In this document: in pieces, positions 1 through 10,024 of the stretch
Layout of the letters: each line of letters begins with the position of its first letter
Position numbering within the stretch: position 1 is the first letter of the stretch
Source of the DNA: a virus
Lineage: Duplodnaviria; Heunggongvirae; Uroviricota; Caudoviricetes
Reading direction: 5' to 3' (one strand)
Virus record (IMG/VR): IMGVR_UViG_2671180864_000013
Length of the DNA: 10,024 nucleotides
The notes under the pieces: model-generated
Seen by the model: the letters and a program-made list of their open reading frames with translations, nothing else
Told to the model about the DNA's origin: nothing
The model's database searches: none
Translations under genes and position numbers: made by a program

Positions 1-173
1 TGTCAGTTATCATCTTCGGTTACGGTTATCGGCAGAACGCCCTGCCGCTGACAAGAGCTTATTTGCCTGACCAATCTACTCCACATGATAGATAACTATC
101 ATTTATAGCATTTGGCTTATTAGCCTTTATTTTTCATTGAGTTGCAAACAATAAGCTCGTCAAAAACAGTAAA

Positions 174-230
174 ATTAACTACACCATTAACTACACCGTT
201 CCACGAACAATATCGAACAACCACGAACAA
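174..230. repeat. Two short tandem repeat sets: ATTAACTACACC x2 (174-197) and three 10-bp units ending CGAACAA (201-230)
   Basis: Read directly: attaactacacc at 174-185 and 186-197; ccacgaacaa 201-210, tatcgaacaa 211-220, ccacgaacaa 221-230. The 10-bp phasing is iteron-like. Confidence 0.5.
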
Positions 231-420
231 AGATCAACACGCTTTAATCGTTATCATTTTCCGGCTATCAGTCATGAAACCAGTTATCGGCATCAGGCCC
301 ACCAGCGTGAAGCGTTTTTCATTTTTCGCGGGTATAAAAAATCGATGGGGCTGGCAGTCCGGAAGACGTCAGGGTACAGAGATTTGACCCGCCCCTCCCT
401 GTGCATGCGCACAATAAGTA

Positions 421-622
421 ACCGAAGGCGGAATTCCGCCCTCGGTACTCACATATGAGAAACGATATTTCTTCCACCGATACCCTTTATTTGGGTATCG
501 CGAGTAAGCCCCAAAATCTGGGTGTTACTCTTACTACCCAAACTACGGGTAGTTTCCGTAGTTTCATAGTCGAGTTGCAGATCTGCAACTCGCCACCAGT
601 TGCTAAGTGCATTTTTGCACTT
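421..622. other. Cluster of five inverted repeats / hairpins in non-coding DNA
   Basis: 13-bp arms 421-446 (one mismatch); CGATACCC-N7-GGGTATCG 478-500; AACTACGG-N7-CCGTAGTT 541-563; perfect 22-bp palindrome CGAGTTGCAGATCTGCAACTCG 571-592; AAGTGC-N6-GCACTT 605-622. Confidence 0.5.
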
Positions 623-639
623 TCGGTAATATCAACCAG

Positions 640-921
640 TTACCGCCGTAAGTGCTCCGGCTTCCTCCACTGGTAAGTATTTTTCGCGCTCTCCCTCCGT
701 TGTTGAGAACGGCGACGGTATGCCAGCAACTCAAGAACTCTGGTTCGTATGTTGCGCATATCCACGCCGTTAAGCTCAATACCGTCACGGCGCATTACCT
801 CATCCACCACACGCGCATAATTTTCAGCGGTCACGCTGTCCGGTTGCATGGCCTGTTCGTCAACCTGCTGGCTGATTCCGGCGACGCGGCGGATTAATCC
901 CAGTATTTCGGCTTCTGTCAT
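640..921 (-). CDS. Hypothetical protein (93 aa), function unknown
   Basis: ATG at 919-921 preceded by a G-rich stretch. The N-terminal ~70 aa look protein-like; the Arg-rich C-terminal tail runs into the hairpin region and may be read-through or a remnant. Confidence 0.35.
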   Translation of the reverse strand: MTEAEILGLIRRVAGISQQVDEQAMQPDSVTAENYARVVDEVMRRDGIELNGVDMRNIRTRVLELLAYRRRSQQRRESAKNTYQWRKPEHLRR

Positions 922-1100
922 TGTGCCCCCATCGCGCTGGTTAAGAAAACAAGCTCAGATTTTTTGTAAAGAATCTGTCACGCTAAAAGATGTCGAACAA
1001 AAATTAACCACAATCATCATCTTTTTTGCATCAACCACATTAAAAACAACAGGTTACACACATGATGATGATGACGATAAAACCACAAAAATGCGTTTTT

Positions 1101-1180
1101 TTCCGCGCCGACCCGCCCCGTGGACAGGCCCCCCCCACCAGGAGGACCCGCAAAAAAGGCGGCTGCTGCCGCCTTGTTCT
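1101..1180. repeat. Copy A of an ~80-bp repeat (C-rich core 1112-1144 plus terminator hairpin)
   Basis: Aligns in register with 3631-3710; the 33-bp core cccgccccgtggacaggccNcccccaccaggag matches 32/33. Confidence 0.7.
1151..1175 (-). terminator. Intrinsic terminator ending the capsid operon
   Basis: Minus-strand RNA reads AAGGCGGC-AGCA-GCCGCCUU followed by UUUUG, starting a few bases after the capsid stop at 1180. Confidence 0.6.
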
Positions 1181-3060
1181 CATGAAGAAATCGCTCTGAC
1201 CATTCCGCGATAATCCAGAGCAGCAACGCCAGCATCAATGCGGACCTTCCAGGCCACACCGTCAACAATAAAGCCCTCCTGCTGCTCAAGGTAAGGCTCG
1301 TCATTACCGTCAAGATAAGCCACCTCAATTGTGTCCGTTCCCTGTGCTGAAAGCATGTACCATTGCTTATCACTGACTTCATCAAGGCGGGGATCGACAA
1401 TAATATCCAGTTGTTTGTGGTACGGGTTATATGAACCACTGTTTGTATCGGCACCGAAAGGCGTGGTTGAGTTAACCATTTGCAACGCTCTGTCTTCCAG
1501 AGCCGCAGGAACAAGAAGGAATTTTGGCACAATATTCAGCACCTCACCGTTTTCATCCCTCTGTGTGCGCATTGCACGGCGTGCAATGCCAAGCCCTGTA
1601 GTGCTGACTCCGTTATCAATATCATTTCCGTGTTTTTTGCTGAACAGCGGTATACCGTCAGAAAGCTTTGTGTTTCCTGTCAGCACCAGATGAACCAGAT
1701 TACCCACCGTTCTGGCGGCTGCTCGCCCCATTGCCTGTGGGATAACTGTTAACTGATTCAGGTCATCGTTAATAATCGCCTGTCGGGTAATGCTGAAAAT
1801 ATTTCCGTAAGTTGCCAGCGCGATTGGTTCGCCACGGTCACTGGTGGTGATGTATTTATATTCCGCGCCTTCCGGCACTTTGTTTAATGTAGAGAAGCCA
1901 TTCAGGCCAACACGACGTGCCTCATGGAAGTTTGACAATGAACCTTTTTTCGTCCACTGGCGGAACGTTTCGCCGCTGTGTTCCCATCCGGCAAGCACGG
2001 ATTTTTCAGCACCACCAGCAAGGATATAAGTAAAATCGCTGCTGCTGTGGGTGAATGCCGCGTTTACTATCTGCGAGCGTGTGCTGTAGCTGCCTGTGCT
2101 TATGCCGCGATGGGTTAATGATGCCTGTGCCATATCGAAAAGGCTCATCATGGCGTAAGGGTTGCCGCGTTCTGCCTGTTCATGTCCCAGACGCGCATTA
2201 AGCCCCTGACGCATTGCATCGCCGGTTATGTTGCCGTTATCCGTGTACGCGTAGTAAAGATTTGCGGGGGTGGTTTTGTTTGTCGGTGTCGATTCTTTAC
2301 CCATAGTGAGTAAAAGGCGTTCGCGTGCATCCTCAACGCTACAGCCTGAATCAGCAAGACAACTTATAGCCAGGTCGTTATATCTTCCATTGAACGTGCC
2401 AAACAATTCACGTATCCCGTTGAGTCGTTCCTGTTCTCCGCTGCCAGTTTTCTGGCTGATCATGCTTTTAATATTTTCCGGCATATTCGAAAAATCTCCG
2501 ATTCGTTTTGATTCAATTCTGGCCATTGCTGTAATCGCGGGTATAACCTCATCTGCGAAGCCATTAGCCTTACACTCATTGCCATCCATCCAGGTTTCCG
2601 CCTCCATCATGGCGGTGATTTCCTGTTTGCTCCTGCCCGTTCTTCCGGCGTAGGTTTCCGCCATCGTGTCGCCCAGCTTGTCCATCAGGTCAGCAAAGCG
2701 GCGAACGTCGCCCGACACTCCGGCAGTAACACCACGGGGGGCATGTATCATCATCATCGCGTTTTCAGGCATAACGATGTGATCGCCACACATGGCAATA
2801 AACGAGGCCATAGAAGCCGCCATGCCTTCAATGTGTACAATTTTCTTTGCCGGATGATTTTTCAGGGCGTTATAGATAGCCAGCCCTTCAAAGATGTCGC
2901 CACCAGGTGAATGGATGCGAAGATGGATTTCAGGCACATTACCGCACGCGTTGATCTCGTCAGTAAGTGCCGATGCTTTTACACCGTACCCGCCGATCTC
3001 GTCATAAATGCGTACATGTACAACATCAGCCATAGCCTTAATGGAAAACCATGTTTTCAT
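1180..3060 (-). CDS. Fused prohead protease (ClpP / S14-like) and HK97-fold major capsid protein, 626 aa
   Basis: N-terminal ~180 aa carry ClpP-like motifs (IHSPGGDIFEGLAIYNAL ... GMAASMASFIAMCGDHIVMPENAMMMIHAP). The C-terminal ~430 aa resemble HK97-type major capsid proteins. AGGAG RBS 8 nt upstream of the ATG at 3058-3060. Confidence 0.8.
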   Translation of the reverse strand: MKTWFSIKAMADVVHVRIYDEIGGYGVKASALTDEINACGNVPEIHLRIHSPGGDIFEGLAIYNALKNHPAKKIVHIEGMAASMASFIAMCGDHIVMPENAMMMIHAPRGVTAGVSGDVRRFADLMDKLGDTMAETYAGRTGRSKQEITAMMEAETWMDGNECKANGFADEVIPAITAMARIESKRIGDFSNMPENIKSMISQKTGSGEQERLNGIRELFGTFNGRYNDLAISCLADSGCSVEDARERLLLTMGKESTPTNKTTPANLYYAYTDNGNITGDAMRQGLNARLGHEQAERGNPYAMMSLFDMAQASLTHRGISTGSYSTRSQIVNAAFTHSSSDFTYILAGGAEKSVLAGWEHSGETFRQWTKKGSLSNFHEARRVGLNGFSTLNKVPEGAEYKYITTSDRGEPIALATYGNIFSITRQAIINDDLNQLTVIPQAMGRAAARTVGNLVHLVLTGNTKLSDGIPLFSKKHGNDIDNGVSTTGLGIARRAMRTQRDENGEVLNIVPKFLLVPAALEDRALQMVNSTTPFGADTNSGSYNPYHKQLDIIVDPRLDEVSDKQWYMLSAQGTDTIEVAYLDGNDEPYLEQQEGFIVDGVAWKVRIDAGVAALDYRGMVRAISS

Positions 3061-3251
3061 AGCCAGGCTCCTAACGTTGCCCTGTACCAGTATTCAACCG
3101 CGCTTCTCGCAATCTGCCCTTTCGTGGGTACTGGCATTCCAGGGTGATGACTTTTAATGAACTGCTGATAGCGTTCGAGCTTCTCCATAGTTCCGGCGTC
3201 TATGTGCACTGTTGCACTTTTATCCGGTTTTCTGCTGTTGTTCTCTGGCAT
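3057..3251 (-). CDS. Small protein (64 aa), possible ribbon-helix-helix-like, translationally coupled to the capsid gene
   Basis: Start taken at the Met with a GGAGG RBS 7 nt upstream (ATG at 3249-3251); the track ORF extends to 3284 without an RBS. ATGA overlap with the capsid start. The beta-strand/helix pattern (ATVHIDAGTMEKLERY) is weakly RHH-like. Confidence 0.5.
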   Translation of the reverse strand: MPENNSRKPDKSATVHIDAGTMEKLERYQQFIKSHHPGMPVPTKGQIARSAVEYWYRATLGAWL

Positions 3252-3324
3252 AAGTCTGCCTCCGTTATGATTAACGGGCATCATTATTGATCGATAAAAC
3301 TGGTAAATAAATCATTTTCTATCT

Positions 3325-3354
3325 AAAAATCAGATTATGTGTTTTCTGATTTTT
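3325..3354. promoter_or_regulatory. Perfect 10-bp inverted repeat AAAAATCAGA-N10-TCTGATTTTT upstream of the capsid operon
   Basis: Read directly; lies 70-100 bp upstream of the 64-aa ORF start. Candidate operator or leader hairpin. Confidence 0.35.
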
Positions 3355-3447
3355 GTCATACCAGCAAAAGAATTGACTAATTATTGCCACGCCAGCACAA
3401 TTAAGACTCATCATTTCGGTAGTGGCAGTATCCTTTGTCGCTGACAA

Positions 3448-3497
3448 AGCGCCTCCGGTGGCACCATCGGGGCGCTTTTTTTTGCGCCTGTTTTTTG
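3448..3497 (+). terminator. Plus-strand intrinsic terminator-like structure with two alternative hairpins, each followed by a T-run
   Basis: AGCGCC(3448-3453)...GGCGCT(3471-3476) followed by T7, then GGCGC / GCGCC(3484-3488) followed by T6. No plus-strand CDS lies upstream. Confidence 0.4.
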
Positions 3498-3630
3498 TAA
3501 ATGCTTTCGGGAACGTTCCGGCGTCGAACAAAAAACAACCTAATTCGACACTAAAAATTTTTATTTTGCCATATATCAATAACTTAAACTGGTGGTGATG
3601 GTGACATAAAAATCAAAAAATACGCCTTTT

Positions 3631-3710
3631 TCCGCGAACCGCCCGCCCCGTGGACAGGCCACCCCCACCAGGAGTACCTACAAAAAAGCCGGATTGCTCC
3701 GGCTTCTGTC
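3631..3710. repeat. Copy B of the ~80-bp repeat (core 3642-3674 plus terminator hairpin)
   Basis: See copy A; about 80% identity over 80 bp, with a near-identical 33-bp core. Confidence 0.7.
3681..3705 (-). terminator. Intrinsic terminator ending the SSB operon
   Basis: Minus-strand RNA reads AAGCCGGA-GCAA-UCCGGCUU followed by UUUUG, about 15 nt after the SSB stop. Confidence 0.65.
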
Positions 3711-3719
3711 ACTCGTTGC

Positions 3720-4142
3720 TTAAAACGGTATGTTATCCCCGTACGGATCATCATTCCCCGCCTGTTGTTTGGCCCTGTTCAGTGCATCAGTGGCCTGCCC
3801 CTGTTGGCCTTTTTTACCGCCCGGTCGCGCCGTTCTGGCACTGATTACACTGTCTGCGATAACCTGCCAGCCCTGCCGCGTTTCTCCGTTCTGGCCTGTC
3901 CACTGGCTTACCTGCATGTTACCCGCCACGCTCACCAGCTCGCCTTTCTGGTGCTTTGCCAGTGCGTCAGCCTGTCTGCCAAACGCCAGGACGGATAACC
4001 ATATCGTCGCCGTTCCGTCATCTGCCTGGCTGCACGGCAGGGGAACCGCCATACTCGCCATCGTCATTTGCGTACCCTTGCTGGTGGTCTTTAACTGCGG
4101 GTCAGCCACCAGCCGCCCGTAAGCCGCTATCTGTGCTGTCAT
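3720..4142 (-). CDS. ssb: Single-stranded DNA-binding protein (SSB), 140 aa
   Basis: OB-fold region parallels E. coli SSB by eye (GRLVADPQL ... WLSVLAFGRQADALAKHQKGELVSVAGNMQVSQWTGQNGETRQGWQV), with a Gly/Gln-rich linker and an acidic C-terminal tail ending DDPYGDNIPF (compare DDDIPF). Confidence 0.8.
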   Translation of the reverse strand: MTAQIAAYGRLVADPQLKTTSKGTQMTMASMAVPLPCSQADDGTATIWLSVLAFGRQADALAKHQKGELVSVAGNMQVSQWTGQNGETRQGWQVIADSVISARTARPGGKKGQQGQATDALNRAKQQAGNDDPYGDNIPF

Positions 4143-4384
4143 GCTGTCTGCTCTCCGGTTTTAACGTTGATGGTTGTCACCTGTTCCGCTTCGGCAATCT
4201 CCCGTTCTGTCAGCGTGGCAAAGTTTGCCGCCGTCGTGGTCATGAATGCGCTTATCAGTTCGGGATGTGCTTTCGCGTATCCTTCCCCGGCGTTGCGGTC
4301 GATGATTTTTATCGCCACCCTCAGCCAGTGTTCTGTCAAATCAAGGGCGTGAGATTGTGGTTTTTTGGCGTGCTTCGTTGTCAC
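4139..4384 (-). CDS. Hypothetical protein (81 aa), translationally coupled to ssb
   Basis: GTG start at 4382-4384 with a GAGGT RBS 7 nt upstream; ATGA overlap with the ssb start. No recognisable motif. Confidence 0.5.
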   Translation of the reverse strand: MTTKHAKKPQSHALDLTEHWLRVAIKIIDRNAGEGYAKAHPELISAFMTTTAANFATLTEREIAEAEQVTTINVKTGEQTA

Positions 4385-4429
4385 AGGCTTTACCTCACAG
4401 CAATAAAATAAAATTTTTGCATTTTAACC

Positions 4430-4657
4430 CTTCACCTGTTCACCTTTTGCAATTTTCCCTTTTTATTCATGATGTTAATGGGTTAACAGTTTCACAAAAA
4501 CTATTCACCAACTGTTCACCACTGTTCACCCTTAAAGCTCAATAAAGAATCAAAAAGGTGAACAGTGAATAGTTTGGTGAACAGTTCATAAATAACTGTT
4601 CACCCTATAATATACTGATATAAAAGACATTTATTGCAGGGTGAACAGTGGTGAACA
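4430..4657. repeat. Replication origin candidate: eight perfect TGTTCACC / GGTGAACA octamers plus variants, with AT-rich tracts
   Basis: Forward TGTTCACC at 4437, 4513, 4523, 4597; reverse GGTGAACA at 4557, 4576, 4640, 4650; variants at 4430-4436 and 4502-4509. Two tandem pairs have 10-bp spacing. Sits immediately 3' of the primase gene. Confidence 0.7.
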
Positions 4658-4698
4658 GTTATTCCATAAGTTTAATTTTTTCCATCGTCATTTGTGAC

Positions 4699-6489
4699 CT
4701 ATGCACATGATGGCATCCAGTCTTCTGAATCCTCTGTCAGGGTCACATTTGAACGCAAACCGTGCTTCGTTTTCCGTTTCATATACTCCCTGCCATATTC
4801 CGCCATTGCCCCCGGCATATCTTTACCGAAGCGCGTCAGTGTTACAGGTTTACCGAATCCGTGTGCCCTCATATATGCCAGATAGGCGTGATAAAGATAC
4901 CTGCGCGGACTGAACGGAATAATTTCGGCATTACCCACTAACAGACCATCACACATTACCGACGACATGAGATAGCCGCAGAAGTCCACCAGCGAATCGC
5001 CCTCGCGTTTTATCACCAGAGCTTCTTCTGATTTCTGCTGCTCATACAGCAGGCGTTTAGCTTCGTCCTGGTCAGAAAAACGAGTAAGCAGGTGGCGAAT
5101 CACAACCGCCAGCTCTCCTTCTATTTTTTCTGCCAGCATGGGGTCGCGTTCGTTCTCCGGTACAACTTCCGAAAAATTGAATATCACCCGACGACGTGAG
5201 ATCCCCCCGCTGCGGTCACTGAATGACATGGCGTTATTGTTAACCGCCAGCACTACTGCCGGAATACGCGTTGAGTAGGGGGCTTTGTGTTTCGGGTCAA
5301 TTGCCACCTTGTCACCGCCTGTAATGGCCTTAATCCCTGCCCCATCACCAGCGTAGCGGGTCATATCCGGCATGATAATCAGCGAAAAGCCAACCACTAA
5401 CGCGCGTTCCCTTGCATCTTCCAGCGCCTTCATGCTTGCCGATACTGTGTTGGCCTTACCCGCCAGCATGGTGCAAATCTCCGCCATCACGCTTTTACCA
5501 CTTCCCCCTGGACCTGTTACCTCAATGAATAACTGCCAGTCGTACCGGTTCGCCAGCACCATGAATAATACAGCCAGTACGCGATCCGCCTTGCGGTCAT
5601 TCTCAGCCACCGAACGGCGTAACCACTTCCAGAAATTCGGCGCATGTGTTGCCAGCGTTTCCCCCTCTGCTGGTGGGCTGAAAGGTAATTCACTGGCAAT
5701 TAACAACCAGTCGTTTTTGTTATGCTCCCGAAAATTACCTGTTCTGGTATCAAATACCCCGTTACTGAATCCAATCAGGTTACGGGCTGTATTCCCCATT
5801 ACAGGCAAACTTAACTTCATGGTATCGACCGCCGATTTAATGGCGTTCTGCGAATAGCTGATCTCCGCATCAATGAAAATCTGTGCCATAGCTCGCTGTA
5901 ATTCTTTATCCTGTACTGGCTCCCATACAACGCCGTTGTAATGGTGAACAGTGTCAGAGTCAGCATGAATCGCCAGTTCACCGCCATAATGTGCCAGGAG
6001 AACTTCGCCGCGTTGACTTGCTCCCATCTGGTTAAGCGCCAGTGATGAAGCGTTATCGTCTTTTACCCGCTCTTTTTTCTTTACAGGCAGTTCAACTACC
6101 TTTTTCTTTTCCGCCTGCTCTGCCCGTTCACGTTCCAGATATTCGCGCCAGTTCTCCCGTTTCTGGCTGTGCATTCCTTCAGGGTAATAATCAGCATCCC
6201 TGACACCTGCCACTGCCAGTTTCTGCCCGATGGTATTAACAAGCCCCGGACGCAATAACCCCGCCTGATAGAGACGCACGCGATAGCGTCCGTCCGGTAC
6301 GATTTGCAGGTTGTCCAGTTCGGCAAGTTGTTGCTCTCCAAGCCAGACAGGTGGCACGTTATCGCCAGCCAGTCGCCCGTCCTGTTCCTGCCACTGTTTC
6401 GCATGTGCCCACGCATCACTACCCGCAAAAATGATGACTTCCGTCATTTTGTCACGCGGCTGGTGTTTTAAATTTGGCGCTTTTTTCAT
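4699..6489 (-). CDS. Replication protein: primase / SF3 helicase (P4 alpha-like, D5-type NTPase), 596 aa
   Basis: Walker A motif GPGGSGKS inside a P4-family NTPase-like region. Start taken at the ATG at 6487-6489 (GGAGAG RBS; ATGA overlap with the upstream ORF stop) rather than the GTG at 6504. Iteron origin lies directly downstream. Confidence 0.85.
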   Translation of the reverse strand: MKKAPNLKHQPRDKMTEVIIFAGSDAWAHAKQWQEQDGRLAGDNVPPVWLGEQQLAELDNLQIVPDGRYRVRLYQAGLLRPGLVNTIGQKLAVAGVRDADYYPEGMHSQKRENWREYLERERAEQAEKKKVVELPVKKKERVKDDNASSLALNQMGASQRGEVLLAHYGGELAIHADSDTVHHYNGVVWEPVQDKELQRAMAQIFIDAEISYSQNAIKSAVDTMKLSLPVMGNTARNLIGFSNGVFDTRTGNFREHNKNDWLLIASELPFSPPAEGETLATHAPNFWKWLRRSVAENDRKADRVLAVLFMVLANRYDWQLFIEVTGPGGSGKSVMAEICTMLAGKANTVSASMKALEDARERALVVGFSLIIMPDMTRYAGDGAGIKAITGGDKVAIDPKHKAPYSTRIPAVVLAVNNNAMSFSDRSGGISRRRVIFNFSEVVPENERDPMLAEKIEGELAVVIRHLLTRFSDQDEAKRLLYEQQKSEEALVIKREGDSLVDFCGYLMSSVMCDGLLVGNAEIIPFSPRRYLYHAYLAYMRAHGFGKPVTLTRFGKDMPGAMAEYGREYMKRKTKHGLRSNVTLTEDSEDWMPSCA

Positions 6490-6785
6490 TTCTGCTCTCT
6501 CCACGCGGCAATCATGTTTTTTAGTTCCTGTAGTTTTTTATCAACATCCATACATGACACATGGTTATTTCTGGAAAGCGGGATTTCCCGACTGAATCTG
6601 CTAATAAAGATCTCCACGTTCAGCGAACTAAGAAATGAATAGCCATCACGGATAAAATACACACGGTCAAACATCAGTTCTTTTACCGTTACTCTGTTAC
6701 CGTTCTTATCCAGATAAATAGCGCCGGGGATAATTTGGGGGTGTGCATAACCGCTGGCAGTCAAGCCAGATAAATACGTTCTCAT
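6486..6785 (-). CDS. Hypothetical protein (99 aa), coupled to the primase gene
   Basis: ATG at 6783-6785; its TGA stop overlaps the primase ATG. No recognisable motif. Confidence 0.5.
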   Translation of the reverse strand: MRTYLSGLTASGYAHPQIIPGAIYLDKNGNRVTVKELMFDRVYFIRDGYSFLSSLNVEIFISRFSREIPLSRNNHVSCMDVDKKLQELKNMIAAWREQK

Positions 6786-6791
6786 GATTAT

Positions 6792-7112
6792 TTATCCCCG
6801 ATTTGAATCAGTATTCGCTTTCTTTATAGCATTTAATGCATCTGTGGCATTTTCAATGGTGCACCGTAACGAAATATCAAAATGTCCAAGCATTGCCAGT
6901 AACAAACCGATATTACCCATATCAATGCGCATGGCCTTTTCGTCATAGTCCTCATTTTCTGACGCATGCCACATCAGGCTACCAATTGACGCAACAGCCA
7001 TTGATATATTGTCAGTAGCCCCATCCGCAGCGGAATAAACCTTTTTAGCAATATCATGCTCACAGTTAAAATGCGGATTAATCAGGTACTGGTAATTTGA
7101 CATATCAGGCAT
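6792..7112 (-). CDS. Hypothetical acidic protein (106 aa)
   Basis: ATG at 7110-7112 preceded by a G-run; overlaps the upstream ORF stop by 8 nt. Asp/Glu-rich. Confidence 0.5.
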   Translation of the reverse strand: MPDMSNYQYLINPHFNCEHDIAKKVYSAADGATDNISMAVASIGSLMWHASENEDYDEKAMRIDMGNIGLLLAMLGHFDISLRCTIENATDALNAIKKANTDSNRG

Positions 7113-7308
7113 GGCACCCCCCCTGACGAATACGGGCGGCGAATACCATCACGCAGCCAGCCGGGGATTGCTGGCGTGCTTCCTGTTCGCTGCTGGCCTC
7201 AATGGTAATCACGCGCGGTTGTGCCGTGCTCAGGGCGATAAAACGCCAGATGTATTTATTCAGGTTGTACGAGTCCCGCCCTTGCGGGTGTATGGTATGA
7301 TTTCTCAT
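7105..7308 (-). CDS. Hypothetical small protein (67 aa), first gene of the leftward operon
   Basis: Start taken at the internal ATG (7306-7308) with a GAGG RBS. The track ORF begins at a TTG at 7398, only 9 bp from the operator palindrome and without a clean RBS, so that extension is less likely. Confidence 0.4.
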   Translation of the reverse strand: MRNHTIHPQGRDSYNLNKYIWRFIALSTAQPRVITIEASSEQEARQQSPAGCVMVFAARIRQGGCHA

Positions 7309-7406
7309 AGCTGCCTCGATACTCTCGTTATCGTTGGTGGTTAGACGCCCCGTATGTGTTTCCGGCACTGCGGGGCGTTGCTCTTTGTATTTCAACAATC
7401 CTTTCG

Positions 7407-7484
7407 GTGTGTTTCATGTTATGAGCGCATGAAACACACGTCAAGGCTTTTTGTATTTCTTTTTTTGTGTATACTGAAACACAC
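7407..7484. promoter_or_regulatory. Divergent promoter/operator switch
   Basis: 12-bp inverted repeat GTGTGTTTCATG (7407-7418) / CATGAAACACAC (7428-7439) with a 9-bp spacer, plus a third GAAACACAC half-site (7476-7484). Leftward sigma70-like promoter TTGACG (7444-7439)-N17-TAACAT (7421-7416) is overlapped by the palindrome. Rightward -10 TATACT (7470-7475) abuts the third half-site. Confidence 0.55.
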
Positions 7485-7505
7485 CGATGATTAGGAGTTT
7501 CAGAA

Positions 7506-7811
7506 ATGGCAACGGCTAACAAAAACGCAAAATCACAACTGACAACTGTCAGAGTCCCACTAGATGTTATGCAAGGGATGGAATCCGTTAAGCTGGACGG
7601 CGAAAGCAATGCCGGATTTATCGTAACCGCCATGCGCGGAGAAATAGCCCGCCGCCAAGCAGAAGGCAGCGGAGAAAATCCCCTTGTGTCGTCACTGGAT
7701 GCCCTGGCTAAGGTCGAACAAATCGGCATCAAAGCAGCGGAAGAAATCGGGCAGCTTGTCACCGTTGCACGCGAAGAACTCCAGCGTCGCAAGACCAAAG
7801 AACCAGAGTAA
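7506..7811 (+). CDS. Putative ribbon-helix-helix (CopG/Arc-like) DNA-binding regulator, 101 aa
   Basis: AGGAG RBS (7493-7497) 8 nt before the ATG. N-terminus fits the RHH pattern (TTVRVPLDVMQGMESVKLDGESNAGFIVTAM). Codon usage looks coding; the opposite-strand 272-aa ORF looks like an antisense artefact. Confidence 0.55.
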   Translation: MATANKNAKSQLTTVRVPLDVMQGMESVKLDGESNAGFIVTAMRGEIARRQAEGSGENPLVSSLDALAKVEQIGIKAAEEIGQLVTVAREELQRRKTKEPE

Positions 7812-7868
7812 TCACCATCAGCGCCGTGGTGTAAGGTATTACGGCGCATTGCTATGCAGGACAACACA

Positions 7869-8042
7869 ATGACCGATAAAGAATTGACCAAAACATTATC
7901 ACCGGCACGGAAAAGACGGCGCAGAAAGATAGAGCATGAATCAGAAAGATTCGCGCCATGTGCTTTTGCTCTTGAGAAATTCCTTAAAGAGCACAGGAAA
8001 AAGCTCTCGTTGCAAACCTTGGAACGAACAAAATCTGACTGA
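7869..8042 (+). CDS. Hypothetical small basic protein (57 aa)
   Basis: ATG at 7869 with AGGA 7 nt upstream (the track ORF starts at 7854). Lys/Arg-rich (RKRRRRK). Followed by a plus-strand terminator. Confidence 0.3.
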   Translation: MTDKELTKTLSPARKRRRRKIEHESERFAPCAFALEKFLKEHRKKLSLQTLERTKSD

Positions 8043-8109
8043 TCACATTGCCCACCAGCCGCAAATGTGGCATTGTTGGTGATGCGTTCAAGTTTAGTGT
8101 GTATCCATT

Positions 8110-8137
8110 GGCGACCGCCCCCGGTCGTCTTTGTTTT
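8110..8137 (+). terminator. Intrinsic terminator of the plus-strand unit, convergent with alpA
   Basis: Stem 8110-8116 / 8123-8129 (GC-rich, one G-U wobble), 6-nt loop, then TTTGTTTT (8130-8137). Confidence 0.5.
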
Positions 8138-8156
8138 ATATGTCATATGCTCCCCT

Positions 8157-8366
8157 TTACGCTGCCTTACCTGAATTAATGCGATCCCGGCTTTTAACCC
8201 ATTCCATAACCTCGGACAGCAGCCAACCTACAGAACGCCCACCAAGATTACGGCGAGACGGAAAGCTCCCTTTTTTCTCCAGTTCGTAGCGTGTAGTGCG
8301 ACACACTCCAGTTAACTTACGACATTCATCCTCACGGATTACGCGATCTTCATTTATTTCACGCAT
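8157..8366 (-). CDS. alpA: AlpA-family (prophage CP4-57 regulatory protein-like) transcriptional regulator, 69 aa
   Basis: The segment RVIREDECRKLTGVCRTTRYELEKKGSFPSRRNLGGRSVGWLLSEVMEWVKSR parallels E. coli AlpA by eye. Start uncertain: ATG at 8364-8366 gives typical AlpA length but has no RBS; the GTG at 8451-8453 has an AAGAGG directly upstream and gives 98 aa. Confidence 0.75.
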   Translation of the reverse strand: MREINEDRVIREDECRKLTGVCRTTRYELEKKGSFPSRRNLGGRSVGWLLSEVMEWVKSRDRINSGKAA

Positions 8367-8785
8367 ACAAAAACCTACATAAAAATTACGTATATAAACT
8401 TTTCTCTTAGCTGTAGATATATGAGATCGGATATTACTTAGATTCTTTTTCACCTCTTAAATTAAAAACACAACCATACTAAAGGCTTTGTTCGCTAAGG
8501 TTCGTAGAAGCTCGTTAGTGTTTAAAATCGTGTCACGAGTTTTTAAGCGACGCAACAAAAAATGTCGTCATTTGGCATGTCACCTGAATTACCTCATTAA
8601 AAACAAATAGATAAACCATCAGGTGTTGGAACAATCAAGAAACAGAGAATAAGAACTCAGAAGAAGACATTTCAATTTTTTTCGATAGTTGACACATATA
8701 AAGAGAAGATATTTGCAGATATTCCCCGATATTCTAAGATCTATTCACGGCTGTAATCTCTTAAAGAAAAAACAGCCGTAATTTG

Positions 8786-10024
8786 TCAAGAATTTTGGGG
8801 GTAAATTCGCGGGGTCATAACAACGATTTTTTCATCATTGTTCTGGAGAAGCTCGAGACGGTCTACCCATAGATTAAGAGCGTCACGCTTTGCATCGAGA
8901 TAACGGGAGTGGTTATAGACGCGTTGCATTCCTGGCATCTGGTGGGCAGTAAGCTGTTCGACAATATGCGGATCCACGCCTAAATCGTTCAGCATGGTTG
9001 TAAATGTGTGCCGGATGTCGTGCAACGACCAGGGGGTTTGATTAATGCGTCTGTGTGCCGTTCTTCCGTACTCTGCTACGGATGATTGCCCTTTCAGTTC
9101 TCCAAGCAATAAGCCCGTGTGCCTGTTCTGCTCCACCAGCTTCATGACGAACGGCAAGATCGCTTCCGGTATTGGCCTGAATATTGCTACCTTCGTTTTG
9201 CTGTGTTCTTTCGGCACAGTCCAGAGCATTTCTTTAAAATCCCATTCCCGAACCTCGGAGCGTCTTAGCTCAGTGGTACGGCATCCGAAGACAATCAGAA
9301 GGCGAATTAAAGCGCTGTAGTACGGCGGGAAAATTTTTTCATCCAGTGCGCGGAGTAGCTCGCCAAGCTCCTTGTTTGTTAGCACTCGCTCGCTTATTTC
9401 TGCTTTTTTTCCCACATCACCTACGACCATATCATCAAGAACGTTACTGACGGCGTAGCGACGTTTACGGCAGTACTTAAGCGCCTGTTTGCATACCTGC
9501 AACAAAAAGCCGGCTGATACCGGATTACGCTTAGCAAGCTGGTCAAAACAGGCCAGCCAGTGGCGTAGCTCGCATTTATCCAGCGGCATAGCACCAATCT
9601 GGCTGATTATGTGCTTATTGATACGGCTTTTCAGTGATTCGTGGTCAGTGCGCTTTTCCTTCGCATACGACTCAAGCCAGTAAGTGAGCGCGTCCTTAAC
9701 CGTCACAGGGGCTAACGCTTCCTGCACTGTGTGATTAAGCTCATGGCGTGGATTTTTCCCCTCCGCCAGCCAGGCGCGACACTGTGCCGCTTTTTCCCTG
9801 GCTGCTTTCAGGCTCAGATCGGGATAGTTGCCCAGTCTCAGGCGTTCCGGTGATACCTGCCTGCCAGTTCCGGCCCTGTAAGTGAAATACCAGGTTAACA
9901 GGCCGCTGGTGGAATGTCTTACGCTAAGATTGCCACCGTCATTAAAAAAGGCGTTTTTTGTGGTTGGTGATCCGCTTAATTTTCGTAAAAGAGTGTCGCT
10001 AAGTCTATGAATTGCGCTGCTCAT
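8786..10024 (-). CDS. int: Tyrosine recombinase / integrase, P4-like, 412 aa
   Basis: N-terminal arm-binding-like region (FNDGGNLSVRH ... WYFTYR ... LGNYPDLSLKAAREKA) and C-terminal catalytic region with HDIRHT and downstream Tyr. The ATG is at the window edge, so a longer N-terminus cannot be excluded. Confidence 0.9.
   Translation of the reverse strand: MSSAIHRLSDTLLRKLSGSPTTKNAFFNDGGNLSVRHSTSGLLTWYFTYRAGTGRQVSPERLRLGNYPDLSLKAAREKAAQCRAWLAEGKNPRHELNHTVQEALAPVTVKDALTYWLESYAKEKRTDHESLKSRINKHIISQIGAMPLDKCELRHWLACFDQLAKRNPVSAGFLLQVCKQALKYCRKRRYAVSNVLDDMVVGDVGKKAEISERVLTNKELGELLRALDEKIFPPYYSALIRLLIVFGCRTTELRRSEVREWDFKEMLWTVPKEHSKTKVAIFRPIPEAILPFVMKLVEQNRHTGLLLGELKGQSSVAEYGRTAHRRINQTPWSLHDIRHTFTTMLNDLGVDPHIVEQLTAHQMPGMQRVYNHSRYLDAKRDALNLWVDRLELLQNNDEKIVVMTPRIYPQNS

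Follow-up and report, generated by a model that had tools for sequence, protein, structure and literature searches.

In the attP of phage lambda, the arm sites P1, P2 and P'1–P'3 are accompanied by the Xis sites X1, X1.5 and X2 and by sites for IHF and Fis. The KplE1 (CPS-53) prophage of E. coli, with the KplE1/HK620 recombination module, offers a related arrangement, in which attL runs in the order core (argW), TorI sites I1–I2, TorI sites I3–I5, IntS arm sites and intS ATG, and in which the TorI units read GTTCG, GATCG or GTCCG, with the block of three set 2 nt apart, that is, at a 10-bp phasing (PMC2951348). The five TorI sites of this attL are cooperative, and excision in vitro requires IHF, IntS and TorI (PMC3509656). 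On the K-12 sequence, the region upstream of intS reads CAGTTCGTCA TGGTTCGCTT CAGATCGTTG, and in attR we found a doubled motif with a 12-bp period, GGGTAAAATAGC GGGTAAAATATT, some 65–70 bp from the core. Among phage satellites, the helper-embedded PICIs carry a doubled motif, tgTGTATTGCantgTGTATTGCa, 81 and 132 bp from the attP centre; the proposed binder was either the Int arm domains or AlpA, the choice being left undecided, the motif was reported absent from other PICIs, and phased heptamer arrays were not described (PMC10111431). The AlpA proteins of PICIs have been described mainly as master activators, rather than as proven excisionases (PMC11773190).

The locus analyzed here, a stretch of 10,024 nucleotides referred to as the window throughout, is a phage satellite (PICI) of E. 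coli (Table 1). Its insertion point lies 98 bp upstream of clpS, a minus-strand gene whose start codon sits just left of window position 1. Positions 1–106 are matched by 5425 of 5426 complete E. coli genomes, and beyond 106 most of these genomes match nothing. The same 106 bp are present at the empty site of island-free K-12 (L003, 701–806), where they lead into the small gene yljB and then cspD. From about position 103 onward the insert is a ~10-kb island with all of its genes on the minus strand; the best full-length matches to the window among complete E. coli genomes are 92–97% identical, and full capsid-forming PICIs are among the sister elements that occupy this site. A scan for tRNA and tmRNA genes was negative, which excludes a tRNA gene as the att site, and a whole-window Rfam scan at the gathering threshold returned no match.

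Two products of the island bear directly on its integration and excision. The integrase combines the Pfam domains Arm-DNA-bind_3 (PF13356, E = 1e-16) and Phage_integrase, and, among solved arm-binding domains, 3JTZ/3RMP (E = 6e-4) and, weakly, 3JU0 (E = 0.05) are matched by its N-terminal domain. AlpA matches Pfam PF05930 (E = 4e-16) and the AlpA family protein of PDB entry 8C3T; a pairwise comparison with TorI gives 25% identity (E = 1e-4), and TorI itself scores below threshold against the Pfam AlpA model.

Table 1. Coordinates of the features discussed in the text, in order along the window; ranges count from the first letter of the window.
Feature	Position	Strand	Remarks
Chromosomal flank (clpS 5' leader)	1–102		runs to the end of the attB/attP identity block
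Crossover core	86–106	.	GATAGAT-AACTATC-ATTTATA
Doubled 12-mer ATTAACTACACC ATTAACTACACC	174–197	+	putative tandem Int arm-type sites
10-bp-phased heptamer array	204–240	+	candidate cooperative binding array for AlpA as recombination directionality factor (RDF) and/or regulator
Remainder of the int-distal arm	241–284	.	includes the conserved block CGTTATCATTTTCCGGCTATC
Second GTTATCGGCA copy	283–292	+	start of the cos-side module
Cos-like segment	317–399	.	homologous to DNA just upstream of terS in SfII/ST64B-type phages
Second cos-like segment	954–1156		homologous to the sequence between Rz and terS in Stx phages
ClpP-protease/major-capsid fusion	1180–3060	-
SSB	3720–4142	-
TGTTCACC-type origin iterons	4499–4530 and 4640–4659		beside the D5-type primase
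D5-type primase	4699–6504	-	origin iterons alongside
alpA	8157–8366	-	69-aa AlpA-family winged-helix protein
int	8786–10024	-	412-aa tyrosine integrase; its start codon forms the window's last three bases

The crossover core is composed of a chromosomal core-type site (GATAGAT), a 7-bp overlap (AACTATC, 93–99) and an island core-type site (ATTTATA), and the attB/attP identity block, ATAACTATCAT, occupies 92–102. The attB of K-12 reads GATAGAT-AACTATC-ATCTATC, a 7-7-7 inverted repeat, and the other junction, as present in sister islands, reads GATAAAT-AACTATC-ATCTATC. Positions 103–284 make up the integrase-distal attachment arm of the island. The repeats within it sit 70–140 bp inside the integrase-distal end of the satellite and 78–140 bp from the crossover core, with the doubled 12-mer starting 78 bp from the overlap centre.

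An initial annotation of this stretch had pointed out two tandem copies of ATTAACTACACC followed by three 10-bp-phased CGAACAA units, and had regarded both as distinct from the TGTTCACC origin iterons. All three observations held on re-examination. The ATTAACTACACC units (174–185 and 186–197) form a perfect tandem (TRF: period 12, 100% match), and the window contains no further copy even at two mismatches. The heptamer array begins 7 bp past this pair, with CGAACAA at 204–210, 214–220 and 224–230, at a spacing of exactly 10 bp, and a degenerate fourth heptamer, TCAACAC, follows in phase at 234–240. Over the whole window CGAACAA occurs 8 times against 1.9 expected, a count of 8 being reached in 0 of 200 shuffles. 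The origin iterons, which read AACTGTTCACC, differ from these repeats in sequence, and the ACTACACC element of the doubled motif is unrelated to the core-type GATA[AG]AT. Further along the arm, a block similar to CGTTATCATTTTCCGGCTATC also occurs in L005 and L011, islands with other integrases.

The repeats proved to be conserved across related islands. In 15 distinct clpS-site distal arms, the doubled 12-mer is invariant at 24 of 24 positions and the heptamer array at 25 of 27; positions 231–248 are invariant and 249–280 mostly conserved, set against variable columns amounting to 31% in the spacer 103–170 and to 88% beyond 281. An 86-bp query over the repeats finds matches in 1009 of 5426 complete E. 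coli genomes, at a median of 2 places per genome, and 368 of these 1009 genomes match at least 80% of the query. When one genome per species was searched with the exact doubled 24-mer, only the Shigella flexneri representative (both arms) and two unrelated organisms were recovered, so that this search added no cross-species footprint. To judge from this pattern, the repeats look like genuine, conserved functional sites, and the earlier suggestion that they are bound by protein is very probably correct, putative though the sites are.

Because the window stops at the int ATG, the int-proximal arm was read from sister islands; for the window itself, its form is deduced from L006 and L007, whose Int (over residues 1–120) and full-length AlpA show 100% identity to the proteins encoded here. 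Counted from the int ATG, the sister arm consists of a 22-bp spacer, ATTAACTACACC ATTGACTACACC, four 10-bp-phased units (CGTACAA, C[GA]AAC[CT]G, CGAACAA and CGAACAA), about 50 bp of further sequence, CGAACAC xxx CGAACAC, and then the core. These repeats are all co-oriented with the window copies, and every sister island for which that arm was available has a further doubled copy, oriented alike, upstream of int. The motif search across related islands that had been suggested for this locus thereby recovered both motifs in the int-proximal arm as well, with their orientation preserved.

Related islands were found at four other chromosomal sites: phoQ|roxA (O157, Shigella), smrA|abgR, inside tqsA, and thiM|rcnR. 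Where the geometry was measured in full, in four att classes, the doubled motif lies 74–79 bp from the core centre in the distal arm and 130–135 bp from it in the proximal arm; both arms could be read in the tqsA class, and its layout is as in the other att classes. The cores and core-adjacent spacers are unrelated among the att classes, yet the distances to the doubled motif are constant.

The islands at these sites also provide natural exchanges in which the two motifs can be followed separately. The clpS-site and phoQ/smrA islands have one and the same Int arm beta-sheet (NLSVRHSTSGLLTWYFTYR) and share their doubled motif, ATT[AG]ACTACACC. Their AlpA proteins are 61–68% identical, with the recognition helix reading CRTTRYE at clpS versus SRTCRYR at phoQ/smrA, and the heptamer passes from CGAACAA in the clpS-site islands to GGAACAA or GAAACAA in the phoQ/smrA islands; Int residues 1–25 also differ between the two heptamer classes. 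A further exchange is provided by a thiM-site cf-PICI. Along 12.3 kb, starting at the equivalent of window position 285 and taking in nearly all of alpA, it shares 96% identity with a clpS-site cf-PICI, and the two differ only in int and both arms. The thiM-site int shares 70% DNA identity with the clpS-site int, its beta-sheet is changed to GLEIKHSKGGKLTWYFRYR, and its doubled motif is ACTGACCACACA in both arms; this island keeps the A-type AlpA helix RTTRYE together with C[GA]AACAA heptamers. These natural swaps separate the motifs, and we accordingly place the doubled 12-mer with the Int arm domain and, more tentatively, the heptamers with AlpA, the separation of AlpA from Int being provided solely by the thiM-class swap.

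Beyond these islands, a doubled motif beside the int ATG was likewise found with the tqsA-class integrase (AGTGACTACACC), with an Int class 37–39% identical (L121 and L122; TTGCAATACACA) and with the argW-class integrase (CTGTAC[AT]CAAT), and five Int arm-domain classes correspond to five doubled-motif variants. All 83 island-borne doubled motifs of the ACTACACC type (83/83) fit the two heptamer classes, and the heptamer class equals the Int/AlpA class wherever the locus includes int and alpA as well; no recombinant with mismatched Int class and heptamer class occurs among 56 IMG/VR loci. In all loci, class A AlpA is accompanied by C[GA]AACA[AC] and class B AlpA by G[GA]AACAA, a correspondence that involves just two classes, mainly one base apart. 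The repeats show no co-variation with the replicase, being found with a D5-type primase, a RepA helicase or DUF927 in different islands, and none with the packaging module, which is capsid-only in the window island and elsewhere of the cf-PICI kind, TerS/capsid, or missing altogether.

Among the described systems, this layout matches that of KplE1. Along the strand that encodes int, the sequence in the present islands is CTTGTTCGCT CTTGTTCGTC and so on, and the GTTCG pentamer, the phasing, the orientation relative to int and the order of elements are all alike in KplE1 and the clpS-site islands: TTGTTCG, the reverse complement of CGAACAA, contains GTTCG, the TorI site of KplE1. The doubled motif of KplE1 attR, GGGTAAAATA, parallels window 174–197. 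IntS has an Arm-DNA-bind_3 N-domain, as does the Int of the window, although the two are only 24% identical overall, and the RDF of KplE1, TorI, is likewise small and of the winged-helix kind, with a distant similarity to the AlpA of the window. The two elements differ in target (the argW tRNA in KplE1, the yljB/clpS intergenic region here) and in arm motif, which is of the GGTAAAA type in KplE1 and of the ACTACACC type in the window island. In PMC2951348 and PMC3509656 the TorI sites of KplE1 are described on attL only, whereas the phased array of the window island also flanks the distal doubled motif. The TorI gene is at the prophage's far end; in the window island, alpA adjoins int. The KplE1 sites were mapped by experiment; those of the window island are predicted from sequence comparison.

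The helper-embedded PICIs resemble the window island in being E. coli PICIs with int-alpA and in having a co-oriented doubled motif of 12-bp period in each arm, at 81 and 132 bp from the attP centre against 74–79 and 130–135 bp in the present islands, but their motif, tgTGTATTGCantgTGTATTGCa, differs in sequence from that of the window; its reverse complement was recovered upstream of the 37–39% identical integrase (L121, L122). The attP of lambda is alike in that a heterobivalent integrase uses arm-type sites in both arms, distinct from the core-type sites, and in that its Xis sites are tandem, head-to-tail and beside an arm site (PMC2951348). Lambda integrase is, however, unrelated in sequence and has five arm sites against 2+2 in the family of the window. 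Lambda has its Xis sites in one arm and clear IHF sites, whereas no IHF consensus (WATCAANNNNTTR, at most one mismatch) was found in window 1–320. RDF sites in both arms would be unusual, given that lambda and KplE1 have them in one arm only, and the phased arrays beside each of the two doubled motifs have no counterpart in either system. As for the ori/crr iterons of P4 (TGTTCACC), they share with 174–240 the character of short direct repeats in a satellite with a primase-type replicase, but the repeats at 174–240 differ in sequence, are situated in an att arm and go with int and alpA, not with the replicase.

On these grounds we consider it quite probable that 103–284 is the int-distal arm of attP, that the 12-mers are arm-type sites for Int and that the heptamers form an AlpA array; which protein binds which motif, and what its binding would do to recombination, we infer from the comparisons above. 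After excision of the island, 103–284 would constitute one arm of attP. The two ATTAACTACACC units would be contacted by the N-terminal arm-binding domain of the P4/CP4-type tyrosine integrase, and with two further ATTAACTACACC-type sites in the other arm there would be four sites, one for each protomer of the recombining tetramer. The catalytic domains of Int are predicted to bind the core at 86–106, and bridging from the core to the arm sites (across 74–79 bp, and across 130–135 bp on the int side) would fold the DNA into a recombination complex. Successive CGAACAA sites would be brought onto one face of the helix by their 10-bp phasing, and AlpA is predicted to polymerise head-to-tail on this array, as TorI, lambda Xis and other excisionases do, which would bend the arm and bias the reaction toward excision. 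The int-proximal array would, in addition, control transcription of int.

The same attachment arm could be read with its binders exchanged or otherwise assigned, the heptamers being Int sites and the 12-mer binding AlpA or another island protein, or Int binding both. The P'1–P'3 sites of lambda are indeed three adjacent, roughly 10-bp-phased sites, the heptamer class correlates with Int residues 1–25 as well, and the earlier work on helper-embedded PICIs left Int and AlpA open as binders of the doubled motif (PMC10111431). We nevertheless regard such a reassignment as unlikely: in the thiM class, A-type AlpA and C[GA]AACAA are kept while the Int arm domain and the doubled motif differ, an identical 12-mer accompanies AlpA proteins that are ~65% identical and have different recognition helices, and in KplE1 it is the GTTCG units that are TorI sites and the motifs beside the int ATG that are IntS arm sites. 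Alternatively, the arrays could serve transcription only, as AlpA (or Int) operators acting on a promoter at the island end or modulating clpS. The island does separate clpS from its upstream region, AlpA regulates transcription in PICIs, and the same sites in KplE1 also regulate intS. Against this, a scan of window 1–700 on both strands found no sigma-70-like promoter, and the module keeps a fixed distance from unrelated cores beside phoQ, smrA, tqsA and thiM, which fits the geometry of an intasome and not the regulation of a particular host gene; we therefore hold a purely transcriptional role to be very unlikely. In the same stretch (1–700), the sole terminator-like site is 446–421 on the minus strand, and a promoter scan of one sister int-proximal arm gave a single hit, on the chromosomal side.

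The initial annotation had itself proposed other binders and functions, namely a helper protein, packaging, a partition-like site or a cis replication enhancer, and these fared less well than its description of the repeats. Recognition by a helper protein is disfavored by the location of the repeats in an att arm, their recurrence beside int and their co-variation with the island's own Int and AlpA. Packaging, with the repeats as cosB-like sites for the small terminase, draws on the position of the repeats 90–140 bp from the cos-like segment homologous to the DNA upstream of terS, on what is the terS side in SfII-type phages. That homology, however, stops at 317, and the phages concerned do not have the repeats; in a cf-PICI, the same cos-side module (285 onward) is joined to different arm repeats; the same repeats occur with a different sequence after 278 and with different or no packaging genes; and their second copy adjoins int, far from any cos. 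With the cos-like signals lying elsewhere and the repeats failing to follow the packaging module, we find this explanation extremely improbable. As for a second set of replication iterons, comparable to the cis region crr of P4, or a partition site, the repeats are short, direct and in phase, and GAACA is common to them and to the reverse complement of the origin iteron, GGTGAACAGT (4499–4659). Yet they differ from the origin iterons in sequence, the identical doubled 12-mer occurs with D5-type primases, RepA-type helicases or DUF927 replicases, and the repeats are swapped along with int and not with the replication module; partition genes are absent from the island. We give a role of the repeats in replication or partition an almost negligible probability.

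Most likely, then, the repeats are sites for recombination proteins of a known kind, in a form undescribed until now in this island family, and they reveal no new mechanism. Their identification establishes where the left boundary lies, and how the recombination region is built, in an E. coli satellite family that is widespread, the repeats having matches in roughly one in five complete E. coli genomes, and supplies concrete candidate sites for Int and AlpA that are usable in the design of mini-attP substrates. It also brings out that int and both arms move as one cassette between otherwise identical capsid-forming islands, an exchange that helps in annotating island ends and in predicting switches of target site. 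At four chromosomal sites or more (clpS, phoQ, smrA, tqsA), PICIs combine the same or nearly the same Int arm motif and arm domain with different core specificities. We suggest only tentatively that AlpA doubles as the RDF on the arrays of both arms, that co-resident islands cross-talk and that the cassette of int and arms retargets satellites. If this were so, co-resident islands could, on induction of a helper phage, draw on each other's Int arm domains and AlpA or compete for them, and the att arm would be part of a portable, exchangeable cassette of int and arms.

The arm module ends at ~284, and a separately exchanged cos-side module starts at 285, the boundary at 278–285 being drawn from the H43/H44 hits and from the comparison of L002 with L005. 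An ORF that overlaps the repeats (142–387, plus strand) was rejected as coding, as it has no Pfam match and its frame is broken by this module boundary; in the RefSeq genomes among the matches listed, no CDS is annotated under the repeats. GTTATCGGCA had likewise been counted with the repeats. It is present twice, as reported, but at coordinates one higher (25–34 and 283–292) and outside the repeat set: the first copy belongs to the chromosomal clpS leader and is also found in island-free K-12, the second belongs to the separate cos-side module, and such pairs are unremarkable here, since distant 10-mer pairs occur in 21 of 98 real 300-bp segments taken from the window and, among Markov-random segments, in 5.8%. 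At the module boundary, TATCGGCATCAGGCCCACCAGCG is common to the window and the thiM-site cf-PICI, whose arms differ. The cos-like segment in the cos-side module is 92–95% identical to the SfII/ST64B-type phages, where it lies 20 bp upstream of terS, and in vB_EcoM-720R4 an HNH-type homing endonuclease gene flanks it on its other side.

Comparison of the clpS-site cf-PICI (L002) with the cf-PICI inserted between thiM and rcnR (L005) showed that the two islands share 12.3 kb at 96% identity despite occupying different chromosomal sites. The differences between them are limited to int and both att arms, together with one additional gene in the thiM-site island, a DUF6387 gene annotated adjoining int, and the exchange boundary is sharp, falling at the equivalent of position 285 in the window. 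Given this near-identity outside the exchanged parts, int and its arms behave as an exchangeable cassette for retargeting integration.

Within the conserved block of the arm (231-280), AGATCAACACGCTTTAAT (231-248) shows no variation across 15 arms. In islands with other integrases, CGTTATCATTTTCCGGCTATC was found again downstream of the heptamers (in L005 and in the related-island locus L011); it did not recur in L010. The exact 24-mer ATTAACTACACCATTAACTACACC, the doubled 12-mer, is also present in a Pseudohongiellaceae MAG (L013, 2608-2631) and in the cyanobacterium Oculatella sp. (L014, 2368-2391), against a chance expectation of about 0.02 exact matches in 596 Gb. In the MAG the motif is repeated in tandem almost three times, upstream of a gene. 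BLAST of either locus against the window and two sister islands gave no match.

Features of the window outside the att arm
Feature	Position	Strand	Remarks
Cos-like segment 1	317-399		SfII/ST64B-type phage DNA 20 bp upstream of terS, 92-95% identity
Strong intrinsic-terminator-like hairpin	446-421	-	End of the leftward operon, just before the cos-like segment
Cos-like segment 2	954-1156		VT1-Sakai, 85-87% identity
ClpP-like protease/major-capsid fusion	1180-3060	-	
Single CGAACAA	8488-8494	- (alpA strand)	alpA begins about 120 bp downstream

The homologue of the first cos-like segment in vB_EcoM-720R4 is bordered, on the side away from terS, by an HNH-type homing endonuclease gene. The second has matches in further Stx phages besides VT1-Sakai, where its counterpart is an unannotated stretch running from Rz to the ORF immediately upstream of the large terminase gene; this ORF, annotated as hypothetical, is presumably the small terminase. 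Both segments contain GACCCGCCCC (386-395 and 1110-1119). The presence of two cos-like segments suggests that two types of helper could package the island; packaging of this kind has been reported for EcCICFT073, an element with two cos sites. In a comparison including L002 and L005, genes for portal, terS and terL are all absent from the window island. The sister islands that occupy this att site, and have the left-end 900 bp in common with it, are full capsid-forming PICIs: they carry terS, terL, HNH, portal, protease and capsid genes.

The insertion point (window 86-106; 786-806 in the island-free K-12 locus, L003) is 98 bp upstream of clpS, where yljB, a small-protein gene of 24 codons, has its 3′ end. 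This gene remains intact on the int side, and clpS is cut off from its upstream region, so clpS-clpA expression may be affected. GTTATC occurs 15 times across the window against 4.3 expected, including five copies in the first 300 bp (at 6, 25, 91 on the minus strand, 250 and 283); of these five, two belong to the chromosomal clpS leader and one to the core. At the other end of the island, the single CGAACAA upstream of alpA could be a site for autoregulation of this gene.

Follow-up and report, generated by a model that had tools for sequence, protein, structure and literature searches.

The island and its landmarks

The window, that is, the whole stretch of 10,024 nucleotides analysed here, comes from an IMG/VR virus record (IMGVR_UViG_2671180864_000013). 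Positions 1-106 correspond to the region upstream of clpS in K-12, into the 3' end of yljB, at 99% identity, and comparison with the K-12 empty site places the boundary between island and host at 106/107, with island DNA from about position 107 on. The cluster of hairpins that is the subject of this work (421-622) lies 315-515 bp inside this boundary and hence is not ordinary host intergenic DNA, a possibility that the first-pass annotation had raised. Judging by gene content and gene order, the inserted element is a phage satellite of E. coli, a phage-inducible chromosomal island (PICI) of the EcCICFT073 family, lodged between clpS and yljB/cspD, and islands of the same type occupy the clpS site in other strains. 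Every island gene is carried by the minus strand, in the order integrase (8786-10024), AlpA, DUF4222, a D5-type primase, SSB, a fusion of a ClpP protease with the major capsid protein (1180-3060) and ORF93 (640-921), a synteny that is also that of EcCICFT073. There is neither a terminase nor an HNH gene in the island, so that those of a helper would be needed.

Several non-coding landmarks could be placed along with the genes. The att core, shared with the empty chromosomal site, is found at ~88-106, and the arm-type direct repeats for the integrase at 174-230; a typical iteron origin, with GGTGAACAGT repeats in both orientations around an AT-rich stretch, is located beside the primase gene (4430-4670). 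Thus, the first-pass proposal that the cluster is an att-proximal recombination site does not hold: the att core and the arm sites are both accounted for outside of it, and the AAACTAC motif of the cluster is unchanged in a relative (L016) where the arm repeats differ. The cluster was likewise rejected as a replication origin, the iterons being confined to 4430-4670 with none in 421-622.

The last gene of the island, ORF93, codes for a 93-aa protein that matches phrog_1561 (E 3e-53), a family of unknown function; the 967 homologues are all named 'hypothetical'. It has no relative in the PDB, and the AlphaFold model, made up of three helices, is of poor confidence (pLDDT 62.7) and shows nothing that could be recognised as a DNA-binding fold. 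Given that the capsid gene is followed by its own canonical terminator (1155-1175), ORF93 and the tail downstream of it look like a separate terminal unit.

The hairpin cluster

Positions 421-622 contain 7 perfect stems with 7 or more bp and a loop no longer than 10 nt, whereas 2000 dinucleotide-preserving shuffles averaged 0.09 and never exceeded 2; the remaining 9.8 kb of the window contain only 10 comparable stems. The dense cluster noticed on first reading of the sequence is thus borne out, and all five inverted repeats then listed (421-446, 478-500, 540-564, 571-592 and 605-622) are present. RNA folding, which had been proposed as a check, points the same way: the z score of the segment 400-645 is -8.4 for the minus and -9.9 for the plus strand, none of 200 shuffles being as stable, and the individual hairpins have energies between -8 and -23 kcal/mol (z between -2.5 and -6.4). 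With DNA parameters, the cluster folds at -33 kcal/mol (z -7.8), giving stable hairpins on either strand.

Read in the direction of the island genes, the tail begins with a match to the IHF-binding consensus, WATCAANNNNTTR (TATCAACCAGTTA), which lies on the plus strand at 630-642 and overlaps the ORF93 stop codon. It is followed on the minus strand by a small hairpin of 7 bp with a 4-nt A-rich loop (605-622; -8 kcal/mol, z -5.1) and a Chi-like octamer, ACTGGTGG (593-600, minus strand; 7/8 match), which abuts a perfect palindrome of 22 bp centred on GATC, CGAGTTGCAGATCTGCAACTCG (571-592); in most relatives, the position of the octamer is taken by a perfect Chi, GCTGGTGG. The palindrome, reported in the first pass and found exactly as described, forms the 592-side edge of a core of ~120 bp (470-592) that is built of four inverted repeats. 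Within the core, four phased 9-bp units, which on the minus strand read AAACTACGG, AAACTACCC, GTAGTTTGG and GTAGTAAGA (533-564), are arranged in phase, two direct and two inverted, and can form two mutually exclusive hairpins, one at 540-564 (9 bp, 7-nt loop) and the other at 533-553 (7 bp). Next come two hairpins of the minus strand, an imperfect one of the form AGTAAG..CCCA-loop-TGGG..CTTACT (502-530; -13.3 kcal/mol, z -4.5) and, at the 470-side edge of the core, one of 8 bp, CGATACCC-7 nt-GGGTATCG (478-500; -12.9 kcal/mol). Of the two 8-bp stems with 7-nt spacers that had been described, the latter stands as it was; the other, at 540-564, has the 7-nt loop and 9 bp. Between the core and the terminal hairpin, there is a small 6-bp hairpin of the minus strand, 100% paired and almost invariant (459-476), and the series ends with a GC-rich hairpin with 13-nt arms (92%), 11 pairs and an AATT loop, followed by UUACUUAUUGU on the minus strand (421-446; -23 kcal/mol, z -6.4). 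The division of the cluster into three modules, namely the IHF site with its small hairpin (605-642), the ~120-bp core (470-592) and the GC hairpin (421-446), is well supported.

Does this DNA encode a product? The first pass had seen no convincing ORF here, and this assessment holds: the two open frames, 455-676 on the plus strand and 487-612 on the minus strand, match no Pfam family and show only marginal PHROG matches, one per strand (E 0.004 and 0.03). Both frames are broken in relatives, where an indel of 1 nt near 594, a changed stop codon and, in the L183 type, an early stop are found. With the frames not kept in relatives and no Pfam match, a protein-coding reading was rejected. ARAGORN found 0 tRNA or tmRNA genes, in agreement with the earlier failure to discern a tRNA fold. 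The covariance-model search that had been proposed yielded no credible match: none was obtained with Rfam 15 at the gathering score, the C4/CI immunity RNAs included, and with E up to 10, the only match inside the region was one at chance level, to the TMV pseudoknot (15.9 bits vs a gathering score of 33).

Nevertheless, a compact, highly structured, highly conserved non-coding unit that closes with a strong hairpin and its U-rich tail brings to mind a stand-alone sRNA gene of ~160 nt on the minus strand, which would start inside the palindrome and finish with the 421-446 hairpin. In most relatives, CTGGTGGGTGAGTTGCA, located just upstream, fits the -24/-12 arrangement of sigma-54 promoters (GG-N10-GC), with an IHF site ~40 bp upstream; an arrangement of this kind, sigma-54 with upstream IHF, is familiar from sRNA genes such as glmY and glmZ (PMC3045617). 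This interpretation, however, has to contend not only with the Rfam result but also with the lack of any sigma-70 promoter in 1-1300 and with the details of the sigma-54-like motif itself. In the window, ACTGGTGGCGAGTTGCA is one base short of the GG-N10-GC spacing and was rejected as a sigma-54 promoter; the same shortfall is seen in 7 of the 27 distinct core variants, and the spacing is right only in relatives with GCTGGTGGGTGAGTTGCA, which is also a Chi site and is more simply explained as such. Furthermore, the motif is absent from the L014 type and from second copies of the core, in which the core is equally conserved. Finally, when the 27 variants, a sample of low sequence diversity, were compared against the minus-strand centroid structure, 93% of cells in the core were paired, but no more than 2 of the 63 pairs had double changes, and 178 of 500 shuffles did at least as well; G.U at 13 pairs vs A.C at 12 favours neither strand, so that no clear signal of covariation or of strand emerges from this sample. 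An sRNA gene at this place therefore appears quite improbable.

Another proposal made at first reading, a single-strand initiation site, taken here as one for loading of a primosome or primase in rolling-circle replication of the island, could draw on the several hairpins that are stable on either DNA strand. It is at odds with the island's own D5-type primase-helicase and adjacent iteron origin, and it draws no support from the position of the cluster, which is at the opposite end of the island from the replication genes; we consider it extremely improbable.

A nearly invariant core in a mosaic tail

The evolution of the tail was traced among 80 IMG/VR loci with ORF93 homologues, loci retrieved with three DNA anchors, and E. 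coli genomes. In every relative, a hairpin tail is found 3' of an ORF93 homologue, whichever integrase and att type lies beyond, and alignment of these tails reveals a mosaic of cassettes. What follows the tail is an SfV-type cos, another variant of the HK97 type, or an unrelated cassette with a 26-bp palindrome, CCCGATATGGGGATCCCCATATCGGG, that has no phage match and was for this reason rejected as a known phage cos; in helper-embedded islands, the tail is followed directly by the att junction, which lies within the terminase gene of a prophage (cf. PMC10111431).

The core is present in 704 of the 5,426 complete E. coli genomes (~13%) and is annotated in none of them. Its identity among relatives is 91-98% at loci where the adjacent ORF93 DNA is only 80-91% identical, and the conservation extends base by base rather than to the stems only. 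The palindromes had been expected to be conserved if they mattered, and so they are: that of 22 bp varies little, if at all, from copy to copy. At the hairpin 478-500, the outer pair changes in relatives from C-G through T.G to T-A, and an inner pair is broken in three variants. Clear divergence is seen in the L183 type alone (78% identity), which keeps the palindrome, AAACTAC/GTAGTTT, GATACC/GGTATC and the GAGGGCGG/CCGCCCTC repeats and has lost two other helices; the hairpin 502-530 is lost in it. The L069/L116 and L183 types have all lost one of the 9-bp units, and in L183, of the pairings among the units, only AAACTAC/GTAGTTT survives.

Around the core, the flanks are variable, and the core itself is duplicated in some islands, truncated in others (the second copy of L057, L094 and L274) and missing in EcCICFT073; ORF93 homologues also exist without it. 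The exact 23-nt anchor has 0 matches in 185,579 species-representative genomes, a scan of such genomes found no distant ORF93 homologues, and viral-contig and metagenome scans returned the same low-diversity families of the E. coli type along with chance matches only. A literature search with the cluster's sequences brought up no relevant paper. It is well supported by these comparisons that the core is a so far undescribed, nearly invariant non-coding module specific to this group of islands and, more generally, that the cluster is a non-coding, self-complementary and conserved stretch between ORF93 and the cos described below.

Could such a module simply be a passenger? The extreme mosaicism of the tails, the optional, duplicated, truncated or missing core, its very low diversity, which is compatible with recent spread, and the absence of the 23-nt anchor from the species-representative genomes would all be expected of selfish or neutral palindromic cassettes that spread among PICIs by recombination and perform no function for the island. 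Against this view, the core is better conserved than the coding DNA next to it in the same loci, it always has the same place and orientation with respect to ORF93, and it has neither terminal inverted repeats nor target duplications; a MITE-like mobile element was rejected outright for want of terminal inverted repeats. We regard neutral spread as an unlikely explanation.

A different perspective is opened by the palindrome, the centre of which changes symmetrically, from AGATCT to AAATTT, in the L183 type, and is GATTTG in some copies. The symmetric change affects positions that are unable to pair in a hairpin, and therefore gives a hint of symmetry in duplex DNA, albeit from one event; taken together, the perfect palindromes with 'loops' of 0-2 nt and this change hint at a better fit to duplex DNA than to RNA. 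The cluster might then be an array of protein-binding sites, an operator at the palindrome for ORF93 or another regulator of the island or the helper, along with phased sites at the AAACTAC 9-mers, as the four phased units, the base-by-base conservation and the constant association of the tail with ORF93 would also suggest. Several observations are hard to reconcile with such an array. There is no second copy of the palindrome half-site near promoters in the window beyond chance, and the AAACTAC 9-mer is not enriched elsewhere in the island; the sites are downstream of a gene rather than at a promoter; and the candidate regulator both lacks a recognisable DNA-binding fold in its low-confidence model and occurs, in homologues, without the core. 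An operator array is, accordingly, rather unlikely.

The repeated unit of IHF site and variable hairpin

In the whole window, the IHF consensus is matched only 2 times, once at 630-642. The 39 unique related tails contain 45 matches, 41 of them in one orientation, which amounts to a density of 1.96/kb, compared to 0.068/kb in the 3-kb coding flank, a 29-fold enrichment. In these motifs, WATCAA and TTR are fixed and the spacer is variable. The IHF consensus is accompanied by the small hairpin at a fixed distance, and the relatives carry 1-4 such units per tail. Here, unlike in the core, the sequence is free to change: at least 16 different perfectly paired stems are found at the position of the small hairpin, for example GCGCAAAATTGCGC, CCCAAAAATGGG, CCTCAATTTGAGG, CCCCCATTGGGGG and CAGCCAACGGCTG. 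On the evidence of these alignments, the hairpin at 605-622 is the only clear case in the cluster of a structure that is kept while its sequence changes; the alternative stems fit RNA and single-stranded DNA alike. The repeated unit of IHF site plus variable hairpin can now be defined as typical of the tails of this PICI family.

An HK97/SfV-type cos next to the cluster

Among the candidates named in the first pass was a packaging (cos or pac) site, and this suggestion turned out to be right about the neighbourhood and wrong about the cluster. When positions 107-960 were compared with 50,697 phage records in distant mode, matches were found only at 317-399, with 91-95% identity, and none at 400-640; the homology to helper cos regions that was sought by this alignment thus stops short of the hairpins. 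The matched sequences are the genome ends of SfV, SfI, SfII, SfIV and ST64B and the annotated cos-site of phiP27, and we accordingly assign 317-399 as a cos of the HK97/SfV type on the minus strand, with the cut region at ~347-364 and a motif resembling a small-terminase site at ~335-349. The joined right and left ends of SfV meet at window position 363|364, and the 10-bp cos of phiP27 maps to ~347-356. The HK97 small terminase binds at +15 to +29 downstream of the cut, where it recognises a C:G pair at 21 and an A/T tract (PMC11331095); the minus strand of the window has CATCGATTTTTTA at +17 to +29 (347-335), that is, the HK97 layout shifted by one base, with C/G and a T-tract at ~+20 to +29 and, correspondingly, CGA and a T-tract at ~335-343.

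In the matched phages, an HNH endonuclease gene is located upstream of cos and terS downstream. The comparison with HK97-like phages (HK97, SfV, ST64B, phiP27) is therefore instructive in both directions: a cos like theirs adjoins the cluster in the same orientation, whereas the cluster itself shares no sequence with phage records and occupies the place of the HNH gene. As mapped by these alignments, the known cos determinants are all to the left of the cluster, and the hairpins stand where the phages have their HNH gene. With the terminus homology, the cut and the small-terminase motif all on that side, the cluster was rejected as a helper-phage cos, and a conserved non-coding module can now be separated from the cos next to it.

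The island has a second cos, of the Stx/lambda type, at ~1038-1155, with a predicted cut at ~1107-1118. The precise placement of an HK97/SfV-type cos in a PICI that also bears a Stx/lambda-type cos suggests that one island may use two unrelated helper families. The PICIs of Gram-negative bacteria contribute importantly to gene transfer, and dissection of their packaging signals has so far been limited to lambda-type cos and Rpp. The experimentally studied member of the family, EcCICFT073, is known for cos1/cos2 and for packaging redirection by Rpp (PMC6092414, PMC6739421), the functional cos being two sites before and after rppA (PMC6092414). Both islands have two cos and the same terminal cassette, an ORF93 homologue followed by IHF-hairpin units; however, in EcCICFT073, both cos are of the lambda type and flank rppA, and the tail is without the 120-bp core, whereas the island in the window has no Rpp and combines a Stx/lambda-type with an HK97/SfV-type cos.

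Given this location, could the cluster assist packaging without being the cos? As an upstream cos flank, with an IHF bend and palindromes, it might help the helper terminase to stop and cut, or to use this cos, on a genome of ~10 kb. In favour of this, the cluster lies upstream of the cut by 57-260 bp, in the DNA that the motor meets immediately ahead of cos. Four relatives (L087, L057, L095 and L144) have two cores and two cos variants of the HK97 type, each variant being preceded by a core of its own, and the cos cassettes in the tails of relatives are swappable. An IHF site is a classical part of P1 pac, and this, too, can be counted in favour of a role in packaging. IHF sites are also classical in the lambda cos (PMC9026076), and stalling of the HK97 terminase at cos depends on the speed of translocation (PMC9410871). 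The difficulties are equally specific. The cluster is absent from all phages of the helper type, which have the HNH gene instead; the known determinants in HK97 are at and downstream of the cut; the core persists in the helper-embedded islands L065 and L080, in which no cos follows; and EcCICFT073 has an IHF-hairpin tail although its functional cos sites are 0.4-1.1 kb away from it (PMC6092414). An accessory role of this kind in packaging is on the unlikely side. A narrower version of the idea, in which the cluster would be a cis packaging element specific to the satellite, a pause site or protein-DNA structure upstream of cos that makes the HK97-type terminase of the helper cut after ~10 kb, appears improbable; if true, it would explain the strict conservation of the core, its absence from helper phages and the copy ahead of each cos. 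Should the module indeed affect packaging, integrase expression or helper interference, it would represent a new cis-regulatory part of satellite biology.

A possible barrier at the transcript end

So what could be the function of this element? In architecture, but not in sequence, the cluster resembles known extragenic palindromic elements. The BIME-1/RIP (RIB) elements of E. coli are located at operon 3' ends and consist of extragenic palindromic units on either side of an IHF site. The tail of the island is likewise extragenic, located at the end of a transcription unit, composed of an IHF consensus and short palindromes, repeated and mosaic. The similarity is one of analogy rather than membership: the cluster contains no REP/PU consensus (a pattern for the 5' half of REP, with up to 3 mismatches tolerated, was matched at chance level only and nowhere in 400-660), the units of the tail are confined to one satellite family instead of being spread over the chromosome, their stems vary freely and are not conserved, and the 120-bp core has no counterpart in BIME/RIP.

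By this analogy, the interpretation that we favour, tentatively and with less than even confidence, is that the cluster is a BIME/RIP-like extragenic palindromic element that would combine a barrier at the transcript end with an IHF-bound boundary. What we infer under this model is that the tail is transcribed, that the transcript is terminated or stabilised there, and that IHF binds. Transcription of ORF93 would continue into the tail, where the stacked hairpins, the last of which is the terminator-like 421-446, would stop or pause the RNA polymerase and block 3' exonucleases. Polymerases would thereby be kept from reading on across cos and att, to int when the island is an excised circle or to the host clpS when it is integrated. 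IHF, bound at the consensus at 630-642, would bend or organise the DNA as a boundary ahead of cos, att and int or clpS. The model would accommodate the excess and stability of the hairpins, their fixed place 3' of ORF93, the wide occurrence and strong conservation of the core, the structure kept by the small hairpin through its many stems, the enrichment of IHF motifs in one orientation and the terminator-like features of 421-446; moreover, cos (317-399), the origin (4430-4670) and att (88-230) have been found elsewhere, and those roles are therefore already taken. Should the cluster prove to be merely a transcript-end or structural element of this kind, this would be an ordinary function, yet a useful one to recognise in annotation and in setting the boundaries of satellites.

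Several facts count seriously against a transcript-end barrier. Covariation in the core is no better than in the controls, and no strand is favoured; simple hairpin barriers do not require conservation base by base, and the hints of duplex symmetry in the palindrome bear on this reading as well. Late transcripts of the lambda type normally cross cos, and a need to insulate cos itself is therefore not obvious. The sole hairpin with any U-tract has a poor one, with 5 U in 10, and the other five hairpins of the cluster have none.

The case of 421-446 deserves a closer look. With its 11-pair GC-rich stem, tetraloop and partly U-rich tail on the coding strand, it resembles an intrinsic terminator and passes a simple terminator scan on the minus strand, with 5 T in the 10-nt tail; it differs from one in the weakness of this tract, in contrast to the canonical terminator at 1155-1175, and in the failure of the tract to be kept in the L183 type. 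In the latter, the G.T pair is replaced by G-C, the loop is changed and there is no U-tract; in helper-embedded relatives, the stem is degraded.

A second cos site and the end of the island

In addition to the SfV-type cos (317-399), the island carries another cos, which lies on the minus strand at 1038-1155 and is of a different type. In VT1-Sakai and several Stx2 phages, the intergenic (cos) region between Rz and terS is 89-91% identical to this stretch, which also matches the right ends of mEp213 and mEp043. On the same strand, it contains a cosQ-like GGGTCCT (1149-1143) and a cosN-like GGGCGGGTCGGC (1118-1107; GGGCGGCGACCT in lambda). Thus, the island possesses cos sites of two unrelated types that point the same way and enclose ORF93 together with the hairpin tail, the stretch with the inverted repeats that follows this gene. 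The presence of two cos types suggests that the island would be able to use two helper families. Furthermore, immediately 3' of the protease-capsid fusion gene, GGCGGCAGCAGCCGCC and then TTTTTTG make up a canonical intrinsic terminator (1155-1175, minus strand), and therefore ORF93 and the hairpin tail look like a separate terminal unit.

In the EcCICFT073 locus of E. coli CFT073 (L237), the lambda-type cosN GGGCGGCGACCT is found twice, once in the forward orientation before rppA (25559) and once, inverted, in the interval that separates rppA from the ORF93 homologue (26298). The tail of EcCICFT073 (within 25480-27215 of this locus) encompasses three IHF-hairpin units (each an IHF-consensus site with a small hairpin), one Chi in reversed orientation and the palindrome GGGGATCCCC; the 120-bp core, that is, the four inverted repeats at 470-592 of the window, is absent from this tail.

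Chi sites

The 10-kb window contains nine perfect Chi sites (GCTGGTGG), compared with 0.34 in shuffled sequences. Six of the nine are on the minus strand (for example, 299-306, 2012-2019 and 4106-4113), the orientation in which Chi acts on RecBCD that has entered at a cut cos, and one perfect Chi lies about 60 bp past the SfV-type cos. In most relatives, an extra Chi adjoins the 22-bp palindrome (571-592 in the window), where the window has ACTGGTGG instead.

Probable replication origin, integration site and variation among relatives

Just downstream of the gene for the D5-type primase-helicase, at 4430-4670, at least eight GGTGAACAGT iterons in both orientations surround an AT-rich stretch, an arrangement that marks this region as the likely replication origin. 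The 272-aa ORF on the minus strand (7328-8146) matches nothing in Pfam or PHROG, in contrast to all other sizeable genes that the island carries. When compared with the empty site of K-12, the left and right junctions overlap by 17 bp, and this overlap is the att core (88-106). The presumed arm-type repeats of the integrase, two copies each of ATTAACTACACC and CCACGAACAA, occupy 174-230, and in a related strain (L001, 22115-22140) the ATTAACTACACC-type repeat recurs beside int, at the opposite end of the island.

In some related islands, L087 (3583-4362), L057 (3262-3890), L095 and L144, the 120-bp core is present twice. Between the copies lie a diverged second HK97-type cos-like sequence and an iteron block (three TTGCGGGTTA repeats, an AT-rich stretch and three TAACCCGC repeats) that looks like an origin. 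In two other relatives, L065 and L080 (3262-4000), the terminal GC hairpin is degraded and the tail runs straight into a junction within a lambda-type terminase large-subunit gene, so that these are helper-embedded islands. Compared with L069/L116 and with the L183 type, the AAACTAC array of the window (533-564) differs in length by exactly one 9-bp unit, as expected of slippage between direct repeats.

Follow-up and report, generated by a model that had tools for sequence, protein, structure and literature searches.

Why would a small satellite element carry nearly the same stretch of DNA behind two different operons? The window analysed here, a stretch of 10,024 nt (IMG/VR record IMGVR_UViG_2671180864_000013), is a ~10-kb phage-inducible chromosomal island (PICI) that encodes an integrase, AlpA, a primase, SSB and a protease-capsid fusion, with Pfam matches to Phage_AlpA, D5_N/Pox_D5 primase, SSB, and CLP_protease fused to Phage_capsid. 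This composition corresponds to the backbone of Gram-negative cos-type PICIs (int-alpA-primase-ori, ~10 kb, no terminase, with a capsid gene being optional), cos being the DNA signal that a helper-phage terminase cuts for packaging. Iterons of the sequence GGTGAACAG lie downstream of the primase gene, and relatives of the island sit between clpS and cspD. The first-pass annotation had noted an ~80-bp repeat at 1101-1180 and 3631-3710, placed after the capsid gene (copy A) and the SSB gene (copy B), and the stop codons at 1182-1180 and 3722-3720 confirm this placement.

The identity of about 80% reported for these two intervals was recovered by alignment (68 of 84 columns, 81%), and the same is true of the 33-nt core, which spans 1112-1144 and 3642-3674 with 32/33 identical positions. 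The window holds just two occurrences of the core, each on the minus strand, and 200 shuffles produced no match to it even with three mismatches allowed. The length of ~80 bp proved too short, as homology extends leftwards to ~960 and ~3490 and covers ~216 nt at 71% identity. The copies are direct repeats, 2530 bp apart, on either side of the capsid module. Within the lineage of the window the two cores look homogenised, with 32/33 identical positions compared to 28-29/33 elsewhere.

The hairpins beside the copies appear to be ordinary operon terminators and are separate features of the island backbone. At both copies a GC hairpin and a U-run come straight after the stop codon, as in Rho-independent terminators, with folding energies of -15.3 kcal/mol (z -3.3) for the capsid operon and -15.4 kcal/mol (z -4.2) for the primase-SSB operon; folding was used as the check because a promoter/terminator scanner listed neither of these minus-strand hairpins. 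The earlier view that the repeat carries a terminator therefore stands only in part: each copy adjoins a credible intrinsic terminator, but the stems are unrelated (GGCGGC/GCCGCC vs GCCGGA/UCCGGC, with 56% identity in the hairpin segment) and the hairpins lie outside the conserved repeat. The order given there, with hairpin and U-run following the core, is reversed on the transcribed minus strand, where both precede it, and so the core lies downstream of the termination point. The copy B hairpin recurs in the E. coli PICI EcCICFT073, there without a cos behind it, and the phage homologues of the copies have an AT-rich palindrome where the island has its GC hairpin and no GC-rich gene-end terminator upstream.

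Those homologues indicate what the repeats are. Both copies match the intergenic region between Rz and the terminase genes of VT1-Sakai, Stx2 phages, 1720a-02, CP-1639, mEp460 and mEp213, and a location between the lysis cassette and terS-terL, as for a phage cos, was found in VT1-Sakai, 1720a-02, mEp213, mEp460, an O157:H7 prophage and 52 IMG/VR loci. When the copies are aligned base by base with the cos of lambda and with EcCICFT073 cos1, a site validated by experiment, GGGTCC, ACGGGGCGG and CGCGG are kept at lambda spacing, and both copies have a lambda-like cosN (left half ACG/GGGCGG, the slash marking the nick, with CG flanks). Read along the minus strand, each copy begins right after its gene-end terminator hairpin and continues with the cosQ heptamer, the cosN in the form CACG/GGGCGGG…CGCGG, and then ~100-140 bp of cosB (Table 1). 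On the basis of this homology, the genomic position and the covariation of cosB with TerS described below, we consider it very probable that the two repeats are two cos DNA-packaging sites of a PICI without a terminase of its own. Of the roles proposed earlier for a shared cis element, the protein-recognition site is thus the one that fits, with conservation reflecting a cos recognised by terminase.

Table 1 Terminators and candidate cos elements at the two repeat copies. The first slash in each cosN marks the predicted nick.
Feature	Position	Strand	Description
Intrinsic terminator, capsid operon	1152..1175	-	stem-loop 1173-1158 GGCGGC-AGCA-GCCGCC; U6 1157-1152
cosQ, copy A	1143..1149	-	GGGTCCT, the lambda cosQ heptamer; 24 nt upstream of predicted nick
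cosN, copy A	1100..1129	-	GGCCTGTCCACG/GGGCGGGTCGGC/GCGG
cosB, copy A (type A)	960..1099	-	ends just short of the 93-aa ORF (921-640)
R3-like CGTCATCATCATCATG	1076-1061	-	within copy A cosB
GATGATGAT	1021-1013	-	within copy A cosB; inverted partner of R3-like CGTCATCATCATCATG
Conserved TTTTTGTTCGAC	1003-992	-	within copy A cosB
Intrinsic terminator, primase-SSB operon	3682..3705	-	stem-loop 3703-3688 GCCGGA-GCAA-UCCGGC; U6 3687-3682
cosQ position, copy B	3673..3679	-	AGGTACT; two substitutions vs GGGTCCT
cosN, copy B	3630..3659	-	GGCCTGTCCACG/GGGCGGGCGGTT/CGCGG
cosB, copy B (type B)	3520..3629	-	94% identity to phage 1720a-02 cosB
R3-like GTCACCATCACCACCAG	3605-3589	-	within copy B cosB
IHF-consensus match TATCAATAACTTA	3574-3586	+	within copy B cosB; one of only two in the window
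Conserved GGTTGTTTTTTGTTCGAC	3540-3523	-	within copy B cosB

The cosQ heptamer of copy A, GGGTCCT at about the expected ~23 nt from the nick, is shared by 52/52 phage copies and by 23/23 island copies located after the capsid gene, and the cosQ-cosN segment of copy A is 92% identical to phage. The top-strand nick is predicted between 1119 and 1118, leaving a putative cohesive end at 1118-1107, or 1118-1108 if it is 11 nt long; the length of the overhang is uncertain because the spacing from ACGGGGCGG to GCGGAAA varies between 5 and 7 nt among copies. ACGGGGCGG and CGCGG themselves are invariant in the alignment across the copies, lambda, EcCICFT073 cos1 and mEp213; the genome end of lambda in this alignment is GGGCGGCGACCT, and the inferred end of mEp213 is GGGCGGCGCGCT (PMC12315714). 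For phages of the Stx type, a literature search for experimentally determined cohesive ends returned only the inferred mEp213/LLS end, and the ends of phage records were uninformative as evidence for cut sites, given that cos is not where the mEp460 and mEp213 records begin. The cosB of copy A is 84% identical to that of VT1-Sakai, which also keeps its inverted repeat, and 51% identical to that of 1720a-02 (80 columns).

In copy B the nick is predicted to fall between 3649 and 3648. The cohesive end expected from it is 12 nt long (3648-3637), aligns column for column with that of lambda and, again as in lambda, is flanked by CG on either side. Its cosB reaches only 50% identity to VT1-Sakai, and its cosQ-cosN segment is 82% identical to phage, below the value for copy A. 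The canonical cosQ heptamer is absent, and the AGGTACT found in its place occurs in 21/23 island copies located after SSB vs 0/52 phage copies. According to previous work, cosQ is highly conserved across lambda-like phages, and natural variation is not apparent (PMC4669245). The alteration probably makes copy B a poor site for termination, and packaging that started at B and ended at A would yield predicted cohesive ends that differ at ~4 of 12 positions; together, the cosQ substitutions and these mismatches argue against B as a fully productive site.

To place the two types of cosB in context, we surveyed 86 IMG/VR loci together with individually fetched loci. We recovered 52 copies in phage context (Rz-cos-TerS) and ~48 in island context, arranged as SSB-cos-ORF75-capsid or capsid-cos-ORF93; in one IMG/VR locus (L058) the order is Rz, cos(A), ORF93 and a terL fragment. 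Scans of a species-representative genome collection with cos patterns gave no matches. Among the phage copies, type A cosB occurs with VT1-type TerS in 32/32 cases and type B with 1720a-type TerS in 20/20, a 52/52 covariation among loci that are mostly close relatives and do not represent 52 independent events. The two TerS alleles are identical at 34 of 66 positions over residues 1-66 and at 68 of 68 over residues 91-158, their differences being confined to the N-terminal DNA-binding part (residues 1-90), and the TerL proteins of the two classes are 99.7% identical (705/707). By this covariation, each cosB would be the region that matches the DNA-binding domain of its cognate TerS, suggesting a VT1-Sakai-type and a 1720a-02-type packaging specificity.

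Under the two-cos interpretation, induction of a lambdoid helper would lead the island to excise and replicate, after which the helper small terminase (TerS) would bind cosB and the large terminase (TerL) would nick cosN at about CACG/GGGCGGG. DNA would then be pumped into the head beginning with cosB and followed by the 93-aa ORF, att, int, primase and SSB, until, with the head full, packaging would stop at a later cos with a working cosQ. Since the cosB of copy A matches the VT1-Sakai type and that of copy B the 1720a-02 type, either class of helper can probably package the island directly, without an Rpp adaptor. Consistent with this, tblastn of the window with RppA, TerS, Nu1 and a DUF1441 protein gave no significant match; there is no rpp in the window, and its cosB sequences are phage-like and not island-specific. 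We also put forward, tentatively, a division of labour in which the two cosB serve the two TerS classes without Rpp, copy B with its altered cosQ would be used for initiation only, and a terminase that started at A would pass B and cut at the next A, thereby avoiding mismatched ends.

We consider it about as plausible as this division of labour, and thus short of probable, that only copy A works, with copy B either decaying or tolerated like cos2 of EcCICFT073 and having no role in helper range, or acting as a modulator or decoy. The non-canonical cosQ of copy B, absent from all phage copies, and the greater divergence of its cosQ-cosN segment are in keeping with this, as is the fact that the natural helper embedded in O157:H7 (see below) is type A. 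In addition, transfer of EcCICFT073 rose when cos2 was deleted (PMC6092414), which means that a second cos is not necessarily of benefit to its island. On the other hand, the cosB of copy B is the best-conserved segment of all in its match to phage 1720a-02, and a type B copy has been retained at the same position in ~25 islands whose primases are 46-100% identical. Moreover, cosQ serves termination and not initiation (PMC4669245, PMC6739421), and its change alone would not abolish initiation.

The remaining explanations dispense with packaging altogether, and we regard both as improbable. The repeats could be non-functional scars of phage head-gene capture, or homology patches that serve only for recombination with prophages, given that they flank the capsid module, that satellites of the same group capture phage late genes (bioRxiv 10.1101/2022.07.18.500453), that L058 has the structure that a phage cos recombining with an island cos would be expected to produce, and that the A and B cores of this lineage appear homogenised. 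This is unlikely, however, as cosQ, cosN and cosB of copy A are conserved base by base, neither a further packaging signal nor a TerS is present in the island, and cos function has been demonstrated in the related EcCICFT073. The protease-capsid fusion of the island, moreover, shares just 51% identity with its counterpart in the adjacent helper, and ORF75 is unrelated to the gpW-like protein of the phage, which speaks against a recent joint capture; the idea that copy B and the capsid module were captured together out of a type B phage was rejected on the same grounds. Still less credible is the RNA-level element that the first-pass annotation had entertained, be it a processing or antitermination target or P4-like immunity repeats. 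An intrinsic terminator does stand beside each copy, and the transcribed strand of the core is rich in G, but the core is located past the U-run, the phage homologues at cos lack GC hairpins, and those of the island are unrelated to each other in sequence. Folded as RNA, the core is no more stable than its shuffled versions (z -0.5 and -1.0), and a permissive Rfam scan covering the entire window gave no match at the repeats, returning only two chance microRNA-like matches, both in the iteron region (4486-4599). No complementary (inverted) copy of the core was found in the window; a 15-nt inverted match between 3647-3661 and 3892-3906 is at chance level for 10 kb.

A helper of the predicted kind can be seen next to a close relative of the island. 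In O157:H7, this relative is inserted within the terL of a prophage that has a type A cos and a VT1-type TerS, and the two constitute a natural helper-satellite pair. The likely helpers of the island family are Stx-type lambdoid phages with Gifsy-2-like fused protease-capsid heads. These results settle the identity of the repeat as a packaging signal and not a regulatory RNA. If the dual-cosB reading is true, copying the cosB of each helper instead of using an Rpp adaptor would be a second route of helper hijacking in Gram-negative PICIs, and copy B would provide a natural cosQ variant for work on packaging termination; both would bear on the movement of satellites among Shiga-toxin-producing E. 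coli.

Several elements of this arrangement have counterparts in lambda, which shares with the copies the left half of cosN (ACG/GGGCGG), the right flank CGCGG and, in copy A, the cosQ GGGTCCT, at a distance from cosQ to the nick of 23 nt vs 24 nt in the window. In lambda, too, cosN is separated from the next gene by cosB, and the inverted pair of short repeats in type A resembles lambda R3/R2, while type B has the IHF-consensus site. Unlike in lambda, the cosB sequences of the window are unrelated to R sites, and the cognate TerS (DUF1441 family) shows no BLASTP similarity to Nu1. Among the packaging-specificity classes of lambda, 21 and N15, cosB and the TerS N-terminal domain swap together, and the phage groups described here follow the same pattern, sharing TerL and the TerS C-terminus (100%) and differing in the TerS N-terminal domain and cosB.

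Among satellites, cos-type SaPIs also copy the cos of the helper, the cosB-like part included, instead of encoding a protein that redirects packaging: SaPIbov5 carries the cos of its helper, and SaPIbov4, with two putative cos sites, is a precedent for two in one island (cited in PMC6092414). SaPIs differ in being islands of Gram-positive bacteria, in the HNH dependence of the terminases and in their unrelated sequences. The closest parallel is EcCICFT073 (Fillol-Salom et al. 2018, 2019; Murialdo & Feiss 2022), an island of the same type which like the window has, in the same order, int, AlpA-like, primase, SSB and capsid genes and the 93-aa ORF (75% identical), and which has two functional cos sites, no terminase of its own, and is packaged by the helper terminase (PMC6092414, PMC6739421, PMC9026076). 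Its cos1, like the copies described here, lies behind a terminator hairpin and is oriented as the genes. The two islands differ in that the cosN of EcCICFT073 is lambda-type (GGGCGGCGACCT) and that of the window Stx-phage type; the sites of EcCICFT073 are inverted around rppA (17528-17570 on the plus strand, 18297-18346 on the minus strand), whereas ours are direct around the capsid module with no rpp; and the cosB of EcCICFT073 resembles no phage cosB and depends on the Rpp adaptor, whereas each cosB of the window closely resembles that of a phage. Two cos sites in one E. coli satellite are therefore already known, and what differs here is their arrangement as direct copies flanking the capsid module, the lack of rpp, and the presence of two phage-like types of cosB.

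Copies A (1101-1180, after the capsid gene) and B (3631-3710, after the SSB gene) of the repeat are identical at 68 of 84 alignment columns (81%), and the near-perfect 33-nt core reported in the first-pass annotation is confirmed, with positions 1112-1144 and 3642-3674 matching at 32 of 33. This core occurs twice in the window and no more, where none would be expected (200 shuffles, ≤3 mismatches). Weaker homology continues leftwards to ~960 and ~3490, and the true repeat unit is thus ~190-220 bp. Read on the minus strand, copy A runs ...UUUUUUGC GGGTCCT CCTGGTGGGGGGGGCCTGTCCACG GGGCGGGTCGGC GCGGAAAAAAACGC..., and its lambda counterpart runs ...CTTTAC GGGTCCT TTCCGGTGATCCGACAGGTTACG GGGCGGCGACCT CGCGGGTTTTCGC..., GGGCGGCGACCT being the 12 bases with which the lambda genome begins. 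In a multiple alignment of the window copies with lambda, cos1 of the published E. coli island EcCICFT073, mEp213, VT1-Sakai, and 1720a-02, the elements GGGTCC (cosQ), ACGGGGCGG, and CGCGG fall in register, and the cohesive end inferred for mEp213/LLS in published work, GGGCGGCGCGCT (PMC12315714), occupies the same columns.

Lambdoid phage matches of both copies are confined to the Rz-small/large terminase (TerS/TerL) intergenic region, which is the position of cos. Scanning IMG/VR with the core pattern yielded 86 loci; together with loci fetched earlier, these contained 52 copies in the phage context Rz-cos-TerS-TerL and ~48 in an island context (SSB-cos-ORF75-capsid or capsid-cos-ORF93, named for the 75-aa and 93-aa ORFs). 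Taken together, the lambda-type alignment and the phage cos position indicate that the repeat is, on sequence grounds, a phage-type cos site with cosQ, nicking site (cosN), and TerS-binding region (cosB). The original observation was correct and the element is of a known kind, as satellite cos sites, two per island, have already been described. The spacer between ACGGGGCGG and GCGGAAA (window 1103-1118 and 3632-3648; homologous positions in the surveyed loci L001-L097) is 5-7 nt long and variable in sequence, differing between otherwise near-identical cos sites even inside one cosB type; given this variation, the cohesive-end length or right-hand nick position may vary in the group.

Features of the island in the window
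Feature	Position	Strand	Details
Integrase	8786-10024		ORF/Pfam analysis
AlpA	8157-8453		ORF/Pfam analysis
D5-type primase	4699-6504		ORF/Pfam analysis
GGTGAACAG iterons	4497-4673		Cluster, direct and inverted (GGTGAACAG / CTGTTCACC), just downstream of primase gene
SSB	3720-4142	minus	
Hairpin	3703-3688	minus	After SSB gene; -15.4 kcal/mol, z -4.2
75-aa ORF	3057-3284		Follows copy B; PHROG 4934
ClpP-protease/major-capsid fusion	1180-3060	minus	
Hairpin	1173-1158	minus	After protease-capsid fusion gene; -15.3 kcal/mol, z -3.3
93-aa ORF	640-921		Follows copy A; PHROG 1561

Between the two copies the cosQ-cosN segment is 90% identical, whereas cosB is 49% identical. The cosB of copy A (type A) shares 84% identity with VT1-Sakai and 51% with 1720a-02; for copy B (type B) the values are 94% with 1720a-02 and 50% with VT1-Sakai. 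Among phage loci, type A cosB accompanied a VT1-type TerS in 32 of 32 cases and type B a 1720a-type TerS in 20 of 20. These TerS alleles are identical at 34 of 66 positions over residues 1-66 and at 68 of 68 over residues 91-158, while TerL is identical at 705 of 707 positions between the two phage groups. This covariation has the classical form of a swap in packaging specificity, where cosB changes jointly with the DNA-binding domain of TerS, as in lambda, 21, and N15 (PMC4669245). In the surveyed islands the post-SSB site is invariably type B and the post-capsid site invariably type A.

An O157:H7 relative is embedded in the terL of a prophage with a type A cos and VT1-type TerS, the 'helper-embedded satellite' arrangement already described (bioRxiv 10.1101/2022.07.18.500453). 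In this case (strain 3-5-1; loci L002 1-7000 and L098 6400-8500), the close relative of the island splits the terL of a lambdoid prophage: the N-terminal part of terL remains with TerS and the type A cos on one flank, the C-terminal part with the portal and capsid fusion on the other. One IMG/VR prophage fragment (L058 980-2200) has the order Rz - type A cos - 93-aa island ORF - terL fragment, as would be expected had a phage cos recombined with copy A of an embedded island and thereby removed TerS along with part of terL and most of the island.

The repeat had initially been interpreted as a terminator-linked RNA or regulatory element. All relevant genes lie on the minus strand, where a stop codon is followed by a hairpin with U6 and then by the start of each copy. 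The core lies 3' of the U-run in both copies, and the two stems are unrelated (56% identity across the hairpin segment). Given this position of the core, with neither an RNA structure signal nor an Rfam match, and with no complementary copy of the core in the window, we regard the RNA reading as highly improbable. A separate GC hairpin, GCGCCTCCGGTGGCACCATCGGGGCGC (3453-3489), flanked by T-runs (T8, + strand), lies between the copy B cosB and the 75-aa ORF and is also found in the O111 island; it is a possible bidirectional terminator.

The cosQ heptamer is GGGTCCT throughout the 52 phage copies and the 23 island copies that follow the capsid gene, and AGGTACT in 21 of 23 post-SSB island copies, the window's copy B among them; the predicted cohesive ends, GGGCGGGTCGGC (A) and GGGCGGGCGGTT (B), differ at ~4 positions. 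Core identity between A and B is 28-29 of 33 positions in most islands with two copies. It reaches 32 of 33 in the window's lineage, where copy A has a B-like TCC ahead of ACG, a sign that the two copies have undergone local gene conversion; the reverse holds for one island (L017). Two alternatives concern the role of the copies: that A is the sole working site and B vestigial or modulatory, which we consider rather unlikely, and that both are recombination scars, which seems improbable.

In favour of two cos sites, base-level cos homology, phage cos position, cosB/TerS covariation, and the lack of an island terminase or Rpp are observed. Under the proposed mechanism, cosB would be bound by helper TerS, TerL would nick at ~1119/1118 and ~3649/3648, and packaging would run in the direction of the 93-aa ORF, att, and int until a cos with a competent cosQ is reached. 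With its two cosB types, the island would be open to two classes of helper. If copy B is defective in termination, a terminase that started at A would pass B without cutting, and mismatched ends would be avoided; for B-initiated packaging, recombinational circularisation would be possible if multimers were packaged, as reported for EcCICFT073.

A complete small island fills the window. Its iterons lie at the expected site of the island replication origin and cause the window's only Rfam matches, which are spurious microRNA. The 93-aa and 75-aa ORFs are conserved satellite/phage proteins without assigned function, the former sitting where phages have TerS and EcCICFT073 has Rpp; a homology search detected no Rpp, TerS, or Nu1 homologues in the window. 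E. coli relatives are inserted between clpS and cspD. Of 5426 complete E. coli genomes, 143 contain the whole two-copy and capsid module and 1037 the ~120-nt element. The direct-copy layout (spacing 2517-2539 bp) is shared by 13 IMG/VR loci and by islands of E. coli O111 and O157.

EcCICFT073, a phage-inducible chromosomal island, has the same gene order, and its 93-aa ORF is 75% identical to the window's. Experiments showed both of its cos sites, cos1 and cos2, to be functional and the island to be packaged by helper terminase, with an island-specific cosB read by an Rpp-TerS heterodimer (PMC6092414, PMC6739421; reviewed in PMC9026076). We located both sites in the CFT073 sequence, where they are lambda-type, mutually inverted, and flank rppA, whereas the window copies are direct, lie 2530 bp apart, bracket the capsid module, and are unaccompanied by Rpp. 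The proposed Rpp-binding R3 region of cos1, GGTGACACCACCACCAC (L011 17600-17625), resembles the window's type B R3-like motif, GTCACCATCACCACCAG (3589-3605), which may be chance or a hint at the origin of the Rpp/cosB pair. The E. coli PMV-1 island (L003) has three cos sites (3707-3743 (+), 4646-4611 (-), and 7088-7052 (-)), of which the one following SSB is of Stx-phage type and combines a type A cosB with an intact cosQ; the other two are lambda-type (GGGCGGCGACCT), and one of this pair is inverted, so a single island commonly combines different cos types. The E. coli HS13-1 island (L004) has two direct cos (~7060 and ~9595) of mEp460-like cosN type, both with intact cosQ, and a 161-aa DUF1441 protein (6376-6861), which shares 54% identity with 1720a-02 TerS over ~140 residues and has no detectable similarity to RppA; this TerS-like protein is encoded by the island and is possibly an analogue of Rpp. 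Set against these systems, the window's island is not categorically new; it is a variant in its direct orientation, two phage-like cosB specificities, lack of Rpp, and altered cosQ, and these features of its cos pair merit a small experiment.

Follow-up and report, generated by a model that had tools for sequence, protein, structure and literature searches.

A ClpP-like prohead protease and major capsid fusion gene between two helper-type cos-like sites in a classical Gram-negative PICI of Escherichia coli

The window, a stretch of 10,024 nucleotides of viral DNA, is a near-complete Escherichia coli PICI of ~10.1 kb that belongs to the classical Gram-negative type and to the EcCICFT073/EcCIIHE3034 lineage. 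The element represents a further example of an already known kind and is not a self-sufficient builder of capsids. The explanation that is considered probable as a whole is that this PICI uses the packaging functions and heads of a helper phage and that the product of its single structural gene, a fusion of a prohead protease with a major capsid protein, would join the helper procapsid pathway. The features of the window are as follows.

92 to 102, no strand assigned: att core ATGATAGTTAT, the clpS-side end of the element; exact match to the published core
640 to 921, minus strand: conserved 93-aa terminal gene (phrog_1561), 75% identical to the last gene of EcCICFT073
986 to 1155, minus strand: distal cos-like site of Stx2_95 / VT1-Sakai type, including the cosB-side spacer, 92.6% identical
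~1152 to 1175, minus strand: intrinsic terminator after the fusion gene, with an 8-bp G+C-rich stem and U6 (-15.7 kcal/mol, z = -2.2)
1180 to 2070, minus strand: C-terminal major capsid domain of the fusion (HK97-type, Mu gpT-like), aa 331-626 and stop (PF25209, PF10124)
2071 to 2520, minus strand: middle linker and putative scaffold region of the fusion, aa 181-330, aligned to phage tripartite genes
2521 to 3060, minus strand: N-terminal ClpP-like prohead protease domain of the fusion, aa 1-180 (Pfam CLP_protease, PF00574, at aa 44-173, E 7.9e-33; NCBIfam NF045542, 'head maturation protease, ClpP-related', 201 bits)
3057 to 3251, minus strand: 64-aa open reading frame (ORF) coupled to the fusion gene, with ribosome-binding site and ATGA overlap (phrog_4934)
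3525 to 3685, minus strand: proximal cos-like site of CP-1639 / 1720a-02 type, 89-90% identical over ~140 nt
3682 to 3706, minus strand: intrinsic terminator after the SSB gene, with a 9-bp stem and U6 (-15.8 kcal/mol, z = -3.8)
3720 to 4142, minus strand: single-stranded-DNA-binding protein (SSB) (PF00436, E 3.9e-16; TIGR00621)
4436 to 4664, no strand assigned: putative replication origin, ~12 copies of the iteron GGTGAACAGT in both orientations
4699 to 6504, minus strand: D5_N / P4-family primase-helicase, pri (PF08706, PF19263, PF03288; TIGR01613)
8157 to 8453, minus strand: AlpA-family regulator (PF05930, E 4.8e-16)
8786 to 10024, minus strand: tyrosine integrase (PF00589, PF13356), annotated as an integrase beside yljB/cspD in relatives

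Features by which PICIs have been defined (Fillol-Salom 2018) were found in the window as follows: an att site and an integrase gene at one end (core at 92-102, integrase at 8786-10024); an alpA gene downstream of int and co-oriented with most of the genes; an own primase gene with an origin, putative by its repeats and position, immediately 3' of it (4436-4664), which is where PICI origins have been described; a size in the range of ~10-20 kb without lytic and most structural genes, the fusion being the sole structural gene; and, for helper packaging by a cos/pac site or terS, two cos-like sites recognised by homology. The layout int-alpA-(YlcI/Icd)-DUF4222-primase-ori-SSB-capsid is that of EcCICFT073, with all genes but YlcI/YnfO on the minus strand. 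The 11-mer ATGATAGTTAT is identical to the att core of EcCIIHE3034 and EcCI18098, which are integrated between cspD and clpS (Fillol-Salom 2018 Table S1), and it is present on both sides of the element in three related loci (L001, L002, and L007). The second copy, seen in relatives only, lies ~175 bp past the right end of the window, and the length from att to att in these relatives is ~10.1 kb. In the closest relatives (92-96% identical), clpS starts directly left of position 1 and the integrase gene is followed by yljB/cspD, both being host genes. A check of the DNA beyond position 1 for further head genes, as proposed in the first-pass annotation, therefore leads to a host core gene, and no head module is concealed there. 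Together, the PICI gene layout, the published att site, and the host genes that flank the relatives uphold the initial view that this is a satellite rather than the head module of a prophage. As identities for the window, a complete or decayed prophage was rejected in view of the host flanks, the att repeats, and the PICI gene set. A P4-like satellite was also rejected: Sid, Psu, and Delta were unmatched in Pfam, NCBIfam, and PHROGs, and the cos sites are of lambdoid and not of P2 type.

Among ORFs of useful size in the window, scans against Pfam, NCBIfam, and PHROGs returned no terminase, portal, connector, tail, or lysis gene, in agreement with the earlier statement that terminase and portal are absent. 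Neither a decoration gene nor an Rpp gene is present in the window, and Rfam at its gathering thresholds gave no match there. The conserved 93-aa gene at 640-921 has no Pfam family. Four further ORFs of 272, 171, 161, and 151 aa were taken as spurious because they match no Pfam family and overlap real genes.

The fusion gene (minus strand, 1180..3060) encodes protease, putative scaffold, and coat in one polypeptide of 626 aa. That a single reading frame joins a prohead protease to a capsid protein had been noticed from the sequence and is borne out by Pfam, NCBIfam, and PHROGs: the protein matches NF045540, 'ClpP-like prohead protease/major capsid protein fusion protein', over its full length at 863 bits (cut-off 475), as well as phrog_133 and phrog_4523, 'major head and protease protein'. 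When the protease domain is aligned to solved ClpP, its Ser and His motifs coincide with those of ClpP, and these motifs, GMAASMAS (S83) and MMIHAP (H106), are invariant across 15 homologues. The capsid-related nature of the C-terminal domain is confirmed by Phage_capsid_4 (PF25209) at aa 331-623 (E 1.1e-54, profile positions 7-262 of 262), by Mu-like_gpT (PF10124, E 2.8e-10), and by profile matches of the C-terminal 326 aa to the solved Mu gpT-family capsid proteins 9jod_A and 8rkc_A (E ~2e-9). An HK97 fold of this domain is suggested by such profile homology rather than by structure comparison; an AF2 model of the fusion, built from an alignment of 15 sequences that are all at least 62% identical, has a mean pLDDT of 40.4, and no fold search was made with it. 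The middle region carries the NCBIfam name 'scaf_prot_MCP1' and lacks a Pro/Ala-rich stretch of the phage proteins (~35 aa), making it shorter than in every helper copy; from the precedent of Gifsy-2, it may act as a scaffold. The fusion is ~54% identical to its closest phage homologues in alignment (range 52-54%) and 51% identical by tblastn, with the coat domain 57% identical to a helper-type homologue. The first-pass annotation had placed the fusion as the last gene before a terminator. A terminator does directly follow, missed by a simple terminator scan and confirmed by RNA folding, and in mEp460 one is annotated at the same position after its fusion gene; however, a cos site and the 93-aa gene lie beyond it. 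A promoter scan returned no sigma-70-like promoter on the minus strand upstream of the capsid cassette.

The ORF of 64 aa that precedes the fusion gene has GGAGG 7 nt upstream of its ATG, and its TGA overlaps the ATG of the fusion (ATGA), which is itself preceded by AGGAG; the translational coupling proposed earlier thus stands on the overlap and the AGGAG as read from the sequence. An alternative reading of 75 aa (start 3284) is without a ribosome-binding site. The homologue search gave just 10 proteins, which come from E. coli, Klebsiella, and Salmonella. The ORF again lies directly before a fusion gene, here of 638 aa, in four non-redundant Klebsiella-type loci (12 of the 24 contigs read, with collapsed similar places counted). 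A Pfam search with E up to 10 returned noise only, and BLASTP gave no alignment with the 68-aa ORF that occupies the same position in EcCICFT073. The AF2 model (mean pLDDT 71.5) consists of two helices behind an unstructured N-terminus that contains a conserved TVHID, and the top match of this model in Foldseek against the PDB was the RHH protein SegB at a non-significant level (E 4.9, probability 0.12). The RHH-like character suggested for this ORF in the first-pass annotation is therefore at most tentative.

Of 5426 complete E. coli genomes, 143 contain at least 80% of the capsid cassette, and PICIs with this cassette occupy four different integration sites. The satellite fusion gene is under purifying selection, with dN/dS of ~0.13 in all three domains among satellite copies (dS up to 0.78) as compared with 0.16-0.18 among helper copies, and its reading frame is intact in all copies examined. 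It should be noted that head genes of the fusion family are normal for lambdoid phages and are encoded by 2016 of the 5426 genomes and by many phages, as would be expected if the fusion were a relic of the head module in a lambdoid prophage that had decayed or was incomplete. Such an origin is nevertheless hardly credible: the element is a discrete 10-kb unit delimited by att repeats with host core genes outside, the genes that accompany the fusion are the PICI set and not phage early or late genes, and the recurrence at four sites, the low dN/dS, and the intact frames all argue against decay.

Several relatives are embedded in helper genomes. One prophage of O157:H7 NE122, with the head-module order DUF1441-terL-portal-fusion-cement, harbours in its terL gene a satellite whose fusion is 92% identical. 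The satellites that carry the cassette of 64-aa ORF and fusion in the Klebsiella-type loci interrupt the fusion gene of the helper itself. These sites correspond to the A_Terminase class (helper terL) and the C_CLP_protease_110 class (Klebsiella-type), respectively (PMC10111431). As long as such a helper-embedded relative has not excised, no coat gene other than the satellite copy is intact.

The two cos-like sites were located by reading of the sequence and by blastn against phages. The distal site corresponds to the intergenic region that lies between Rz and terS in Stx2_95 and its relatives and covers the whole spacer from cosN to the terS-proximal side. The proximal site corresponds to the stretch that separates Rz from the DUF1441-type terS in CP-1639 and 1720a-02, its identity to the Stx2_95 type being only 81%. 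Both sites flank the capsid cassette in direct orientation with the helper cosB side copied, and the same two cos copies bracket the cassette in three related loci (L001, L008, and L009). The cosN cores of the two satellite sites are unlike each other and slightly unlike phage cosN, with possible consequences for their cleavage, and lambda cosN GGGCGGCGACCT, searched with at most 3 mismatches, gave no more matches than expected by chance. The window encodes neither terS nor rpp; relatives with a different cos have a DUF1441 (TerS-type) gene. The phages with the copied cos carry the closest phage homologues of the fusion, and both subgroups use the tripartite head gene. The helpers are probably Stx-type lambdoid phages with a tripartite head gene, as judged from cos and head-gene similarity only. 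That the island borrows its virion parts from a helper, as the earlier reading had it, is in line with two helper-type cos sites and no terminase. Moreover, the match of the two sites to two helper subgroups suggests that the helper range is widened without an Rpp adaptor.

Taken together, these observations favour the following sequence of events. The late zone is a two-gene cassette, the 64-aa ORF and a Gifsy-2-type tripartite gene, between two cos sites. Following induction by a helper of either subgroup, the island would excise via Int and AlpA and replicate from its own primase and iteron origin. Its cos would be recognised directly by the helper terminase (DUF1441-type TerS and TerL) with no Rpp-like adaptor, and its DNA would be packaged into heads built on the helper portal, to which helper tails are then added. 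The fusion would be a working gene that supplies a coat subunit with its own scaffold and maturation protease; it would build no head by itself, and its product would most probably enter the helper procapsid pathway through co-assembly with, or substitution for, helper subunits. In helper-embedded relatives, it would take the place of the head or packaging gene that the satellite disrupts in the helper.

The contribution of the fusion may be small under laboratory conditions, because the capsid gene of EcCICFT073 (c1499, lambda gpE type) is dispensable for transfer and for interference and the particles have phage-sized heads (Fillol-Salom 2018, 2019). This precedent, although it concerns a different capsid type, is also discouraging for the notion that the fusion remodels helper capsids. 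It bears equally on the earlier suggestion of a satellite that makes its own shells, in which the tripartite gene alone would specify shells, possibly of smaller size, that are assembled on helper portals and filled via the satellite cos, placing the island between classical PICIs and cf-PICIs. All shell-forming functions are on one polypeptide, all helper copies have a scaffold-like linker longer by ~35 aa, and purifying selection together with ~54% identity to helpers would fit a specialised shell. Further, the coat homologue Ccm redirects cos SaPIs to small capsids, and PmCI172, which encodes a coat homologue, is packaged in small heads. Despite these points, satellite-made shells are considered unlikely: EcCICFT073 encodes its own coat and decoration genes and still has phage-sized heads and a dispensable coat, and in the window portal, connector, terminase, and decoration genes are absent. 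A cf-PICI is by definition equipped with genes for capsid, protease, portal, head-tail connectors, HNH, TerS, and TerL; only the tails come from the helper. The window shares with the cf-PICI EcCIEDL933 the int-alpA-rep backbone as well as a coat protein and a head maturation protease, fused here in one gene, but portal, connectors, HNH, TerS, and TerL, all present in EcCIEDL933, had no match in Pfam, NCBIfam, or PHROGs. The capsid-forming reading of the first-pass annotation fails because only coat and protease functions are present.

Interference with helper phages is general among classical PICIs, and a coat that is 54% identical to that of the helper, joined to a predicted active protease, could plausibly co-assemble with and disturb helper shells. 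The fusion could then be a weapon: as a subunit with a dominant-negative effect, or as a protease active at the wrong time, it would poison helper procapsid assembly and lower helper yield, as other interference functions of PICIs do. Such a role appears very improbable. In EcCICFT073, interference was mapped to RppA and not to the coat or decoration genes. A poison that also destroyed the heads on which the satellite depends would defeat its own purpose, except if part of the particles escaped. In addition, the satellite copy in helper-embedded relatives is the only intact coat gene until excision, and a constructive role is therefore favoured, as in the proposed entry of the fusion into the helper procapsid pathway.

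Of 29 reference Gram-negative PICIs, 21 carry capsid genes, and the sole PICI capsid-gene deletion that has been tested gave no phenotype. The comparative argument that the capsid gene matters nonetheless is that the cassette is swapped to fit the head type of the phages whose cos is copied, that it is under purifying selection, and that it provides the only intact coat gene while the satellite is integrated in a helper gene. The match to two helper subgroups would also offer a simple answer to the question of why certain PICIs possess two distinct cos sites. As the likely helpers include Shiga-toxin-converting phages of STEC, these islands could affect Stx phage yield and the traffic of genes among pathogenic E. 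coli. There is a slim chance that the element is the smallest possible capsid-specifying satellite, with coat, shortened scaffold, and protease, whose shells perhaps have a lower T number, hold ~10 kb, and are built on helper portals. If so, the two cos sites would permit own shells with two helper subgroups, a missing link would be available between classical PICIs that use helper heads and cf-PICIs that make complete heads, and a function would be gained for the capsid genes of most Gram-negative PICIs. Current models are not overturned by these results; rather, the existing question about PICI capsid genes is sharpened and made testable.

Compared with known systems, the satellite fusion resembles the fused prohead protease and coat genes of Gifsy-2-type phages and other tripartite phage head genes in its NF045540 and phrog_133 assignment, its protease-linker-coat order, and the terminator after the gene. 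The phage gene, however, lies between the portal and cement protein genes in a full head-tail operon, whereas the satellite copy stands alone behind the 64-aa ORF. Ccm of SaPIbov5 is likewise a satellite-encoded homologue of the helper major capsid protein on a cos-packaged island without terminase, but it is a coat homologue only, from Gram-positive hosts, to which the fusion adds protease and scaffold; small capsids and size redirection are demonstrated for Ccm and would be hypothetical for the fusion. Some HE-PICIs (PMC10111431) carry the 64-aa ORF and fusion cassette. These sit in helper genes, whereas the window element is chromosomal (clpS/cspD), acts in trans, and interrupts no helper gene. 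The nearest counterparts are found among classical PICIs. EcCICFT073 shares with the window int, alpA, the divergent YlcI/YnfO, the Icd-like gene, DUF4222, primase, ori, a small ORF, and SSB, followed by a small ORF with a capsid gene, two cos sites, and the 93-aa last gene, and it also has no terminase. It differs in its lambda gpE-type coat (351 aa), gpD-type decoration gene, and adaptor RppA, and its cos sites are mutually inverted with a lambda-type cosN and a private cosB, those of the window being direct with the helper-type cosB side. EcCIIHE3034 and EcCI18098 have the att core, the cspD-clpS site, and the backbone of the window, and EcCIIHE3034 carries a Stx/CP-1639-family cos copy downstream of its SSB gene. 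Its late zone, unlike that of the window, comprises a lambda-type coat, a decoration gene, a Nu1-type TerS homologue, and two lambda-type cosN, and the comparison of these two islands indicates that the capsid cassette is exchanged as a module.

The minus strand of the window encodes, at 1180-3060, one uninterrupted ORF of 626 aa in which a ClpP-like prohead protease, a scaffold-like linker, and an HK97-type coat protein are joined (the fusion, or tripartite head gene). Pfam places CLP_protease at residues 44-173 (E 7.9e-33) and a full-length Phage_capsid_4 at residues 331-623 (E 1.1e-54), together with a weaker match to Mu-like gpT. In NCBIfam, the protein scores 863 bits (cut-off 475 bits) against NF045540, 'ClpP-like prohead protease/major capsid protein fusion protein', and its first 172 residues fall into NF045542, 'head maturation protease, ClpP-related'; the PHROGs assignment is consistent with both databases. 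Thus, the single-ORF join of protease and capsid protein claimed in the first-pass annotation stands. In an alignment of the protease part, the Ser (GMAASMAS) and His (MMIHAP) motifs are in register with solved ClpP structures, and both residues are unchanged across 15 fusion homologues, the lowest identity being 62%. Because an AlphaFold model of the whole fusion was too poor for use (mean pLDDT 40), the capsid fold rests on sequence profiles, in which the C-terminal 326 residues matched the solved Mu gpT-family major capsid proteins 9jod_A and 8rkc_A (E ~2e-9). A homology search had been named as able to refute the capsid fold of the C-terminal domain, and these matches, together with Phage_capsid_4, argue for a capsid family.

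All real genes of the window but one are carried by the minus strand, in the following arrangement:

10024-8786, minus strand: integrase
8453-8157, minus strand: AlpA
7506-7811, plus strand: YlcI/YnfO gene, divergent
7398-7105, minus strand: Icd-like gene
7112-6792, minus strand: 106-aa ORF
6785-6486, minus strand: DUF4222
6504-4699, minus strand: D5/P4-type primase
4436-4664: iteron block
4384-4139, minus strand: 81-aa ORF
4142-3720, minus strand: SSB
3251-3057, minus strand: 64-aa ORF
3060-1180, minus strand: fusion
921-640, minus strand: 93-aa gene

The iteron block lies directly 3' of the primase gene and contains the 10-mer GGTGAACAGT / ACTGTTCACC about 12 times, pointing either way; it is the expected, putative replication origin of a phage-inducible chromosomal island (PICI). 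A 272-aa ORF at 7328-8146 on the minus strand is probably no gene, having no family match and overlapping YlcI/YnfO, which is encoded on the plus strand; in relatives, this region is annotated with BRO-N pseudogene fragments. As for the capsid cassette (the 64-aa ORF plus the fusion), GGAGG precedes the start of the 64-aa ORF and its TGA overlaps the fusion ATG, confirming the proposed coupling of the two. The 64-aa ORF may be RHH-like, as tentatively suggested; it had no Pfam match, and the best PDB match of its AlphaFold model was the RHH protein SegB at a non-significant E of 4.9. The fusion stop is followed by a G+C-rich hairpin of 8 bp with U6, so that the description of the fusion as the last gene before a terminator is correct as to the terminator; the element itself continues past the terminator with a cos site and a further gene, so the fusion does not end it. 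Upstream of the cassette (3284-3525, minus strand), a search for sigma-70-like promoters gave none. Expression could rely on read-through or on an activator, either from a helper or of AlpA/PerC type.

In the closest complete Escherichia coli genomes, a unit 92-96% identical to the element lies between clpS and yljB/cspD, the best genome matches span 79-95% of the window, and the end of clpS coincides with the window start. The cspD-clpS PICIs EcCIIHE3034 and EcCI18098 share the att core ATGATAGTTAT (Fillol-Salom et al., 2018, Table S1), an 11-mer that is present once in the window (92-102) and at both ends of the element in three relatives. The DNA beyond position 1, where further head genes were to be sought, thus holds host core genes, as read in these closest genomes, and the alternative that the fusion belongs to the head module of a prophage is therefore ruled out. 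Moreover, none of the other ORFs of the window matched terminase, portal, connector, tail, or lysis families in Pfam, NCBIfam, or PHROGs, in agreement with the reported absence of terminase and portal. Every sequence-testable feature of a Gram-negative PICI was found in the element, and the satellite reading is upheld by PICI layout, att core, and flanking host genes. The further suggestion of a capsid-forming PICI fails, as the portal, connectors, and terminase that define that class are absent; a P4-like satellite was also rejected as the class of this element.

Two cos-like sites in direct orientation, each right after a terminator, flank the cassette. The distal stretch (~986-1155, minus strand), directly after the fusion terminator, shows 92.6% identity to intergenic DNA of the Stx-converting phages Stx2_95 and VT1-Sakai and their relatives. 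In Stx2_95 this DNA separates the gene for the Rz endopeptidase from that for the small terminase, which is where lambdoid phages canonically have cos. The alignment includes a cosN-like core related to that of lambda and extends ~100 nt on the terS side, where the distal and proximal copies are unlike each other. The proximal copy (~3525-3685, minus strand), directly after the SSB terminator, is 89-90% identical over 140 nt to the cos region of CP-1639 and 1720a-02, and only 81% identical to the Stx2_95-type cos. Both cos-matched phage groups carry the tripartite head gene, and among phages their copies are the nearest to the satellite fusion, at about 54% identity. Satellites of O111:H8, of O157:H7, and of a Swiss clinical isolate have the cassette flanked by the same two cos copies. 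Two cos sites per PICI may give access to two helper types. No rpp or terS gene was found in the window and the cos copies include the helper's cosB side, from which we infer that helper terminase would recognize the island directly.

Of 5426 complete E. coli genomes, 143 contain 80% or more of the cassette, with many STEC among them, and 2016 contain a helper-type fusion gene. PICI backbones bearing the cassette occupy four kinds of site: cspD-clpS; tqsA, which is the EcCI042 site; terL of an O157:H7 lambdoid prophage; and the helper's own fusion gene (Klebsiella-type genomes). In O157:H7 NE122 (L008, 8436-18323), a lambdoid prophage with the head module DUF1441 (TerS)-terL-portal-fusion-cement has its large terminase gene interrupted by a satellite whose fusion shows 92% identity. 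In the Klebsiella-type contigs L010-L013 (~1600-14400), satellites with the 64-aa ORF and a 638-aa fusion split the helper's ClpP/coat fusion gene into a 195-aa N-terminal and a 551-aa C-terminal fragment, and the satellite fusion is the sole intact coat gene while the satellite sits integrated there. Accessory genes of these satellites include DUF4145, DUF2971, and a 449-aa ORF adjoining a HicB-like gene. Satellites inserted in terL or in the fusion gene are the helper-embedded PICIs described by the Williams laboratory, the supplement of which lists a site class C_CLP_protease_110 with att sequence ATGATGATCCAT (PMC10111431); that sequence codes for the protease motif MMIH. YJ4-type relatives (L002) use the same att site as the window element, carry a fusion allele of 63% identity, and lack the cos type of the window. 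In YJ4, a gene for DUF1441, the TerS family of these phages, follows the fusion (8921-9406) and may work as an Rpp-like adaptor with this group of helpers. Also at this att site, EcCIIHE3034 (L007) carries cos-like sites of two families, three in all (7029-7065, 9500-9515, and 10363-10378), one of Stx/CP-1639 type after the SSB gene and two with lambda-type cosN around a Nu1-like gene.

Among satellite copies of the fusion, dS reaches 0.78 in the coat domain and each of the three domains has a dN/dS of 0.10-0.16, comparable to the range seen between helper copies. Relative to O111/O157 satellite copies (1180-3060 versus L001 9367-11256), the window fusion is a mosaic, with a protease domain 98% identical (dS 0.04) and a coat domain 86% identical (dS 0.78), indicating recombination inside the gene. 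A Pro/Ala-rich stretch of ~35 aa after the protease is present in every helper copy and in no satellite copy compared; the resulting gap between protease and scaffold-like region falls at ~2440-2470 of the window (residues ~198-208). Further on, satellite copies carry a 3-aa insertion (LYYAYTDNGN versus helper HI---YAGNGN).

The evidence best supports the life cycle of a classical PICI, with cos piracy: induction would come from a helper of either subgroup, the island would excise and then replicate from its own origin, and helper terminase would cut the satellite cos and fill heads assembled on the helper portal. Sequence evidence supports the fusion as a working coat subunit, of the same type as the helper's, that would bring its own scaffold and protease. 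Since the island has no portal, decoration protein, or connectors, the fusion most likely enters the helper procapsid pathway. This proposed role is tempered by the model Gram-negative PICI EcCICFT073, in which coat and decoration genes are both unnecessary for transfer or interference and DNA is packaged at phage length. By analogy with Ccm, the coat homologue of cos SaPIs, and with the small heads of PmCI172, the shortened scaffold could set smaller shells, a possible but less likely role; for a conceivable capsid remodelling by the fusion, the EcCICFT073 precedent is discouraging. That the fusion poisons helper assembly is likewise conceivable, with lower likelihood than entry into the procapsid pathway.

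The gene layout of EcCICFT073, read from the CFT073 genome, is the same as that of the window element. The 93-aa gene (phrog_1561; 640-921, minus strand) is conserved beyond the last cos site, at the far end of the window element as in EcCICFT073 and EcCIIHE3034, and the last genes of EcCICFT073 and the window are 75% identical. EcCICFT073 differs in combining a lambda-type cosN with a private cosB, whereas the window cos copies carry the helper's cosB side, and in having the adaptor RppA, which retargets helper TerS, whereas the window has no rpp. Capsid genes occur in 21 of 29 reference Gram-negative PICIs, the fused head gene is already known in Gifsy-2 and related lambdoid phages, and PGAP annotation of E. 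coli genomes already names the fusion. The outcome is a sharper, testable hypothesis on the retention by PICIs of helper-type coat genes and multiple cos sites. In the portion of the reference E. coli PICI tables consulted, a lambda-type 351-aa coat and a 111-aa decoration protein are listed and the fusion is not among the entries; therefore, a chromosomal PICI combining the tripartite gene with two helper-matched cos sites is a new example of an already known kind.

Follow-up and report, generated by a model that had tools for sequence, protein, structure and literature searches.

The window, meaning here the whole 10,024-nt stretch of DNA analysed, is a phage-inducible chromosomal island (PICI) of the Gram-negative, EcCICFT073-like type, also published as the helper-embedded PICI or HE-PICI (PMC6092414, PMC10111431). 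Its Pfam domains reveal an integrase, AlpA, a D5-type primase and a capsid homolog, and it has two cos-like repeats matching the termini of lambdoid phages. Such islands are further characterised by a size of about 10-12 kb and a location at a tRNA or a prophage late gene. The E. coli homologs of the island are approximately 87% identical to it and occur in two settings in keeping with this type, namely at tRNA-Pro beside yejM and, in O157:H7, within the terL gene of a lambdoid prophage. The sizeable genes of the window are all on the minus strand, and the features of the island are as follows:

8786-10024, minus strand, integrase
8157-8453, minus strand, AlpA
7105-7398, minus strand, repressor-like protein
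between the repressor-like gene and the primase in this order, minus strand, DUF4222 gene
4699-6504, minus strand, D5-type primase
3720-4142, minus strand, SSB
3527-3705, minus strand, cos1, with a cosN-like ACGGGGCGGGCGGTTCGCGG and the SSB terminator hairpin (3686-3705) at its upstream end
3057-3251, minus strand, 64-aa protein encoded by the first gene of the capsid operon (phrog_4934, function unknown, no Pfam match)
1180-3060, minus strand, ClpP-protease/major-capsid fusion
996-1175, cos2, a direct copy of cos1

The direct repeats at 996-1175 and 3527-3705, each of about 180 nt and with 77-83% identity in blocks (D1, D3, D4, D8), are on sequence comparison the two cos sites described experimentally for EcCICFT073 (PMC6092414). 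Each copy follows a terminator, one that of the capsid gene and the other that of SSB. Both carry a cosN-like ACGGGGCGGG(C/T)GG, while an IHF-like ATCAATAACTTA is present in cos1. The repeat matches the genome termini of lambdoid phages, for example mEp460, as well as a site upstream of terS in the Sakai prophage Sp15. More than 2,000 E. coli genomes share 3526-3686 with the window, and no more than this region. Elsewhere on the island, a dense array of direct and inverted GGTGAACAGT iterons (families D2, D19, I1, I9, I12, I13, I21) lies at 4497-4673, directly downstream of the primase gene; this array is the probable replication origin. The top sigma-70-like site of the window (TTGACG-17-TAACAT, 7444-7416, minus strand) sits inside a 26-nt inverted repeat (I5, 81% complementary, 7393-7453) upstream of the gene at 7105-7398, and this region before the repressor-like gene is likely an early promoter with its operator. 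In some assemblies of the exact lineage of the window (L278, GCA_000815825.1; L279, GCA_002442535.1) the primase is split by an insertion sequence of the IS3 family (HTH_Tnp_1 and rve domains), and these copies of the island are probably immobile.

The intergenic region between SSB and the 64-aa gene is 468 nt long (3252-3719). In minus-strand order it holds the SSB terminator (3705-3686), cos1, a candidate small transcription unit on the opposite strand, a control region, GGAGG and the ATG at 3251. The candidate unit, placed between cos1 (3527-3705) and the capsid-operon promoter region (3252-3355), has the following parts:

3373-3378, plus strand, -35 hexamer TTGACT (consensus scan)
3396-3401, plus strand, -10 hexamer CACAAT, following the -35 after a 17-bp spacer; CAGTAT or CAATAT in homologs
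3407-3483, plus strand, predicted small RNA of about 75 nt, its start placed some 6-8 nt after the -10 and its 3′ end within T8
3421-3442, plus strand, internal stem-loop SL1, AGUGGCAG/UUGUCGCU with a 6-nt loop (folding)
3446-3483, plus strand, intrinsic terminator made up of a GC-rich 14-pair hairpin (3446-3478) and T8 (3476-3483)
3470-3489, plus strand, second and weaker hairpin GGGCGC-T8-GCGCCT, followed by GTTTTTTG with a T6 run to 3497 (consensus scan)
3510-3519, no strand, palindrome GGAACGTTCC, within a well-conserved segment that separates the terminator from cos1

Homologs for comparison were drawn from complete E. coli genomes, from IMG/VR by means of the 64-aa protein, from searches with an 18-mer of the capsid control region, and from metagenomes. 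The unit occurs in three sequence lineages, these being that of the window, the common E. coli form and an L080/L277-like form, which are 20-25% apart across the unit.

The initial annotation of this DNA had proposed a plus-strand promoter followed by two alternative GC hairpins, each with a T-run. The coordinates of both hexamers and the 17-bp spacer are confirmed in the sequence. With 9 of 12 consensus matches the site was picked up by the consensus scan, which found eight promoter-like sites in the window with 13.5 expected from shuffles, so that a consensus match alone proves nothing. A rough sigma-70 position-weight matrix, with base frequencies after the Hawley-McClure compilations, was built for this reason. 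In this matrix TTGACT-17-CACAAT ranks second out of 59,964 site, spacer and strand combinations in the window, the first place being taken by the site before the repressor-like early gene, a sensible positive control. The homologous promoter is the best intergenic sigma-70-like site in both other lineages (rank 13 of 111,174 in L001 and 3-6 of 38,532 in L080). The TTGAC of the -35 is invariant in all of the variants (at least 29, from three lineages), and no lineage departs from A2 and T6 of the -10 or from the spacer length, even though the spacer sequence diverges, the spacer and flanks differing by 31-44% between lineages. The -10 itself is weak, with 3-4 of 6 matches and position 1 occupied by C; the version of the E. 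coli lineage has just 3 of 6 and falls below the threshold of the consensus scan. A second plus-strand promoter-like site, TTGATC-17-AATCAT at 3287, is also conserved.

Less than 50 nt separate the candidate promoter from a same-strand terminator that ranks among the strongest, its hairpin starting 47 nt after the -10. The two hairpins of the initial annotation were found again by scanning. The first was located by the consensus scan at 3453-3472 (CTCCGGTG-GCAC-CATCGGGG, then CGCTTTTTTT), and on folding it spans 3446-3478 with 14 pairs, one bulged C and two G.U pairs. Since both hairpins use GGCGC, they are mutually exclusive. The hairpin of the terminator and a T6-T9 run were found in all homologs, and the second hairpin is likewise conserved, in L080 by means of a G.U pair. 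For the plus-strand RNA 3407-3482 the minimum free energy is -32.3 kcal/mol (z = -4.7), and none of 200 shuffles folds as well; the corresponding z values are -5.1 for the E. coli version and -3.5 for that of L080. The association of promoter and hairpin is thus real and above chance.

The opposite strand gives a different picture. The minus-strand RNA 3400-3530 has no significant fold (z = +0.14), and the U tail of its hairpin is only U3-4. A small hairpin with an A8 loop forms first and disrupts the base of the large one, while the G.U pairs of the SL1 and terminator stems become A.C mismatches, leaving these stems weaker or absent. SL1 exists on the plus strand only, as four of its eight pairs are G.U. 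These results bear on a further proposal in the initial annotation, that the structure could be an attenuator. On the plus strand this can be set aside, as no plus-strand gene lies downstream, the next features being cos1 and the antisense of SSB. On the minus strand, a transcript starting in or upstream of cos1 could form a leader of the capsid operon in which alternative hairpins decide whether transcription reads on. The mutually exclusive hairpins sharing GGCGC would suit such a device, and the small hairpin, forming first, would be an anti-terminator of the large one. This reading is nevertheless highly improbable, given the lack of a significant fold and the short U tail. Moreover, islands without the block retain the capsid operon and the same 100 nt upstream of it, and the operon therefore does not need this leader.

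The absence of a plus-strand coding sequence, also claimed at the outset, is borne out. The sole plus-strand ORF at the unit is a 58-aa ORF with a GTG start (3422-3598) which is not conserved in homologs. No conserved ORF was found on either strand, frames breaking between lineages, and a coding reading was dropped on these grounds. With a predicted promoter of its own, no conserved ORF, and a Rho-independent terminator whose 14-pair hairpin is followed by T8 (T6-T9 in homologs, a U tail of at least about 6-7 being expected), the locus has two of the properties looked for in an Hfq-type sRNA gene. A small plus-strand transcription unit at 3373-3483 is therefore likely on sequence grounds, in agreement with the compact promoter-terminator unit first suggested, and its predicted RNA would be about 75-80 nt in length.

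Conservation in related elements had been named as one test of the unit, and it was found. Besides TTGAC, the spacer length and the two -10 positions, the elements invariant in all variants are TTAAGACTC(A/G)TCAT, UCCUUUGUCG, the terminator stem and T6-T9. The sequence directly after the -10, TTAAGACTCRTCAT, is conserved, and the first ten or so transcribed bases are kept, with the predicted RNA beginning CUC(A/G)UCAU; its middle part, apart from UCCUUUGUCG, is variable. Within the intergenic region, divergence between lineages peaks in the spacer of the promoter and the first two-thirds of the RNA (0.31-0.36), the values for cos1 and the capsid control region being 0.08 and 0.10 respectively. 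Such high divergence in the RNA body would fit a variable-seed sRNA and relaxed constraint equally well. An SL1-like stem of 8 bp is present in the E. coli lineage with a different 5′ arm and in a shifted register but with the same conserved 3′ arm, and is less clear in L080. RNAalifold gave no consensus pair set for SL1, and the recurrence of an internal 8-bp stem in different registers is suggestive but falls short of consensus evidence.

Covariation analysis, also proposed at the outset, was run with RNAalifold, which supports the terminator hairpin alone, with a covariation term of -0.02. No covariation was found in the stems, the terminator pairs being invariant or changed on one side only, and this is explained by how little the terminator stem varies. 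The single pair with both sides changed sits in a weak 5′ helix. As first noted, a palindrome is present at 3510-3519, though it is not strictly conserved: homologs have GGAACGCTCC, GGAATGTTCC or GGATCGTTCC, and in several of them the symmetry is broken. The stretch around it (3484-3526) is well conserved. A patchy likeness to the 5′ half of the RNA (3424-3447) was noticed at the far end of the island (8-54; 75% over 24 nt, ...GGCAG...CGCTGACAA; repeat D15), but with so patchy an alignment it was judged to be a chance match.

Among 5,426 complete E. coli genomes, 144 (approximately 2.7%) carry the unit, which is annotated in none of them, and many STEC of serotypes O157:H7, O145, O121 and O111 are carriers. 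Examples are O145:H28 RM12581 (NZ_CP007136.1, 1006033-1006169), O121 RM8352 (NZ_CP028110.1, 4880746-4880882) and O157:H7 H6437 (NZ_CP038339.1, near 1892700). The window's own lineage is absent from these 5,426 genomes. Its 64-aa protein, however, is found with identical sequence in public assemblies numbering in the thousands, and 3,780 blocks of the public collection record it, which indicates that the lineage is very abundant in some heavily sequenced taxon. A scan of metagenomes gave four true matches, each belonging to the E. coli lineage. Six variants were used to build a covariance model, which had no match in satellites of 47 other species, nor in two other types of related island (types B and C, below), and no opposite-strand terminator was found at this position in the capsid-gene neighborhoods of those 47 species. 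The distribution of the unit is thus narrow, comprising E. coli and close relatives only.

The region between the candidate unit and the 64-aa gene has its own set of features:

3252-3355, minus strand, control region of the capsid operon, better conserved than any other part of the intergenic region
3325-3354, perfect 10-bp inverted repeat AAAAATCAGA-N10-TCTGATTTTT, its midpoint some 63 bp upstream of the operon start expected near 3276
3311-3306 and 3288-3283, minus strand, candidate core promoter TTTATT-17-AATAAT, its hexamers recurring in all island types
3261-3278, leader hairpin CCGTTA-TGAT-TAACGG, overlapping the ACGGAGG Shine-Dalgarno sequence of the 64-aa gene and conserved in type A homologs
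3251, minus strand, ATG of the 64-aa gene, preceded by GGAGG

The inverted repeat looks like an activator site, possibly for AlpA, PerC or a helper factor, and the leader hairpin may mask translation initiation. Searching with the control-region 18-mer uncovered three island architectures, in all of which the promoter has the form TTTAT(T/C)-17-AATAAT on the minus strand, with the direct repeats AGATTAAT/AGATTCAG replacing the inverted repeat in types B and C. Type A is the architecture of the window. In type B (e.g., L079, L132) unrelated sequence replaces the unit, and a minus-strand terminator, GCCGGAT-TTTA-TCCGGC with T6 (3078-3094 in L079), lies directly upstream of the control region. 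No good promoter was found upstream of this terminator. The type B terminator resembles that of SSB, and about 130 nt of unrelated conserved sequence reaches from it to cos1. Type C islands (L135, L159, L181, L186) are without cos1, the SSB terminator abutting the conserved stretch of about 100 nt, and after this stretch come the small ORF and the capsid gene.

As type C islands keep only the equivalent of 3252-3355, the capsid operon needs no more than this region, and its own promoter most likely lies inside it, downstream of the candidate RNA. With the unit absent from type C and the SSB terminator abutting the control region there, the unit is upstream of and divergent from the capsid promoter; the start of the candidate RNA is about 130 bp upstream of the inferred start of the capsid operon, in the opposite direction. 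The initial description of the RNA as antisense to the leader of the morphogenesis operon does not survive this arrangement, and the RNA would be antisense only to read-through transcripts coming from cos1 or SSB. Sister islands without the block also indicate that it behaves as a discrete, moron-like insert beside cos1, and the slot between cos1 and the capsid promoter is evidently, from the architectures compared, a site of cassette exchange. Several other type A islands (L080, L081, L276, L277) have a PerC-family regulator upstream of cos1 along with a RepA-type helicase, these replacing SSB and the D5 primase, which implies that the block formed by cos1, the sRNA-like unit and the capsid genes moves independently of the replication module.

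The same comparison speaks to the idea that the segment acts as DNA, either as an extension of cosB or as a protein-binding or bending site for packaging or replication, its RNA-like features being incidental. The segment adjoins cos1, and the neighboring 3484-3526 is well conserved. However, cos2 (996-1175) has no equivalent of the segment, the repeat stopping at 3527, and the cos regions of lambdoid phages match only 3527-3705, with no match to the segment among 50,697 phage records. The strand asymmetry of the hairpin, with its G.U pairs and T run, also points to RNA. With the block dispensable in type C and absent from cos2 and from the phage records, a role as cos extension, like that as attenuator, is very unlikely.

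Another reading, which we consider improbable, is that the same RNA of about 75 nt acts in cis in the manner of lambda oop. It would pair with minus-strand transcripts reading through the SSB terminator and cos1 or, in helper-embedded copies, with the antiterminated late transcript of the helper, and the pairing would lead to cleavage or termination before the capsid operon, leaving capsid expression to the operon's own activator-dependent promoter. By its position the RNA is perfectly complementary to any such read-through, the rest of the island is on the minus strand, and the minus-strand terminator that sister islands have at this slot suggests selection against read-through into the capsid operon. 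The size and build of the RNA are also like those of oop as known from the lambda literature. On the other hand, no decent minus-strand promoter exists upstream within cos1 (the best, TTGATA-18-TTTAGT, scores 7.1), the SSB gene already has a good terminator (3686-3705), and a conserved 5′ end joined to a variable middle would be unneeded in a purely cis-antisense RNA.

A somewhat unlikely but weightier alternative is that the locus is an insulator or terminator only, a barrier between cos1 with the replication module on one side and the capsid control region on the other, the promoter being fortuitous or weak. It would stop stray plus-strand transcription, for example from the promoter-like site at 3287, whose conservation fits this role, and might partly hinder minus-strand read-through. 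As sister islands also place a terminator in this slot, upstream of the capsid control region, selection seems to favor a barrier here. Between lineages, no other part of the intergenic region is as poorly conserved as the RNA body, neither covariation nor a predicted target was found, and the -10 of the E. coli lineage matches at just three of six positions. Against this, the polarity is wrong: both T runs (T8 and T6) belong to the plus strand, with just a short tail on the minus strand, whereas the sister islands terminate the minus strand, and the A8-loop hairpin forming first on that strand weakens the large one. Nor would a mere barrier account for a promoter that is top-ranked in its region in three lineages, with key positions and spacing kept despite the divergence of the spacer, or for conservation of the first transcribed bases.

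The best explanation of the locus, to which we give about an even chance of being correct, is an independent gene for an Hfq-type trans-acting sRNA of about 75 nt, with transcription, 5′ end, Hfq dependence and any target all being predicted. The sigma-70 promoter at 3373-3401 would start a plus-strand RNA near 3407, directed away from the capsid-operon promoter, and transcription would stop in the U run at 3476-3483, at the strong intrinsic terminator. From 5′ to 3′ the RNA would consist of a single-stranded, conserved end (CUCAUCAU...), an internal stem-loop that varies, and the terminator hairpin with its long poly-U tail, a build that would be usual for the Hfq-dependent base-pairing sRNAs of prophages and islands. 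Its main action would be in trans through the 5′ end, on mRNAs of the host, the helper phage or the island. Secondarily, the terminator would shield cos1 and the replication module from plus-strand transcription, and the RNA would be complementary to any minus-strand read-through on its way to the capsid operon.

Targets were searched for using duplex energies, the output of which was noisy and is not relied on, together with the longest complementary words. Apart from the trivial self-antisense match, no complementarity to the candidate RNA above chance was found in the island, its E. coli homologs or prophage Sp15. The start region of lamB (AUGAUGAUU) was also considered and rejected, as it offers only 7-9 bp of pairing. 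A more ambitious and rather unlikely version of the sRNA reading is that the RNA is a satellite regulator, made constitutively from the dormant island, which reprogrammes host or helper genes or gates the capsid operon as a counterpart of SviR, the lineages representing target specificities. The conserved 5′ end and the lineage-specific middle would then act, for example, near start codons complementary to AUGAUGAG.

None of the 4227 Rfam families, including the models for C4, isrK, Esr41, AgvB, AsxR and STnc100, matched the window or four related loci at gathering thresholds. At E ≤ 10 nothing real appeared either, the best being ctRNA_p42d (19.7 bits, threshold 50) and STnc130 (22.3 bits, threshold 55). 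The sequence of the candidate RNA itself was not found in the literature. Among individual sRNAs, Esr41 was ruled out as it sits in SpLE1 beside the ter genes, PasB as its probe sequence is absent from the window, and EcOnc33 and EcOnc35 (from the EcOnc table of Tree et al.) as they are located elsewhere. Four prophage regions (Sp10, Sp6, Sp4, Sp15) of Sakai, whose Hfq-CRAC data are the best among E. coli strains, were inspected and none contains the island, the terL of Sp15 being intact; the Sakai Hfq-CRAC catalog is therefore not applicable to the candidate.

Lambda oop is a 77-nt antisense RNA made from the promoter pO, and it overlaps the 3′ end of the cII coding region. Like the candidate, it is short, has its own promoter and intrinsic terminator and runs against the direction of all neighboring genes. 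The candidate differs in overlapping no gene, lying upstream of and not within the capsid operon's own transcript. The two have no sequence similarity, and lambdoid phages do not match the segment.

Lambdoid prophages carry many Hfq-bound sRNAs, and three of these, EcOnc01-03, have a conserved terminator and a variable 5′ part (PMC4104026), a pattern which the candidate shares. More generally, the Hfq sRNAs of E. coli prophages and islands (AgvB/AsxR, Esr41, EcOnc, PasA-D, DicF) resemble it in being non-coding RNAs of 50-90 nt in an intergenic moron slot, with their own promoter, a Rho-independent terminator and a long U tail. It is plausible from these shared features that the candidate is an ordinary kind of mobile-element small RNA. 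It has, however, no sequence or Rfam relationship to them, and its host element is a PICI satellite instead of a prophage.

Small regulatory RNAs of another kind, the P4 CI/P1 C4/IsrK immunity RNAs (C4 RF01695, isrK RF01394), have been reported in some Gram-negative PICIs and HE-PICIs (PMC10111431) and, like the candidate, belong to enterobacterial satellites. These map to the early or "Bro" zone, arise by processing of a leader transcript and target sites of the seqA/seqB type close by, unlike the candidate, which lies between cos1 and the capsid operon, has its own predicted promoter and terminator, and has no match to them at E ≤ 10. The nearest functional precedent, by analogy, is SviR, a trans-acting sRNA of the PLE satellite of Vibrio cholerae, which shows that satellites can regulate their own genes and those of the helper phage by means of an sRNA (bioRxiv 10.1101/2022.04.08.487710). 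It differs from the candidate in satellite family, host and sequence, and is conserved in all PLEs, whereas the candidate is found in only one architectural subtype of the E. coli PICIs.

If expressed, the candidate would be the first sRNA assigned to the EcCICFT073 family of E. coli and Shigella phage satellites, and would offer a handle on protein-free communication between islands and their host or helper; it would be a gene so far unannotated in about 3% of complete E. coli genomes. If the locus is a terminator only, it remains a boundary marker between the packaging site and the control region of the capsid operon, in a slot shown by its three alternative architectures to be a recombination hot spot. 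In either case the corrected map, with cos1, an sRNA-like unit and an activator-type capsid promoter with its inverted repeat, matters for the engineering of these islands. It is also worth mentioning for annotation that the homolog of the 64-aa protein in type B and C islands is only 40% identical and is not annotated in RefSeq, which gives an ORF on the opposite strand in its place (2856-3029 in L079).

Follow-up and report, generated by a model that had tools for sequence, protein, structure and literature searches.

The window analysed here, the whole stretch of 10,024 nucleotides, carries int (8786–10024), a gene for an AlpA-family regulator (Pfam Phage_AlpA; 8157–8453), several small ORFs, a DUF4222 gene (6486–6785), the rep gene, annotated as a 'DNA primase family protein' (4699–6489), ORF81 (phrog_1231; 4139–4384), an SSB gene (3720–4142) and a gene for a 626-aa fusion of a ClpP-like prohead protease with a major capsid protein (1180–3060; Pfam CLP_protease and Phage_capsid_4). 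These genes are on the minus strand throughout. A gap of 314 bp (4385–4698) separates the end of rep (stop codon at 4699) from the beginning of ORF81 (4384); the gap lies 3' of the 'primase' gene because the genes are read from the minus strand. ORF81 and SSB are probably accessory to replication and transcribed by readthrough from rep, and the order rep-ORF81-SSB is the same in the elements EcCICFT073 and EcCIIHE3034.

Elsewhere in the window, the sole plus-strand gene (7506–7811; 101 aa, phrog_6522, assigned to the YlcI/YnfO family in relatives) faces a 97-aa ORF of the minus strand (7105–7398) that matches PHROG transcriptional repressor families (phrog_6196, 1e-51), and the counterpart of which in the relatives is annotated as an Icd-like cell-division inhibitor. 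The 97-aa ORF and the 101-aa gene may constitute the regulatory switch of the island.

Near the left end of the window, at 92–102, there is the att core ATGATAGTTAT, with int at the opposite end. The same core was given for the PICIs EcCIIHE3034 and EcCI18098 integrated at cspD-clpS (Fillol-Salom et al. 2018, PMC6092414), and the element is therefore identified as a Gram-negative PICI. Its context is the one expected of this group: int and alpA are both present, transcription is unidirectional, the length is about 10 kb and the att site is a specific one that prophages do not use. The PICI-like int-alpA organisation proposed in the first-pass annotation thus extends to the complete set of int, AlpA, DUF4222, rep, ori, SSB and capsid at the cspD-clpS att site. 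Between clpS and cspD of E. coli O111:H8 there is a relative with 92% identity and a length of about 10 kb, so the window represents essentially the whole element. The origin allele of the window is common, being carried by 648 of the 5,426 complete E. coli genomes (12%).

The att site and its core are the same in EcCIIHE3034, EcCI18098 and the window, and EcCIIHE3034 also has the left-hand gene order of the window, but it differs in possessing a GGTAGACA-type ori allele and another capsid/terS module. The presence of different ori alleles at one integration site indicates that the replication module is exchanged as a cassette among PICIs. EcCIIHE3034 encodes the capsid, decoration and TerS proteins by separate genes in place of the ClpP-capsid fusion of the window, so the swapping of the morphogenesis module is independent of that of the replication module.

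Iterons and AT-rich spacer of the intergenic region

The first-pass annotation described the intergenic region between the 'primase' and SSB as filled with octamer repeats and AT-rich tracts, and this description holds for the 314-bp gap, the GC content of which is 33% compared to 48% for the window, falling to 17–29% in the inter-repeat spacers. By exact search, eight perfect copies of TGTTCACC/GGTGAACA in both orientations were recovered within 4437–4657, the number given before; TGTTCACC starts at 4437, 4513, 4523 and 4597 on the plus strand and at 4557, 4576, 4640 and 4650 on the minus strand. The exact 10-bp phasing that had been noted in two tandem pairs (4513/4523 and 4640/4650) was also found again. 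The whole window contains nine copies of TGTTCACC against a chance expectation of 0.36, and nine or more were obtained in none of 200 shuffled sequences, while eight of the copies are packed into 221 bp compared to 0.36 expected per 10 kb. No second iteron cluster was found by exact search of the whole window.

The ninth perfect copy of TGTTCACC stands alone at 5943–5950 (minus strand) within the rep coding sequence. We considered it as a second origin site and rejected it, a single copy being within chance (0.36 expected, up to three in the shuffles). The alpha gene of an Erwinia P4-like element likewise has two internal copies of TGTTCACC.

The actual repeat unit is the 10-mer ACTGTTCACC/GGTGAACAGT, which is present in seven of the eight copies, and four degenerate iterons bring the total to 12 sites: CCTTCACC at 4429–4436, GGTTAACA with one mismatch at 4481–4488 (plus strand), TATTCACC at 4502–4509 and AGTGAATA at 4565–4572. 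Read on the plus strand and starting from the rep side, the groups are a tandem pair GGTGAACAGT GGTGAACAGT in exact 10-bp phasing (4640–4659), a single ACTGTTCACC in the orientation opposite to that of the proximal pair (4595–4604), a triplet composed of GGTGAACAGT, the degenerate AGTGAATAGT and GGTGAACAGT (4557–4585; starts at 4557, 4565 and 4576), three tandem iterons ACTATTCACC (one mismatch), ACTGTTCACC and ACTGTTCACC with 11- and then 10-bp spacing (4500–4530), and a distal pair in which the degenerate CCTTCACC abuts a perfect TGTTCACC with 8-bp spacing (4429–4444). The position of GGTTAACA is conserved in the relatives, where it is occupied by TATTCACC/TCTTCACC, and the position of the distal pair carries GGTGAACAGGTGAACAC in them.

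The proximal pair and the single iteron converge on an AT-rich spacer of 35 bp (4605–4639; 23% GC), which is a putative DNA-unwinding element. The least stable (lowest-Tm) 25-mer of the 10-kb window, 4606–4630, is inside this spacer. In the alignment the spacer is common to the window, the ori of satellite phage P4, the ori of EcCICFT073 and the relatives, and it includes a conserved motif CAGTAnnTTA(A/T), represented in the window by CAGTATATTAT (4614–4624); similar motifs are aligned in the P4 ori (L001) and in loci L004, L008 and L002. Since the motif is kept across origins with different iterons, it is not an iteron itself; it may serve in helicase loading, as a priming site or as a bend.

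Another AT-rich stretch of low stability, 3285–3330, separates the SSB block from the capsid operon, and the 25-mers at 3303–3306 are among the least stable of the window. This stretch may act as a promoter or have a part in packaging.

Neither a DnaA box nor an IHF consensus was found in 4385–4698. P4 replication is DnaA-independent, so a DnaA box is not required. A classical iteron plasmid origin of the RepA/pi/TrfA type, assisted by DnaA, was considered as well and rejected, given the lack of DnaA and IHF sites and the nature of the initiator, which is an SF3 helicase fusion and not a helicase-free initiator of the Rep_3 type.

The repeats could also be mainly operators, through which Rep or another regulator would control ORF81, SSB and the capsid gene, or would terminate or attenuate the transcription of rep. 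The distal pair precedes the ORF81 start by 53 nt and is placed between the hexamers TTGCAA and TAAAAT recognised by eye on the minus strand, and iteron initiators often autoregulate, both of which would suit such a role. The spacing of the two hexamers, however, is about 20 nt and too long, no promoter or terminator was detected on the minus strand by consensus scan of 4100–4800, and the P4 ori has the same layout without such an operon following it. An array of 12 sites that extends for 230 bp and has an AT-rich core fits an origin better, and we regard a mainly regulatory function as very unlikely. A secondary regulatory role of the repeats is compatible with an origin.

Rep and the co-variation of its wing with the iterons

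The rep reading frame (4699–6504, minus strand) encodes 601 aa, and the true start of Rep is likely the ATG at 6489 (MKKAPN...). The protein consists, in this order, of a predicted Toprim-like N-terminal domain, D5_N, an SF3 helicase (DUF5906) and a C-terminal winged helix. Residues 150–601 are 50% identical to residues 320–771 of the P4 alpha protein, over D5_N, the SF3 helicase and the winged helix. Residues 502–598 of the 601-aa ORF (4711–5001), the winged-helix origin-binding domain by homology, match the origin-binding domain of P4 alpha (PDB 1KA8, E = 2.3e-24; Pfam Pox_D5). Within this domain the wing YMKRKTKHGLRSNVTL (4738–4785, minus strand; residues 574–589) varies together with the iteron sequence.

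The gene next to the repeats had been called a primase. Rep is a P4-alpha-type initiator, but the primase domain is absent. A catalytic primase domain could not be detected in the protein, the Zn-ribbon/Toprim primase domain of alpha being missing, and the 'primase' label traces back to a sub-threshold match to TIGR01613 'primase_Cterm', which covers the helicase. By current evidence, then, 'primase' is a misnomer for Rep. The N-terminal domain of about 130 aa (6100–6489, minus strand) is predicted to have a Toprim-like fold and is not the primase domain of P4 alpha; the N-terminal 165 aa gave no match in Pfam or NCBIfam. The glutamate and the DxD motif that mark canonical Toprim domains could not be recognised by eye in this domain, where the strands end in ...IIFAG and ...RLYQAG, and it may be an inactive Toprim relic. 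Homologues of residues 6–150 are fused in E. coli to C-terminal modules of at least three kinds, namely D5_N/SF3 helicase, an AAA_25/RepA-type helicase and a third one.

When one genome per species was scanned, 72 loci were obtained, and a repeated 8–10-mer was generally present in the loci examined within about 400 bp 3' of rep. Most of the 21 loci that were mapped in detail have 4–10 copies in a conserved layout, and in some loci the enrichment is weaker or absent; in a P4-like locus of Erwinia rhapontici (L018) the repeats are located away from the gene and not directly 3' of it. In the eight origins with the GGTGAACA core, which come from six genera, the iteron columns of the alignment are 93% conserved as against 55% for the other columns (p = 4e-16).

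The iteron core is not the same in all the relatives. The window, the vB_KppS-Ant phage record, the P4-like loci and the loci of Raoultella, Kluyvera, Pluralibacter, Citrobacter, Klebsiella and Serratia have the core GGTGAACA. The core is GGTAGACA in E. ruysiae, Kluyvera georgiana, Enterobacter, EcCICFT073 and EcCIIHE3034, GCGGACAG/GTGGACAG in Serratia, GGTAGAGA in Symbiopectobacterium, GGTGCACA in Proteus and GGTGTATA/GATGTATA in Xenorhabdus. In a comparison of 26 relatives, variation of the iteron sequence went hand in hand with variation of the winged-helix wing. Where the iteron is the same as in the window, the wing identity is 81–88%, whereas in relatives with a different iteron, the core winged helix of which is 81–88% and the helicase 77–98% identical, the identity of the wing falls to 29–38% and a 5-residue insertion is found in it. 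This turnover of the wing and the insertion go with the change from GGTGAACA to GGTAGACA or GCGGACAG (L008, L012, L013 and L015–L017). A wing that recognises the variable iteron core would be expected to give rise to this pattern, which provides strong in silico evidence for the repeats being Rep-binding sites, and the wing would seem to behave as a swappable specificity cassette.

The co-variation also bears on the reading of the cluster as a cos or pac site, as an att-arm recombination site, or as a functionless repeat that arose by chance or has decayed. Cos sites are present in PICIs (PMC6092414), though nothing specific links the cluster to packaging or recombination. The att core ATGATAGTTAT is at the end of the element with int at the opposite end, and the repeats not only co-vary with the Rep wing but remain conserved across six genera while the spacers drift. 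A chance origin of the repeats is excluded by their count (nine against 0.36 expected), and no Rfam RNA family matched. We consider explanations of this kind extremely unlikely.

Relation to the P4 and EcCICFT073 origins

The alpha protein of P4 reportedly binds the type I iteron (Ziegelin et al. 1993; Yeo et al. 2002), and the first-pass annotation took the octamer of the window for this very iteron. The identification proved right: in the P4 record (GenBank X51522) TGTTCACC is annotated as 'ori type 1 repeat' both in ori, with six copies (9310–9413), and in crr, with ten copies, some of them degenerate (4291–4590). Comparison with these P4 regions, which had been suggested as a check, showed the identity of both the octamer and the extended 10-mer GGTGAACAGT. 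BLAST comparison of the gap with phage records returned the P4 ori, the matching part being 4500–4530, and the proximal pair 4640–4659 and the P4 ori at 9310–9329 share a 20-mer with a single difference at the last base. The Rep wing and that of P4 alpha have the motif KRxTKxG[IL][RQ][ST]N in common. Together with the 50% identity of Rep to alpha and the match to 1KA8, the P4 iteron bears out the notion of a P4-type initiator-origin pair.

One of the closest known relatives of the replication module is that of EcCICFT073, in which the rep-ori fragment maintains a plasmid and deletion of either ori or rep abolishes the maintenance (PMC6092414). EcCICFT073 has int, alpA and unidirectional transcription, as the window does, and the same order of DUF4222, rep, ori, small ORF and SSB. 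The Rep proteins are 48% identical over 596 aligned positions (E = 0), and thus homologous over their full length; the N-terminal domains are 68% identical, and the winged helices only 33%, with the wing KVKGVTQTN in EcCICFT073 compared to KTKHGLRSN in the window. The iterons differ in sequence: the core is GGTAGACAG in EcCICFT073 and GGTGAACAG in the window, and TGTTCACC does not occur in EcCICFT073, the origin of which has instead ten GGTAGACAG-type repeats. The two elements differ also in the capsid region, with separate capsid and decoration genes in EcCICFT073 and the ClpP-capsid fusion in the window, and in the att site, which is ycfD-phoQ in EcCICFT073 and cspD-clpS in the window.

In both elements the origin region is immediately 3' of rep, and the number, spacing and orientation of the iterons around the AT-rich spacer are alike. 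When rep is drawn on the upper strand and distances are counted from the first iteron, the sites are at offsets 0, 10, 53, 74, 85, 93, 127, 137, 148 and 213 in the window, at 0, 9, 57, 77, 88, 97, 130, 141, 209 and 218 in EcCICFT073, and at 0, 10, 53, 75, 86 and 96 in the P4 ori. The site orientations are identical (<<, spacer, >, <<<, then >> in the window and EcCICFT073). The triplet 4557–4585 corresponds to the triplets of the P4 and EcCICFT073 origins, and in a multiple alignment the iterons and the AT-rich spacer are in register across the origins. The matching layout indicates that the region of the window is a homologue of the proven PICI origin and of the P4 ori with a swapped iteron core. 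This nearly identical site architecture argues for the reading of the region as an iteron-type origin, with which the study of the locus began.

The position of the cluster, taken alone, would lead to another suggestion. The cluster located directly 3' of the alpha gene in P4 is crr (X51522), which would point to an enhancer and not a start site. The repeats of the window could accordingly be a crr-like cis enhancer, with initiation elsewhere; they share with crr the place directly after the initiator gene, and the middle of the window cluster (>, <<<, >) is similar to a single crr unit of 120 bp. However, the window is the whole element of about 10 kb and has no other cluster, only the lone copy in rep, and the six rep-proximal sites match the P4 ori and not crr in spacing and orientation. 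Moreover, the homologous fragment of EcCICFT073 comprising rep and the region is sufficient for replication (PMC6092414). An enhancer acting on a distant start site is thus unlikely.

We observed the sites themselves, their conservation, the co-variation with the wing and the homology of layout with both the validated PICI origin and the P4 ori. On these grounds the region 4385–4698 (minus strand), with its eight perfect and four degenerate iterons and AT-rich spacers, is very probably the vegetative replication origin of an E. coli PICI of about 10 kb, recognised by the adjacent Rep. How Rep binds, where the DNA melts and how it is primed we infer as follows. Induction by the helper phage would lead AlpA to switch on the leftward operon, and Rep would be made; both the induction by a helper phage and the activation of the operon by AlpA have been shown for EcCICFT073 (PMC6092414). 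The winged helix of Rep, mainly via its wing, would recognise the 10-bp iteron GGTGAACAGT, and several Rep molecules would fill the eight perfect and four degenerate sites, which would form inverted groups on one helical face owing to the 10–11-bp phasing. The phased groups may gather Rep around the 35-bp spacer, where the SF3 helicase ring would assemble and melt 4605–4639. The SSB of the element would coat the single strands, and the host polymerase III, probably together with host priming functions, would carry out theta replication.

Significance and comparison with known systems

The kind of origin described here is already known. That E. coli PICIs have an origin, where it lies and how iterons and AT-rich DNA are combined in it was reported in 2018, in a work that also noted the 'distant homology' of Pri-Rep to P4 alpha (PMC6092414). 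A PICI origin that follows pri-rep, has iterons on both sides of an AT-rich core and is paired with an alpha-related Pri-Rep is part of the established picture and has been characterised by experiment. A full-text literature search for TGTTCACC gave only unrelated primer matches. In the literature searched, to which the primary papers on P4 replication did not belong, we found no prior statement of the exact P4 iteron and wing motif in a PICI allele; nor did the literature searched contain a prior statement of the site architecture shared by the PICI and P4 origins, or of an iteron specificity that tracks a short wing cassette. Our results do not overturn the current understanding, and the refinements are useful and not surprising. 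They pin down the origin, and the likely code of initiator-DNA recognition, of a module present in about one eighth of the sequenced E. coli. The GAA, AGA, GGA, GCA and GTA cores with their matching wings also make up a natural specificity series for DNA reading by winged-helix initiators.

The 10-bp iteron and wing motif shared with P4, in an allele found in 12% of the E. coli genomes, open the possibility of a replication cross-talk between P4 and the PICI, members of two unrelated satellite families, in which alpha might fire the PICI origin, or Rep might bind or titrate the P4 ori or crr. We put this forward tentatively, as a somewhat doubtful extension of the sequence comparison. If true, satellites residing in the same cell would activate one another, be incompatible or interfere with each other, and a swappable wing would let PICIs escape such cross-talk with P4.

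The logic of the proposed origin is encountered outside the Gram-negative elements as well. In SaPIs the ori is located directly 3' of the gene for the initiator-helicase and comprises two sets of iterons around an AT-rich melting region (as cited in PMC6092414). The SaPI Rep belongs to a different helicase lineage, with different iterons and Gram-positive hosts; the likeness to the window is one of logic and position.

The window differs from P4 in several respects. The N-terminal part of alpha is a Zn-ribbon and Toprim primase of about 320 aa (Zn_Ribbon_Prim, Toprim_3), in place of which Rep has the unrelated domain of about 130 aa. The type II repeat array of P4 is absent from the window, where one near-match to CAYTTAAAGY is present in the ori, a number not above chance. 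The P4 ORF106, just upstream of alpha, is the copy-number regulator gene cnr of the P4 literature; no homologue of it was found in the window, and the 106-aa ORF of the window has no similarity to it. When the eleven larger ORFs were compared with Pfam or PHROGs, none of them matched the capsid-size genes sid, delta or psu of P4.

Ori and crr of P4, both of which are required, are separate and about 4.7 kb apart, whereas the window has one compact cluster. The Erwinia rhapontici locus mentioned above, which is P4-like and has a 792-aa alpha ORF, keeps the split arrangement of P4, unlike the single compact origin of the PICIs: it possesses two TGTTCACC clusters, at 52–144 and 6508–6610, which lie about 1.9 kb upstream and about 2.1 kb downstream of the alpha gene. 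In the window the rep-proximal sites reproduce the six-site layout and AT-rich spacer of the P4 ori. Seen in this light, the PICI origin resembles a condensed form of the P4 arrangement, with a rep-proximal half similar to the P4 ori and a central >, <<<, > block similar to one crr unit. The origins of the Gram-negative PICIs and the P4 ori form one homologous family, the members of which differ mainly in three base pairs at the iteron core and in the initiator wing.

Follow-up and report, generated by a model that had tools for sequence, protein, structure and literature searches.

Three closely packed small genes that probably head the replication operon of a PICI-type phage satellite in Escherichia coli

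The left operon of P4 is arranged in the order CI RNA, Icd-like ORF (kil/eta region), epsilon, orf151, orf106, and alpha primase. Its Icd-like ORF is presumably kil, and the alpha-adjacent orf106 is the gene that we take to be cnr. The copy-number regulator cnr sits between epsilon and alpha (PMC8628076). According to previous studies on Gram-negative PICIs, the helper induces the island via alpA and not the reverse, and AlpA is the activator of the island cycle in E. coli PICIs; uncontrolled replication after AlpA overexpression lowers viability in EcCICFT073, and all analysed E. coli PICIs encode RgdR (PMC6092414). RgdR was reported to activate LEE1, to repress motility, and to alter Congo red binding, phenotypes that came from plasmid expression, while its binding to DNA is non-specific and an RGD tripeptide at residues 20-22 is important for T3S activation (PMC3378721). 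A variant from ED1a with CGD at residues 20-22 did not activate T3S, although the engineered R20C in ECs1581 caused no reduction (PMC3378721). Variants of RgdR are also present in LEE-negative strains, suggesting a broader regulon (PMC3378721; PMC10877973).

A related operon has been linked to cell death. Silas et al. (10.1101/2023.04.06.535777) reported that orf24 of the T7 group triggers cell death in ECOR61, and that suppressor insertions hit an Icd-like gene and the two small overlapping ORFs behind it (61 and 63 aa). The effect required all six linked genes, one of them a primase gene, and was lost without the Icd-like gene; it was only muted when the locus was rebuilt in a lab strain (10.1101/2023.04.06.535777). 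With Abc1, a similar behaviour was seen for P4 in ECOR15, where suppressors hit int, alpA, the Icd-like gene, a 106-aa ORF, and the primase gene (10.1101/2023.04.06.535777).

The window, by which we mean the whole stretch of DNA that was analysed (10,024 nt), carries int (8786-10024), an AlpA-family regulator gene (8157-8453; PF05930 at 4.8e-16), and a D5/P4-type primase-helicase gene (4699-6489, 596 aa from the ATG at 6489; PF08706, PF19263, PF03288, TIGR01613; 72 related loci). All of them are on the minus strand in the canonical Gram-negative PICI order, and the operon reads away from int. The island further encodes SSB and a ClpP-protease/major-capsid fusion, while the complete cf-PICI capsid and packaging module (MCP, protease, portal, head-tail connector, HNH, TerS/TerL) is absent from the window. 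Only the ClpP-protease/MCP fusion is likewise present in the O111 island (L002) and in a 10.8-kb circle (L086), the latter with additional small tail-related genes; SMS-3-5 (L001) and Sakai Sp7 possess the full module together with the same early operon. The circle, recorded at 10,790 bp with an identical gene order, is the same island type assembled in free form, which supports helper-dependent induction and transfer only indirectly. No homologues of psu, delta, sid, or epsilon, the P4-like satellite set, were found among the window proteins, and none of these proteins matched the PADLOC defence models.

Three ORFs of 67, 106, and 99 aa precede the primase gene on the minus strand, namely ORF67 (7105-7308, starting with ATG, the operon's first gene), ORF106 (6792-7112), and ORF99 (6486-6785). 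An earlier, sequence-only reading had listed these ORFs with their overlaps and had described them as packed with overlapping stop and start signals into the primase; all are indeed present, and the geometry is conserved across genera. The stop of ORF67 overlaps the start of ORF106 by 8 nt (ATGCCTGA, 7105-7112), ORF106 and ORF99 are separated by a 6-nt gap (ATAATC, 6786-6791) with GGGGA located 9 nt 5' of the ORF99 ATG, and the TGA of ORF99 overlaps the ATG of the primase (ATGA, 6486-6489), an overlap that is predicted to couple ORF99 to this last link of the chain. According to the junction sequence, a G7 run (7117-7123, minus strand) in the final ORF67 codons is the Shine-Dalgarno element for ORF106, and in alleles where the run is one base shorter (P0001, L083, L084) ORF67 and ORF106 are fused in frame. 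When 34 distinct junctions from different genera were compared, an 8-nt overlap between the Icd-like stop and the following start was present in 27 and a 4-nt overlap in a further four, i.e., one or the other in 31, and an AGGAGG/GGGGG element equivalent to the G7 run lies in the last Icd codons at 27 of the 34. This overlap with its embedded Shine-Dalgarno element is independent of which gene comes next, the cassette 3' of the Icd-like head being swapped between islands; the 4-nt overlap into the primase was found again in several genera.

The three-ORF module is 100% identical to that of E. coli SMS-3-5, in whose identical sequence RefSeq gives the same three CDS. Of 5426 complete E. coli genomes, 446 carry the whole trio and 1727 the Icd-like head. 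Every frame is intact in the six alleles compared, in all of which the lengths of ORF106 and ORF99 are constant, while ORF67 encodes 67 aa in five of them and 62 aa in the sixth, the swapped L088 allele. The dN/dS values across these alleles were 0.08-0.43 for ORF106 and 0.11-0.45 for ORF99, and the ORF67 values were noisier (0.17-3.4, from few sites) and relaxed among close alleles. The intact frames, the dN/dS values, the family scores described below, the relatives of ORF106, and the recurring 8-nt overlap indicate that the trio is more than a chance arrangement.

ORF67 matched NF033153 at residues 19-62 with 69.6 bits (E 1.7e-19), far above the curated cut-off of 25, and BLASTP aligned it with Icd of phage P1 at 35% identity over 43 aa (E 2e-6). 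Both proteins share the motif IWRF...A[ST]E.EAR.Q.P.G...F.AR, and an Icd-like domain was also found in the legacy 'cI' ORF of P4. We therefore assign ORF67, from these similarities, as an Icd-like protein belonging to the family of P1 Icd and of the first ORF in the P4 left operon. Its placement is also alike in P1 and P4, where the Icd-like gene is the first small ORF behind an RNA leader and its stop runs into the start of the gene that follows. By analogy, ORF67 may have Icd-like activity on host division or growth. Many Icd-like ORFs of Xenorhabdus and Photorhabdus are shortened to 41 aa; in those checked, the leader is kept in all and the 8-nt overlap in most. A TTG-extended form of ORF67 with 97 aa (to 7398) was also considered and rejected, because the additional stretch belongs to the RNA leader and shows no conservation of its reading frame from locus to locus.

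ORF99 matched PF13973 (DUF4222) at residues 17-67 with 60 bits (cut-off 27, E 1.6e-16), compared with 82 bits for RgdR (ECs1581), and it aligned with ECs1581 over 99 of 99 residues without gaps at 30% identity (E 8e-13). ECs1581 overlaps its primase gene ECs1582 by ATGA, as ORF99 does. Sequence and synteny thus identify ORF99 as a DUF4222 protein, a divergent relative of RgdR that lies in the RgdR slot of the prototype cf-PICI. Residues 20-22 of ORF99 are PGA in place of RGD, and its close homologues all have PGA or PGD; lacking the RGD tripeptide, ORF99 is filed as a member of the DUF4222/RgdR family and not as a functional RgdR orthologue. The structure model is poor (pLDDT 49), so no argument is drawn from its fold. 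No homology was detectable between ORF99 and P4 epsilon, orf151, or orf106/DUF5375. The DUF4222 gene abuts or overlaps a replication gene (D5 primase, DUF5906, RepA-family helicase, or AAA ATPase) in the window, the L086 circle, Sakai Sp7, L085, and five matches from the plasmid collection, where the PLSDB gene tables are incomplete and the five counted are those that also cover a replication gene, two more showing DUF4222 only. Those DUF4222 genes that were examined closely are joined to the replication gene by ATGA.

ORF106 matched phrog_15327 (E 2e-71), and searches of Pfam, NCBIfam, and PADLOC returned no match. An exhaustive HMMER search recovered only 15 matches and a profile search 48, and the relatives, which come from Klebsiella, Kluyvera, Erwinia, Serratia, and Proteus with identities of 25-47%, occupy the same operon position. 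The family comprises proteins of roughly 100-108 aa from Enterobacterales only. The AF2 model (pLDDT 83.8) places helices at 19-51 and 58-105, from which ORF106 is predicted to be a two-helix hairpin protein of a narrow enterobacterial family. Such a fold is generic, and no significant fold or sequence match was found in PDB or BFVD. Neither sequence nor profile similarity connects ORF106 with P4 epsilon (PF25738, 'Derepression'), orf151, or orf106/DUF5375, and homology with the small Sakai ORFs of 61, 63, and 80 aa was not detectable.

The sequence-only reading held that none of the three ORFs could be assigned to a family, which does not apply to ORF67 and ORF99, as both score above the curated cut-offs. 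Its description of the trio as uncharacterised does not hold throughout, since phenotypes are known for RgdR (PMC3378721), P1 Icd carries a functional annotation, and growth arrest triggered by phage requires the Icd-like gene of an apparently equivalent operon in ECOR61. Confident homology to housekeeping replication accessory proteins, which would have spoken against its view, was found for none of the three. The family of ORF99 is nonetheless tied to replication helicase or primase genes wherever the neighbour is annotated.

Upstream of ORF67, a candidate sigma-70-like promoter (7416-7444, minus strand) consists of a -35 box TTGACG (7444-7439), a 17-nt spacer, and a -10 box TAACAT (7421-7416), with transcription predicted to start at about 7409. 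It is a consensus match only (9 of 12 positions), the number of such sites found not being above the shuffle expectation, and the call is supported by its position inside an operator-like palindrome. A repeat search located these operator-like repeats (7393-7487) between the Icd-like operon and a divergent gene; they comprise a 26-nt imperfect palindrome (7393-7418/7428-7453) with the core GTGTGTTTCATG-n9-CATGAAACACAC in which the promoter is embedded, an extra copy, TGAAACACAC, at 7475-7484, and a fourth half-site, TGTGTTTC, at 7355-7362, in the loop of leader helix 1. The divergent gene (7506-7811, plus strand) encodes a 101-aa protein of the YlcI/YnfO family (NF041551 at 1.6e-17) with a weak match, below the Pfam cut-off, to PF07704 ('Rv0623-like transcription factor'), and the same arrangement occurs in L001, L002, L086, and L007. 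Its product may be a DNA-binding protein that regulates the operator region. The trio had been placed immediately downstream of a regulated leftward promoter; a plausibly regulated promoter does exist, but it lies about 100 nt away with a structured leader in between.

This operon mRNA begins with a conserved two-hairpin leader, supported by covariation, at the place taken in P1 and P4 by the C4/CI antisense RNA. The leader ('class B' Icd leader, 7303-7397, minus strand), delimited by alignment, RNAalifold, and a covariance model, contains helix 1 (7345-7378), an invariant box CUAACCAC (7337-7344), and helix 3 (7317-7333), and its 3' end holds the Shine-Dalgarno element GAGG (7314-7317) and the ATG at 7308. 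In an alignment of 31 distinct leaders from 11 genera, with the structure from RNAalifold, 94.2% of the cells were paired versus 82.7% in shuffles (0/500), 12 pairs showed compensatory changes versus 5.6 in shuffles (0/500), and slid controls reached 25-43% paired; folding the window leader as a single sequence gave both helices again. A candidate ACCA:UGG pairing is invariant in the alignment, with one of three pairs broken by the second codon in the window. The covariance model (R1) scored 70.2 bits on the window leader and matched 52 places in 80 sources, including Klebsiella, Serratia, Proteus, Xenorhabdus, Photorhabdus, and Orbaceae, with no match in P1 or P4. About a third of complete E. 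coli genomes carry the Icd-like head, and the model of the leader covers only the loci retrieved for it. No Rfam family matched the leader; C4, c4-a1b1, and isrK were not found in the window even with permissive filters, and the 191-nt leader region gave no match to RF01695 or RF03163 (C4 clan CL00128) at E <= 10, while P1, P4, L023, L040, and L085 gave clear C4-type matches.

Taken together, the three ORFs are genuine protein genes, and they probably form the start of the early or replication operon in a PICI-type phage satellite of E. coli, a judgement that we make jointly with the mechanism that follows. Activation of the island would come first (AlpA-dependent in E. coli PICIs); ribosomes would enter the chain only at the Icd-like start under the control of the leader, and terminating ribosomes would re-initiate from gene to gene, so that synthesis of the primase-helicase, and hence satellite replication, would depend on and scale with translation of the small ORFs. 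As for the roles that the proteins may play in the satellite cycle, the Icd-like product is presumed to stall host cell division or growth during satellite replication, ORF99 might be a small basic DNA-binding accessory or regulator acting with the replication initiator, and ORF106 might serve as a protein-binding adaptor. ORF99 would be analogous to P4 Cnr by position only, provided that cnr is the alpha-adjacent orf106. This whole explanation, from the leader-gated coupled translation to the Icd-like stall, the accessory, and the adaptor, is favoured here as the probable one. Coupling is supported by the conserved overlaps, by the dependence of ant on icd annotated in P1, by the experiments on Gifsy-1, and by the shortened Icd-like ORFs of Xenorhabdus and Photorhabdus. 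The loss of the ECOR61 effect on removal of the Icd-like gene and the lowered viability of EcCICFT073 speak for the growth arrest, as do the adjacency of DUF4222 genes to replication genes and the non-specific DNA binding of RgdR for the replication accessory. A bolder generalisation, which we offer tentatively and would not call likely, is that the leader is an uncurated regulatory RNA that replaces the C4/CI immunity module in many enterobacterial satellites and forms a replication switch with the Icd-like 'launch-pad' ORF, that a swappable cassette (here ORF106 and the DUF4222 protein) tunes the primase-helicase or targets helper or host factors, and that the same switch is tripped by incoming phages in ECOR61-type cell death.

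The ECOR61 operon of six genes is very likely homologous to that of the window. The correspondence is drawn from annotation and from the sizes and overlaps of the genes: in ECOR61, too, small ORFs come after an Icd-like gene, the first junction overlapping by 8 nt and the next by a short stretch, and a DNA primase gene is linked to them. The operon could be read as mainly an abortive-infection or superinfection-exclusion device, in which an incoming phage protein lifts repression, the Icd-like product, the small proteins, and the primase arrest or kill the cell, and replication is secondary. The cell death on orf24 with its suppressors in the Icd-like gene and two small ORFs, the requirement for all six linked genes including the primase with the Icd-like gene essential, and the similar behaviour of P4 in ECOR15 with Abc1 all argue for it. 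However, ordinary satellite induction with toxic run-away replication fits these observations too (PMC6092414), the window proteins have no PADLOC defence match, reconstitution in the lab strain was only muted, and the middle genes of ECOR61 (61 and 63 aa) fit by size the Sakai-type cassette (ECs1578, ECs1579) and not ORF106. The authors also give the Icd-like protein a long N-terminal extension, whereas that region is non-coding leader in the loci examined here. We consider such a device possible but on the whole rather improbable.

Alternatively, ORF99 might be mainly a host regulator like RgdR, acting on motility, surface properties, and, in LEE-positive strains, T3S, with the adjacency to the primase incidental. 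RgdR, of the same family, length, and position, has the LEE1, motility, and Congo red phenotypes (PMC3378721), and its variants in LEE-negative strains would agree with a broader regulon (PMC3378721; PMC10877973). However, these phenotypes were obtained by plasmid expression and the DNA binding is non-specific, while the identity of ORF99 to RgdR is only 30% and the RGD motif is missing from it, the CGD variant of ED1a being inactive in T3S even though R20C was not reduced. DUF4222 genes adjoining or overlapping annotated replication genes would be hard to explain for a pure host regulator, and we regard this role as unlikely.

The sequence-only reading itself suggested small proteins that manipulate the helper or interfere with it, for example ORF106 in the epsilon slot as an antirepressor that induces the prophage. 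Position speaks for this suggestion, as ORF106 and P4 epsilon both come directly after an Icd-like ORF, each with an 8-nt overlap; an interchangeable cassette behind the Icd-like head is expected of helper-specific factors, and the modelled helical hairpin is plausible as a protein-binding module. Yet ORF106 shows no similarity to P4 epsilon (PF25738), orf151, or DUF5375, and neither homology of ORF106 or ORF99 to these proteins nor a PADLOC match backs the suggestion, whose support is positional. Induction in Gram-negative PICIs runs from the helper to the island (PMC6092414), and relatives of ORF106 are coupled directly to the primase in some islands (L012, L049, L051), which points to the replication module. 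We regard helper manipulation as decidedly doubtful. Finally, that the ORFs are chance or decaying untranslated frames of a defective prophage remnant, as the high pairwise dN/dS of ORF67 in some close comparisons and the missing curated family of ORF106 might hint, is extremely improbable and already contradicted by the intact frames with the whole trio in 446 genomes, the purifying selection on ORF106 and ORF99, the homologues at the same operon position in several genera, the conserved Shine-Dalgarno and overlap geometry, and the free circular form of this island type.

The favoured reading, a satellite replication operon with leader-gated translation, has parallels of differing closeness. 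[quoted passage not shown] The immI operon of phage P1 (c4 RNA, icd, ant1/ant2) also begins with Icd (73 aa, the same core motif) behind a structured RNA leader, the icd stop overlaps the start of the next gene, ant1, and the annotation describes Icd as an inhibitor of cell division that ant expression requires. However, both the C4 antisense RNA of P1 and its a/b target sites (in P1, Rfam C4 at 68.8 bits, c4-a1b1, isrK) are absent from the window, the P1 overlap is 4 nt instead of 8 nt, and an antirepressor gene follows icd in place of a chain to the primase.

The P4 left operon has a C4-family CI RNA with an isrK-like seqA where the window has a different, uncurated leader, and neither ORF106 nor ORF99 is related to its epsilon (PF25738), orf151, or orf106 (DUF5375). 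Nevertheless, the analogy with P4 that had been drawn from the sequence is structurally apt, because the left-operon order is the same, from a regulatory RNA region through a 65-aa Icd-like ORF and small ORFs to a D5-type primase, and epsilon and ORF106 both share 8 nt with the end of the preceding Icd-like ORF. Sakai Sp7 (OI-51/CP-933C, the cf-PICI EcCIEDL933; ECs1577-ECs1582) differs in its middle cassette of three small ORFs (61, 63, and 80 aa) in place of ORF106, in an RgdR that is only 30% identical to ORF99 with RGD versus PGA, and in a complete head and packaging module, compared with only the protease-capsid fusion of the window island. Its operon nevertheless starts with the Icd-like ECs1577 (C-terminus FAARIRQGVCHA) behind a leader of the same class (R1 match, 58 bits) and ends, like that of the window, in a 99-aa DUF4222 gene (RgdR) whose stop overlaps the ATG of the primase (ATGA).

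The three small ORFs and the primase gene downstream of them form an operon that is already known and occurs very commonly in E. coli PICIs. Besides int (8786-10024) and alpA (8157-8453), the minus strand carries ORF67 (7105-7308), ORF106 (6792-7112), ORF99 (6486-6785) and a D5/P4-type primase-helicase gene (4699-6489), followed in order by an 81-aa ORF, SSB, a 75-aa ORF and a ClpP-protease/major-capsid fusion. Transcription of a YlcI/YnfO-family gene (7506-7811) diverges from that of the ORF67-primase chain. The junctions described in the sequence-only reading were confirmed, namely an 8-nt overlap of ORF67 and ORF106 (ATGCCTGA, 7105-7112) and an ATGA at the primase start (6486-6489). A 6-nt spacer separates ORF106 from ORF99, and a Shine-Dalgarno-like element is present at every start, that of ORF106 being a run of seven G (7117-7123) within the last ORF67 codons. 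The same reading could assign none of the ORFs to a family, which does not hold for two of them: ORF67 is Icd-like (NF033153, 69.6 bits, cut-off 25; 35% identity to phage P1 Icd across a 43-aa core), and ORF99 belongs to DUF4222 (PF13973, 60 bits, cut-off 27). The three ORFs themselves are widespread, two of them in families already named. E. coli and related bacteria carry PICI-type satellites very frequently, and what is at stake is by what means the replication operon of these elements is turned on and which functions its small genes have. To our knowledge, only int, alpA and pri are named in the PICI literature, where RgdR figures as a virulence regulator. The present analysis unites P1 Icd, the head of the P4 left operon, RgdR and a locus of phage-triggered cell death in strain ECOR61 as one chained operon head, gives quantitative evidence of a conserved coupling geometry, defines the ORF106 family and its predicted fold, and adds an uncurated, covariation-supported leader RNA that is absent from Rfam. 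The biochemical roles of the three ORFs are those we infer from these comparisons, and the analysis assigns them no new biochemical function.

The coupling geometry was examined in 72 loci from Enterobacterales, Orbaceae and Pasteurellaceae, collected with the primase as anchor. An Icd-like domain is encoded upstream of the primase in 39 of the 72 loci, and it came first in all 25 that were mapped. The overlap between the Icd-like gene and the next gene is exactly 8 nt (ATGNNTRA) in 27 of 34 distinct junctions and 4 nt in four others, an AGGAGG/GGGGG element lies inside the last Icd codons though the next gene ranges from 60 to 136 aa, and a 4-nt overlap into the primase recurs across loci. 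As judged from sequence, this pattern shows selection for the coupling geometry in different genera. Many Icd-like ORFs of Xenorhabdus and Photorhabdus are cut to 41 aa, with the core deleted; the leader is retained in the truncated examples examined and the 8-nt overlap in most of them, which suggests that the 'launch-pad' role of the Icd-like ORF has been conserved to a greater extent than the protein it encodes.

Six alleles of 93-98% identity have every frame intact, with constant lengths of ORF106 and ORF99 and an ORF67 of 62 aa in one of them (L088). The dN/dS values were 0.08-0.43 for ORF106 and 0.11-0.45 for ORF99, and those for ORF67 were noisy because of few substitutions. In L088, a Sakai-type Icd-like gene is joined to the same ORF106 and ORF99, indicating that recombination takes place at the junction. 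According to a sensitive search, part of the module is present in 1727 of 5426 complete E. coli genomes and the whole trio in 446, most of the others having the Icd-like gene and its upstream leader only; many genomes thus share the Icd-like head, and the cassette behind it is interchangeable. In alleles where the junction G-run is one base shorter (L083, L084), ORF67 and ORF106 are fused in frame into a 171-aa protein, whose cluster has 36 member sequences, which hints weakly at a joint action of the two. The G7 homopolymer (7117-7123), which is also the Shine-Dalgarno element, could be slippage-prone.

Upstream of the Icd-like Met, an apparent 'peptide' is conserved in two different reading frames, so the conservation is at the nucleotide level. 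A common fold emerges from the alignment of 31 distinct leaders from 11 genera, made up of helix 1 (11 bp, 8 of them with compensatory changes), an invariant CUAACCA(C) box and helix 3 (5 bp, 4 of them with compensatory changes). Paired cells amounted to 94.2% versus 82.7% in shuffles (0/500), covarying pairs to 12 versus 5.6 (0/500), and slid controls were 25-43% paired. The window leader has the same fold as a single sequence, with helix 1 at 7345-7378, the box at 7337-7344 and helix 3 at 7317-7333 on the minus strand. The Shine-Dalgarno is located in the helix 3 loop at most loci, and just 3' of helix 3 in the window and in one other locus (L015). A predicted pairing of ACCA with UGG at the start codon is invariant in the alignment, showing no covariation. 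A covariance model of the leader (R1) found 52 places among 80 sources, on the operon strand every time, and none in P1 or P4. Rfam searches of the whole window and of the leader alone gave no C4, isrK or c4-a1b1 and no match for the leader; the Rfam miRNA matches in the window were spurious, lying on palindromes (including 4486-4599). P1, P4 and three other loci have isrK/c4-a1b1 plus C4 where the window has its own leader, and with these occupying the same position, two leader classes precede Icd-like genes, the window's class being uncurated. A remnant of a window-type leader was also seen upstream of an isrK-C4-Icd module (L085). A complement of the CUAACCAC box, as a possible antisense partner, was sought elsewhere in the window, with nothing beyond chance.

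The leader is preceded by a sigma-70-like promoter (-35 at 7444-7439, -10 at 7421-7416) within a 26-nt imperfect palindrome. Four GAAACACA half-sites are spread across 7355-7484, one of them in the leader helix 1 loop, and the half-site region 7393-7487 holds a 12-bp perfect palindrome overlapping the leftward promoter. The divergent YlcI/YnfO-family protein is a candidate for the half-site binder, and may represent the repressor long sought in Gram-negative PICIs, the existence of which was called unclear in a previous study (PMC6092414).

ORF106 had no match in Pfam, NCBIfam or PADLOC, and its sole family match was phrog_15327, a PHROG of no known function; PADLOC also gave no defence-system match. 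A word-indexed search returned only about 19 clusters, nearly all from E. coli, and an exhaustive HMMER search gave 15 matches. By profile search the family comprises 48 proteins of 100-108 aa, reaching Kluyvera, Klebsiella and Erwinia, and the locus survey extends it to Serratia, Proteus, Pluralibacter, Raoultella and Symbiopectobacterium. The Klebsiella and Kluyvera homologues are again part of an overlapping small-ORF chain from the Icd-like gene to the D5 primase, and those of Pluralibacter and Proteus are coupled straight to the primase. Several Klebsiella and Erwinia relatives (P0073, P0077, P0081-P0083, P0087) carry the NCBI and UniRef name 'ubiquinol-cytochrome C reductase', which is almost certainly a misannotation that has spread between records. 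Large repeat proteins among the matches of the exhaustive search were rejected as relatives: P0058, an NB-ARC/TPR protein with a likeness to one TPR-like turn of ORF106, and P0060 and P0063, Ig-like repeat proteins with scores inflated by the repeats. The AlphaFold2 model of ORF106 is a confidently predicted two-helix hairpin (pLDDT 83.8; helices 19-51 and 58-105), in which the most conserved residues, G44, L46, M47 and Y56, lie at the C-terminal end of helix 1 and in the turn. Fold searches with this model gave nothing significant (best E 0.95 in PDB, 0.55 in BFVD), and EsxB, UvsY and TraM were rejected as functional clues, being generic helical hairpins only. Sequence and profile searches of PDB with all three families gave nothing at E < 0.4. 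HHalign comparison of ORF106 and ORF99 with P4 epsilon, orf151 and orf106 and with the middle genes of Sakai and Klebsiella yielded probabilities below 2% in every case.

The annotation of Icd-like genes is problematic in several respects. The families matched by ORF67, phrog_6196 and phrog_1743, are labelled 'transcriptional repressor' while their members are Icd-like proteins, apparently a legacy of the obsolete P4 cI protein annotation. In the old P4 CDS 'cI gene product (AA 1-137)' (8168-8584 of the P4 sequence, L082), residues 85-132 are an Icd-like domain, and residues 22-85, which overlap the CI RNA gene, match Pfam Phage_ASH (PF10554); the P4 epsilon CDS is PF25738, with no PF10554 match. 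Since PF10554 matches this RNA-overlapping part and not epsilon, 'Ash family protein' calls and PF10554-based epsilon surveys, such as one that took PF10554 as the epsilon marker (PMC8628076), probably detect a translated RNA region. Over-extended Icd-like N-termini are a further problem: a 97-aa TTG-extended ORF67 was rejected as coding, the conservation across loci being at the nucleotide level and in different frames, as was a 272-aa ORF at 7328-8146, conserved at the nucleotide level with a reading frame that differs between loci. Tandem Icd-like domains in one frame, truncated then complete, occur in Escherichia ruysiae (L013, 1702-2712), which suggests duplication or recombination between operon heads. 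Against GenBank phages, tblastn of ORF67 gave one match only, a 16.5-kb 'induced prophage', and that of ORF99 gave none; this near-absence indicates genes of satellites rather than of bona fide phages.

ORF99 is a syntenic member of the RgdR/DUF4222 family, as judged by alignment and gene order. According to previous studies, RgdR (ECs1581), a 99-aa protein of O-island 51/CP-933C, is an activator of LEE1 and type III secretion and a repressor of motility, with non-specific DNA binding (PMC3378721, PMC10877973), and all analysed E. coli PICIs encode it (PMC6092414). In that Sakai element (Sp7), ECs1581 directly precedes the primase gene ECs1582 and overlaps it by ATGA as ORF99 overlaps its primase, and the operon is likewise headed by an Icd-like gene, ECs1577. 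ORF99 aligns with RgdR without gaps over 99/99 residues (30% identity, E 8e-13). However, the RGD motif of RgdR is PGA in ORF99, and PGA or PGD in all close ORF99 homologues; given this and the 30% identity, the LEE phenotype of RgdR is not to be presumed for ORF99. An AlphaFold2 model of ORF99, built from a shallow alignment (pLDDT 49), was set aside for fold search. The DUF4222 gene leads directly into a replication gene, encoding a D5 primase, DUF5906, a RepA-family helicase or an AAA ATPase, in one more E. coli island and in five of seven plasmid-collection matches (a related 10.8-kb circle excluded); the other two matches showed DUF4222 alone in PLSDB gene tables, which are incomplete. 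From this constant adjacency we infer that the DUF4222 family works with the replication initiator. The alpha-adjacent orf106 of P4 (DUF5375), which we take to be cnr, has no sequence relation to ORF99. The copy-number regulator cnr is located between epsilon and alpha (PMC8628076). A likeness of the P4 orf151 N-terminus to the start of DUF4222 was rejected, having no Pfam support.

As a whole the window is a mosaic, found in one piece in no complete genome. Its best genome match (95% coverage, 92% identity) is an island of about 10 kb between clpS and cspD, which has the protease-capsid fusion only. A single ClpP-like prohead protease/major capsid fusion (NF045540) was found at 1180-3060 in the window as well as in an O111 island (L002), a Kluyvera locus (L007) and a circular record (L086). 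The island that holds the SMS-3-5 copy of the module has a complete set of head and packaging genes and is a capsid-forming PICI. Full cf-PICIs with the same early operon have portal and terminase, whereas neither was found in the window or in 10-kb relatives of its subtype. The circular record (NZ_CP148328.1; 10,790 bp), deposited as an E. coli plasmid, contains int, alpA, ylcI, icd-like, a 106-aa ORF, DUF4222, primase, the ClpP-MCP fusion, a tail assembly protein and DUF1441 in the gene order of the window, with ORF99 95% identical. This island type has thus been captured as a free circle, presumably an excised, replicating satellite. Between the primase stop and the 81-aa ORF, the segment 4486-4599 (34% GC) has GGTGAAC/GTTCACC words forming a long imperfect palindrome, and is probably the island replication origin, with iterons downstream of pri. 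Between its int and alpA genes, the window gave no match to the Rfam int-alpA RNA motif (RF02996), which was found in a Pluralibacter island (L012, 343-410). An isrN sRNA lies beside the Kluyvera island (L007, 3634-3776), and a CRISPR array adjoins a Photorhabdus locus (L030, 9149-9476).

Operons of this type have been linked to growth arrest. A T7-group accessory gene kills E. coli ECOR61, with suppressor insertions in an Icd-like gene (9309-9675) and the next two ORFs (9131-9317, 8940-9132); six linked genes including a primase are required, and removal of the Icd-like gene abolishes the effect (Silas et al., bioRxiv 10.1101/2023.04.06.535777). The Icd/next-gene overlap is again 8 nt, the two ORFs have the sizes of Sakai ECs1578 and ECs1579, and six is exactly the gene number of a Sakai-type operon (Icd-like, 61, 63, 80, RgdR, primase). 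From this agreement in gene number, sizes and overlap, the locus would be a Sakai-type operon. In ECOR15, Abc1 triggers P4, and suppressors fall in int, alpA, an Icd-like gene, a 106-aa ORF and the primase (10.1101/2023.04.06.535777); AlpA overexpression leads to run-away EcCICFT073 replication and loss of viability (PMC6092414). Taken together, these results favour growth arrest as a consequence of operon expression, and they are compatible with an 'abortive infection' purpose or with ordinary satellite induction alike.

The analogy with P4 made in the sequence-only reading proved apt, as the P4 left operon likewise has an Icd-like ORF, whose stop is overlapped 8 nt by epsilon. In P1, icd overlaps ant1 and is annotated as needed for ant expression. 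In Gifsy-1, it was demonstrated experimentally that anrP needs translation of orf45, with an AUGA overlap and a structured leader (PMC4825925).

Follow-up and report, generated by a model that had tools for sequence, protein, structure and literature searches.

The promoter region between a gene for a 101-aa YlcI/YnfO-family protein and the replication operon of an Escherichia coli phage-satellite island carries an array of four, probably five, short sites spaced about two helical turns apart. The positions of the sites are kept among related islands while their sequence differs, and every site class goes together with a single variant of a short stretch of the protein, the N-terminal part of which is predicted to fold as a ribbon-helix-helix (RHH) domain. 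The likely explanation is that the protein is an Mnt-like RHH repressor, which blocks the promoter of the icd–primase operon (P_L) and autoregulates its own promoter (P_R). An RHH repressor, phased operators and divergent promoters are all known in kind; what is new is a candidate repressor with many classes for this widespread satellite family, believed so far to have none.

Gram-negative PICIs are now explained by an activator-only model, in which a helper induces alpA and AlpA switches the island on. A cis-encoded repressor with class-specific operators, if real, would explain why the replication operon is silent. The operator classes would then permit a rational sorting of these very common islands into specificity groups, and the repressor–operator pairs could serve as orthogonal parts in the engineering of PICI-based delivery vehicles.

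The satellite island and its divergent module

The analysed stretch of DNA (10,024 bp, hereafter the window) is a part of the island, the left end of which falls outside it. Gram-negative PICIs were recognised by int, alpA and a primase gene with a downstream iteron origin, by having no lysis or tail genes and by a size of about 10–15 kb. The window fits this pattern: it contains int, alpA, the primase gene and the iterons, and also genes for SSB and a protease–capsid fusion. The tyrosine integrase gene int (8786–10024) and alpA, encoding an AlpA-family HTH protein (8157–8366; PF05930, E = 4.8e-16; also a RefSeq CDS), are located on the minus strand. The regulator gene (7506–7811, plus strand) is preceded by a Shine–Dalgarno sequence, AGGAG (7493–7497), and converges on alpA, which is situated about 700 bp from the sites. 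Downstream of the regulator gene, co-oriented and co-transcribed with it, lies orf62 (7854–8042, plus strand; RefSeq start 7869). Its product is very basic, with an RKRRRRK run; it belongs to phrog_21027 of unknown function and is annotated as hypothetical. An intrinsic terminator for the rightward transcript, made up of GGCGACCGCCCCCGGTCGTC and then TTTGTTTTAT, was found at 8110–8129, with a T-run on the plus strand only. The path of the leftward alpA transcript toward the regulator gene shows no obvious intrinsic terminator.

The operon on the other side of the array runs leftward. Its first gene is Icd-like (7105–7308, minus strand), as indicated by NF033153, Pfam and PHROG matches and by the RefSeq annotation of a near-identical locus. 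It is followed by a phrog_15327 ORF, a DUF4222 gene, the gene of a D5-type primase (4699–6504, minus strand), a small ORF, the SSB gene and the protease/capsid gene. The latter (1180–3060, minus strand) encodes a 626-aa fusion of a ClpP-like prohead protease and a major capsid protein (NF045540, 863 bits); the island has a capsid protein of its own. About nine copies of ACTGTTCACC in both orientations occupy positions 4435–4664, in the gap just 3′ of the primase gene, and these iterons are probably the replication origin of the island. PADLOC matched no defence system among the products of the regulator gene, orf62, the icd-like gene, the 6792–7112 ORF and alpA.

The closest complete relative is an island of ~10 kb located between clpS and cspD in strain 19SZHZ663Rt, with a regulatory region 99.9% identical to that of the window. 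Another locus (L001) combines a near-identical regulatory module with another primase (DUF927) and with capsid/decoration/TerS genes that also differ; this shows that mosaicism is strong. The same divergent module is present in EcCICFT073, the prototype Gram-negative PICI (L177, 5931–16655, E. coli CFT073). Here int and alpA are followed by a leftward hypothetical gene and a gene for a 59-aa YlcI-family protein, the latter divergent from icd-like, DUF4222, primase and SSB genes, so the order int–alpA / YlcI-like / icd-like / primase is common to both islands.

The putative operator array and the two predicted promoters

Direct reading and a repeat search found GTGTGTTTCATG (7407–7418) and CATGAAACACAC (7428–7439), 9 nt apart, and a third exact copy of TGAAACACAC at 7475–7484. 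A perfect 13-mer is common to the outer and the third site (TCGGTGTGTTTCA at 7404–7416 and TGAAACACACCGA at 7475–7487). At a tolerance of up to one mismatch, the 10,024-bp window contains only three copies of the 10-mer, which all fall inside the same 78 bp. Shuffled windows contained 0.81 matches anywhere on average, and three matches were reached in 6 of 200 shuffles. The clustering of the repeats is far beyond chance.

An earlier sequence-only reading had reported the inverted repeat at 7407–7439 and the third copy, both of which are present as described, and had interpreted them as three half-sites. Four to five phased sites were found instead, owing to the addition of S3 and S0. The predicted +1 of P_L falls within S1 (GTGTGTTTCA, 7407–7416), which directly adjoins the P_L −10. 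The P_L spacer is filled by S2 (TGAAACACAC, 7430–7439), which touches the −35. The degenerate S3 (TTGTATTTCT, 7451–7460) lies over the −35/spacer region of the rightward promoter, and S4 (TGAAACACAC, 7475–7484) begins on the final base of the rightward −10 and extends over the +1 predicted for that promoter. The position of S3, −53 from the ATG, carries class-specific sequence in other classes too, and in all 11 aligned loci of the window's own class (class 1) it is occupied by TTGTATTTC or CTGTATTTC. The possible fifth site, S0 (TTGTATTTCA, 7385–7394), lies to the left of S1 at a distance of 22 bp; on the predicted leftward transcript this is about +15 to +24. It matches S1 at 8 of 10 positions, a score equalled by 1.4% of background windows, and it has a 14-nt flank repeat in common with S3; a class-specific S0 is present in 5 of 14 class representatives. 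The start-to-start spacings from S0 to S4 are 22, 23, 21 and 24 bp. A copy of TGTGTTTC in a hairpin loop (7355–7362) was considered as a sixth site and rejected, as it is not kept in other class-1 loci.

P_L, a sigma-70-like promoter on the minus strand, consists of a −35 hexamer TTGACG (7444–7439), a 17-nt spacer and a −10 hexamer TAACAT (7421–7416). It scored 9/12 in the consensus scan and was one of two matches of the promoter scan in 7000–8600. Its start is predicted near 7409, an A-rich stretch is situated upstream of the −35 and the −35 (GTCAAG) is kept in nearly all classes. Both the scan and the coordinates thus bear out the proposal of a leftward promoter that heads the icd–primase operon and is overlapped by the repeats. 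The rightward promoter proposed along with it can be maintained in part. A candidate −10, TATACT (7470–7475, plus strand), does abut the third site, with a predicted start near 7482; across the classes T1 and A2 of this hexamer are kept, T6 is kept in all but two classes and the distance to the ATG is fixed. A good −35 was not found, and the consensus scan of 7000–8600 called no plus-strand promoter there.

To the left of the array, a conserved hairpin (7344–7379) is structured on the plus strand only and is followed by a U-rich tail. In 34 diverse loci the plus-strand pairing comprises 325 Watson–Crick and 46 G–U cells, with three gapped cells and none that are non-standard; the minus strand yielded no more than two 3-bp helices, one outer and one inner. 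The plus-strand RNA of 7308–7395 folds at −37.1 kcal/mol (z −4.56) and the minus-strand RNA at −22.5 kcal/mol (z −2.24). A −10-like hexamer, TATGAT (7296–7301), is part of TGGTATGAT (7293–7301) in the window, and a T-A-N-N-N-T hexamer 37–38 nt upstream of the hairpin is fixed even in non-homologous icd alleles. The whole plus-strand element at 7293–7395, opposite the icd leader, has the appearance of a two-hairpin RNA. The hairpin probably terminates a small RNA that runs antisense to the icd leader; this RNA would probably be about 85 nt long and cover the icd ribosome-binding site. An Rfam scan of the whole window at E values up to 1 returned no match for the putative antisense RNA and no C4 or isrK; the only matches were spurious plant miRNA hits on the ACTGTTCACC iterons.

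The regulator and its co-variation with the sites

The regulator passes the NCBIfam model NF041551 (YlcI/YnfO) with 63.2 bits against a cutoff of 30 over residues 9–50, and an identical protein, WP_000179579.1, is annotated by RefSeq as a YlcI/YnfO family member. The AlphaFold2 monomer model obtained with 24 homologues (pLDDT 79.9) features an extended N-terminus, helices at 19–28 and 35–54 and a single long helix at 59–98. A beta-strand followed by two helices within about 45 residues, the arrangement taken to define the RHH fold, is found in the N-terminal part of the model, and this part superposes on RHH antitoxins, CopG and NikR. The sequence D-G-E-S-N (residues 31–35) precedes helix B and fits the RHH turn G-x-S/T/N. 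Among the 24 homologues E33 is invariant, G32 and S34 are conserved in most and position 34 is S or T in nearly all. The regulator is thus predicted to comprise an N-terminal RHH domain (about residues 10–54) and a long C-terminal helix, and the RHH-like nature ascribed to the 101-aa product from the letters alone agrees with both the modelled structure and the turn motif.

The strand motif, x-x-R-x-P-x-[DE]-V (R-x-P-x-D-V), resembles the strands of Arc (NLRWPREV) and Mnt (NFRMPMEV). An hhalign comparison with Mnt was not significant (E 0.058 over 14 columns), with the alignment placed at the expected strand. Pfam searches at cutoffs of 0.01 and 5 gave no above-threshold family for the regulator, and the Arc family was absent from the Pfam matches listed for it; PF07704 appeared below threshold in 18 of 24 family members, with a best E of 0.0011. 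Foldseek returned no match of the full model to the PDB. A sequence-profile search of the PDB produced a weak HhH-like match to Hef in the C-terminal half (E 0.0042), and an HhH-like fold of this half is not supported by the AlphaFold model with its one long helix. The C-terminal half may be an oligomerisation part or a docking surface for an inducer. The namesake of the family, YlcI of E. coli K-12 (L178, 7252–7446), is a protein of 64 aa with the strand motif NIRFPNQM, encoded next to the cos/nohD region of the lambdoid prophage DLP12; no obvious comparable four-site array was seen upstream of its gene.

About 175 loci encoding relatives of the 101-aa protein were collected from one-genome-per-species contigs, metagenomes, IMG/VR and E. 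coli genomes. They represent E. coli, Xenorhabdus, Photorhabdus, Serratia, Enterobacter, Erwinia, Pantoea, Phytobacter and metagenomes. Among 5,426 complete E. coli genomes, 262 have the class-1 cassette itself and 1,762 have DNA related to it. The best repeated 9-mer family of most classes comprises four copies, placed about −98, −76, −53 and −31 relative to the regulator ATG; no shuffled control exceeded three (means 1.5–2.0). These positions are kept across at least 11 classes of differing site sequence (~175 loci), and the orientation of the sites also varies in some.

Each class pairs with exactly one variant of regulator residues about 10–17. In class 1 the variant LTTVRV goes with the site GTGTGTTTCA. 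QISIRI is found with GTGTGATT(T/C)A, SLTARI with GTGTAAG, MTTIRV with GTGAGATATAC, LKNIRI with GTGTGTATTTA, IKNVRV with GTGTGCAT, QLNARF with GTGGTATTCA, QINARF with GGGATTCA and ALKARV, the variant of EcCICFT073, with GGTGTGGCCCAC. A further beta-strand variant, MKNIRF, is likewise paired with a site class of its own, and LKNIRI is grouped with VKNVRI. The one-to-one co-variation speaks for the earlier proposal that the repeats are operators of the 7506–7811 product, and it provides indirect support for a dimer with an antiparallel beta-ribbon that would read the major groove. The LTTVRV and MTTIRV variants differ in few N-terminal residues and have very different sites; either specificity is set by very few residues, or the class assignment is wrong.

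In class 1 (11 aligned loci from E. coli, Xenorhabdus, Photorhabdus, Serratia and metagenomic relatives), column identity in loci from six genera is 98% for S1, 94% for S2 and 99% for S4, compared with only 62–72% for the flank, the S1–S2 spacer and the 5′ UTR. Conservation of the half-sites in related islands extends to the sequence within class 1 (94–99%) and to the positions alone between classes. In the LKNIRI, IKNVRV, MTTIRV and ALKARV classes, S1 and S2 keep their positions and repeat in direct orientation; EcCICFT073 has two direct GGTGTGGCCCAC repeats and degenerate S3 and S4 positions. The inverted-repeat symmetry described in the sequence-only reading is thus not what is conserved in the array. 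Changes of orientation at fixed positions fit a two-fold symmetric RHH dimer, as for the omega repressor. A module of the same class was found twice in one genome in Xenorhabdus vietnamensis (NZ_MUBJ01000038.1; L009 and L010) and in one IMG/VR genome (L140 and L141), so the classes are not obviously mutually exclusive, as strict immunity groups might be.

Other products of the island do not follow the site classes. AlpA proteins 98.7–100% identical to that of the window are found with four site classes, and identical sites are found with AlpA alleles only 43–82% identical. Icd-like proteins 92–97% identical to that of the window also occur with four site classes; within other class-1 loci, the Icd-like identity is 42–45% or undetectable. 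The alleles of orf62 reassort in the same way. AlpA, the Icd-like protein and orf62 were therefore rejected as readers of the sites, since their alleles reassort freely against the site class. The Icd-like family bears the label ‘transcriptional repressor’ in PHROGs.

The C-terminal half of the regulator (residues about 52–101; 7660–7811) keeps 86–96% identity from one class to another, and its exchange does not follow that of the N-terminal domain; the hairpin to the left of 7380 is also shuffled apart from the sites. When the window is compared with loci L170 (class SLTARI) and L055, the flanks are 97–100% identical, and identity falls to 33–53% in 30-nt segments starting at 7356–7416 and to 50% in those starting at 7476 and 7536; strong divergence is limited to about 7356–7565. 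Recombination breakpoints separate the hairpin from S0/S1 on the left, and on the right they fall within the regulator gene, near codon 20–50. The operator array and about the first 20 regulator codons (7385–7565) are thus exchanged as a unit and can be called a specificity cassette. The operators and the N-terminal codons are neighbours on the DNA, and some of their co-variation is due to linkage; breakpoints placed in this way favour co-selection of the recognition region with the sites.

Proposed repression, rival readings and related systems

Because the sites occupy the core of P_L and the −10/+1 of the regulator's own promoter, repression with autoregulation is their natural reading. RHH dimers would bind the four sites, and probably a fifth, at a period of 22–23 bp over 7385–7484. 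S1 and S2 bracket the P_L −10 and spacer, and when occupied they would shut out RNA polymerase, so that the icd-like/DUF4222/primase/SSB operon stays silent while the island is integrated; S0, where present, would be bound just downstream of the P_L start. S3 and S4, over the regulator's own promoter, would provide negative autoregulation. Recognition would reside in the first ~20 residues, i.e., the N-terminal arm and the beta-strand, and the conserved C-terminal helix would probably bridge dimers at adjacent sites, whatever oligomer they form. Operators and recognition residues would evolve and recombine together as an immunity-like cassette. The autoregulating repressor operator of the sequence-only reading is hence sustained as to the operator–regulator pairing and the overlap with the promoters; binding and repression, with the sign of regulation and the transcription starts, are deduced from position.

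An alternative is that the regulator and orf62 form a type II toxin–antitoxin-like or addiction pair, the sites serving antitoxin autoregulation only and the overlap with P_L being incidental. This seems unlikely. Pfam, NCBIfam and PADLOC matched orf62 to no toxin family, tblastn detected it in 94 of the 175 related loci and no co-variation links it to the regulator's C-terminal half. In addition, two to three of the sites (S0–S2) lie over P_L and not over P_R and are as conserved as S4, and the EcCICFT073 homologue has no C-terminal helix.

The sites might also be read by a protein from elsewhere, of the helper phage or the host, with the RHH protein hitch-hiking or acting as a centromere binder. 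Phased repeat arrays bound by RHH proteins do act as plasmid centromeres as well (ParG, omega), and linkage alone could create some co-variation of protein and sites. However, the breakpoints keep the recognition region and the sites together while all else is shuffled, no ParA/ParF-type partner is encoded in the window and a tblastn search of 50,697 phage records with the regulator family gave no match, which leaves this explanation with little probability.

AlpA is the obvious candidate for an activator that would bind the repeats and switch on the leftward operon: its gene is ~700 bp away, and induction of EcCICFT073 needs AlpA, which activates downstream genes there (PMC6092414). The occurrence of near-identical AlpA with four site classes, and of identical sites with 43–82% identical AlpA, means that AlpA cannot be the reader of the class-specific bases, and sites inside a core promoter are in the location of a repressor, not of an activator; we regard this possibility as very remote. 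Finally, the perfect 12-bp inverted repeat with its 9-nt loop could fold, but its action as a cruciform, an RNA hairpin or a terminator can be discarded with near certainty, as the hairpin is impossible in the direct-repeat classes, the repeat lies mostly upstream of the predicted P_L start and no compensatory, stem-preserving S1/S2 changes were seen across all classes.

The repressor reading has to be reconciled with the published induction of EcCICFT073, in which AlpA is an activator required for induction, helpers raise alpA expression and overexpression of AlpA alone leads to excision and replication (PMC6092414). The 2018 paper that founded the AlpA activator model called the existence of a repressor unclear (PMC6092414). 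In later papers, YlcI/YnfO is listed only as an accessory prophage-associated protein (PMC13612085), and the zone from alpA to the replication genes is described through Bro-network proteins and immunity RNAs (PMC10111431). In the literature that could be searched, neither these operators nor any repressor of Gram-negative PICIs, RHH or other, is described. Since published helper sensing is placed at alpA expression (PMC6092414), the suggestion that the regulator–operator pair may be the checkpoint that senses the helper sits uneasily with it, and nothing in the present results supports that suggestion.

EcCICFT073 is fully AlpA-inducible with a regulator homologue of only 59 aa, consisting of the RHH domain alone, and the regulator is therefore not the sole gate. 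We would guess that AlpA works either upstream of the switch or over it. One speculative route would be leftward transcription from the alpA promoter running antisense through the regulator gene into the operon; the terminator at 8110–8129 acts on the rightward transcript only, so alpA transcription could reach the regulator gene and the operon. A far-reaching version would make the YlcI-like RHH protein the missing master repressor of Escherichia-type PICIs/cf-PICIs, with at least 11 satellite ‘immunity’ groups defined by its exchangeable cassette of N-terminal region and operators, the C-terminal helix as an induction handle and the antisense RNA as a second lock. The handle would then be flipped by AlpA-driven convergent transcription, or by a helper or AlpA-dependent anti-repressor. 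We propose this version tentatively and consider it rather doubtful.

Among known systems, the module is similar to P22 immI (Mnt, Arc; O_mnt/O_arc; P_ant/P_mnt; sar), where the operators lie over both promoters and the repressor, a small RHH protein that carries a helical oligomerisation segment at its C-terminus, is transcribed divergently from the operon under its control. The putative ~85-nt antisense RNA, possibly a small cis-antisense RNA of the module, would be the analogue of sar. P22 differs in having one operator with half-sites a single turn apart, compared with four to five sites with a period of 22–23 bp here, and in controlling an antirepressor rather than a satellite replication operon headed by an icd-like gene. 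With regard to an Mnt-type tetramer, in which two RHH dimers are held together by a C-terminal coiled coil, a single helix (59–98) is predicted here, and the EcCICFT073 homologue is without this segment.

The analogy with the Stl/str switch, drawn in the sequence-only reading, holds for the layout and not for the type of protein. As with SaPI Stl and PICI Rpr, the regulator gene is near int (about 1 kb here) and divergent from the replication operon, and the operators are in the shared intergenic region. Stl is not known to be an RHH protein, and it is much larger. Stl repression is relieved by direct binding of a helper protein; the present regulator has no known anti-repressor. Unlike Stl, the present regulator has an RHH fold by prediction, and its gene converges on alpA and int, whereas stl is co-oriented with int (PMC6092414). 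The AlpA-dependent induction of EcCICFT073 and EcCIEDL933 concerns elements of the same kind, with alpA present in the window as well.

The RHH dimers of omega (pSM19035), CopG and ParG bind arrays of short repeats, direct or inverted. The flips of orientation at fixed positions resemble the case of omega; the omega repeats are contiguous heptads, whereas the sites here are two helical turns apart, with no partition or copy-control context. The Icd-like first gene (NF033153) also recalls P1 immI (c4 RNA – icd – ant) and the P4 CI RNA, and a layer of RNA control is likely. P1 c4 and P4 CI are processed from the sense transcript, whereas the conserved structure here is on the strand opposite the operon.

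Follow-up and report, generated by a model that had tools for sequence, protein, structure and literature searches.

A two-gene plus-strand module of an Escherichia coli PICI-type satellite encodes a probable ribbon-helix-helix regulator with candidate operators over two divergent promoters

In Gram-negative PICIs AlpA acts as an activator; its overexpression induces the island EcCICFT073 and helper phages switch alpA on (Fillol-Salom et al. 2018, PMC6092414). Whether these islands possess a global repressor has been termed "unclear" (PMC6092414), and since EcCICFT073 is induced by AlpA alone, quiescence could reflect the mere lack of an activator. This raises the question of what is encoded by a small module that is convergent with alpA in the DNA studied here (10,024 nucleotides, hereafter the window). 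From the sequence alone, a first-pass annotation had suggested a master repressor and a partner, or alternatively an antitoxin-like/toxin-like pair. We report that the module is probably a regulatory cassette of a Gram-negative PICI, in which a ribbon-helix-helix (RHH) protein would repress the replication operon, regulate its own gene and carry an exchangeable specificity.

The window has the features by which Gram-negative PICIs are recognised, i.e. int, alpA and a P4-type primase gene, a size of about 10-15 kb, genes mostly in one direction, no tail or lysis genes and a specific chromosomal site, here between clpS and cspD, and its organisation is identical to that of the prototype island EcCICFT073. 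In E. coli O111:H8 an island of 92% identity is flanked by clpS and cspD and has the capsid fusion gene as its last gene, and therefore we classify the window as a PICI-type satellite of approximately 10 kb and not as a full cf-PICI. Specifically, from the cf-PICI capsid and packaging set (major capsid protein, protease, portal, connectors, HNH and terminases) only the ClpP-protease/capsid fusion is present before the island ends at clpS, while a relative in SMS-3-5 carries the full set, including portal, terminases and connectors. Gram-negative PICIs are described as having essentially one direction of transcription and a dynamic zone that separates alpA from the genes for replication (PMC10111431). 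The module of the window lies between alpA and the icd-like/primase operon (Table 1). The annotated alpA frame probably starts at 8366, which would give a 69-aa protein (AlpA is annotated with 69-74 aa in relatives), and the product of the Icd-like gene, the presumed target of repression, has 67 aa in the RefSeq annotation. A 761-bp region around the module occurs with 99.9% identity in many complete E. coli genomes; it is matched at least in part in 1380 of 5426 such genomes (about a quarter), with at least 80% of the region covered in 369 of the 1380. EcCICFT073 carries a corresponding module on the opposite strand, and the late-added locus tags of its genes suggest that they were missing from the original annotation. 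In the literature on YlcI/YnfO/DUF3950, on ribbon-helix-helix proteins of PICIs and on EcCICFT073 regulation we found no functional study of the module.

Table 1. Features of the window, in order of position ("." denotes no assigned strand).
Feature	Position	Strand	Remarks
ClpP-protease/major-capsid fusion gene	1180-3060	minus	
SSB gene		minus	After the primase gene
P4-type primase gene	4699-6504	minus	TIGR01613, E = 1.8e-27, below curated cutoff
DUF4222 gene		minus	After the 106-aa gene
106-aa gene		minus	After the Icd-like gene
Icd-like gene	7105-7308	minus	NF033153, E = 3.4e-19; phrog_6196; first gene of the divergent early/replication operon
Weak operator-like copy, TTGTATTTCA	7385-7394	.	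Two mismatches; repeat family D3
Candidate operator O1, TCGGTGTGTTTCA	7404-7416	.	Inverted orientation; abuts downstream edge of minus-strand -10, over predicted start
Promoter of icd-like/primase operon	7416-7444	minus	-35 TTGACG (7444-7439), 17-nt spacer, -10 TAACAT (7421-7416)
Candidate operator O2, CATGAAACACACG	7428-7440	.	In spacer, touching -35 of minus-strand promoter
-10-like hexamer TATACT of module promoter	7470-7475	plus	Conserved as TATAnT across genera
Candidate operator O3, TGAAACACACCGA	7475-7487	.	Directly after plus-strand TATACT, over predicted transcription start of the module
101-aa YlcI/YnfO-family protein gene	7506-7811	plus	Predicted N-terminal RHH domain, residues ~9-52; conserved long C-terminal helix, 59-98
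Intercistronic hairpin	7821-7847	plus	11-bp stem, no U tract; conserved; within the 57-nt spacer
57-aa basic helical protein gene	7869-8042	plus	Core ERFAPCAFALEKFLKE; Arg/Lys-rich N-terminal half
Intrinsic terminator	8110-8137	effective on plus only	Stem 8110-8129 followed by UUUGUUUU
alpA (activator family)	8157-8453	minus	PF05930, E = 4.8e-16; convergent with the module
int	8786-10024	minus	

The first-pass annotation had described the module as the only plus-strand unit, with two ORFs, a strong RBS, a promoter and a terminator of its own, and this description holds with one qualification. Both ORFs are real, and in the RefSeq annotation of two related E. coli islands the module genes alone occupy this strand in the counterpart of the window. 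The second ORF is open over 62 aa (7854-8042), and a conserved ATG at 7869 gives a protein of 57 aa; its homologs begin with MTDKE or MTNKE and lack the upstream ATG, and RefSeq gives 57 aa in near-identical islands. The 101-aa gene is preceded by AGGAG (7493-7497), 8 nt before its ATG and kept as AAGGAG in other genera, and the 57-aa gene by AGGA (7858-7861), 7 nt before its ATG. The spacer between the two genes is fixed at 57 nt, and the hairpin in it is retained after the stop codon of the RHH gene even where the small ORF has been replaced (loci of the L064/L075 type). Downstream of the module the T tract of the terminator ends 20 nt from the stop codon of alpA; the predicted folding energy is -16.2 kcal/mol (z = -4.7; none of 200 shuffled sequences folded equally well), and the minus-strand version of the hairpin is weak and lacks a U tract. 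The qualification concerns the promoter: the -10-like hexamer is conserved across genera and is preceded by a T-rich stretch, but there is no recognisable -35 element and the promoter was not called by the consensus scan.

The larger product, which had been taken for an acidic and RHH-like protein, can be assigned to a family. It matches the YlcI/YnfO N-terminal model (NCBIfam NF041551; DUF3950) with 63.2 bits against a cutoff of 30 (E = 1.6e-17), residues 9-50 covering profile positions 1-42 of 42; identical proteins are named YlcI/YnfO family in RefSeq, and phrog_6522, which has no assigned function, is matched over the full length. The earlier statement that neither product is recognisable thus stands for the 57-aa protein, which in PHROGs matches only phrog_21027 (no assigned function), and has to be modified for the 101-aa protein, which has a family name, albeit one without a known function. 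Its acidity is mild (pI 5.6) and unevenly distributed, with a basic N-terminal domain (pI 9.7) and an acidic C-terminal domain (pI 4.9). AlphaFold2 predicts (pLDDT 79) an extended N-terminal segment, helices at residues 19-28 and 35-52, and a long helix at 59-98 (pLDDT ~90). The best structural matches of the N-terminal domain are the RHH autoregulators CopG, omega, ParD and TacA. None of the curated RHH families was matched at threshold; the sole Pfam match of this kind, PSK_trans_fac, scored 16.2 bits against a cutoff of 28.3. Alignment with hhalign to Arc and Mnt gave probabilities of 9% and 1%, respectively, which are not significant, with the strand signature x-R-x-P-x-[DE]-[VL] in register with both. 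Family membership and the fold model support the proposed RHH fold, and the 101-aa protein is probably an RHH DNA-binding protein. In the alignment to Arc, residues 12, 14 and 16 are the predicted contact positions; Arg16 is invariant, and positions 12 and 14 vary between the classes of homologs described below. Homologs of the 101-aa protein are spread across Enterobacterales. Shorter relatives (52-70 aa), K-12 YlcI among them, consist of the N-terminal domain only, and the RHH protein of EcCICFT073 is a 59-aa short form without the C-terminal domain; members of the family can thus do without the C-terminal helix.

The region upstream of the 101-aa gene separates it from the divergent ORF by 107 bp and from the annotated icd start by approximately 197 bp. 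Within the 107-bp gap the sequence TGAAACACAC occurs in three exact copies, at 7407-7416 (inverted), 7430-7439 and 7475-7484, all of them within 78 bp; allowing one mismatch, no further copy was detected in the 10-kb window. Three copies of one exact 8-mer appeared in only 1 of 1000 dinucleotide shuffles. The three copies are contained in the candidate operators O1-O3 (Table 1), of which O1 and O2 constitute an inverted repeat around the minus-strand -10 with centres 23 bp apart. In addition to the weak copy in Table 1, weak operator-like copies are present at 7451-7460 and 7354-7363. The minus-strand promoter was called by the scan, and the positions of its hexamers are kept in E. coli, Klebsiella and Photorhabdus. 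The placement of O1-O3 relative to the two promoters resembles that usual for repressors.

To relate the repeats to the proteins encoded nearby we examined 105 loci taken from public assemblies, GTDB genomes and IMG/VR contigs. The repeats recur at constant offsets from the ATG (approximately -98, -75, -53 and -30), with two to four copies per locus, and where their sequence differs between loci it has changed in all copies together. The homologs fall into about ten classes, in each of which a repeat type is paired with a distinct N-terminal strand sequence: GAAACAC with QLTTVRV, CTTACAC with QSLTARI, GATATAC with QMTTIRV, GAATACC with QQLNARF, GAATCAC with KQISIRI, ATGCACAC with QIKNVRV, ATACACAC with QLKNIRI and, in EcCICFT073, GGCCCAC with QALKARV. 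Such joint alteration of several sites in a locus suggests that one trans-acting factor recognises them all, and natural recombinants indicate which. In locus L007, alpA, the C-terminal domain and the small ORF are ~99-100% identical to those of the window, and the N-terminal domain and the repeats are different; in L045 the repeats and the N-terminal domain are identical and the icd region differs; in L073 the recombination breakpoints lie at approximately -150 and +50 to +100; and Photorhabdus and E. coli have the QLTTVRV strand and its repeat in common, with unrelated alpA regions and the rest diverged. Because of these recombinants, the repeats can be said to track the N-terminal domain of the RHH protein and not AlpA or Icd. 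Since the operators and the N-terminal domain are physically adjacent, partial co-inheritance is expected, but such linkage would leave unexplained the joint change of multiple sites per locus. The 101-aa gene is always found between int/alpA and the icd-like/primase operon and divergent from the latter, and this synteny holds in E. coli, Klebsiella, Photorhabdus, Serratia and other genera despite quite different late regions.

The strands QLTTVRV and QMTTIRV differ by just two conservative changes and yet belong to different repeats. Specificity must accordingly rest on more than the three predicted contact residues.

An alternative is that the repeats are bound by another factor, for instance by AlpA, by an activator of the helper phage or by a protein encoded in the minus-strand operon. 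The RHH protein would then serve a different purpose, e.g. local regulation of the downstream cargo gene alone, as may hold for YlcI/YnfO genes in the moron regions of lambdoid prophages. AlpA is a proven activator of PICI genes with unmapped binding sites (PMC6092414), ylcI in DLP12 stands alone on the opposite strand, upstream of nohD and not beside a replication operon, and adjacency of repeats and N-terminal domain could alone create an association. The recombinants argue against AlpA, which is nearly the same in the window and L007 where the repeats differ, and unrelated in Photorhabdus where they are the same; the L045 locus likewise argues against a product of the icd region. With respect to phage-encoded factors, tblastn with both module proteins gave no match among 50,697 phage records. 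Moreover, the sites lie within core promoter elements, a position typical of repressors. On balance we regard binding of the repeats by a different factor as unlikely.

The first-pass suggestion of a repressor thereby gains support from family, fold model, repeats over two divergent promoters and the co-variation of repeats with the N-terminal domain in about ten classes. No C4, IsrK or other leader RNA was detected in the window with Rfam (E up to 1), so that among recognisable negative regulators the RHH protein alone remains. (The Rfam search returned just spurious miRNA matches on an origin-like inverted repeat.) In the mechanism that we propose, dimers of the 101-aa protein, probably joined via the C-terminal helix, would bind the TGAAACACAC repeats in the divergent promoter region. 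Occupancy of O1 and O2, around the -10 and touching the -35, would turn off the icd-like/DUF4222/primase operon and keep the replication genes silent in the quiescent island, and occupancy of O3, over the start of the module's own transcript, would let the protein limit its own synthesis. The N-terminal domain and the repeats would together form an exchangeable specificity ("immunity") cassette, present in some ten variants, and the 57-aa gene would be expressed together with the repressor gene from a variable downstream slot. As for induction, transcription of alpA activated by the helper might continue past the module, antisense to its genes, and enter the replication operon, and would in this way both override and silence the repressor; such read-through is possible because the module terminator works on the plus strand only, and this route would fit the published sufficiency of AlpA.

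RHH proteins also serve as partition or architectural factors, e.g. ParG and omega, and the 101-aa protein could be an activator or an architectural factor (an accessory in excision, packaging or replication) instead of a repressor. Apart from these precedents, the additional weak sites, of which there are several, point to an extended array of protein on DNA, and a search of PDB profiles gave a borderline match of the C-terminal part to the helix-hairpin-helix of Hef/XPF (E = 0.004). The latter assignment was not adopted because AlphaFold2 gives one continuous helix for residues 59-98 and no Pfam helix-hairpin-helix family is matched. Further, the sites fall on the -10, start and -35 positions of the promoters and not upstream of them, and the origin-like iteron cluster of the window is elsewhere, at 4486-4599 downstream of the primase gene, where origins of Gram-negative PICIs have been reported (PMC10111431). 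A role of this kind therefore appears quite improbable to us.

With repression by the 101-aa protein as the preferred reading, the 57-aa protein needs to be placed. It is Lys/Arg-rich, as had been noted (17 K+R, pI 10.3, net charge +7.7), and AlphaFold2 predicts a helical protein with low confidence (pLDDT 68). The ORF is truly coding: pairwise comparisons give a median dN/dS of 0.28 (range 0.15-0.53), and indels are exclusively in-frame. A profile search identified 105 homologous proteins, of which the named ones are all from Escherichia/Shigella and all "hypothetical", and none of the 105 has a Pfam domain; a "RelE" label given by JGI to one homolog has no supporting Pfam match and was set aside. 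The first-pass annotation had suggested a partner of the repressor, but an obligate partnership with the RHH protein does not agree with the distribution of the gene. It is absent beside full-length RHH homologs in Klebsiella, Photorhabdus, Xenorhabdus and Serratia, it also follows the 59-aa short RHH gene of EcCICFT073, and in other islands its slot is occupied by unrelated cargo. In place of the 57-aa gene the slot may contain a gene for a distant 75-aa variant, in which nothing but the FALE(D/K)F..KY motif is retained, or for a 178-aa membrane-like protein without relationship to it; where the slot is empty, a canonical terminator follows the RHH gene. We treat the 57-aa gene as co-expressed cargo or an accessory in a variable slot, and a role of its product as an accessory regulator or in phage interference seems to us more likely than one as a toxin.

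The antitoxin/toxin pair, in which an autoregulating RHH antitoxin of type II would neutralise the 57-aa basic protein with its C-terminal part, is quite improbable and is not supported by the data: the 57-aa protein matches no toxin family (Pfam, NCBIfam, PHROGs, PADLOC), with no match of the module to PADLOC defence models; it is hydrophilic and predicted all-helical, unlike the usual folds of type II toxins or the membrane toxins of type I; the coupling of the genes is loose, 57 nt and a hairpin apart with no overlap; the RHH gene is commonly solitary, full-length homologs in many genera lacking the 57-aa gene, which follows an RHH gene without the C-terminal domain as well (EcCICFT073); and the candidate operators lie over the promoter of the neighbouring operon and not solely over that of the module.

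The closest working analogy of the 101-aa protein is Mnt of phage P22, an RHH repressor with a C-terminal tetramerisation helix that is encoded by a divergent gene, binds an operator over its target promoter and regulates itself. Like the immI proteins Mnt and Arc, which act at the ant promoter, it is a small, probable RHH protein, with an extra predicted helical part at the C-terminus. As with mnt, the gene is divergent from an early operon and the candidate sites are over the promoter of its presumed target, and repression and autoregulation would follow by analogy. It differs from Mnt in that there is no significant homology (hhalign probabilities of 1-9% for Mnt and Arc), that it belongs to a satellite and not to a phage, that the operon comprises the icd-like and primase genes instead of arc-ant, and that at least three dispersed candidate sites take the place of one operator. 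CopG, omega, ParD and TacA bind repeated short sites as dimers of dimers; compared with these, the genetic context and the C-terminal domain of the 101-aa protein are different and there is no cognate toxin or partition partner. K-12 YlcI (DLP12) and YnfO (Qin), members of DUF3950, have an N-terminal domain of the same family and are small opposite-strand genes too, but the K-12 proteins are short (64 aa in YlcI) and ylcI is located in a late or moron region of the prophage, and the window protein has an added helical domain of 50 residues and sits in the regulatory region of a satellite.

The SaPI repressor Stl and Rpr of Gram-positive PICIs are larger than the 101-aa protein and have a helix-turn-helix instead of an RHH; this master repressor is the point at which Gram-positive PICIs sense the helper phage, Stl being relieved by a helper protein that binds to it. 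The quiescence of the island, for which Stl and Rpr are responsible, is the role proposed for the 101-aa protein too. Their locus similarly lies between int and a divergent replication operon (PMC6092414). Unlike the SaPI system, induction of Gram-negative PICIs needs the activator AlpA. The immI region of P1/P7 (c4 RNA-icd-ant) and the CI RNA of P4 offer another parallel, since the controlled operon opens with an Icd-like gene (NF033153). In the related island at locus L073, isrK-like and C4 RNAs are present between the promoter and the icd-like gene, which identifies the controlled operon as of the P1 immI type. The window differs in that it has no match to C4 or IsrK and in that the proposed regulator is a protein acting at the promoter and not an antisense RNA.

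What is new, judged against these systems, is a candidate RHH regulator at a position where the Gram-negative PICI field lacks a repressor; the kind of regulator is itself known. A further-reaching version can be put forward only tentatively: Gram-negative PICIs and related satellites might have in this module their missing "master repressor" and immunity determinant, with about ten specificities that would not cross-react and would permit coexistence of satellites in one cell, with a switch-off by convergent transcription driven by AlpA in place of a helper antirepressor, and with the arginine-rich 57-aa protein as a new effector (phage-interference or RNA-binding). If the RHH protein does repress the replication operon, the induction model of Gram-negative PICIs would gain a second layer of control, and the mosaic variation in "specificity" among the islands would be simply explained. 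Finally, the repressor/operator pairs could then be engineered for the PICI-based delivery tools that are in development.

Chromosomal DNA adjoining clpS makes up the left end of the window; it was found in 5425 of the 5426 complete E. coli genomes, which places the island boundary (att site) inside the window, to the left of the ORF encoding 93 amino acids (see the table). The island carries a gene fusing a ClpP-like prohead protease to a major capsid protein and has neither portal nor terminase genes; it thus has a capsid gene without the remainder of the packaging set. Moreover, beyond the primase gene we identified a long imperfect inverted repeat that is probably the replication origin of the satellite; the matches to plant miRNAs that the Rfam search returned for this repeat are spurious.

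Features of the window and of the loci compared with it
Feature	Location	Remarks
Chromosomal left end	window 1-~640	
93-aa ORF	window 640-921	
ClpP-like prohead protease/major capsid fusion gene	window 1180-3060	NF045540, E = 1.4e-259
Long imperfect inverted repeat	window 4486-4599	GTTCACC/GGTGAAC units; between primase stop and next gene
Leader hairpin	window 7346-7378	ACGCCCCG...CGGGGCGT; minus-strand leader (~100 nt) of icd-like operon
Residues 45-86 of the 101-aa protein	window 7559-7799	
isrK-like and C4 RNAs	L073 2496-2681	E. coli relative, IMG/VR
Match to RF02996	L006 11326-11394	Photorhabdus satellite
EcCICFT073 module	L109 12243-12653	E. coli CFT073
Shortened YlcI/YnfO gene and pseudogene fragment in closest full-length relative of the window	L027 14702-15162	E. 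coli O111:H8
178-aa gene	+351 to +887 from RHH stop	L075/L064/L011

The leader of the icd-like operon contains a hairpin, parts of which are kept in Klebsiella and Photorhabdus, and a degenerate operator-like sequence, GGAAACACA, sits in its loop; the predicted fold is not unusual (z = -1.6). An Rfam search of the window gave no match to C4 or IsrK in this leader, and none to the "int-alpA RNA" (RF02996) in the window. The latter family does match the Photorhabdus satellite, between int and the next gene. In an E. coli relative (L073), the stretch from the same divergent promoter to the icd-like gene encodes antisense RNAs of the isrK-like and C4 types, and an icd-like fragment is also present upstream. 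These RNAs constitute a P1 immI-type layer on top of the RHH gene.

In a profile search the C-terminal part of the 101-aa protein matched, at borderline significance (E = 0.004), the helix-hairpin-helix motif found in archaeal Hef/XPF, pairing SSLDALAKVEQIGIKAAEEI with ASVAELMKVEGIGEKIAKEI; AlphaFold2 predicts a single long helix for the same part instead of a helix-hairpin-helix.

The module is also present in EcCICFT073, the prototype Gram-negative PICI, where the YlcI/YnfO protein is a short form of 59 residues, the 57-aa gene is that of the window and the spacer is likewise 57 nt; GGTGTGGCCCAC is the repeat type particular to this island. Its locus tags (RS30xxx) suggest that the module was annotated late. 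In approximately 20 loci the 57-aa gene is replaced, after the RHH gene, by an AT-rich gene that encodes 178 amino acids, including hydrophobic segments, and looks like exchangeable cargo. Finally, the YlcI/YnfO gene of the closest full-length relative has been shortened to 59 aa and is followed by a pseudogene fragment on the opposite strand; in some islands, therefore, the module undergoes decay or remodelling.
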